53,462 nucleotides of DNA from Macrostomum lignano (taxonomy: Eukaryota): contig NIVC01004245.1 in assembly GCA_002269645.1 (NCBI GenBank), positions 1 to 53,462 of the forward strand. Direction: 5' to 3'. Below are positions 1 to 53,462 of the stretch, one piece after another. The notes beneath the pieces are model-generated. The model saw only the letters and a program-made list of their open reading frames with translations. It was not told the origin of the DNA and did not search any database. Position 1 is the first letter of the stretch. Each line of letters starts with the position of its first letter. Both the position numbers and the translations under genes were made by a program.

Positions 1-21
1 CCATATTCCCTATAGCGGTCT

Positions 22-1972
22 TCAGCTCTCGACCCAAATCCGAAAGCCGTAAGCCAAGGCCAGCCAGCACAGACGAAGCCGTCAGACCGCTGCCGACCTT
101 GGCAGCGGCTGTCCCGTCATATATGGCCCAATCGTCGTTGGCGCTTTCCTCGTCGGCGCAATAGACGCTGGCCTCGGACCGACGCACAGGCGTACATCAC
201 TACATGCCCGATGTAGCTCTGCTCGTGCGTGCTGTGCAGCAGATAGCGCTGGGCCCGGCGGCGTAGACGGCGGACGTCCTCCGCTCCGTGCGACTCGTAG
301 TCGTAATTGTACAAAGCCGGAACTGGAAGTTCACAGCCGTGGTGTTCGCATCGTGAGGTTCTTGCGCGGCGTCCCGATAGCAGCGGAAGGACCGTCGGCG
401 TAGTTCAGCACAGTGTAGGGCATGCCGTCGTAGGCGACTGCCTCGCCTTTGAATTGTACCTGTCCTCGTCAGAGTTCACAACCGGCCTAGGATCGGGTTC
501 CTCGCAGGCCCCAGCCGCCAACAGTGAACACGTTGGCTGTGGTCGCCAGTCACCAACATTGAGGGTGTCTGCGCGCGTTGGTTAGCCCATTGCTCGAGTG
601 ACTGCCCTGTCCAGCTCCAGGACATCGTGCAGGGCTCGCTTGCCGTAGTTGTCATGGTGAGCGTGATCGATGCGACCAGCTTCCACGAAAAGGGCAAAGC
701 GTTGGATTGCGGGACAGAATGCGAATGGCTTTGTCCACCATCTCTGAGAGACTCGGCTCCTGATAGGTCGGGTCCATCTCGTTGTCCAACTGGTAGCGCA
801 GGTGGCTCGTGTGCGAACAGTCCCAGGACGTAGTCAGTGTTCGCCGGGTCGATCGCGTCGAACTGCGACTTAGACTCAGCGAAGGCAAAGCGCCGCATTT
901 TGCTGGACTGCAGATTTCGCCAGCGGTTGATCAGATTCACGCCGTCCTGTCGTTTGCCAGAAACTGAGGAGTTCTTGTTCGAGTAATCGATGGTACTTTC
1001 AGCAGTGGGCAAAAAGTTGGTCCGTCCACCACCAAAAATGACATTCCAATCGGCTGCGTTCGACACCAGCTGGGTGGCAATATCCGGACATTTTGTCTTG
1101 TCCGTTCCGGCAGGAAGATTGGCGTCACTTTCCCAGCTGCGGCTGGGCGAATGCGCGTACATCGCTGCCGGAGTGGCGTGCGTGATCCGCGTTGTGGTGA
1201 CGAGACCCACGGACTTTCCAGCCAGTTGGGCGTAGTGCATAAATGAATACAAATTCTTGCTGGGATCGTACGTCGTGCAGTTGCCCCTGATGACGTCCTG
1301 ATTCACTCCGATGTTTCCATCGTTCGTCTTCACTCCGCTGCCAATAGCTGTCGCCGTGGCCCCCGAGTCCGATGTCTGGAAGTCGCAGTCGTATGTCTTG
1401 GCCAGAGCAATCTGTGGGAATGTCTCGTACGATAGCTGAGCCTCCTCACCGGATCGGTTCTGCAACTGGCCCTTGTAGACTCGGCCCGCCATTGTGCTGG
1501 TCAGGCTCAGGCCGTCGCCCAGGAAGAACACGAGGTTCTTGGCCCGGCCACGCTGCAGGTTTGAAGCTGCCGCTTTCGCAGCCAGCAGGTCTGCTCGACC
1601 GCGATTCACCCACCATTGCGGCGACTCGTATGAGGGCACCGGAAAGTGACTCTCCGACTTTGGAGCCATTGCAGAATCGCAGATGTTCGGCAGCAACAGA
1701 ACCAGCGCTGCTGCGATGCCGACAGCAGTCAAGGGGCGTCGTGTCACTAAAATGGAAATGGCTGATTAAACTTACCGTGATTTTGAACTATAGTTACTCT
1801 AACGATTTTCAAAGTAGTAGTTAATCGGTCATCTCTATAGCAATAATTTTGGAGAATTAAAATGTTATACATAAATCATATAAATATAATATATAGATTA
1901 GTTACTAAGCATGTTAAACTATAATGTTATATGAAATTAAGCTAGATGCGCAGCAGACAACACGCACTTACT
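22..1972 (-). CDS. alp: Alkaline phosphatase, secreted or GPI-anchored type. The main exon spans 1746-22. The 3' half is broken by several single-base frameshifts (assembly error or pseudogenisation).
   Basis: Signal peptide MTRRPLTAVGIAAALVLLLP; AKNLVFFLGDG; active-site DSGATATA; GLVTTTRITHATPAAMYAH. Shifted frames give EPSLSEMVDKAIRILSRNP, FVEAGRIDHAHH, VTGDHS, ESHGAEDV and HEQSYIGHVVMYA. One frame ends in a hydrophobic GPI-like tail (GSGLTASSVLAALAYGFRIWVES*) with TGA at 24-22. The start ATG is formed across intron 1971-1747. Confidence 0.93.
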
Positions 1973-2910
1973 TGTCTTGCAAAAGGTGTATAATTGCTTG
2001 CAGAAAAAATTGTCTGTTTGCTAAGAATTAGGTCAAGCTCGGAGATGAAGACGGTGCCAGACTCTTATTTACATGTAATTGAATAAGCCGAGGCGGAGCG
2101 GGGGTTGCATAGATACTAAGCTTTATTATTGATAGCAAGCCGTCTTTCAGGTGCGTTGAGAAGCCTTTATTTGCTTGATACCCCGCGGGAAACAATTTAC
2201 TGGACGTGCACACAATACTCGCACGGAGGGGTAGCTTAGCTGTAGCTGTGCTGTTGTATAGCCATGCACCACTGCAGTCCACAATGATGCAACTCTTCGA
2301 ATTCATGCATACACTGTTTGAATAGATGCAAACAGTTGCATAGCTGCACTTTCGTAGACTAGCTATAGTAGCCCATATACGGAGTTCAAGTATAGTCTAG
2401 ACTATAGCTATGCATTCTTATAAGGCTTTTGCACTTGGTGGCTGGCTTTTGTTTACCAGCTTTCCTTCACTCCAAGGCTGCAAAACCAAACTCATGCCTG
2501 TCCTGAGCAGAAGCAAGTTTTTGTTTTTTCCGCATTTAATTGGCTTGTAGGAATGGTACAAGCTACATGTAGCTGTATCACCGCACCAAACCGCGCGGTC
2601 TGGTCTGTCCAAGCGAACTGTTGCTCCTTCGAGCAATTCCAGCTCGCAAGTCACATCATATCCGCGCGTACAGGTGGTGAGAAAGAGGTACTGCTGCTGA
2701 CATTACAGGCACCCTACCGGCAAGGAAAGGTGCGCACTCGTGTTTTTTTGACTGCCGGTGCTCCGAATGCGGTCGGTGCCGCTTTATTGCGTGCTAAGCC
2801 GAGCGGGCTGCTCTAATTGTTATAAGCAAGATCGAAACAGAGAGCTTTAATTTTTTGCTTTTTTGTTGTTGTTAGTGTTGAAATTTTTGTGCTGCTGCTT
2901 TTGACTGCTG

Positions 2911-3397
2911 CGTCATTGTGTAAATTTTCCAAAAAGAAAATTTCAACGAATTCGTTTAATTTCCTAGAAATGTGTACAATATACGTACTGCTGCTTTAGC
3001 GCAACTTTAGGGTTCTTGAATCTTACGTCACTGTGCTTAGCTCCTCCACTGGATCACACACAACATCGCGCTCATCAGCACAAATCAGCAGCAGCAGCAG
3101 CACCATCACTGATCTCGTGATCCAACAGCAGTAAGCAATAGAAGCTTGAATTCGTCTCAGCTGCTTCTCGGACACAAGCAGGACCAGTATTCACTGGCTA
3201 GGTAGCCAAATAGTTTTTATTTAATTCAGAAAAAATATCTAAACATAACTTTTTCTCAATCTTTAAGAATTTTTTTCCTACTTGTTAATATTTTTAGATT
3301 TTTTGAACGTCCAATTTTCTACGAACGCATTGATTTACAGACCATTTACTGGCGGGATAAATCCAACTTTAAGATCGTTTTGAAACCAATTACGTCA
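2911..3397. promoter_or_regulatory. Three CRE-like sites upstream of crtc
   Basis: CGTCA half-site at 2911-2915; TTACGTCA at 3023-3030 and 3390-3397. Confidence 0.35.
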
Positions 3398-3606
3398 TTA
3401 TTTGAGCTATGAACTGAATTTTTTACTTTCTCATATAGTGCACGAGTTGCATTTTCTACATCTTGGCATTTGGCGAAGCACCAATATTTTAAAGTTTAAG
3501 GACAAACCGATAAATAAAAATTCTGTTTCATTTTCTAAGAGCAACCCCATCGTTTTTAAGTTTAAAAGACTGCTTTTGCAAGGCAAGGAACTTTTCATTC
3601 AAGAAC

Positions 3607-6508
3607 ATGACTTCCAAAGCGCATTATAGCTCAAATTGTAGTCCCAGAAAATTTGATGAAAAAATTGCTTTATTAAAAGCAAATGAGTCCGAGTCAAATG
3701 AAAAGTTTGATAGACTACTTTGCGAGCTAAATGTTCTTAAAGGACATGTGAGTCTTTTTGTTGTATGTGAGTCTTTTTCTTGTATTTGAATTTTTTATTT
3801 ACTTCATTGAGCCTTTGGTTATATAGCATTATTATTATTGGCTGGTAGACATGTTAAATTAATCTGTTTTGGATATTTCATGTGAAAGGCCTATGGTATA
3901 GTATTGGCATATTTCTATGTTTAAGTTAAATTAAGATAAATTTATGGATTGCTATTTGCTAGCCTAGTAGACTTAAATATCATCATTATAAATTTTATAA
4001 TATAGCTTAATAGATTTCTTTTATTCTCCAGAATAGTTAGCTACTACAATGATAAATTAAAAATTGAATTATTCATTAATTTATCTAGTATGATAAAGTA
4101 GTGGCTCCAAGCTATTGCAAAAATATTGGTTAAGAATTATATAATTCCCAATAATCTAATGCTATATAAAGTTTGTCTTCAATAAACAAAATGACTATAT
4201 AAATTAAAATTATCTAATTATAACTAACAAACTTATTAGTAAATAAATATTTTTAAATTATAACCAAGCATTGTATATTTCCAGTTAATTATTTTTGCAT
4301 ATTTTTTATTCTAACTTTTAACATTTTCAATCATATTTAGATAAGTTAAAATAAGATTTAGGACATTTTAAAGTCAATATAGTTTTAAAAACTTACAAGT
4401 GCTTAAAAGTAGCTAATGAAAAAAATAGAATTGTTAGAATTATTTTTGTAATGAGAAAATATATAATTGATGCTCATTTGTTTAGCTAAATTACTCACCT
4501 TTCCCAAACCTCTCCAATGTTGGCACAGCTTAACCCGAGCTCTCGTCGCACAGTCTCAACACCAAATGTGGCCAACAATGCTTCAGTTGGAAGTGCAGCG
4601 GCCCCAACAGATGGAGCTGCTGCTAATAATAGCAACACTGTTGTTGCCTCTGCTGGTGCCGCTGCCACTGGTGCAGCCGAGGTCAACAGCACAAGCTCGC
4701 CTGTGCCCATCGCTGCAGGTGGCTGGTACTCCACCAATGCCGCAGCTGCTGCCGCTGCCGCCGCTGCCATCGCTGGCAGCCATTTTCCAGCTAGCGGCCA
4801 CTACGGCGGCTCCAACTGCAATGTGAGCTGCACACCGCCTGCCACCCTCACCGGCTGTCCCTCCTGCCCGCTGGTTTCAGCCTCTCAGTATGCTAGCGCC
4901 GGCGCCGCAGGCTCCACTGGCTACCCTAGTGGCACCGGCGCCGGCGGCCCGATGTACACTTCTTCGACTCAGTGTACGCCGAAGCGGCGCGTACGCGACA
5001 TGGTGATGTCCCGTGTGCAGCGGTCGCATCCCTACTCACCGACTAGGGACCGCTTCTTCCCCGGCTCTCTGACTGCCGTGAACGATCAGCAGAGCTTGCA
5101 GCCGCTGCACTACCGAGCCCAGCACCACCGCCACGCGCTCCAGCATCAGCAGTCGCAGAATCAGCCAGAGTCGTCCCAGCTGCTTCTGGACGACGATTCG
5201 CAGAGGCTGCCGATTTTTCCGCAGCCGAGGCGCGCCTCGTCGGACACGAACATTGCTGAGCGGCTTCAGCGGTGCTCGCCAACGGCGGAGCAGCAGAGCA
5301 CCGACTGGCAGCATCAGCAGCACCCGCAGCCAGCCCAGCAGATCATGATGCCATTGAATCTCCAGCAGCAGCAGTTGGCGATGCAGTTCCAGCAGTATCA
5401 GCAGCCGCTGCTCCAAGATGACATGATCCGTCTGAGCCTTGGCGGCTACGGCGGCCAGTTTGGTGGTCAAACTTCCGTCAGCTGCTCCGCCTCGTACGCT
5501 GAGCAGCTGAACTCTTCCGCTGGGGGCGCCGCCATTCCGGAAATTCAGGTCAGTTGAGTGCTATATAGGAGTTTTATATGATGAACTGTTCTAACAGCTG
5601 GTGCCTTCACCAAACAGACACTTCACCAACCACAACCAGACACTTCACCAACCAGACACTTCACCAACCACCAGACACTTCACCAACCTGACACTTCACC
5701 AACCTGACACTTCACCAACCTGACACTTCACCAACCACCAGACACTTCACCAACCAGACACTTCACCAAACAGACACTTCACCAACCTGACACTTCACCA
5801 ACCAGACACTTCACCAACCAGACACTTCACCAACCGGACACTTCACCAACCGGACACTTCACCAACCGGACACTTCACCAACCGGACACTTCACCAACCA
5901 GACACTTTACCAACCTGACACTTCACCAACCTGACACTCCACCAACCTGACACTTCACCAACCAGACACTTCACCAACCTGACACTTCACCAACCTGACA
6001 CTCCACCAACCAGACACTTCACCAACCAGACACTTCACCAACCAGACACTTCACCAACCAGACACTTCACCAACCAGACACTTCACCAACCTGACACTTC
6101 ACCAACCAGACACTTCACCAACCTGACATTCCACCAACCAGACACTTCACCAACCAGACACTTCACCAACCTGACACTTCACCAACCAGACACTTCACCA
6201 GCCAGACACTTCACCAACCTGACACTCCACCAACCAGACACTTCACCAACCTGACACTCCACCAACCAGACACTTCACCAACTGACTCACCTTGAGCTTA
6301 CTAATGTGCACTGCAGGTGACTCACTCTATGTGCCAGAGTCCAACTCTGTTCTGCGGCCCCGAAGTCGCTGCCGACGTGCCCGAAGCTCTGCCAGACCAG
6401 CAGGATCAGTTGGGCCTCTTCGAAACTGACGAGGATATGAATAATGCCGGTGAAAGTGAGTACACTGAGCACACACAGTTTATTGCTAACTGGTCTGGAG
6501 GGGTTTGA
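3607..6508 (+). CDS. crtc: CREB-regulated transcription coactivator (CRTC/TORC) homolog; exons approx. 3607-3747, 4529-5548, 6317-6508
   Basis: Exon 1 SPRKFDEKIALLKANESESNEKF matches the TORC_N motif NPRKFSEKIALH. RRASSDTNI resembles the SIK/14-3-3 site RTxSDSAL. A Gln-rich middle is present. The spliced junction IPEIQ|VT matches the TORC_C start IPNIILT. Junctions are GT-AG and phase 0. The 3' end is uncertain. Confidence 0.82.
5604..6284. repeat. 16-bp minisatellite (CAGACACTTCACCAAC) filling crtc intron 2
   Basis: About 40 tandem copies with CCAGAC/CCTGAC/CCGGAC variants, ending about 30 bp before the acceptor. Confidence 0.95.
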
Positions 6509-6643
6509 GTGCAGGATAAATTTCAGGTCTCGGTTTAAACTGTCACTCGTTCAGTGTACTAACCGCGGTCAGCGCTGCTTAACCAGATATGGACACTCCT
6601 TGGTTTTCTTGGCAAGATAGGCGGCATCTCGTGCGTTTCACAT

Positions 6644-7058
6644 CCAATCCCTAAGGCACAGAGAGCTAATCCCTAAGGCACAGAGAGCCAATCCCTAAGG
6701 CACAGAGAGCCAATCCCTAAGGCACAGAGAGCCAATCCCTAAGGCACAGAGAGCCAGTCCCTAAGGCACAGAGAGCCAATCCCTAAGGCACAGAGAGCCA
6801 ATCCCTAAGGCACAGAGAGCCAATCCCTAAGGCACAGAGAGCCAATCCCTAAGGCACAGAGAGCCAATCCCTAAGGCACAGAGAGCCAATCCCTAAGGCA
6901 CAGAGAGCCAATCCCTAAGGCACAGAGAGCCAATCCCTAAGGCACAGAGAGCCAATCCCTAAGGCACAGAGAGCCAATCCCTAAGGCACAGAGAGCCAAT
7001 CCCTAAGGCACAGAGAGCCAATCCCTAAGGCACAGAGAGCCAATCCCTAAGGCACAGA
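6644..7058. repeat. 22-bp minisatellite (CCAATCCCTAAGGCACAGAGAG)
   Basis: About 19 nearly identical copies downstream of crtc. Confidence 0.95.
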
Positions 7059-7649
7059 GTGTACAGTGCCTGACGATTAGAAAGGTTGCTGTATACCCTG
7101 TTTTTCTGAGTGCGGGCCTGCGTACAGTATTGGCGCGCTTGCATGTGGCTCAGGAGTCAGCGGAACGTGCGAATATGCCTTTAAGCACCAGGAGTTCAGG
7201 AGTGGAAAACTCTCCCCATTCAACTGTTCAGACCTGATTGAATGACGCCAGCAGTGCAGCCATAAAAAGCCCAGCTTTTATTTAGAGCCTAGAAAAATGA
7301 TGAAGTGCGGCATTGCTAGTGCTACTCCGGTGAGGCAGAATCCCAGCGGAGGGCGATGCCGTCTTTATTTCTAACCTTTCAAAATTATTTCGCGTGCAAA
7401 CTCCGATTTGATTTTGATTTACCTGTCAAAAAACACCAGCAATACCCTGCTGAACTGTTGAAAATGCTGGCCTCTGCTCTGTAGATCGTTCATGACTCCA
7501 CAGCTCCTGTCATGCAAGCTTTCAGTCTGCTTGTCCTCAACGAATTTGAGCTCTTCATGCATGATAAATTTACAGCAATGAGTCAATACTTGATTTAGAT
7601 TGTGTCCATTACTACTCACCTTGAATAGCTTGTAATTGCAACCATATCT

Positions 7650-8086
7650 TTTATTGACCAGGCTAGATAGAACTTCAATGTACATTGCTTCACCCACTCT
7701 GTCATTATCGAGACGTTTCTATCGACCATGCCGCTTATTGACCAGGCTAGATAGAAATTCAATGTACATTGCTTCATCCACTCTGTCCTTATCGAGACGT
7801 TTCTATCGACCATGCCGCTTATTGACCAGGCTAGATAGAAATTCAATGTACATTGCTTCATCCACTCTGTCCTTATCGAGACGTTTCTATCGACCATGCC
7901 GCTTATTGACCAGGCTAGATAGAAATTCAATGTACATTGCTTCATCCACTCTGTCCTTATCGAGACGTTTCTATCGACCATGCCGCTTATTGACCAGGCT
8001 AGATAGAACTTCAATGTACATTGCTTCATCCACTCTGTCCTTATCGAGACGTTTCTATCGACCATGCCGCTTATTGACCAGGCTAG
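7650..8086. repeat. 84-bp tandem repeat, about 5 copies
   Basis: Unit ATTGACCAGGCTAGATAGAAATTCAATGTACATTGCTTCATCCACTCTGTCCTTATCGAGACGTTTCTATCGACCATGCCGCTT; no spacers. Confidence 0.95.
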
Positions 8087-9276
8087 TTAGAATCACTTGA
8101 CCTCTACATAATCTTCTCAAACTTCACAAATTCTACATAAATTTTCAAATATATTAAGCTAAATTATCTGTGCCGATAAGATTAGAAAGCCTCTTAACCG
8201 TTACCTGTGTCACCTGTTGCTCAGGTTTCTCAATTAGCAAAGAAAAAAGATTGTTAAATAGCAACCTGCTAGAGACAAGCTGAGTGGTTTGTTTATCTTT
8301 TCCTCCCATTTTTTATCTAATCCGGTTCGCCGTGCAAGTAAAATTGCTAACTGATTCGGGCAGCTGGCGGGACACGGGAAAATCCCAGCTGAGAGAGCAG
8401 GTCGGGTGGATGAGGGGTTAGAGGCAAGAGACGAAGTAGAGCAAAGAGCAGAGATTTCAGGCTTTGTCGATCTGTTAAGTACATTGCCCAGAAGGCAGTC
8501 GTAGTGAGAGAGCAAGAGATGCTGCGAGCCTCCCTCTCTGGCCCTCTGGGAGCCCCGCTCGCCTTTCGCTTTCCTCCCAGCTCGGGCAAGCGAGCGAGCA
8601 TAAAGAAAGACAGGAGGAGGGCGATGCTTTTTCTCTAAAGAAACAAAAATCTGTTCGACGCACCTTCATCATATTTTCGATGGAGAGGAGAGTGACAGCA
8701 GATTTTATATAAACAGAGTAATTATTATGCTATTCTGTTTCCAGCCTGCCGCTGCTGCCGCTGTTGTTGTTGTTGATGACGGCCCAGCTGGGTCACCTGG
8801 TCATTGGGCCTACGGGAACGGTCTGACTGCAACATGGCACAGCCAGCCGTCTTTGTCCCGCTCACCATAGGACAGGGGCCTTGCACCACCGCGTCGCCGC
8901 GTGAGTGTGCAGAGGGCATGTCGGCGAGCCTGCCACCAGGTCCACCAGGGTCTACCCCAGCAGAGGGGCCGTTATTCCAGCTTTCGTGTCCGTGGCCAGC
9001 GGACCTTCCACCCCACGCCTGACAGTCCAGCACTGGCGGCCAGCCCCGATGGGGTCTAGCCAGTGTCTGGAGCTGCTCGGAGGCCTGCTGGATGTGAGGC
9101 TGCTGCCGCTGTTGTAGCTTTTGATAACGCAGGTGTGAGCTGAGCGCCTTTGATGTCTCTGTGGCGCCTTTGAGACTGAAAAGAAAACGTGGCTGGATAA
9201 GTTGCTGGGGCTTTGCACAGCAACGGCGCTTTTCCATCTGTATGCGTGCGGCGGAAGTAAATTCTGGTCAGAGCAA

Positions 9277-9500
9277 GGGGGGTTGTAGCCTAGTGGTCAG
9301 AGCGTTGGACTCACGACTTGAAGGTCGGGGGTTCGATTCCCGATCCCACTGGAACAATTTGTGTCCTTGAGCAAGACACTTAACTCAGCATTGCTTCAGT
9401 TCACCCAGCTGTAAAATGGGTGCCAGCATTAGCTGGGGTAATTGAAAGTGTGTGTGGCGACCCCCCAGTCCTTGGACTGAACAGCCATACGCAGCCTTCA
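9277..9500 (+). mobile_element. tRNA-derived SINE
   Basis: A box TAGCCTAGTGG (9286) and B box GGTTCGATTCCC (~9330) with a degenerate cloverleaf. These are followed by GTGTCCTTGAGCAAGACACTTAAC...CACCCAGCTGTAAAATGGGT, which resembles the conserved central domains (Meta/V type) of animal SINE superfamilies. Confidence 0.8.
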
Positions 9501-9502
9501 TA

Positions 9503-9540
9503 TCTGTCTTAGTGTCTGTCTGTCTGTCTGTCTGTCTGTA

Positions 9541-9589
<49 letters not shown>

Positions 9590-9648
9590 GCTTGTCTGTC
9601 TCTCTGTCTGTCTGTCTTAGTGTCTGTCTGTCTGTCTGCTTGTGTTAG

Positions 9649-9681
<33 letters not shown>

Positions 9682-9724
9682 TAGTGTCTATCTGTCTGTC
9701 TTAGTGTCTATCTGTCTGTCTTAG

Positions 9725-9795
<71 letters not shown>
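9503..9795. repeat. (TCTG)n microsatellite with TTAGTG interruptions
   Basis: Direct reading of the sequence. Confidence 0.95.
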
Positions 9796-10460
9796 ATTTC
9801 TGGCTCAATTCTGCGAACTGAAATGCACGGCTCTCCTTGCGCTCTTTCACAGTTTCTCTGCAGTCTGCTGTCTTTTAGGTGCTGCTTGTTCGAAAATTTC
9901 TTGCTTCGCCGTTGGCCCTTCTCTGTACGGTTTGTTCGTCAGAGACTTCATTAGAAATCCCATTAACGCCGCGCCCTTGTCACGCGCAGCCGTGTCTGTG
10001 AAACTGTAATGTTAGCCATATTGAGAGTGGATAGTAGGGTATAGCAGGTTGAACCCGACACCTGCACTGGAGCTTGAAAGGACAACTCCTAATTTAGCTC
10101 TAATCTGCAGCTATTTGTGAACGCGCTTGACAGGTGGAGATGGGCTGTTCGCATGGCCGTGGCGTGCTTTGCTTTGCCCCCCCCGTTTCACTTTGCTGCC
10201 GCGCGCCTGGCGTCCTCTCAGTTGCGTGTCCCTGCCCCCCCTCTTCTCCCGATCTTTTTCCTCTCCCCTTTCTCCTATAATTTTTCCTTCATCCCATCCG
10301 GTCTATCATCTTGTAGTTTTTAAAAAAACAAATCAATAATCGTCTACTAATCAGTAGCGAGCATTGACTATGCTATGATTTTTTATACTGCAATCTCTCT
10401 TTGGGGTCGCGGCACAAAATTTGGTCTCGGGGGGGTGTCTTGCGATTCACACTAGCGAGG

Positions 10461-10805
10461 GGGGCCCATCACAAGCTCGAAAAGTCAAGCTCGAAAAAAC
10501 ATATCGTCGAAAAGTCTAGCAACCACCATCACAATCTCGAATAGGGTTAGGGTTAGAACTTGTGCCTTAGGGTTAGGGTTTAGGGTTAAGTTTAGGGTTG
10601 GGGTTAGAACTTGTGCCTTAGGGTTAGGGCTTAGGGTTAAGTTTAGGGTTGGGGTTAGAACTTGTGCCTTAGGGTTAGGGTTTAGGGTTAGGCTAGGGTA
10701 CTGGTGCCTTAGGGTTAGGGTTAGAGCTTGTGCCTTTTCGAGATTGTGATGATGTTTGCTGAACTTTTCGACGATGTGATTTTTCGAGCTTATGATGGCG
10801 ACCCC
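10461..10805. mobile_element. Non-autonomous DNA transposon (MITE), GG..CC termini, 8-bp TSD, internal telomere-like TTAGGG repeats; Merlin-like
   Basis: TSD TAGCGAGG at 10453-10460 and 10806-10813. Imperfect TIRs of about 70-80 bp (GGGGCCCATCACAAGCTCGAAAA...CACAATCTCGAA versus TTCGAGATTGTG...TTTTCGAGCTTATGATGGCGACCCC). Interior is TTAGGG-rich with a repeated AGAACTTGTGCC. Confidence 0.85.
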
Positions 10806-11524
10806 TAGCGAGGAGGCCCAGCCCCCGATGGCAGATGAAGTGTACATTCGTGAGCTTGTGCGTGCTCAGGGGTCAGCTGAATCCAGAGCGCCCCCTTGCT
10901 GAAAACTATATTCACTGACGAACCGTTCCGCAGTGCGTCGGGACTCTTACACGATGGCCACGGAGGTCCTGGCCAGTCTGGACGGCGATGGCACTGTGAC
11001 TGGAGGCGGTGCTGATGAGGCCCCGGGTCGCCAGCAGCAGCAGCCGCCAACTGCCGAAACTGACGCTACACTGCTGCTGTGATCCGGCCTGACGATGGGG
11101 GTCAAGCAAGGTGAACGCGGAGTATTCAACCCCTGAGTTTTCAGTTTGACGCACAATACATATTGGAGAATGCACAATTACTAATCTTTTATTGAGGGAC
11201 GCTTCTTGGCCTAGGTGCCGTTTTCATCGGAGGAACCATTGCAGTCAGCCTATACTGGTCTGAAAATGGTTGGCAAAGAGTTGTTACTCTATGCTCCTGC
11301 AATGGAGTCCTTATTCCCTGGCATCATTAGGATGTGTAAGATTGTTTTTTAAATGTTATTGCATAAAGCAATTTTTTTAAACCCGATTAGACTATGGAAA
11401 TATCTCACACTCATTTAATTGTCATTTGTTTTTACTCTACTGGCTTTAAAGTTTTTTGTGCAATTTGTGCTCTGCTTTTCGTGGCATTTTGTATTTGTTA
11501 AGCTTTTTATGTCGATTTTGAGCC

Positions 11525-12092
11525 GCCCGCCGATGTACACTCGCTCCCGGCTAGCCAACCTCTTCCCCCAATGTACACCCACCCCGGCTAGCCAACCTCT
11601 TCCCCCAATGTACACTCGCTCCCGACCAGCCAACCTCTTCCCCCAATGTACACTCGCTCCCGGCCAGCCAACCTCTTCCCCCAATGTACACTCGCTCCCG
11701 GCTAGCCAACCTCTTCCCCCAATGTACACTCGCTCCCGACCAGCCAACCTCTCCCCCCAATGTACACTCTATCATGACCAGCCAACCTCTGCCTGCAATG
11801 TACACTCTATCATGACCAGCCAACCTCTGCCTGCAATGTACACTCTATCATGACCAGCCAACCTCTGCCTGCAATGTACACTCTATCATGACCAGCCAAC
11901 CTCTGCCTGCAATGTACACTCTATCATGACCAGCCAACCTCTGCCTGCAATGTACACTCTATCATGACCAGCCAACCTCTGCCTGCAATGTACACTCTAT
12001 CATGACCAGCCAACCTCTGCCTGCAATGTACACCCGAGCCGGCCATCTAACCTCTTCCCCAATGTACACTCGCTCCCGACCAGCCAACCTCT
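11525..12092. repeat. 38-bp minisatellite with two variant blocks
   Basis: Type A CAATGTACACTCGCTCCCGGCTAGCCAACCTCTTCCCC at both ends; type B CAATGTACACTCTATCATGACCAGCCAACCTCTGCCTG in the middle. Confidence 0.92.
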
Positions 12093-13085
12093 TGCCCCCT
12101 CTAATGTGCACCTGCTACACACGCAAGCATAAATATTCCGGCTAGCTTCAGAAATTCCCTAGAAGAGTGTTTTTTGTTTGGCGCTTATCGCTCGTATTGT
12201 GTATCCGAGGCAAATAAAAATCTATCGTCAAAATTTTCGTTCGCGTTCAACCAACCAAAAAAAATTTATATTTTAATTTTTACTCAACGCGGTACTAAGT
12301 GTGCAAGTCGAGTTGCTACTTTTTGTTTCTATTTTTTGTTTTACTGTAGCTAAACAGCAAATTACTACGAATATTTTGATCCATTTTCAAATTATTGAAG
12401 TTATTTTTTCTATTGTAAAACAGATTAGTTAATTTGCCTTTTATATCTCTTATGTACTTTTCGTGTGCTTTGTGTCTTTCGTTCCGAGTCAAAAAGGTCT
12501 GGTCTCGCTATCTCAGCTGGTGTTTTGTTCTACTTTTCAGCGGATAAAATATTTACAAAAAATATTTTGCTAGTCATTTGCACAGTGTCTCAGTATTGTC
12601 CTGTTATAATTTTTAGTAGTTATTATTATTACAGTACACCTCAGTGTTTGTACTTTAAGTGCGCGAACAAAGTGAGAATAACTATCATTCAAATGCACTT
12701 TTAATCTCTGCAGACTTTTGTCCGAGATTCTTTTGTCTCCGTTGTCAGGAATTGTTTTTTTGTTTTACCGATATTCCTCCCAACTCTGAACTTTATTTTT
12801 GAAGATCAAAAATGTAAAGAGAGACCGTTTGCATTGTGCAACTTTTTGAAAGCTTGTTGAAAAATAAAATGACAGTTTATATTGTTTGTGTGTGTTTGTA
12901 TGTGTTGGCGGGTGTGTTGTGTATAAGTGCACCTGCACCCGTGCTAAACTTTTTGTCTGCTTCATTTTTCAAACTTGCCACACGCTGCGTTTTCATAAAC
13001 TTGATTTTTTGCAACACTTATTTAGAACAAAAAAAGGATAGTTTCATTTACAATTGTTTTCAGAGATCTGCCAGGCTTTTATTGG

Positions 13086-13357
13086 GGCTGGTGCTGGAGT
13101 GACAGATCCCTGCAAGTTCAACATAGGCAGACTGGTGCTGGAGTGACAGATCCCTGCAAGTTCAACATAGGCAGAGTGGTGCTGGAGTGACAGATCCCTG
13201 CAAGCTCAACATAGGCAGAGTGGTGCTGGAGTGACAGATCCCTGCAAGCTCAACATAGGCAGAGTGGTGCTGGAGTGACAGATCCCTGCAAGCTCAACAT
13301 AGGCAGAGTGGTGCTGGAGTGACAGATCCCTGCAAGCTCAACATAGGCAGAGTGGTG
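13086..13357. repeat. 44-bp tandem repeat (~6 copies) just upstream of the PYROXD1 ATG
   Basis: Unit CTGGAGTGACAGATCCCTGCAAGCTCAACATAGGCAGAGTGGTG. Confidence 0.93.
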
Positions 13358-13414
13358 CACCAGCAAGTGGCATTCAACAGTTGCTCTGACAGCGAGGCAA
13401 ACCGCGCCCGTTTT

Positions 13415-16400
13415 ATGGCGGCCGAGCACCAATACGACTTTGTCATTGTGGGCGGCGGCATTGCCGGTGTCACCTGCGCGGAGACCCTGGCAGCGCTGGA
13501 GCCGGACGCCCGGGTGCTGATTGTGTCCGCCTCGCCTGTGGTCAAAGCCGTCACCAACCTGCGGCCCGTCACCAAACTGCTGGAAGAGTTCGACGTTGAG
13601 GTTTATCGGCTGAGGGCGGGTCTTTTTTGGATTGCTGTCTCTACTGACACCCCATTGACTCTGCTGACACCCCACTGACTAACTGACACCCCACTGCCTC
13701 TACTGACACCTCACCGACTCAACTGACACCCCACTGACTCAACTGACACCCCACTGACTCAACTGACACCTCACCGACTCAACTGACACCCCACTGACTC
13801 AACTGACACCTCACTGACTCAACTGACACCTCACTGACTCAACTGACACCTCACTGACTCAACTGACACCTCACTGACTCAACTGACACCTCACCGACTC
13901 AACTGACACCCCACTGACTCAACTGACACCTCACTGACTCAACTGACACCTCACTGACTCAACTGACACCTCACCGACTCAACTGACACCCCACTAACTC
14001 AACTGACACCTCATCGACTCAACTGACACCCCACCGACTCAACTGACACCTCACCGACTCAACTGACACCTCACTGACTCAACTGACACCTCATCGACTC
14101 AACTGACACCCCACCGACTCAACTGACACCTCACCGACTCAACTGACACCCCACTGACTCAACTGACACCTCACTGACTCAACTGGCACCTCACCGACCA
14201 TCCCAGGAGCGCCCGCTAGCCGAGTTCCAGCGGCAGCAGCGTCAGCGAAGCGGCTGCGGCAGCGTTAGCGTCCTGCACGCCAGCTGCACCGGTTTCAACG
14301 CGGAGACTCGGCAGCTCCGCGCCTCGCTGGCCAATCCGGAGCCGTCAGCAGCCGGCGAAGCTGCCGAGGTCAGGATCGGCTACGGGGAGCTGTGCCTGTG
14401 CACCGGCGCTTCGCCGAAGCTGATTCCGCAGGCCCGGCAGCACCCGGATCTGGTTGTGGGCATTCGCGACACCGAGACAGTGGCCGACCTGTCCAAGAAG
14501 TTGTCGACGTGTCGACGCGTCCTTGTCGTTGGCAACGGCGGCATCGCCACCGAGCTGGTCTACGAGTTGCGCAACGTCGACGTCGTGTGGGCGGTTCGCC
14601 AGGACTCCATCGGAGCCGTGTTCTTTGACGCCGGCGCCGCCCAGTTCCTGCTGCCCAGTCTGGCGCGGCCTGGCGGCGCGAGGGTCGACAAGCCCGGCGT
14701 GACTAAGCATCGGAGGTGACGGTCGGGGCGTCAGGGGGATGGAGACGGTGGGGTGTCAGGGAATGGAGACGGTGGGGTGTCAGGGAATGGAGACGGTGGG
14801 GTGTCAGGGAATGGAGACGGTGGGGTGTCAGGGAATGGAGACGGTGGGTGTCAGGGAATGGAGACGGTGGGGTGTCAGGGAATGGAGACGGTGGGGTGTC
14901 AGGGAATGGAGACGGTGGGGTGTCAGGGAATGGAGACGGTGGGGTGTCAGGGAATGGAGACGGTGGGGTGTCAGGGAATGGAGACGGTGGGGTGTCAGGG
15001 AATGGAGACGGTGGGGTGTCAGGGAATGGAGACGGTGGGGTGTCAGGGAATGGAGACGGTGGGGTGTCAGGGAATGGAGACGGTGGGGTGTCAGGGAATG
15101 GAGACGGTGGGGTGTCAGGGAATGGAGACGGTGGGGTGTCAGGGAATGGAGACGGTGGGGTGTCAGGGAATGGAGACGGTGGGGTGTCAGGGAATGGAGA
15201 CGGTGGGGTGTCAGGGAATGGAGACGGTGGGGTGTCAGGGAATGGAGACGGTGGGGTGTCAGGGAATGGAGACGGTGGGGCTATTTAATATTTATCGGCT
15301 TCCTTTCGGTCCTTTGCAGATTCCAACTTGCCGAGGACTCGGCCCCTCCCCCGCTTAAGCAGCAGAGGCAGCAAGAGCAGCAACAGATGCGTCAGCAGTT
15401 TCCCGGAAGCGCCCTTGGCCCCGACTGGTCGAGCGGCTTTAAACTTAGCGGCTGCGTCGGTGCATCGTCGAGGTCGGCAGAAACACCGACATCGACAGCG
15501 ACACCAGCATCGGCACCGACATCGGCACCGACGTCAGCACCGACATCAGCACCGACATCGGCAGCGACACTAACATCGGCACCGACATCGGCACTGCCAT
15601 CAGCACCGACATTAACACCAACATCGGCATCGACACCGGCACCGTCATCGACATCGGCATCGGCACCGACAGCTGCACCGGCAGCGACAGCGGCGACGTC
15701 GGCAGGCGACGCCGCGGAGACTCGAATAATCTACTCGGTGGAGGTCGTCAGCCTTCTGAGCCCCAAGGAGGCCGCCGAGCTGCTCCCGACCGACACCACG
15801 GCTCCGACCGATTCTTGGCCGGTGTTCGCCGCGCTCAGCAACGGCGAACTGCTGGGCGTCGATTTGATCGTCAGCGCAACCGGAGTGACGCCGACCGCCC
15901 TGCTGGCCGACGGCGGCGTCGGTCCGGCGCTGGATGCTGAGGGCGCCGTGGCCGTCGACCGCGGCATGCGCAGCTCCTTGGCGCACGTGTTCGCCGCCGG
16001 TGACGCTTGCGGCTGCGCCGGTTGGTCGTCCGACGGTGAGACTTCCTCGGCGGCGGAGGAGACGCGGCTGTGGTTTCAGATGCGCCTGTGGTCGCAGGCG
16101 CGCCAGACCGGCTCTTTTGCCGCCCGCTGCATGTCGGCGGCCAGGCGGGGCGAGTCGCCGCCTCCGCTGGACATCGGCTTCGAGCTGTTCACCCACGTCA
16201 CCCGGTTTTTCAGCTACAAGATCGTGCTGCTGGGTGAGTCGCTCGCCGCTGTCGTGTTCGCTTCTTGCCCAGCCATGCTGGCCTTCCACGGCGCCTCACT
16301 GCCTCCCACGGCGCCTCACTGCCTACCACGGCGCCTCACTGCCTTCCACGGCGCCTCACTGCCTCCCACGGCGCCTCACTGCCTGTGCTTTGCTGTCTTT

Positions 16401-17039
16401 TATGTAACGCCGACTATTTTCTATTGACATCAAATTGTTTATATTAGCTCCAAATGGCTTATATTAGCGCCAAATGGTTTATACTAGCGCCATATGGTTT
16501 ATATTAGCGCCAAATGGTTTATATTAGCGCCAAATGGTTTATATTAGCGCCAAATGGTTTCTATTAGCGCCAAATGGTTTCTATTAGCGCCAAATGGTTT
16601 ATATTAGTGCCAAATGGTTTATATTAGCGCCAAATGGTTTCTATTAGCGCCAAATGGTTTATATTAGTGCCAAATGGTTTCTGGTTGCGGCAAACGTTTC
16701 CAAAGCGACACCTGCATAAATTATTACTAGCATTAGTTTTGCTTACATGCCTATAAGCTACTGTCAGTAGTCAGTATGAAATTCAACCCCCAATTGTCAG
16801 GCCTGTACAACGCACAAGGGTTGGCCAGCGGCGAATACGAGGCGCTGCTTCGTGTGACCCCAGGCGTCGAGTACGTGAAGTGCGTCATGCACAACGGCCG
16901 AATGCAGGGCTGCGTGCTTATTGGCGAGACAGATCTTGAGGAGACATTTGAGAATCTCATTCTCAACCAGCTGGATCTCAGCCAGTTTGGCGAGCACCTG
17001 CTTGACCCCGGAGTTGACATTGACGACTATTTTGACTGA
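13415..17039 (+). CDS. PYROXD1: Pyridine nucleotide-disulfide oxidoreductase domain-containing protein 1; exons 13415-13600, 14207-14715, 15320-16233, 16801-17039
   Basis: [15 protein letters not shown] (FAD site), [68 protein letters not shown]|LYNAQGL, and the C-terminus [38 protein letters not shown]. All four junctions are GT-AG and phase-compatible. Confidence 0.96.
13640..14198. repeat. 20-bp minisatellite (AACTGACACCTCACTGACTC) in PYROXD1 intron 1
   Basis: About 27 copies running to within about 10 bp of the acceptor. Confidence 0.95.
14718..15282. repeat. 24-bp minisatellite (GGGTGTCAGGGAATGGAGACGGTG) in PYROXD1 intron 2
   Basis: About 23 copies, the first (degenerate) starting at intron position +3. 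Confidence 0.95.
16280..16682. repeat. Two adjacent unrelated 20-bp minisatellites in PYROXD1 intron 3
   Basis: CACGGCGCCTCACTGCCTCC (~16280-16385) and TTATATTAGCGCCAAATGGT (~16438-16682). Confidence 0.92.
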
Positions 17040-17204
17040 CAATAAGGTAGAGAGAATCGCGCGTCTCTGATTGGTTGGCGCTAAATGTACATTGTTGTGT
17101 TGTGCCTTGTGCCTTCCGAGTCAAGCATTTTTTACTTGATAAAAAAATAACACATTTGCATTTTACTCTGTTATTTGAACCTTTGTTCTCAATTCAAGTA
17201 GATT

Positions 17205-17690
17205 GAAAGCTTGTTGTTCAATCGGAAGCTTGTTGTTCAACCGGAAGCTTGTTGTTCAACCGGAAGCTTTTGTTTAATCGAAAGCTTGTTGTTCAACCGG
17301 AAGCTTGTTGTTCAAGCGAGAACTTGTTCAACCGGAAGCTTGTTCAACCGGAAGCTTGTTCAACCGGAAGCTTGTTCAACCGGAAGCTTGTTCAACCGGA
17401 AGCTTGTTGGTTCAGCCCTTACGTGGATCGGAAGCTTGTTGGGTCTGCCACAACAGGGCCGGAAGCTTGTTGGGTCTGCCACAACAGGGCCGGAAACTTG
17501 TTGGGTCTGCCACAACAGGGCCGGAAACTTGTTGGGTCTGCCACAACAGGGCCGGAAGCTTGTTGGGTCTGCCACAACAAGGCCGGAAGCTTGTTGGGTC
17601 TGCCACAACAGGGCCGAAAGCTTGTTGGGTCTGCCACAACAGGGCCGGAAGCTTGTTGGGTCTGCCACAATAGGGCCGAAAGCTTTTATG
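17205..17690. repeat. Composite array: 16/19-bp TTGTTCAACCGGAAGC, then 31-bp GGAAGCTTGTTGGGTCTGCCACAACAGGGCC
   Basis: Both units share CCGGAAGCTTGTT; downstream of the PYROXD1 stop. Confidence 0.92.
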
Positions 17691-18271
17691 TCCAGCCATA
17701 CAATAAATGAATAAGAAATACTTCGTATGAACGGCAAAACTCTAAAGTGCTTCAGTATATTCTGTATACCTCTAACTACTAGCTCTGTGAAGAATAGGCC
17801 TTACTTTTATCAGCCTAAGCTTCTTTTTAAGCCGCTGTTCAAAGCGGATTCCACAGTTTCAGACGGGAAGCTCACCCGGCTGCTGCACTTGGCTAAGAAG
17901 CTGAACTAGAATTTCGAATGCTTCAATTGAATGAAGAGTCAGCAGAGCTAGAAGAGGATTGGTATGGCGCTCGCTCCCTATCAGTCTGTGGCATGTGTCA
18001 GTCAGGCATATCTGCATGCCTGGGGGCCTTAAACCTCTCTTTTCGGCCTCCCTTCTCTTCGCTCCTCTGAACTTATCGGTCTGAAGAAGAGAGAGCGATT
18101 GAAAGAAAAGGAGGCTTCAGCCCCTTAGATGGCAGCTGATGCTTATAACTATGAAGATGACGGCGAACCTTTGCTCTCATTCATGTCCAGGTATTATTAA
18201 AGCTAATTAACGGAGGTAGGGGAGCGGAAGATGCAACTTTATTCAAAAACGAGGTAGAATGCTTTGGAAGT

Positions 18272-18567
18272 GAAGGGCGGATTGTGTGGCTTCAGTCCCG
18301 GAAGTGGAAGGCGGATTGTGTGGCTTCAGCCCCGGAAGTGGAGGGCGGATTGTGTGGCTTCAGCCCCGGAAGTGGAGGGCGGATTGCGTGGCTTCAGCCG
18401 GAAGTAGGGGGCGGATTGTGTGGATTCAGCACCGGAAATGGAGGTCGGATTGTTTGGCTTCAGTAGGAAGTGGGGGGGGGGCGGATTGCGTGGCTTCAGC
18501 CGGAAGTAGGGGGCGGATCATGTGGCTTCAGCCGGAAGTAGGGGGCGGATTGTGTGGCTTCAACCGG
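18272..18567. repeat. Degenerate ~32-34-bp array with CCGGAAGT and GGGCGG motifs
   Basis: About 9 copies of GGGCGGATTGTGTGGCTTCAGCCGGAAGT. Confidence 0.85.
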
Positions 18568-19269
18568 ATGCCAAGGCACATCATTTTTCTTAAAGTAAAT
18601 ATATTAGCAACAAATGAAACCTCTGTCATTAGTAAGCTGGTTTTAACCATTAGATAAAATAAGCGAAATGCCTGAGCCTTAATTAAGCTAAGCTAGGCGC
18701 ACACGAGCACACGCGGGCTCTCATGCTCCACTTGGCAATCCGGTTTCGTAACCCGCCCCGGTCTTTTACCTTCGTTAATTGTTTCTTTAAGTCTGGCATA
18801 ACGAATGATGCATGTTTATAACTATCCTCTTCACCTGCAAATCGTGCAGCTCGCGCTTCAACTGAGACCTCTCGTCGAGTACGACAGGCTAATGGCTGTT
18901 GAGTAGCCTTGCGAGAGCTCCGTGGCTGAGGGAAGGCGGGGCCACTTCACGAAAATCGAACTCTCGTCCTGCGGCGGCCGCTGGAATTGCATTTCACCGG
19001 CCGCAGACGGGGGGTCTCTTATTAATAGACCCTTGGCAACAGCGCTAATGCCTTTGGGGGCGCTTGACCACGGGGGGTCCCCAGTCCCCGGTGGGGACGG
19101 CGGCTGGGCTTCTTCACGCCAGGAGGCCGGCCTTGTCATCTCCATTCTCTCACTCTCTGTCTCTCTTCAATGCCGCTCCTCTGTCTTCTGCACCATGGGA
19201 GAGCCGGGCACTTGAGCTGGAACGAGTAAGATACAGAGAGAGCAGAAGAGGACAGCCCATTGTGCATCA

Positions 19270-19305
<36 letters not shown>

Positions 19306-20081
19306 AGTGTGGCTTAGAGACCTGACAAAGCCGCAGCCAACCCCGCATCTCCAGAGCTGTCAATCATGCTAGACCGCGTTGATGAGGCGGAGAGAGGGAG
19401 GAGAGGCAGTACAGGGGGAGGGGGCGAATTAATAATTAATTGCAGCCCTGGCACGGCCGTGTCAGCAAAGGCGCTGGACCAATCAGCTGTCAGCGCGTGC
19501 CGGATTGGTTGGCAGCCGCCACGGGGATTCCCCCTCTGCTCCTGCTGCTGTGTCTGTCCATCGCTCTGCCCTACCTCGGAACCCTTCATTTCTGCTACTA
19601 AAAAGTAATGAAGAGTGTGCAGGTTTCTCTCGCCCAACCCCACCTCATCGTGTTTAATAGCTGGAGAGACGCACTAAGAGATAGGCGGAGCAATCCGATT
19701 GCTTTTTGGCAAAAAAGCAGAGAGCGCGGCACAATCGCCCTATCCTGACTCCCCTCTCCCACCAGTAGCTCCCCAGCTCTGTCAGTCAATCACCAATGCG
19801 GAGGTGGGGTTGCCCACGCATTTAACAACGGACAAATATAGAGAAGTTCAATTGGAGCCATTGTTTCACACAGTTTAGCGGTCATTGTTGCTGGCGCTCC
19901 ATGTGAGAACTTTATTGATGCTGGATAATATAAGCTAGAGATCCGCGAGTTCGAGTCCTGACAACAAGCTGAAAAAGTGACTGGCGACCATCAATTGGTT
20001 AAAAAATGTGGATGCGGAATATCGCTGCAGTTGGGTGAGTGTCTTTTTTGTGTCAGCCTTGGGAGTTCTGTTAGTTTTCCG

Positions 20082-20890
20082 ATTGTGTCAGAATCGTCTT
20101 GATTGTGTCAGAATCTTCTAGATTGTGTCAGAATCTTCTTGATTGTGTCAGAATCTTCTAGATTGTGTCAGAATCTTCTTGATTGTGTCAAAATCTTCTA
20201 GATTGTCAGAATCTTCTTGATTGTGTCAAAATCTTCTAGATTGTCAGAATCTTCTTGATTGTGTCAAAATCTTCTTGATTGTGTCAGAATCTTCTTGATT
20301 GTGTCAGAATCTTCTAGATTGTGTCAGAATCTTCTAGATTGTCAGAATCTTCTTGATTGTGTCAGAATCTTCTTGATTGTGTCAGAATCTTCTTGATTGT
20401 GTCAGAATCTTCTAGATTGTGTCAGAATCTTCTAGATTGTGTCAGAATCTTCTAGATTGTGTCAGAATCTTCTAGATTGTGTCAGAATCTTCTAGATTGT
20501 GTCAGAATCTTCTTGATTGTGTCAGAATCTTCTAGATTGTTTCAGGATCTTTTTCATTGTGTCAGAATCTTTGTGACTGTGTCAGAATCTTGATTGTTTC
20601 AAAATCTTCTTGATTGTGTCAGAATCTTTTTCATTGTGTCAGGATCTTTTCATTGTGTCAGAATCTTTGTGACTGTGTCAGAATCTTGATTGTGTCAAAA
20701 TCTTCTTGATTGTGTCAGAATCTTTTTCATTGTGTCAGGATCTTTTTCATTGTGTCAGGATCTTTTTCATTGTGTCAGGATCTTTTTCATTGTGTCAGGA
20801 TCTTTTTCATTGTGTCAGAATCTTTTTCATTGTGTCAGGATCTTTTCATTGTGTCAGAATCTTTGTGACTGGGTCAGAATCTTTTTGACT
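20082..20890. repeat. 20-bp minisatellite (GATTGTGTCAGAATCTTCTT) drifting to CATTGTGTCAGGATCTTTTT
   Basis: About 40 copies with a polarised variant gradient. Confidence 0.95.
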
Positions 20891-21504
20891 CTGTCAGCAG
20901 GCCCTCAGATGGCGGTGGAATATGCATTGTTTTGGGAAATGCTTCAACCAAAAGAATTTTTTCTCATCTTGCCGATGGCCGCAGAAGGCGTTTCACCCCT
21001 GTTGCTCCCACTCCCGGGTTGCCTCTCTCCTTTCATTTCCCTTTGTGAGTCAGTCCCGCAGGTTACTTGAGTCCGGAGCCTTTACTTCCCACTCCTGCCA
21101 AGGGGACGCGCCCGGGAAACGCGAGACAAGAGAGAGAGAGAAGAGAGGAAAGAAAGATGTTGCTGAAGCATGGAATGCGAAATTCTCTTTTTTACTTGTT
21201 TCGCCTGCTGTCTTTTGTATCTTCTTCTGCTTTTGCTGCTGCAAAGGCCGCGGGCTCCGGCTCACAGCGGGGGGGGGGAGGCGACAGAGTGCCCCAAATA
21301 TGAGAAGGTCCCTGGCGGCTTTTGGCATTTCTGTCCCAATTTGCTCTGCGAGGCTGCGAACGGCCGGGCATTTAGAATTCTGACTGCTTTGCCACTCCTC
21401 CCTTTCTGTGTCATCCACTTTGCCTTTGAATTTTGTTTACTGCAGCCAACTTGCTTTGCCATCGGAACCTCAGTGATGGCCTCGGTGGTTTCTCAACTAA
21501 TTCA

Positions 21505-21915
21505 AGATGTGTCAGAGTTCACAATTTTGATGTCAGACCTGCAGCCGATTTGATGTGTCAGATGACAATTTTGAGGGGTCAGGAGAATTATGATGGGGTG
21601 TCAGGCGTACCAGATTGAGGCATCAGTTGTGCCAAGTTGTAGTGTCAGGGGTGCTGCTTTTAGTGCGTCATGGTGAGAGTTTCGGGGTGTCAGGGGTGCG
21701 AGTTTCGGGGTGTCAGAGTGACAATTTGAGGGTGTCAGGATGTCAAAACGTGTCAAGTTGGAGTGTCAGGGTGTACCTAGTCGGGGTGTCAGGCGTGATA
21801 ATTTCGAGGTGTCAGGGTGTGTCAAGCGTGCTAATTTGGGGCGTCAGGGGGTGTCAGGCGTTCTAATTTCGGGGTGTCAGGGTGTGTCAGTGCTACCAAC
21901 TTGGGATGTCAGGCG
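21505..21915. repeat. Old degenerate GGGGTGTCAGG-containing array
   Basis: More than 15 GTGTCAG motifs at roughly 20-30 bp spacing. Confidence 0.7.
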
Positions 21916-22549
21916 TTTTTCGCTCTACTGCCTATCGTGTCTCCTCCTCCCCAGCGAAAATGGCAGCATTAAAGTGTCAAAAAAACACGTAGAGCTCCAA
22001 AGGCGAGGGGTCTGGGGCCAACAAGGTGAGCGGGTGAGCGCCCTGATCTGTGAGCTCTGAGCTCTGTGAGCTGCTCAACCAGCAACTCAACTCAGCACAT
22101 TCTTTGAGCGACAGGAAGAGGGGCCGGGCCAGGACAAAAAAATAAGTGGCTCTCGCACAAGCAAGCAGGACAAAAAAATAAACTAGCGACTTGCTTTCTG
22201 GAGAGGCTTGAAGAGAGAGAGAGAGAGAAAGAGGCGAACGGTGTGGGGGGAAGCGGGTGGGCAATCGCTCTTTTGTTGTGTGTTAACTGGCAGCTCTTTG
22301 AGTGCTCTGGCGTGTCAGTCACTTATGCGTGAGGTTTGAGCACTGGAGCGGGGCCTGGTTGCTGTCAGGGTGGGGGGGGGCAACTCAGATACTGGCTGCC
22401 TATTGTGTACAGCGATCACTGGAGTTGGGGCGCACTTTGGGCCTCATTTGGCTTTGGGCTTTTTTGGGATTTGAGCGGCTTTCTGTCTGTCTGCCACATC
22501 TTGGTTGACGGCTGACTGAGGCTTTTGGGACTGGGATGTGTCCAGGGAG

Positions 22550-23140
22550 TCCGCGGACCAGCGAGTCAGTGGGTCAGCGGGTCAGCGGGTCAGTGGTTTA
22601 GCGAGTCAGCAGGTCAGCGGGTCAGCAGGTCAGTGGGTCAGCGGGTCAGTGGTTTAGCAGGTCACGGGATCAGTGGTTTAGCGAGTCAGCGGGTCAGTGG
22701 GTCAGCGGGTCAGTAGGTCAGTGGGTCAGTAGGTCAGTGGGTCAGTGGGTCAGTGGTTTAGCGAGTCAGCAAGTCAGCGAGTCAGCAGGTCAGCGGGTCA
22801 GCAGGTCAGTGGGTCAGCGGGTCAGTGGTTTAGCAGGTCACGGGATCAGTGGTTTAGCGAGTCAGCGGGTCAGTGGGTCAGCGGGTCAGTAGGTCAGTGG
22901 GTCAGCGGGTCAGTGGGTCAGCGGGTCAGTGGTTTAGTGGGTCAGCGGGTCAGTGGGTCAGCGGGTCAGTGGGTTAGTGGGTCAGCGGGTCAGCGGGTCA
23001 GTGGTTTAGTGGGTCAGCGGGTCAGCGGGTCAGCGGGTCAGTGGTTTAGCGGGTCAGCGGGTCAGCGGGTCAGCGGGTCAGCGGGTCAGTGGTTTAGTGG
23101 GTCAGCGGGTCAGCGGGTCAGCGGGTCAGCGGGTCAGTGG
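22550..23140. repeat. (GGGTCAGC/T)n 8-bp array with GGTTTA interruptions
   Basis: Direct reading of the sequence. Confidence 0.93.
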
Positions 23141-23829
23141 ACTTTTGGGTCGGCAGGTCGGTAGGTTAGGGGTATGTAGACCTGTGAGTTTTCCTGGGCT
23201 GTCAGCTAGTTGGTTGGTCAATATGTCAGCCAAGCACCAGACATTTTCATCAAATAAGAAGAGCAAGTCAGTATAACCGTATTCTGGACATACTGGCTGC
23301 GAGACGGGGCAGAAAGGGAGGCCAGGGGCCAAGATGAAGCGACAAAGATAGGCCACAGGGAGTCTGAGGCGGCGTGGAAAATGAGGTTTAAGGAGGCAGG
23401 CCGCTCGCGGTCCAGGTAAAGCCAACAAACTAAGGACCCTGGTCCACTTATTATCTTTCCCTTATATGGGAGGCCAAGCGGTCGGCGTTTGAAGCTCGGT
23501 ACAAAATCCGCCCAGTAATTCTCCATCGTCATTCTTCCCACCTCGATTTACCTGCGCCGCTCTTGGACCGGCAGGTGACTGACAGGCCAAGCCCGCCAGG
23601 GGGGGGGGGCAGGAGGGGAGTTGGACGATGGGAGAAATAAATAAGGCGAGAAAATCACCGCCTTTATGGGGGCCGGCCTGGTCTGGGTGACCCCCCCCAG
23701 GACCTCCTGCCCGCCTACCACTCGGCTGTCTCGGTTCACCTCCGCCTCGGCTCCCCCAGGCCTCTGCCCCGCCCTCCGTCTGCATCTGCCTTCTGTCTGG
23801 GCCCGCGTCTCACCGTCTCAGCGTGTAGC

Positions 23830-24663
23830 TCTCTGTCTCTCCCTGCATCTCTCTGCCTCTCTCTCTGCCTCTCTCTGCCTCTCTCTGCCTCTCTCTCTGC
23901 CTCTCTCTGCATCTCTCTGCCTCTCTCTCTGCCTCTCCCTGCATCTCTCTGTCTCTCCCTGCATCTCTCTGTCTCTCCCTGCCTCTCTCTGCCTCTCTCT
24001 GCCTCTCTCTGTCTCTCCCTGCATCTCTCTGTCTCTCCCTGAATCTCTCTGTCTCTCCCTGCATCTCTCTGTCTCTCCCTGCATCTCTCTGTCTCTCCCT
24101 GCATCTCTCTGTCTCTCCCTGCCTCTCTCTGCCTCTCTCTGCCTCTCTCTGTCTCTCCCTGCATCTCTCTGTCTCTCCCTGAATCTCTCTGTCTCTCCCT
24201 GCATCTCTCTGTCTCTCCCTGCATCTCTCTGTCTCTCCCTGCATCTCTCTGTCTCTCCCTGCATCTCTCTGTCTCTCCCTGCCTCTCTCTGCCTCTCTCT
24301 GTCTCTCCCTGCATCTCTCTGCCTCTCCCTGCATCTCTCTGTCTCTCCCTGCCTCTCTCTGCCTCTCTCTGCCTCTCCCTGCCTCTCTCTGTCTCTCTCT
24401 GCCTTTCCCTGCATCTCTCTGTCTCTCCCTGCATCTCTCTGTCTCTCCCTGCATCTCTCTGTCTCTCCCTGCATCTCTCTGTCTCTCCCTGCATCTCTCT
24501 GTCTCTCCCTGCATCTCTCTGTCTCTCCATCTCTCTGTCTCTCCCTGCATCTCTCTGTCTCTCCCTGCATCTCTCTGCCTCTCCATCTCTCTGTCTCTCC
24601 CTGCATCTCTCTGTCTCTCCCTGCATCTCTCTGTCTCTCCCTGCCTCTCTCTGCCTCTCTCTG

Positions 24664-24715
<52 letters not shown>
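23830..24715. repeat. Polypyrimidine 20-bp minisatellite (GCATCTCTCTGTCTCTCCCT) ending in (CT)n
   Basis: Direct reading; explains the RERQ ORFs on the minus strand. Confidence 0.95.
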
Positions 24716-24717
<2 letters not shown>

Positions 24718-25877
24718 GCAACTGCGTATCCGGAGCCACTACTCAATGCGCCACAGAGCGACGCATGCGACAGACCACAAAGTTATATGTTGGTGACGCG
24801 CCCGACCTCACTGACCAACAAATTGAGAAGTGTCACGCGCACCCGCTCTACCAGACATAAACAGTTGCTGCTGAAACAGGAGAATTTTGTCAAATTTCCT
24901 GCTGAAACAGGATAGACTGAGAGAGAAGCGCAGGCAGCCTTCCTTGTAATTAGTTCTGCTCTCAGGCCCGTTGACTTCTTTTTAGAGCAATTAACTAACT
25001 CCGGGATATACTGGGTGGCAGTGCGTGTCAATGCTTACTCTGAACCCTTGCTTTTGTTGCGAGCTCTCCAGAAGCTGTCAGTCAGCTGAGCTCTCCAACC
25101 CTTTAGCTCAGCAATACCCAATTTGGGCTGAGATCAAGCCAGTCAGGGGGGGGGGCTGGAGGAAGCCCAAGAAATGGGCGGAGTGGCCCCTAGAAGCAAA
25201 ATGCCACTGTGCAGTGGAGAATTTGTGCGTCGGTCGGTTGATTGTCAGGTTTTTTTTCTCTAGAATAAAGTTTCTGACATTTGCGATGGGAGACTAGCTG
25301 GCTAGCTGGGATGATGAAGGGGAAGCAGAGGAGGCTGAGCACAGAGCTCAAGTCACGCTACCCAGAAACTCCCGGAAGCGCTCCCGCTGAGAGCCTCAGG
25401 CCCGCTGCACGCACTGCTGGCCCGGTGCTGCAGCCTGAAGTGGCTGTAATCCTTAGTAACTAATGTGCCCATTGTTGTCTAGCATAGTAATAATAACAGT
25501 AATAATATTTATTAATAAAAATAATAATGAAGCATTTCCACAAAAGGCCTTCATCCGTGAGTATCCCCTTCTGCGGTCTCCGTCTGTGAATTGTTTCTTC
25601 AATTCAAAGTTAACAGCAGTTTCATGCCAGTGCGCTGCCTGACTCCCTCAGTACCGCAGCGCGTTTGCACTGAGTACTTGATGATGGATTCCAGCGGCAG
25701 TGTTTTATTTGCTCTCATTCGATGTATCAATCTTAGCTACAAGTTGTTAATCTGTCATTTAGTAATCCAAGAATCCATCAATCCTTCTTTCTATCCATCT
25801 GTCAATCTATGTATCAATTTGCCTGTCTTAGTAAACTATCAATTCATCAATTTATCAGTCTACCAATCTATTAACCC

Positions 25878-26885
<1,008 letters not shown>

Positions 26886-26920
26886 TATAAACTCATAAAT
26901 TCATAAATCCATCAATCCAG

Positions 26921-29900
26921 CAAACATCCCCGATCCGCACCAGCAGTCTGCTGCTTCTGCTGTCCGGGAGCCGCGCCAGCCTCGGCCAGAGTGGTCCCGG
27001 CAGCATAGGAGGCGTCGGTCGGCACCTCTCGGGCGGCCCGGATCTGTCCGTGTCGGCGCCAAAAAAGTGCCAACTGATCAGCGTGCCCATGTGCCGCAAC
27101 ATTGGCTACAACTACACCTCCATGCCCAACCAGTATGGCGACGACACGCAGGAGGAGGCCGCGTCCGAGGTGAGCAGCTCTGAGGCATCATGGAGGGCCT
27201 GAGTATAGCGGCTCCCTCTGAGGCATCAGGGAGGGCCTGAGTATAGCGGCTCCCTCTGAGGCATCAGGGAGGGCCTGAGTATAGCGGCTCCCTCTGAGGC
27301 ATCAGGGAGGGCCTGAGTATAGCGGCTCCCTCTGAGGCATCATGGAGGGCCTGAGTATAGCGGCTCCCTCTGAGGCATCATGGAGGGCCTGAGTATAGCG
27401 GCTCCCTCTGAGGCATCAGGGAGGGCCTGAGTATAGCGGCTCCCTCTGAGGCATCAGGGAGGGCCTGAGTATAGCGGCTCCCTCTGAAGCATCAGGGAGG
27501 GCCTGAGTATAGTGGTGATCCCTCTGAGGCATCAAGGAGGGCCTGAGTATAGCGGCTCCCGGTGAAGCATCAGGGAGGGCCTGAGTATAGCGGTGATCCC
27601 TCTGAGGCATCAGGGAGGGCCTGAGTATAGCGGTGATCCCTCTGAGGCATCAGGGAGGGCCTGAGTATAGCGGCTCCCGGTGAAGCATCAGGGAGGGCCT
27701 GAGTATAGCGGTGATCCCTCTGAGGCATCAGGGAGGGCCTGAGCATAGCGGCTTCCGGTGAAGCAGTTTGAACAGGAGAGTTCAAATATTACGCTTGCAA
27801 TATTTCGAATTTCGCTTCTTCTATCTAAATGACGGGAGCAGACTGAGAGGAGACGTCTGAGAGCTTCATCAGTAGCATCCGTCAGTCATGATTCAGCGCA
27901 GCATCCCTTCCTCATCATCGTCGGCATTCGCCGCAAATTGATCGGCATCACACAGGAGGAGGGAGGCGCGGGAGGGTTAGCAGATAGTTAGTTAATCGAT
28001 GCTATGCGCTGCAAAACAATTCCAACAGACGCCAGCGAATATAATTTGAGAGGAAAAACAAGGCCCGCTATGCAAAGGTGCCGGGCGCGTCAATCTACCG
28101 CAAATCTGCTATGGGATTCTTTTTGATGATTTCTGGGCCTCACGATTCGCATCTGGCGATGAGGCTCGAGTCGAGGAGAATTGCGCGGGGGGGGGGGCGG
28201 CGGATGAGGAAAGATGCTGGAATAATATAAAATCCCGAGGCCTGCTTCCCATCTTACGGAGGAAGTTGTCAGTTTCCTTAGCTCCGCGGGGATCCCCAGC
28301 TTGGATTGCGTCGGGAGCTTTTGGGTGGGTTGGGGGGGGGGGTTGCAGAAGAAGCTCTTGCAGTCCTTCAATCAGAGCCACGGGCTGCCCAGAACCGCGT
28401 CAATCCTCGATAATTGTGGAGGAATGAAGCCGCGGGATTCTTAGAAACAGGGGAGGCCCGGGCATTAGTGGGGAATCCAGTGTCTGCTAGAAGTGCCTAT
28501 CACGAATGAAAAGGGATTTATTTCCCCCATTTTCAAGCTGAAAGTTCGATTTCGGCAGTTCAGTCGCCGCGTGGCCCCACTGTGCGCAATGATTGCGTAA
28601 CCGCTATAGTGGTCGATTTAAACAAAAGAATCTCCCACTTGATTGTCGAGACTGTGCTGGTCTGGCCGCTCTCAAAGCCGCTGCGGGGGTGCTGAAGTGT
28701 GCTGGTGGTTTCTTTCTTCAGCTAGGATTTCTGCTTCCGTAGCAACCCTTTTCTGGCTTCTCTCCGCGGGGGGGGGGGGGGGGTTGCCCGCCTAGGGCAG
28801 TTGGCCTTAGTTAAAAAAATAAATTAGATAGAGCTTGGTTAGATAGCTGAATGCTGACGCACACATGCTTAGACACACACACATGCTTAGACACACACAC
28901 ATGCTTAGACACACACACATGCTTAGACACACACATGCTTAGACACACACATGCCTAGACACACATGCTTAGAGACACACATGCTTAGACACACACATGC
29001 CTAGACACGCATGCTTAGAGACATACATGCTTAGACACACAAACATGCTTGGACACACACACATGCTTAGACACACACACATGCTTAGACACACACACAT
29101 GCTTAGACACACACATGCTTAGACAGCTAGACGTGAAGCAGTCCATCTCCGAGTCCCCTCAGCAGCTCAGCAGCAGGGCAGATCAAAGGCGGCTAATGGG
29201 GCTGGTCGAACGGATCAGCTCGGGGGGACTTTCTGCGAGTTTGTCCTCGAGGGGAGGAAAAGAGAATTCCTGTGGGGCAGCAACCCGAGCTAGCGGCGCA
29301 CACAGAGTGGAGAGTATGAAGTTCTCAGCTCGAAGGAAGCCGCAGAAGAAGATCCTCTGCTCCCTCCCCCCAACCCCAGCAATCAGCCCACCATCCGTCC
29401 ACATTAATTAACAAGGATATCGAACAGTGCCAGACCTCCCCTAGCCAACTCTCTATAATCCTTTGGCACACTTTCTCTCATGGCCCTGTCCGGGATGCTG
29501 GACCTTCTACACGGATGAGGGAGCAGAGATTAGTAGCTCAGCTCAGAGGCGGCACGGCAGCTGCGGAGACTCTGGATCGAACTCAATCGACTGAACCGCG
29601 CCGCCCCAGTGCGCGACAACCTCATGGCTCTCTCTGTCTCAATCTCTCTCTCCTCTTATTTTAATGTACATCCCGTAATGTACATTATGAGGTCATAAAT
29701 TACTATAGTGTATACTTAAGAACTTGAAATTCAATTCATTTTTTGGGCGTGAAGGGTGGCCAAACTACCTGAAAAATTTCGAGCTACCCAAATAAGCCTT
29801 AACTACTGTAATGATTCCTGAACTACAGTAATGATTCCTGAACTACTGTAATGATTCCTGAACTACAATAATGATTCCTGAACTACAGTAATGATTCCTG

Positions 29901-32900
29901 AACTACTGTAATAATTCCTGAACTACAATAATGATTCCTGAACTACTGTAATAATTCCTGAACTACAATAATGATTTCTGAACTACAGTGATGATTCCTA
30001 AACTACAGAAATAATTCCTAAACTACAGTGATGATTCCTGAACTACTGTAATAATTCCTGAACTACAGTAATGATTCCTGAACTACTGTAATGATTCCTG
30101 AACTACAGTAATGATTCCTGAACTACTGTAATGATTCCTGAACTACTGTAATGATTCCTGAACTACTGTAATGATTCCTGAACTACAGTAATGATTCCTG
30201 AACTACTGTAATGATTCCTGAACTACAGTAATGATTCCTGAACTACTGTAATGATTCCTGAACTACAGTAATGATTCCTGAACTACTGTAATGATTCCTG
30301 AACTTCCTGAAGTTTTGATGGACAAATGAACAATATGGATTATTCTCCCTATTAATTTTAGCTAGACTTTCAACCCCCTGCACTTCAACTCGCTCTCCTC
30401 TTTGCAGGTGCATCAGTTCTGGCCGCTGGTGGAAATCTCGTGCAGCCAGGACCTGCGCTTTTTCCTCTGCAGCATGTACGTGCCAATCTGCATGCACAAC
30501 TACGACAGGCACCTGCCGGCCTGCCGCTCCGTCTGCCTGCGCGCCAAGAAGGGCTGCGCGCCGCTGATGCGACAGTACGGGTTCAGCTGGCCAGAAAAGA
30601 TGGACTGCTCTAAACTGCCAGGTGAGATCTATCTACCGATTGAGCAGATCTATCTACCGATTGAGCAGATCTACCTACCGATTGAGCAGATCTACCTACC
30701 GATTCAGCAGATCTATCTACCGATTGAGCAGATCTATCTACCGATTGAGCAGATCTATCTACCGATTCAGCAGATCTATCTACCGATTGAGCAGATCTAC
30801 CTACCGATTGAGTAGATCTATCTGCCGATTGAGCAGATCTATCTACCGATTGAGTAGATCTATCTGCCGATTGAGCAGATCTATCTACCGATTGAGTAGA
30901 TCTATCTGCCGATTGAGCAGATCTATCTACCGATTGAGTAGATCTATCTACCGATTGAGTAGATCTATCTGGCAATTGAGCAGATCTATCTGCCGATTGA
31001 GTAGATCTATCTGGCGATTGAGCAGATCTATCTACCGATTGAGCAGATCTATCTGCCGATTGGTCAGATCTATCTACTAATTGATCAGATCTATCTACCA
31101 ATAAGTCTATGTTTAGCTACAGCAGACATAACAAGCAAGGAGACAAAGGTTTTTGGCATGCCGCTGTCTCATTAGCATACAAGTATAGAATAGAGATGGT
31201 GAGGGAAATTTCTGGAAACAAAAATTTCATACTTCATTCCGTCGTCAACACGTCTATTGATGTCCGCAGCCCCCGGCCAGCCGGTCCCACCTCTTTGCCG
31301 CTTTGAAATGAATAAATAAGCTGCAGGCCCCATTGTGTCTACTTTTTCAAGAAGGGACCAACTGGAGGAGCTGAAGAGGGAGAATAGGTGGGCAGCGCAT
31401 CATCCCAAGAATTTTTTGTCGCCGACACAGCAAAACGCTTGCATTGTCCTCATCGGGCAACAAAAAATGAGTTTCTTTTTAAAAAAAGTAAAAAATGCCG
31501 AGTCCACAGCGGCAGCCACTTCCCCTTTCCTCTTAGCTTTGAGCCGGCACAATGGGGTCGCGTCGGCCCATTGAGATACAAAAATAGAAAGACTAGTTTT
31601 TTAGAGGCACCCCAAGCCTCCGCAGCAGGTACTCCACCAGCCAAGTCTTTGGGAGCTTTCAGCCTGACTCTCCTTTTGAATGGGAAATTTTTGAGCTTCA
31701 CTTTTACAGACCTTTTATAGGGAGGGGAGGTTGTTCGAGATTACTCATCTGCGACTAACTTGATTCTATCAGCCACTGAGAATAACACTCGACCTTTTTA
31801 CGCAAATATTGATCCATTGGAAAGGTCTTTGACTCAACTAGACATAAGCCTGACTCATTGGAGAGAACCATGCCCCATTGGAGACAACCCTGACCCGCCG
31901 GTGATAACCATGACCCATTGGAGAGAACCCTGACCCATTGGTGATAACCATGACCCATTGGAGAGAACCCTGACCCGCCGGAGAGAACCATGACCCATTG
32001 GAGAGAACCCTGACCCATTGGTGATAACCACGACCCATTGGAGACAACCCTGACCCGCCGGTGATAACCATGACCCATTGGAGAGAACCCTGACCCATTG
32101 GTGATAACCATGACCCATTGGAGAGAACCCTGACCCGCCGGAGAGAACCATGACCCATTGGAGAGAACCCTGACCTATTGGTGATAACCATGACCCATTG
32201 GAGAGAACCCTGACCCGCCGGTGATAACCATGACCCATTGGAGAGAACCCTGACCCATTGGTGATAACCATGACCCAACAGCAGTAAGACAACACCACCC
32301 CAACAGTGTCCTGTCTCTCCACCGCAGACTACGGCGATCCTGACACCCTGTGCATGGACGTCAACCACACGAGCACCTCGCAGCCGGTCACCACGCTGCC
32401 ACCAGACACGGACACCTCATACGGCTCGGCGCCGGCCTCCTGCGAGTGCCGCTGCCAGGCGCCGCTGGTGCAGCTGACGGAGAACGAGGCACACTACAAC
32501 AAGGTGTACACCGCCGGCCTACCGAACTGCGCCATGCCCTGCGAGGGGCTGTTCTTCTCCGAGAAGGATCGTGACCGGCAGTTCGCGAGCGTCTGGATCG
32601 GCATGTGGTCGATATTGTGCGCCGTCAGTTCCACCGTTACTGTGCTCACCTTTCTAATTAACTCTAAGCGGTTCAACTATCCAGAGCGGCCCATTGTGAT
32701 GCTGTCTGCCTGTTACGTCATGGTGTCGGCTGGTTACATTGTCCGCCTGGCCGTGGGACCGCAGACCATCGCCTGCGACGGTCGGGTGCTGCGCTACGGA
32801 TCGTCTGGACCGTGGCTGTGCACCGTGGTGTTCCTGCTGACCTACCTGTTCGGCATGGCCAGCTGCGTGTGGTGGGTCATGCTGTGCGTGGCCTGGTTCC

Positions 32901-34272
32901 TGGCGGCCGGGCTCAAGTGGGGCAGCGAGGCCATCGCCAAGTACAGCGAGGTGAGACTGCAGCGCTGCGGCTGCGCTTGGCGATGCTTTGGCTGGGAATT
33001 AGGAGATAGGATTAGATGGGATGGGATAGGATGAGATGGGTTGAGATGAGATGGGATGGGATGGGATGGGATGGGATGAGATGGGTTGAGATGAGATAGG
33101 ATGGGATGGGATGGGATAGAAAGGATGAGAGGAGAGGAGAGAGGAGAGGAGAGGAGAGGAGAGGAGAGGAGAGGAGAGGAGAGGATAGGAGAGGAGAGGA
33201 GAGGAGAGGAGAGGAGAGGAGAGGAGAGGAGAGGAGAGGAGAGGAGAGGAGAGGAGAGGAGAGGAGAGGAGAGGAGAGGAGAGGAGAGGAGAGGAGAGGA
33301 GAGGAGAGGAGAGGAGAGGAGAGGAGAGGTGAGGAGAGGAGAGGCAAATGATAGCAGATGGCAGTTTTCTATTCTCAAAAATTCACACAAAGTAGTAATA
33401 CATTTTTTTTACCTTGCAGTTGACAAACCAATAATATTCAGTCAAAAAGTATCGATTACTCAAAGCTCCACTCCCACCTCCCGCCGCAGGTGTTCCACTG
33501 CATCGCCTGGGTGCTGCCAATCGTGAAGTTTATCCTGGTCCTGACCTTCTCCCTAGTTGACGGCGACCCGATCTCCGGAATCTGCTCTGTGGGCAACACG
33601 AACCTCACCGCAATGCGCCTGTTCGTGCTGCTGCCCCTGGTGACATACCTGCTCATCGGCAGCGTCTTCCTGCTCACCGGCTTCGTGGCCCTGTTCCGCA
33701 TCCGATCGGTCATCAAGCAGCAGGCCAGCGCCAAGACCTACAAGCTGGAGAAGCTGATGATCCGCATCGGGATCTTCTCCATCCTGTACACCCTGCCAGC
33801 CTCCGTGGTCATCGCCTGCCATTTCTACGAGTCGCAGATGCGTGAGCGCTGGCTGCAGGACAAGGCCTGCCGCTGCCCGGGGGAGAAGCCCGCCGCGGAG
33901 CCGGAGTACGGCGTGTTCATGCTGCGCCAGTTCATGCAGCTCGCCGTTGGCATCACCAGCGGGGTGTGGGTCTGGTCCGGCAAGACTCTGCACACCTGGC
34001 GTCAGTTTCTTGGCCGCCTGTTCTGCTGCACCGGCCGCGGCGGCGGCGGTGGCGGCGGTGGCGGCGGCGGAGCCTACAGCCGCCCGTCAGCTGGCGGTCA
34101 TCACTTCGTCCTTGGCGGCGGCGCTGCGGCGCAGGCGCAGGCGGCGGCGTCGGCTGCTGCTGTCAGCCTGACTGGGGACCCGCGGTCGCACTACAAGTTC
34201 AGCCAGGCCCCGGGGCAGCCGCCGCTGCCGCTGCTGCCGCAGTCGGCTGGCAACCAGATGTCTCACGTCTGA
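26921..34272 (+). CDS. fz5/8: Frizzled-5/8 Wnt receptor; exons ~26921-27169, 30408-30621, 32328-32950, 33490-34272; start exon not located
   Basis: [37 protein letters not shown]|[28 protein letters not shown]; [15 protein letters not shown]; [17 protein letters not shown]|VFHCIAW; [16 protein letters not shown]; Dvl motif KTLHTW; PDZ-type C-terminus MSHV as in FZD5. Junction phases are compatible. Confidence 0.96.
27180..27765. repeat. 38-bp minisatellite (CTGAGGCATCAGGGAGGGCCTGAGTATAGCGGCTCCCT) in a frizzled intron
   Basis: About 15 copies beginning about 10 bp after the donor at 27170. Confidence 0.95.
28860..29122. repeat. ACACACATGCTTAG-type 16-18-bp array
   Basis: Direct reading of the sequence. 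Confidence 0.9.
29801..30305. repeat. 20-bp minisatellite (AACTAC[T/A]GTAATGATTCCTG) with alternating variants
   Basis: About 25 copies; T/A alternation gives a 40-bp higher-order pattern. Confidence 0.95.
30624..31100. repeat. 21-bp minisatellite (GAGCAGATCTATCTACCGATT) starting at the frizzled donor
   Basis: About 22 copies; the first copy overlaps GTGAG at 30622. Confidence 0.95.
31858..32277. repeat. 20-bp array built from modular halves (GGAGAGAACC/GGTGATAACC plus CTGACCCATT/ATGACCCATT/CTGACCCGCC)
   Basis: About 21 units ending about 50 bp before the acceptor at 32327. Confidence 0.93.
33010..33345. repeat. Pentamer arrays (GGATG)n then (GGAGA)n in a frizzled intron
   Basis: Direct reading of the sequence. 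Confidence 0.95.
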
Positions 34273-34307
34273 CAGCTGCGCCCCTGACTGACAATCCCTG
34301 CGGCTCC

Positions 34308-35500
<1,193 letters not shown>

Positions 35501-37561
35501 CTGCCCTATCCCTTTTACTCCCCTAAAAACTGCAATCAAATAATTTTATTTACCTGCAACTCACTCAATGCGGTGTTTCGCTGTCTCACTGAACCGGACT
35601 GTCTCACCAATGAATTTGTAAATACTGCCCTTTCTGCAGCACCATGTAATGATGAAGTACTTTATTGAGTGCACCTTTTTTCAATTCAAAGCTGTTTGCT
35701 TACCCATTAGAAATCTTTTTTATAAATTTATTTTTTACTCGTTCATCTTGCCGGGCAATCTTGTTTAGCAGTTTTAGATTTTGTCTGTCACTTCTATTTG
35801 ACCATTGCGCACCCAAACCTCAATTGAATTCAAAATGACTCGTGCTCATGGCCTGCTGAAGCAGAAGCAGTTGTTTTTTAACTGAATTCTCGCGGCCTTC
35901 AACGCAACAATGCACCGAAATCAATGCAGACTCGTGTCCATAGCAATGCGTGCTGTGTCCGCGTCCCCTCTTTACTTGCTGTTTTTTGCTGTTTTCTGTA
36001 ATGTAAGCTGCGGTTGAAATTTTGCCTTCCCCTTTTATCCTGTCTTATTAATCCCATATTAGATGGCCATCTTACACATATTATTGATTTTAATTCGAAA
36101 TGTCACCTTTGCTGATATTTATCTAATTAAGGTGATTTTCTGTCTCTCTAAAAGGATGGGCACCGAAGGCGGGAGTCAATGCTGAATGCTTTACAGTTTC
36201 TCTCATATATTCTACTTGCACTGTCGAATATTGCTACTCACAGTAGGCGTCAAAGCATGCGCTCACACTTATTTTAGTTTAAATTTTGTGCGTTTGATTT
36301 CTGGCATTAGTTTTATCGATCGAAGGAATCACAATGCCTGCAACCATGCAGCAATGCAGATTGTCTGCACTTGCCAGCCTGCCTGCCTGTTGCCATTGCC
36401 GAGCCACCTTGGCGTTTCACAGATGCCTCACTATCGAGCTTAGTAATTCTCTGTACAGTTGGCAACAGCTGCACCGCACTGCAACTTTAATTGTTGCCAA
36501 GCAACTGGATAAATTAATCGAGCTTAAATAACCGCGCGTTTTTACGATCGCTCAGTTTTGATTTTAACGCATGAATCCCACGACCAACCACCATCTGTTT
36601 TTTGACTCAGCCTTCTGTTTGTCCTTTATTTGGTGTTTTTGTGATATTAGCCGGACTCTGCATGCCTATATAAGCTGCGGCTGACCAAATTTCTAATAAA
36701 AATTTCTACTATGATAAAAATGTGCACTTGTGAGTAATTTCTGCATGCCTCTAGAATCGTTTTCGTGACTTAAAACGTTAAACAAAAAATATATCGACTC
36801 TGTTTTTTGGTTTCTTATTTTGCTTTTGCACTGATCTTCAACAGAACCTTCTCGGGAGTTGCTCACTTAATTTGCTTTTTTGGAACGGGGAAGGAAGCAT
36901 CTATACGTACTCAATTAGTAGCTTGTACGAATTACATGTATACGCTCGCGGTACATTCAGTAGCATTTACTATATACTGACTACTACGTACTTGTAGCCA
37001 GAACGCTCTTATTCTCTGAAGAAAAAGGGTTGATTGAAAGGCATGCATGCATTGATAATTCGACCATCGTATAGTAAATGCCATAATTCAGCTATAATCG
37101 ACATTTCGCTGCTTATAGCAATCCATCGATCCTTATTTCATATCGATTTCCTAATTCTATCGAAGGACCTGGAAATGCGCATAATTTCATGTAGTCTTTT
37201 TGTTTAACTTAGCTCAAATACAAATCAATTTTGATATTTCATTATCGTCATGGTTTATAGTAGATCTAGAGCGCTACTCGCATTCATGATAGTTAAATAA
37301 ATGTTTGCATTTTCCCAACACATTCGAGTCCATTATTAGTCAGATTCAGGGCCTGTAAAGTGAAATATTCTTTTCAATTCTGATCATTCGTCTTTTCGTT
37401 CAACCATGCAGCTTCAGTATATTCAACAACTTGAAAAATAGTAGAATGATAATACATGTCATTGCATGACAAAACGATTAAGCAAAAAAGATTTTTTAAG
37501 GTAATATAGGAGTAAAAATCGGAAAAATAGTATATTTATCCGAGAAACCTATATTCATAAG

Positions 37562-37730
37562 CAGGGGCATAGCCAGGAATTTCCTACGGGGGGGGATACA
37601 CCAAGGTAAAAGTGCTATGACAGAGTCATATATGGTGCATAGCAACAAAGGGCCAACAAAAAAGTTTTGGTCAGGCTCTTCGGGGGGGGGGGGGGGGTAC
37701 ATCCCCCCTATCCCCCTCCCTACGCCCCTG
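37562..37730. mobile_element. hAT-like MITE, 169 bp, 8-bp TSD
   Basis: TSD TTCATAAG at 37554-37561 and 37731-37738; termini CAGGGGCATAG / CTACGCCCCTG; G-rich interior. Confidence 0.85.
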
Positions 37731-38736
37731 TTCATAAGTGACTTGAAACAAAAGCTCCGATTGCTGAAACGCTGATTGCTGAAACGCTACACCGAAGAAA
37801 AATAAAACTAAAATTCCGAATCTACAAAAAGTAATATATTTATATTGTTTTCTAAATGAAATTTTAGATTGTTTTAAAAGATTACGTCATATTCACAAGT
37901 AAAGATTATTCCTCGTTCATCTGAATCTACTGCAAACGACACATGTTCAGTTTGAGTCATCGGATGTTATTAAATTTCAATATACGAGCGTAGCTAGTTT
38001 TAATATATCAGTTCATACTTTATATCATACTTATTATTTCTCTGAAATGGAATCGCAACTAATGAACGATACGTTTAATGATAGTGTATTTTTTCACAAG
38101 GAAAATACTATTCGTGAAAAATTTCTTTAACTATTTGTACAAAGCACAACAATGCATTGTTGATGCATACATGCACTTATAAATTCATATATATTTTATA
38201 ATGAATTAATGATGCATTTATTAGAATATTTTTGAAAAAGAAAATTATTTTTCGCCAGCTTTCATTCTTTACAAAAACCATTTTGATTAACCAATAATAT
38301 CAAACAACATATCTATCATCCTGCTTAACTGCTTGGCATAACACATTGTAGAAATAAAGGCAAAGTAAAAATTTACTAATTCTCAATTGGACATAGTGAT
38401 TCACAGTTTTATATTATGTTGTTCATACTGTCAGAGTTTTTTATGCTAGTTAAAAATCTTTTGATTCGCATAAAATGAGGTTCATAGCTATTGTGTGATA
38501 ATTAATTTATATTTTAATATCCAACAATTCTAGAAATCCCAAAAATCTAACTAGCACTTTGATACAAAAACTTCTTTAAAGGCTTATTAAAAAATATATT
38601 TATTGAGAACATCTGTATTATTTATTACCTATTCGTTTTAATAGCTTATTCAAAAAGGTATATTAAATCGCAAATGAATACTTATTTAAGATGAAAAATG
38701 AAAAATCGATTCCGATTAAATTTCAGTACGTGGCAA

Positions 38737-46488
<7,752 letters not shown>

Positions 46489-46821
46489 TCCGAGCTTTTA
46501 ACTGGCACTCGAATTGAACTGGCTGCTCCAATACAATTAATGCTTGTCTGTGATCCGCTTTTGATCGTTCATTCTCATTTGTCTCTTATTGCTTTGGTAA
46601 CCGTGCTAGTGTTAATATACACGAGTATGTAGCTCTTATAATCGTTCTGATGATGAATCAAAGATTTAAAATCGATTTGTCAACATTCCGTTTATTATTT
46701 GATAAAACATTAGGTAAATTTAAAAGTTCACCCTTTCACCTGCGAAATCATTGTGTCATAAACTCAACTCTATTGTGGGCCTGTAGAAGTCACTGACTTC
46801 GGAGCCCTTCGCAAGATTCAT

Positions 46822-47877
46822 TCACTCGCGAGTTCTTGAATCCTCTCTGTGCCCATTGCGTCTCTTGCCCGGTTTAAATCGACCCTGCTCATTATGTCTG
46901 TTTCCATGCCTGTAGTGTCTATTTCGGTCTTGATGTCCGCGACGTCCCTTTCTACGTCTTTCGTGTTCGCGACGTCCCTCTCTGCGCCTGCCGTGTTCGC
47001 GACGTCCCTTTCCGCGTATGTCTTGTTCGCGACGTCCCTCGCCACGTCTGCCGTGTTCGCGACGTCCCTTTCTGCGTCTGCCGCGTTCGCGACGTCCCTC
47101 TCCGCGTCTGCCGTGTTCGCGACGACGTTCCTCTTCGCGTCTGCCATGTTTGCGACGTCCCTCTCCGCGTCTTCCGTGTTCGCGACGTCCCTTTCCACGT
47201 CTGTCATGTTCGCGACGTCCCTCTCCTCGTCTGCCGCGTTCGCGACGTCCCTTTCCACGTCTGTCATGTTCACGACGTCCCTTTCCTCGTCTGCCGTGTT
47301 CGCGACGTTCTTTTCCACGTCTGCTGTGTTGGCGATGTCCTTTTCCGCGTCTGCCGTGTTCGCGACGTCCCTCTCCGCGTTTGCCATGTTCGCGACGTCC
47401 CTTTCCACGTCTGTCATGTTCGCGACGTCCCTCTCCTCGTCTGCCGTGTTCGCGACGTTCTTTTCCACGTCTGCCGTGTTGGCGACGTCCCTCTCCGCGT
47501 CTGCCGTGTTCGCGACGTCCCTCTCCGCGTCTGCCGTGTTCGCGACGTTCTTCTTCGCGTCTGCCGTGTTCGCGACGTCCCTTTCGTGATGTCTCGCCAT
47601 CAAACTTCCAGTTTTTAAAGCCGGGCCTTTTCTCTGCCCCTTTTCCAACCCTAAACTCGTCGCTCTTTTCCACTGAGTCCGAGCGCCTCGGTCGAGAGAT
47701 TCCAAAACGATTGCTGAATTCTTTCTCGAAGTCTTCGTCCCACCTTGATGCCGACCCTGAGTCAGCCGTCCACTGGCTGCTGATATCGTCAAATGCACTG
47801 TCGATTGCAACAGCAGCAGCTGCTGCTGCTGCGACACTCAGCAGTAAAACGGACGAAATTGTCTTTAAAAATCTCAT
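46822..47877 (-). CDS. Secreted Arg/Gly/Glu/His-rich tandem-repeat protein (~351 aa), unknown family
   Basis: ATG at 47877; signal-like [24 protein letters not shown]; about 21 decapeptide repeats GEGRREHGRR. Repeat variants are synonymous in this frame (CGC/CGT/CGA, CAC/CAT). The ORF is uninterrupted. Confidence 0.75.
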   Translation of the reverse strand: MRFLKTISSVLLLSVAAAAAAAVAIDSAFDDISSQWTADSGSASRWDEDFEKEFSNRFGISRPRRSDSVEKSDEFRVGKGAEKRPGFKNWKFDGETSRKGRREHGRREEERREHGRRGEGRREHGRRGEGRRQHGRRGKERREHGRRGEGRREHDRRGKGRREHGKRGEGRREHGRRGKGHRQHSRRGKERREHGRRGKGRREHDRRGKGRRERGRRGEGRREHDRRGKGRREHGRRGEGRRKHGRREEERRREHGRRGEGRRERGRRRKGRREHGRRGEGRREQDIRGKGRREHGRRREGRREHERRRKGRRGHQDRNRHYRHGNRHNEQGRFKPGKRRNGHREDSRTRE

Positions 47878-48344
47878 CTTTTCGATGTTAAACAGTTTCA
47901 AATGCTGACAAAGCTCTCTTGCAATTAAAACTTTGACAATGCTGAGCCGGCTGAAATTCGTCAGGTTTTTATTTTTAGGTTAAGATTTTGCTTTGGATTT
48001 TTCATTGCCGAACAGGTGATTTTTGCAACGACCTCCGAAATCTGAACGTGACGCAAGTGCAGTAATCATAGCTTTGCAGAGGTGAAACAAACAGAGAAAA
48101 GTTTCAAAAAACTTTGTTGAAAGGGAAAGCAATGAGAAATGAATTCACAGCTGGTTATGCGAATTTCAGACTCAAGCTACAATAAATTTTATGGCTAGTT
48201 TGCGTGACATTGTGTGCCATCGGGACACGAATTAAAAGCTTTCGTTCAACCATTTTGGCAAGACAAAAACAGGTTTTAAAACACAGCTCACAAGTGCGCT
48301 AAAAACAACTTCTTTCCGACACAAAAAAGTTGAAACCAAACAGC

Positions 48345-49135
48345 ATGGCACAGACTGTCCTGCAGAGACCTCACCTGTGTGTTTATCTTATCATCCTGTG
48401 CATTGCCAGCTGTGTCAACTCGGCTCCGTTAAGTAGGATCTCCGGCTCAGCTGGTGATGGTTCTGACATCCGCAACGCAGCAAATGGTTTACAACAACAT
48501 GTTAAACCAGCTAAACAGCTCCACGTGCTTGTAAATAATCGCACTGTGATTTCAGCAGCTTCAGCCAACAAGAATGTGCATCGCCCAGCTGAGGCCCCTG
48601 CTCTGCCAGCTAAAGCCCCTGCTCTGCCAGCTAAAGCCCCTGCTCTGCCAGCTAAGGCCCCTGCTCTGCCAGCTAAGGCCCCTGCTCTGCCAGCTAAAGC
48701 CCTTGCTCTGCCAGCTAAAGCCCCTGCTCTGCCAGCTAAAGCCCCTGCTCTGCCAGCTAAGGCCCCTGCTCTGCCAGCTAAGGCCCCTGCTCTGCCAGCT
48801 CCCCTGCTCTGCCAGCTAAAGCCCCTGCTCTGCCAGCTAAAGCCCCTGCTCTGCCAGCTAAGGCCCCTGCTCTGCCAGCTAAAGCCCCTGCTCTGCCAGC
48901 TAAAGCCCCTGCTCTGCCAGCTAAAGCCCCTGCTCTGCCAGCTAAAGCCCCTGCTCTGCCAGCTAAAGCCCCTGCTCTGCCAGCTAAAGCCCCTGCTCTA
49001 CCAGCCGAAGCCACTGCTCCACCAGCTGCTGCTGCACGGCCACCAGAAAAGACCATTATTCGACCTTCTGAAGTCATAGCTAAGCAATTAGCTCAAACAA
49101 AGACTATGGATCATACGAATAAAAACAAAAAGTGA
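48345..49135 (+). CDS. Secreted Ala/Pro/Lys repeat protein (APALPAK)n, with one frameshift inside the array
   Basis: Signal-like MAQTVLQRPHLCVYLIILCIASCVNSA; about 20 x 21-bp units with synonymous AAA/AAG variation. A 4-bp loss near 48800 shifts the frame. The restored frame ends ...TKTMDHTNKNKK* (TGA 49133-49135). Confidence 0.7.
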
Positions 49136-49159
49136 TAAAATACCTCAGGTCGAATTCCG

Positions 49160-49530
49160 TCATACTGACCACAGATCTCGTCGCCGACATTACCAACGCC
49201 CTGAGTACAGATCTCGTCGCCGACATTACCAGCGCCCTGAGTACAGATCTCGTCGCCGACATTACCAACGCCCTGAGTACAGATCACGTCGACGACATTA
49301 CCAACGCCCTGAGTACAGATCTGGTCACCGACATCACGAACGAAGCCCTGATTACAGATCTCGGCACCGACATCACGAACGAAGCCCTGATTACAGATCT
49401 CGTCACCGACATCACGAACGAAGCCCTGATTACAGATCTCGTCACCGACATCACGAACGAAGCCCTGATTACAGATCACACCGTCAACATTACCGGCGTC
49501 CTGATTACAGCCCTCGTCACCGACATGACT
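49160..49530. repeat. 36/39-bp tandem repeat, open on + (TDLVADITNALS / TDLVTDITNEALI) and on - (ICNQGFVRDVGDE)
   Basis: About 10 units; unit lengths are multiples of 3. Confidence 0.85.
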
Positions 49531-50554
49531 AACACTTGGTGTCTTTAGAATGCATCAATGCCTTTTACATTGACATAATCGATCTTGGTGTAACTTTGCG
49601 TTGAACCCATTATTTTTCTATGCAAAATCAGTTATGAGTTCTACTGTGTCTAATATATTAGATTTTGCTAGTAAGAAGGTTTCGAAGTTTTATTGATTTT
49701 TCTTGGTTCGTTGCTTCAAAAACTATGAATTAGATTAAGCCTGCAAAAACATTTCATTTCTTCATTGGCACACTGGATACCTTTGATTTCTCTGTAATGT
49801 CTCCCTGCATCTGGCTCCATAATTCAGTTCACGAAAAGTTTTGTTTAAATTGAATGCTGATTTACCGAAATTAAAATGCTAATCGATTTTTTTCGCCTCA
49901 GATTTGATAAGGGGGTAGGCCACTCAGGCATGTATACTTAGCAAAACAGCTTTCTACTTTCAGTTCAGTAGGAATGAAAAATACAGATGGCATTTAGAAA
50001 AATAAAGGCGGCTGAAATGACTTTGATAAGCTTAGAAGCCGAAGCTTGCAGGCGTAAACAGCTTGCTAATTGGTTCAGCAATAATGTACATTGGCCAGTC
50101 CACTGAAATGTACATGGCAGCTTTAGGCTGGAACAATCAGGGAAGGCAATAAAAATTGGGTGGCGGGGCAGGGGTAGAGGTTCTGTTTGAGGGTTTAAGC
50201 TGGGGCGGGGGGGTTAAAAGCCAATAAATGAGCCTGGTCTTTAAAAGTACATTAAATACTTCAGTTTAACTTAGCTCGTACTACGAGAATACTGAACTAA
50301 AAGTAGGTTGGGCGCAAATGTGCTGAGTGGCCCCATCTATAGTTATTCTAGTTATCTGTGCACCAGACTTCCGGTCTCTTGCAGCCTTAAAAATGAAACA
50401 ACGTCCACTAACAATGTAACACGGGGTCGCGTTCGTGTCTGGTCACTTTGTCACTAAGCTGGTGCAGCGAAGCGAAGCGATTCGAGCGAAGCAAAACCAT
50501 CCTCATCTGTCAAATCGAGTTAGCATTTAAACTCCTTCATCCCTATCGTGTTCG

Positions 50555-51525
50555 ATAGTAGTGTAGTGTAGTACATGTGGTGTAGTATCATGTGGTGTAT
50601 TTTCATGTGGTGTAGTACATGTGGTGTAGTTTCATGTGGTGTAGTTCTCTGTGGTGTAGTTTCATGTGGTGTAGTTTCATGTGGTGTAGTTCTCTGTGGT
50701 GTAGTTCTCTGTGGTGTAGTTTCATGTGGTGTAGTTTCATGTGGTGTAGTTTCATGTGGTGTAGTTTCATGTGGTGTAGTTCTCTGTGGTGTAGTTTCAT
50801 GTGGTGTAGTATCATGTGGTGTAGTTTCATGTGGTGTAGTCTCATGTGTGTAGTTCTCTGTGGTGTAGTTTCATGTGGTGTAGTATCATGTGGTGTAGTT
50901 TCATGTGGTGTAGTTTCATGTGGTGTAGTTCTCTGTGGTGTAGTTTCATGTGGTGTAGTATCATGTGGTGTAGTTTCATGTGGTGTAGTCTCATGTGGTG
51001 TAGTTCTCTGTGGTGGTTTCATGTGGTGTAGTATCATGTGGTGTAGTTTCATGTGTGTAGTTTCATGTGGTGTAGTTCTCTGTGGTGTAGTTTCATGTGG
51101 TGTAGTATCATGTGGTGTAGTTTCATGTGGTGTAGTTTCATGTGGTTTAGTTTCATGTGGTGTAGTCCTCTGTGGTGTAGTTTCATGTGGTGTAGTCCTC
51201 TGTGGTGTAGTTTCATGTGGTGTAGTTTCATGTGGTGTAGTCCTCTGTGGTGTAGTTTCATGTGGTGCAGTTTCATGTGGTGTAGTTCATGTGGTGTAGT
51301 TTCATGTGGTGTATTTCATGTGGTTTAGTTTCATGTGGTGTAGTCCTCTGTGGTGTAGTTTCATGTGGTGTAGTCCTCTGTGGTGTAGTTTCATGTGGTG
51401 TAGTTTCATGTGGTGTAGTCCTCTGTGTGTAGTTTCAATGTGGTGCAGGTTTCATGTGGTGTAGTTCTCTGTGGTGTAGTTTCATGTGGTGCAGTTTCAT
51501 GTGGTGAGTCCTCTGTGGTGTAATC
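50555..51525. repeat. 15-bp minisatellite (GTGGTGTAGTTTCAT / GTGGTGTAGTTCTCT)
   Basis: About 60 copies. Confidence 0.95.
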
Positions 51526-52048
51526 TACTCTAATCTACTCTACACACACCTGAGCTATTTACTTTACACCTGAGCTATCTACTCTACACCTGAGACATCT
51601 ACTCTACATCTGAGATATCTACTTCTGTCGTTTCCTTTATTAACGAAGAAAAGACGAAAGAAAGAAATTCTATAGGAATAAATGAATCTACATTTATCTC
51701 AATATCTCTCAAACTCCAAGCCTCAGACTGGACACACGTAGGCAAATTTTATTTAGCAATAATGATCCCAACACCAAAATAATAGCTGATCGATATCTAT
51801 ATAGTCACTGAGCAGTGAACACCTTTGAACTGCATCTCTGCATTTTGTCTCTCAGATGGACCTCCTTGGAAGAATTGCTGCTTCTTATGTTTCGAATGAA
51901 AAAAGCTCATTGCGATGAAAGCGGTCAAAGCGGTCACTGCGGTCATAACGCTCCTCTCGCGAATGGTGCGGGGCTCCTTCCTTCCCTTGGCAGGCGGCGG
52001 CCATGATGATGGCGCCAGCCGACGCGCCTGGGCTCTTTTCCATGCCAT

Positions 52049-52543
52049 TTATGTCGGTTCGTTTGTTTTGCTCGTGGTAGTTTCCGGTGGCGGAGTGGTA
52101 GTTTCCTCTGGCGATGCGGTAGTTTCCTCCGGCGAAGCGGTAGTTTCCTCCGGTGAAGCGGTAGTTTCCTCCGGCGAAGCGGTAGTTTCCTCCGGTGAAG
52201 CGGTAATTTCCTCCGTCGAAGCGGTAGTTTCCTCCGTGAAGCGGTAGTTTCCTCCGGCGAAGCGGTAGTTTCCTCCGGCGAAGCGGTAGTTTCCTCTGTC
52301 GAAGCGGTAGTTTCCTCCGGCGAAGCGGCAGTTTCCTCCGGCGAAGCGGTAGTTTCCTCCGGCGAAGCGGTAGTTTCCTCCGGCGAAGCGGTAGTTTCCT
52401 CCGGCGAAGCGGTAGTTTCCTCAGTCGCTTTCGGGCGCCCCGTTTTGAGCAGGCAAAGCGTCCAAAGCAGCTGAGGTGGCAAAGCTGAGCAGACAGACAA
52501 GCAGCAGACACTGCAGTAGAAGAGATCGGGTTGGAGAAGCCAT
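52049..52543 (-). CDS. Secreted acidic mucin-like protein (EETTASP)n, with two apparent single-base frameshifts
   Basis: ATG at 52543 gives MASPTRSLLLQCLLLVCLLSFATSA. Removing one C from a CCC near 52438 joins this to about 16 EETTASP repeats. A second shift lies near 52236. Variants TCG/TCA, GCT/GCA and CCG/CCA are synonymous only in this frame. The protein ends ...PPPETTTSKTNEPT* at 52049. Confidence 0.65.
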
Positions 52544-53039
52544 ATTCAGATAAAAAAACAAAGGCTTAAATTTGGCAGAAAGTCAAACAGTCAACTAAGT
52601 CTGAGAGACTTTCCAGTCAGACTTATATAGATGCGATTTGAAAACACCGGAAAAAACTCGTCTCCACCTAAGTAAAACAAAGTTCCTCCGCTACGTCTGT
52701 TACCGAATTCGTCACGATTTTTTTCAAATAAATTTTTTTATAATCGACTTGCAAGTATAACAAAAATTTGTGTCCCTGTGTGAAAAAAAAGTTTAAGAAG
52801 ATCATTAACCACCTGGCACTAAAAAATTGAACTGGATTTTTGTCGAATTCCATATGGAATTAATTTTTTATTTTGGCATTTTAAATCATGTTTTTTATAA
52901 TACAAAGATACTTTTTAAGCACTACTGCTAGTAACAAAGTAAGATTTAATTCGGCGAAAGGTTGTTTAAATCTTGAAAGCCTAAGTACACTGTGATATAG
53001 AACCCACACACTGTAATATATAACAACACATTGTATAAT

Positions 53040-53462
53040 AGAACCCACACCTGCAATTAGAAACCCACAAACCATTAGAAACACACAAACCACCATTAGA
53101 AGCCCATACAATGCCTCTAGAAATCCACAAATCGCCATTAGAAACCCACAAAATGCCACTAGAAATCCACATATCGCCAATAGAAACGCCAAACAAAACC
53201 ATTATAAACCTTAATTATGCCATTAGAAACCCATACACAATGCCATTAGAAACCCACAAATCATCATTAGAAACCACACACACAGTGCCATTAGAAACCC
53301 ACACACTGCCATTAGAAACCCACACACTGCCATTAGAAATCCACACACTGTCATTAGAAACCCACACACTGTCATTAGAAACCACACACCGCATTAAAAA
53401 CCACACACCGCCATTTGAAACCCACACACTGCCATTAGAAACCCACACACTGCCATTAGAAA
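53040..53462. repeat. 21-bp minisatellite (CCCACACACTGCCATTAGAAA) running off the window end
   Basis: Degenerate at left, homogeneous at right. Confidence 0.92.

What the first reader, a model, noticed from the sequence alone, without database searches (positions are those of the whole stretch)
46822..52543. Cluster of three orphan secreted tandem-repeat proteins with contrasting charge: candidate mucus, glue or gland-secretion locus
Seen: within 6 kb lie three apparently single-exon genes, each with a signal-like N-terminus and a short perfect repeat. These are an Arg-rich decapeptide (GEGRREHGRR), an Ala/Pro/Lys heptapeptide (APALPAK) possibly extended by a Thr/Asp-rich block, and an acidic Thr/Ser heptapeptide (EETTASP). 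The reading frames are supported by synonymous variation among repeat copies. Known: flatworm temporary adhesion in Macrostomum uses a Lys/Arg-rich repeat protein together with a glycosylated partner, and oppositely charged disordered proteins can coacervate. Inference: these may be co-expressed components of one secreted material (adhesive, mucus, rhabdite, egg capsule or antimicrobial). I do not recognise any of them.
Basis: partly seen in the sequence, partly recalled or inferred. Interest (0 to 1): 0.72.

Follow-up and report, generated by a model that had tools for sequence, protein, structure and literature searches.

The report
Three possible secreted repeat-protein genes
Three short tandem DNA repeats at the end of this animal genome window each follow a signal-peptide-like start, so they may be young genes for secreted repeat proteins, but only one is an intact reading frame and none has outside support.

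Summary
The three arrays and their signal-like starts are real, but the description is too generous. Only gene 1 (46822-47877, minus) is one unbroken ORF: signal-like start, about 22 copies of G(E/K)GRREHGRR, then a stop. In gene 2 a 4-nt deletion (48800|48801) moves APALPAK out of the starting frame. In gene 3 the signal-like ORF stops at TGA 52421-52423, right at the array; EETTASP regains that frame only after a 20-nt unit (52235-52254).

The repeats are 83-94% identical, not perfect. Synonymous variation does not pick out the claimed frames. The window is 37% tandem repeat, with 3n-period arrays inside introns.

For real genes: the three strongest signal-like starts among 184 testable ATG ORFs all point into these arrays. 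GC also rises at the ORF borders, and the unique N-terminal parts of genes 1 and 2 show G/purine enrichment at codon position 1.

Against: GC3 is 0.24-0.53, versus 0.83 in confirmed exons here, and no homologue, domain or transcript was found.

My reading is young lineage-specific secreted repeat-protein genes (about 0.5) versus non-coding minisatellite ORFs (about 0.35). The adhesive or coacervate idea is untested. Interest is modest.

The parts
46822..47877 (-). Gene 1: intact ATG-to-stop ORF of 351 aa. It has a signal-like start, an acidic unique segment of about 80 aa, about 22 copies of G(E/K)GRREHGRR and a 38-aa basic tail. Mature pI is 11.85, with 33% Arg.
47806..47877 (-). Gene 1 signal-like segment [24 protein letters not shown]. 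Its Ala run is encoded by a (GCA)4(GCT)4 simple repeat.
46934..47585 (-). Array 1: 30-nt minisatellite, 21.6 copies, 83% matches. Its only indel is an extra CGT at 47125-47127. Five of six frames are open.
46691..46696 (-). AATAAA on the minus strand, 126 nt after the gene 1 stop
47878..48344 (.). AT-rich spacer of 467 bp (GC 0.38) between the divergent ATGs of genes 1 and 2. It holds only weak TATA-like runs and a 10-bp inverted repeat, CGAATTTCAG, that is not significant.
48345..49079 (+). Gene 2 ORF as assembled (244 aa): signal-like start, 58-aa unique segment, APALPAK x10, then the frame-shifted PLLCQLK x10 and a stop.
48585..49027 (+). Array 2: 21-nt minisatellite, 21.3 copies, 94% matches. 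It contains one 17-nt unit (4-nt deletion between 48800 and 48801).
48801..49135 (+). Continuation of the APALPAK frame after the deletion: APALPAK x10, then the tail EATAPPAAAARPPEKTIIRPSEVIAKQLAQTKTMDHTNKNKK and TGA 49133-49135. AATAAA lies at 49118-49123.
49171..49533 (.). Array 4: 36/39-nt minisatellite (TDLVADITNALS in one plus frame). It has no ATG or signal-like start and is separated from gene 2 by stops. It is not part of the gene 2 ORF.
50562..51522 (.). Array 5: 15-nt minisatellite, 64.6 copies, 8% indels. It reads TTPHE (Thr/Pro-rich) in one minus frame, but the frame drifts constantly and there is no start.
52421..52543 (-). Gene 3 signal-like ORF, MASPTRSLLLQCLLLVCLLSFATSAALDALPAQNGAPESD, ending at TGA 52421-52423 at the array edge. 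The h-region is encoded by a degenerate (CTGY)n stretch.
52076..52422 (-). Array 3: 21-nt minisatellite, 16.6 copies, 92% matches. EETTASP is at offset +1 from the ATG for the first 9 units. A 20-nt unit at 52235-52254 brings it back to the ATG frame. All three minus frames are open.
52049..52234 (-). Last EETTASP units and the tail EETTTPPPETTTSKTNEPT in the frame of the gene 3 ATG, with the stop at 52049-52051
52623..52629 (-). TATATAA, 86 nt upstream of the gene 3 ATG

Best explanation
The 46.8-52.6 kb stretch most likely holds a small cluster of lineage-specific, intron-less genes for secreted, intrinsically disordered tandem-repeat proteins. The repeat domains are coding minisatellites that grow and shrink by replication slippage or unequal exchange.

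- Gene 1 would give a strongly cationic Arg/His/Gly/Glu-rich polypeptide.
- Gene 2 would give a cationic Ala/Pro/Lys-rich one.
- Gene 3 would give an anionic Thr/Ser/Pro/Glu-rich, mucin-like one that is probably O-glycosylated.

Each would enter the ER through a cleaved N-terminal signal peptide and be released as an extracellular polyelectrolyte (mucus, matrix or gland secretion). The atypical codon usage suggests the genes are evolutionarily young.

In this sequence only gene 1 is intact. The frame breaks in genes 2 and 3 are either base-calling or assembly indels or recent disabling mutations.

Shown here: the arrays, the ORF structure, the signal-like starts and the composition steps. Inferred: transcription, translation, secretion, glycosylation and any joint function.
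For: (1) Signal-like starts. Of 184 ATG ORFs with at least 40 open codons outside repeats, 6 pass a signal-peptide filter. The three with the longest uncharged h-regions (about 20 aa) each sit directly 5' of one of the three arrays and point into it.

(2) Gene 1 is intact from ATG to stop, and its one array indel is 3 nt.

(3) The unique N-terminal part of gene 2 is open only in the claimed frame (0 stops against 2-6 in the other five frames). It shows purine and G enrichment at codon position 1 (0.64/0.38), like confirmed exons. Gene 1 gives 0.67/0.38.

(4) GC rises from 0.31-0.40 in the flanks to 0.48-0.59 in the unique ORF parts, at the ORF borders of all three.

(5) All 6 arrays of at least 200 bp in the last 7 kb have periods divisible by 3, against 7 of 28 elsewhere (Fisher p=0.0013).

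(6) There is a TATATAA at -86 of gene 3, an AATAAA 126 nt after the gene 1 stop and another at the end of gene 2, and an A at -3 of all three ATGs.

(7) The frame breaks need not be biological. A conserved alkaline phosphatase in the same window has at least 6 frameshifts without introns, mostly single-base and mostly at short base runs, all within 430-815 nt of the window start. When stitched together, it aligns end to end with human TNAP (E=1e-94). The single-base unit shortening in gene 3 (CCGG to CCG), and the run-rich stretch (AAAA, GGGG, CCC) where its other shift must lie, are the same kind of context.
Against: - Codon usage. Six confirmed exons in this window have GC3 of 0.70-0.91 (pooled 0.83) and positive codon scores in leave-one-out tests. 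The candidate segments have GC3 of 0.24-0.53 and negative scores in every frame.
- Genes 2 and 3 are not continuous ORFs.
- Array 1 is open in 5 of 6 frames, and the unique N-terminal part of gene 1 is open in 2.
- Substitutions among repeat copies show no frame-specific excess of synonymous changes.
- 37% of the window is tandem repeat, and 3n-period arrays also lie in the introns of the Frizzled and DUF4551 genes.
- Long upstream ORF extensions also occur at other arrays.
- The h-regions of genes 1 and 3 are partly encoded by simple repeats, which are common in this genome. A signal-like ORF also crosses array 3 on the opposite strand (51915-52247).
- No homologue, domain or record was found anywhere. 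The protein databases are poor in animal proteins, though: a Frizzled exon found a single hit.
Confidence: 0.5

Rival explanations
1. These are non-coding intergenic minisatellites. The long ORFs arise because 3n-period, stop-free units stay open when repeated. The signal-like starts are by-products of Leu/Cys/Val/Ala-coding simple-sequence remnants ((CTGY)n and (GCN)n) beside them. Nothing is translated.
For: - The window has 48 arrays covering 36.7% of its length, including 3n-period arrays in introns.
- Three to five frames are open in arrays 1 and 3.
- Arrays 2 and 3 carry frame-breaking indels of 4 nt and 1 nt.
- There is no frame-specific excess of synonymous changes.
- GC3 and codon scores are unlike real exons 0.3-7 kb away.
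- A signal-like ORF also reads array 3 on the other strand.
- There are no homologues or domains.
- Upstream ORF extensions of similar length occur at other arrays.
Against: - Three of three arrays have the window's best signal-like starts, correctly placed and oriented.
- The gene 2 N-terminal segment is open in only the claimed frame and shows coding-like codon-position asymmetry.
- GC steps coincide with the ORF borders.
- All 6 arrays in this 7 kb have 3n periods, against 25% elsewhere.
- Gene 1 is fully intact, and its only indel is in frame.
Confidence: 0.35
2. The cluster is partly decayed. Gene 1 is functional, but genes 2 and 3, and possibly arrays 4 and 5, are genuine pseudogene relics of former repeat-protein genes.
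For: - The 4-nt deletion in array 2 is not a typical single-base error at a base run.
- Array 5 has a 3n period and a Thr/Pro-rich frame, but 8% indels and no start.
- Array 4 has 36/39-nt units without a start.
- The 3n periods across the whole region would fit a coding past.
Against: The window demonstrably carries indels of the kind sequencing errors produce in a conserved gene near its other end, so real and artefactual frame breaks cannot be told apart here. Beyond the single indels, genes 2 and 3 show no decay such as stops in the repeat frame.
Confidence: 0.1
3. Gene 1 is a multi-copy peptide precursor (prohormone-like). Arg-Arg pairs every five residues would be cut by convertases, and the Gly before each pair would be used for amidation.
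For: It has a signal-like start and a strictly periodic ...RR-EHG-RR-G(E/K)G-RR... pattern, formally dibasic sites each preceded by Gly. One copy reads RR-QHG-RR.
Against: The released products would be dipeptide amides (EH-NH2, GE-NH2 or GK-NH2), shorter than any known bioactive neuropeptide. There are no acidic spacers and no Pfam or homology support. The repeat also behaves like a young DNA minisatellite (83% nucleotide identity).
Confidence: 0.03

Closest known systems
Mucin-type PTS (Pro/Thr/Ser) tandem-repeat secreted glycoproteins
   Same: Conceptual gene 3 has a signal-like start followed by about 16 heptads of EETTASP (53% S+T+P, pI 4.05). The repeats are encoded by a length-variable coding minisatellite, as in many mucins (general knowledge).
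   Different: The signal segment and the repeats are not in one frame as assembled. There are no Cys-rich, vWD or SEA domains. The protein is very short (about 157 aa). Glycosylation is untested.
Macrostomum lignano adhesion proteins Mlig-ap1 and Mlig-ap2 (PMC6410801)
   Same: A strongly cationic K/R-rich secreted protein is paired with a glycosylated partner, and neither has homologues outside the lineage. Gene 1 is 33% Arg with pI 11.85.
   Different: Mlig-ap1 and Mlig-ap2 are 5,407 and 14,794 aa long and carry vWD, EGF, C-type lectin, TIL, LDL-receptor and TSP-1 domains. The ORFs here are 157-351 aa with no domain. Direct sequence comparison was not possible, and the source organism is unverified.
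Drosophila salivary glue (Sgs) gene cluster at 68C (from memory)
   Same: Several small genes for secreted proteins lie within about 5 kb. One pair is transcribed divergently from a short spacer, and one member has Thr-rich tandem repeats. Repeat number evolves fast.
   Different: This is an analogy only, with no sequence relationship tested. The Sgs genes have proven transcripts, hormone control and typical codon usage. None of that is shown here.
Sandcastle-worm cement proteins (Pc1/Pc2 basic, Pc3 acidic) and other oppositely charged coacervating secretions (from memory)
   Same: Short-repeat, disordered, oppositely charged secreted polypeptides.
   Different: Pc3 gets its charge from phosphoserine, and Pc1/2 are Gly/Lys/Tyr(DOPA)-rich. 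The ORFs here have almost no Tyr. Co-expression and mixing behaviour are untested.
Ordinary non-coding minisatellites of this genome
   Same: Their period range (15-39 nt), copy identity (83-94%) and indel behaviour match the other 45 arrays in the window, some of which lie in introns.
   Different: Only these three are preceded by strong signal-like ATG ORFs and bounded by GC steps.

Membership tests
Mucin-type PTS-repeat secreted protein (gene 3) | N-terminal signal peptide continuous with the repeat domain | tested here: not met
   A signal-like start is present, but its frame stops at TGA 52421-52423. EETTASP lies in another frame for the first 9 units.
Mucin-type PTS-repeat secreted protein (gene 3) | Tandem repeats dominated by Pro/Thr/Ser | tested here: met
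   EETTASP heptads; S+T+P = 0.53 of the conceptual mature protein.
Mucin-type PTS-repeat secreted protein (gene 3) | Dense O-glycosylation | not testable with these tools
   Needs glycoproteomics or lectin staining.
Macrostomum adhesion proteins Mlig-ap1/ap2 | Very large multidomain architecture (vWD, EGF, C-type lectin, TIL, TSP-1) | tested here: not met
   The ORFs are 157-351 aa, and no Pfam domain reaches its threshold. Architecture taken from PMC6410801.
Macrostomum adhesion proteins Mlig-ap1/ap2 | Extremely cationic K/R-rich regions | tested here: inconclusive
   Gene 1 is 33% Arg with pI 11.85, so it is similar in kind. The motif is different, and the reported pI for the Mlig-ap1 K/R regions is above 14.
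Macrostomum adhesion proteins Mlig-ap1/ap2 | Expression in adhesive gland cells and presence in footprints | not testable with these tools
   No expression or proteome data are available, and the organism is not identified.
Non-coding minisatellite | Indels not constrained to multiples of three | tested here: inconclusive
   Array 1 has one 3-nt indel. Array 2 has one 4-nt indel and array 3 one 1-nt indel. The sequence has demonstrable indel errors elsewhere.
Non-coding minisatellite | No frame-specific excess of synonymous substitutions among copies | tested here: met
   Array 1: 27/42 in the claimed frame against 30/39 in an antisense frame. Arrays 2 and 3 have too few sites and give equal or better scores in other frames.
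Non-coding minisatellite | No gene signals in the unique flanks | tested here: not met
   Signal-like ATG ORFs, GC steps, a coding-like codon-position pattern in the N-terminal parts of genes 1 and 2, and TATA and poly(A) motifs.
Protein-coding gene with the codon usage of this genome | GC3-rich codon usage as in confirmed local exons | tested here: not met
   GC3 is 0.24-0.53 against 0.70-0.91, and codon log-odds are negative in all frames.
Multi-copy neuropeptide/prohormone precursor (gene 1) | Peptide units of biologically plausible length between dibasic sites | tested here: not met
   The units between RR pairs are tripeptides (EHG, GEG, GKG), which would yield dipeptide amides.
   No such Pfam hits, and no second copy of any unique flank in the window.

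The most novel reading that the evidence does not exclude
The three ORFs are young genes born from minisatellite expansion next to simple-sequence stretches that happen to encode signal peptides. Their oppositely charged products (two polycations and one mucin-like polyanion) are secreted together from one gland cell type and form a charge-driven material such as an adhesive, a coacervate or a capsule.
Probability: 0.07. Interest if true: 0.65.

Novelty: new member of a known kind. Interest (0 to 1): 0.3.

Why it matters
If they are real, these would be three more lineage-restricted secreted low-complexity proteins. That class is common in invertebrate gland secretions and hard to annotate, because repeats, missing homologues and odd codon usage defeat gene finders.

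The locus could also show how coding minisatellites and simple-sequence-derived signal peptides build new secreted proteins. It would offer short cationic and anionic repeat peptides for materials work.

If they are not real, the case is a useful caution. In a genome that is more than a third tandem repeat, 3n-period arrays readily produce long ORFs that look like proteins.

Tried and rejected
Searches that found nothing:
- Word-indexed homology search with gene 1. It hit 8000 low-complexity candidates and nothing significant.
- Exhaustive HMMER of a composite of all unique N- and C-terminal parts against 1.84 billion representatives. The only hit was a spurious Ala/Pro-rich match to a bacterial-type repeat protein.
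- Exact-product look-ups for four ORF versions.
- Two metagenome scans.
- Pfam on whole and unique parts. Only sub-threshold hits to signal or propeptide regions, and no transposon domains.
- Literature search for the repeat peptides.

Attempts to identify the organism failed. The neighbouring DUF4551 exon found nothing. A Frizzled exon found one 57%-identical Logan protein from run ERR9463512, which is not mentioned in any searchable paper. This also shows that the protein collections are poor in animal sequences, so the absence of hits says little.

Tests with no significant result:
- Shared promoter motifs. CGAATTTCAG occurs twice in the gene 1-gene 2 spacer, and TGACGAATT lies upstream of genes 1 and 3, but shuffles give equal or longer shared words in 28% of trials.
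- Synonymous versus non-synonymous differences in all six frames for the three arrays had no discriminating power.
- The length of the upstream ORF extension puts genes 1 and 2 in the upper tail (5th and 9th of 97), but they are not unique there.

Ideas rejected:
- Joining array 4 to gene 2, because stops intervene in every frame.
- Splicing as a rescue for the frame breaks. The array 2 unit contains no GT, and there is no GT at the gene 3 junction (sequence).

Full report
**Context**

The window is animal genomic DNA. Pfam and PDB searches identify four genes:
- a tissue-nonspecific-type alkaline phosphatase (minus strand, ORF 476-1747);
- a pyridine-nucleotide-disulphide oxidoreductase (13.3-16.4 kb);
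- a Frizzled receptor (exons near 30.4, 32.4-33.0 and 33.5-34.05 kb);
- a DUF4551 (C12orf56-like) gene whose last exon ends at 46488.

The finding therefore lies in the 7 kb beyond the last recognisable gene.

Tandem Repeats Finder gives 48 arrays covering 36.7% of the window. Many fill the introns of these genes, and some of those have periods divisible by three: 21 nt in a Frizzled intron, and 21 and 18 nt in DUF4551 introns. In this setting, a long ORF through a 3n-period array is not evidence of a gene.

I could not identify the organism. The flatworm attribution is unverified, although the repeat load fits what is reported for Macrostomum lignano (PMC5730564).

**What is in the sequence**

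Gene 1 (46822-47877, minus) is a complete 351-aa ORF:
- [24 protein letters not shown];
- an acidic unique segment of about 80 aa;
- 22 units of G(E/K)GRREHGRR, encoded by a 30-nt array of 83% identity;
- a basic tail.

Its only indel is an in-frame CGT.

Gene 2 starts at ATG 48345 with MAQTVLQRPHLCVYLIILCIASCVNS and a 58-aa unique segment, then ten APALPAK units. A 17-nt unit (a 4-nt deletion between 48800 and 48801) then shifts the ORF, so that as assembled it reads PLLCQLK x10 and stops at 49077-49079. The APALPAK frame continues separately through ten more units and a 42-aa tail to TGA 49133-49135.

Gene 3 starts at ATG 52543 with MASPTRSLLLQCLLLVCLLSFATSAA..., but that frame ends at TGA 52421-52423, exactly at the edge of the array. 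EETTASP sits at offset +1 for nine units. A 20-nt unit (52235-52254) brings the remaining units into the ATG frame, ending at 52049-52051.

The "Thr/Asp-rich block" is a separate 36/39-nt array (49171-49533), cut off from gene 2 by stops in every frame.

The repeats are not perfect.

**The claimed support from synonymous variation**

I classed every difference from the unit consensus as synonymous or non-synonymous in all six frames.
- Array 1 gives 27/42 in the claimed frame and 30/39 in an antisense frame. Differences by codon position are 21/19/29.
- Array 2 has five variable sites. Three are synonymous in the APALPAK frame and equally so in an antisense frame.
- Array 3 gives 3/5 in the EETTASP frame and 5/3 in another.

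The claim has no statistical support.

**Evidence that these are more than accidental ORFs**

- *Signal-like starts.* A crude signal-peptide filter (positive n-region, at least 10 uncharged hydrophobic residues, small residues at -3/-1) passes 6 of 184 ATG ORFs outside repeats. Three are the candidates, and they have by far the longest h-regions. One of the others is a Frizzled transmembrane helix.
- *Gene 2 N-terminus.* The unique part has no stop in the claimed frame and 2-6 in the other five.
- *Codon position 1.* The unique parts of genes 1 and 2 show purine and G enrichment at position 1 (0.64-0.67 / 0.38) only in the claimed frame, as confirmed exons do.
- *GC steps.* GC steps up from 0.31-0.40 to 0.48-0.59 at the ORF borders.
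- *Array periods.* All six arrays of at least 200 bp in the last 7 kb have 3n periods, against 7 of 28 elsewhere (Fisher p=0.0013). The region boundary was chosen after the fact.
- *Promoter and poly(A) motifs.* A TATATAA lies 86 nt upstream of the gene 3 ATG. AATAAA lies 126 nt after the gene 1 stop and at the end of gene 2.

**Evidence against**

- *Codon usage.* Confirmed exons in this window are strongly GC3-rich (0.70-0.91; pooled 0.83) and score positive in leave-one-out codon tests. Every candidate segment has GC3 of 0.24-0.53 and scores negative in all frames. If they are genes, they do not share the codon usage of neighbours a few hundred bases away, which points to very young genes or to no genes.
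- *Open frames.* Arrays 1 and 3 are open in five and three frames. The unique N-terminal part of gene 1 is open in two.
- *Simple-repeat origin of the h-regions.* The gene 1 h-region includes an Ala run from (GCA)4(GCT)4. The gene 3 h-region comes from a degenerate (CTGY)n stretch, the commonest microsatellite type in this window.
- *A known false positive.* A weaker signal-like ORF crosses array 3 on the other strand (51915-52247), which shows that the filter can be fooled.
- *ORF extension.* Upstream ORF extensions as long as those of genes 1 and 2 occur at other arrays, mostly where they abut real exons or other arrays.

**How much weight the frame breaks deserve**

The alkaline phosphatase gene offers a calibration. 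tblastn with human TNAP gives contiguous HSPs in frames -2 (1543-815), -3 (801-703) and -1 (698-555) with no intervening DNA, and further shifts can be seen by eye. Stitching the frames gives a protein that aligns to TNAP residues 53-418 in a single stretch (E=1e-94), with the catalytic motifs intact.

All six or more shifts fall within positions 430-815 of the window, and none falls in the preceding 729 nt. Most are single-base changes at short base runs.

That pattern looks like consensus errors near the end of a long-read contig rather than pseudogene decay. I infer this; it is not proven.

In gene 3, the 20-nt unit is a CCGG-to-CCG contraction, and the stretch between the signal-like segment and the array, where the other shift must lie, is rich in short base runs (AAAA, GGGG, CCC). 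Both sit 0.9-1.4 kb from the other end of the window. The 4-nt deletion in gene 2 is less typical of such errors. The breaks therefore weaken the gene reading for genes 2 and 3 but do not kill it.

**External evidence**

There is none. Homology searches, an exhaustive HMMER scan of the unique parts, exact-product look-ups, two metagenome scans, Pfam and a literature search for the peptides all came back empty or spurious.

This is weak evidence. The neighbouring DUF4551 exon found nothing and a Frizzled exon found a single 57%-identical hit, so the collections hold few animal proteins.

**Interpretation**

I put about 0.5 on a cluster of young, lineage-specific genes for secreted disordered repeat proteins built on coding minisatellites. 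On conceptual translations the mature products are:
- gene 1: net charge +67, pI 11.85;
- gene 2: net charge +25 to +28, pI 10.3-11.0;
- gene 3: net charge -31, pI 4.05, 53% S+T+P.

I put about 0.35 on non-coding minisatellites with fortuitous ORFs, about 0.1 on a partly decayed cluster, and a few percent on a peptide-precursor reading of gene 1.

Nothing here speaks to co-expression or to a joint material, and shared upstream words are at chance level.

They are at most a functional analogy. Many flatworm gland products are likewise secreted (PMC5977470).

**Verdict**

The finding is partly confirmed and of modest interest. If real, it is a new member of a familiar class. The decisive data are transcripts, accurate resequencing and orthologous loci, none of which these tools can reach.

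Noticed in passing
window 430-815 (minus strand), within the alkaline phosphatase gene 476-1747: A well conserved TNAP-like alkaline phosphatase changes reading frame at least six times without introns, mostly by single bases at short base runs, and only in the part nearest the window start. The stitched protein aligns to human TNAP 53-418 at E=1e-94. This suggests consensus indel errors near a contig end, or else a very young pseudogene.
   Followed up: yes
whole window; e.g. 30625-31099, 31849-32277, 33003-33344 (Frizzled introns) and 39482-45811 (DUF4551 introns): 48 tandem arrays cover 36.7% of the window. The introns of conserved genes are largely filled with micro- and minisatellites: (CTGT)n, (CTGC)n, (ATCT)n, (ATAG)n and units of 16-84 nt.
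   Followed up: partly
window 10542-10724: An interstitial telomere-like tract, made of TTAGGG/TTAGGGT units embedded in a 51-nt higher-order repeat.
   Followed up: no
window 9279-9348 (+): Rfam tRNA match just above threshold (30.9 bits against 29) that ARAGORN does not call. It may be a tRNA-derived repeat or a pseudogene.
   Followed up: no
window 50562-51522: A 15-nt array of about 65 copies with 8% indels. In one minus-strand frame it reads a Thr/Pro-rich pentapeptide (TTPHE). It has a 3n period like every other long array in the last 7 kb, but no start codon or stable frame. It may be a relic of a further repeat-protein gene.
   Followed up: partly
window 51915-52247 (+): A second, weaker signal-like ORF (MKAVKAVTAVITLLS...) reads array 3 on the opposite strand as VVSSGEA repeats. 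It is a concrete example of how easily such ORFs arise here.
   Followed up: partly
window 47951-47960 (-) and 48160-48169 (+): The only two exact copies of CGAATTTCAG in the window form an inverted pair in the spacer between genes 1 and 2. Each is in the sense orientation of the gene it precedes. The pair is not significant against shuffles.
   Followed up: yes
window 4517-5557 (+): A 346-aa Ala/Gln/Ser-rich ORF with no Pfam match, lying between the alkaline phosphatase gene and a 16-nt array. It may be an exon of an unidentified low-complexity (transcription-factor-like) gene.
   Followed up: no
confirmed exons across the window (e.g. 32426-32980, 33490-34044, 46246-46488): Confirmed coding exons have a very high GC3 (0.70-0.91), while unique non-coding DNA is 31-40% GC. 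This contrast is a strong compositional marker for telling exons from background in this genome.
   Followed up: yes
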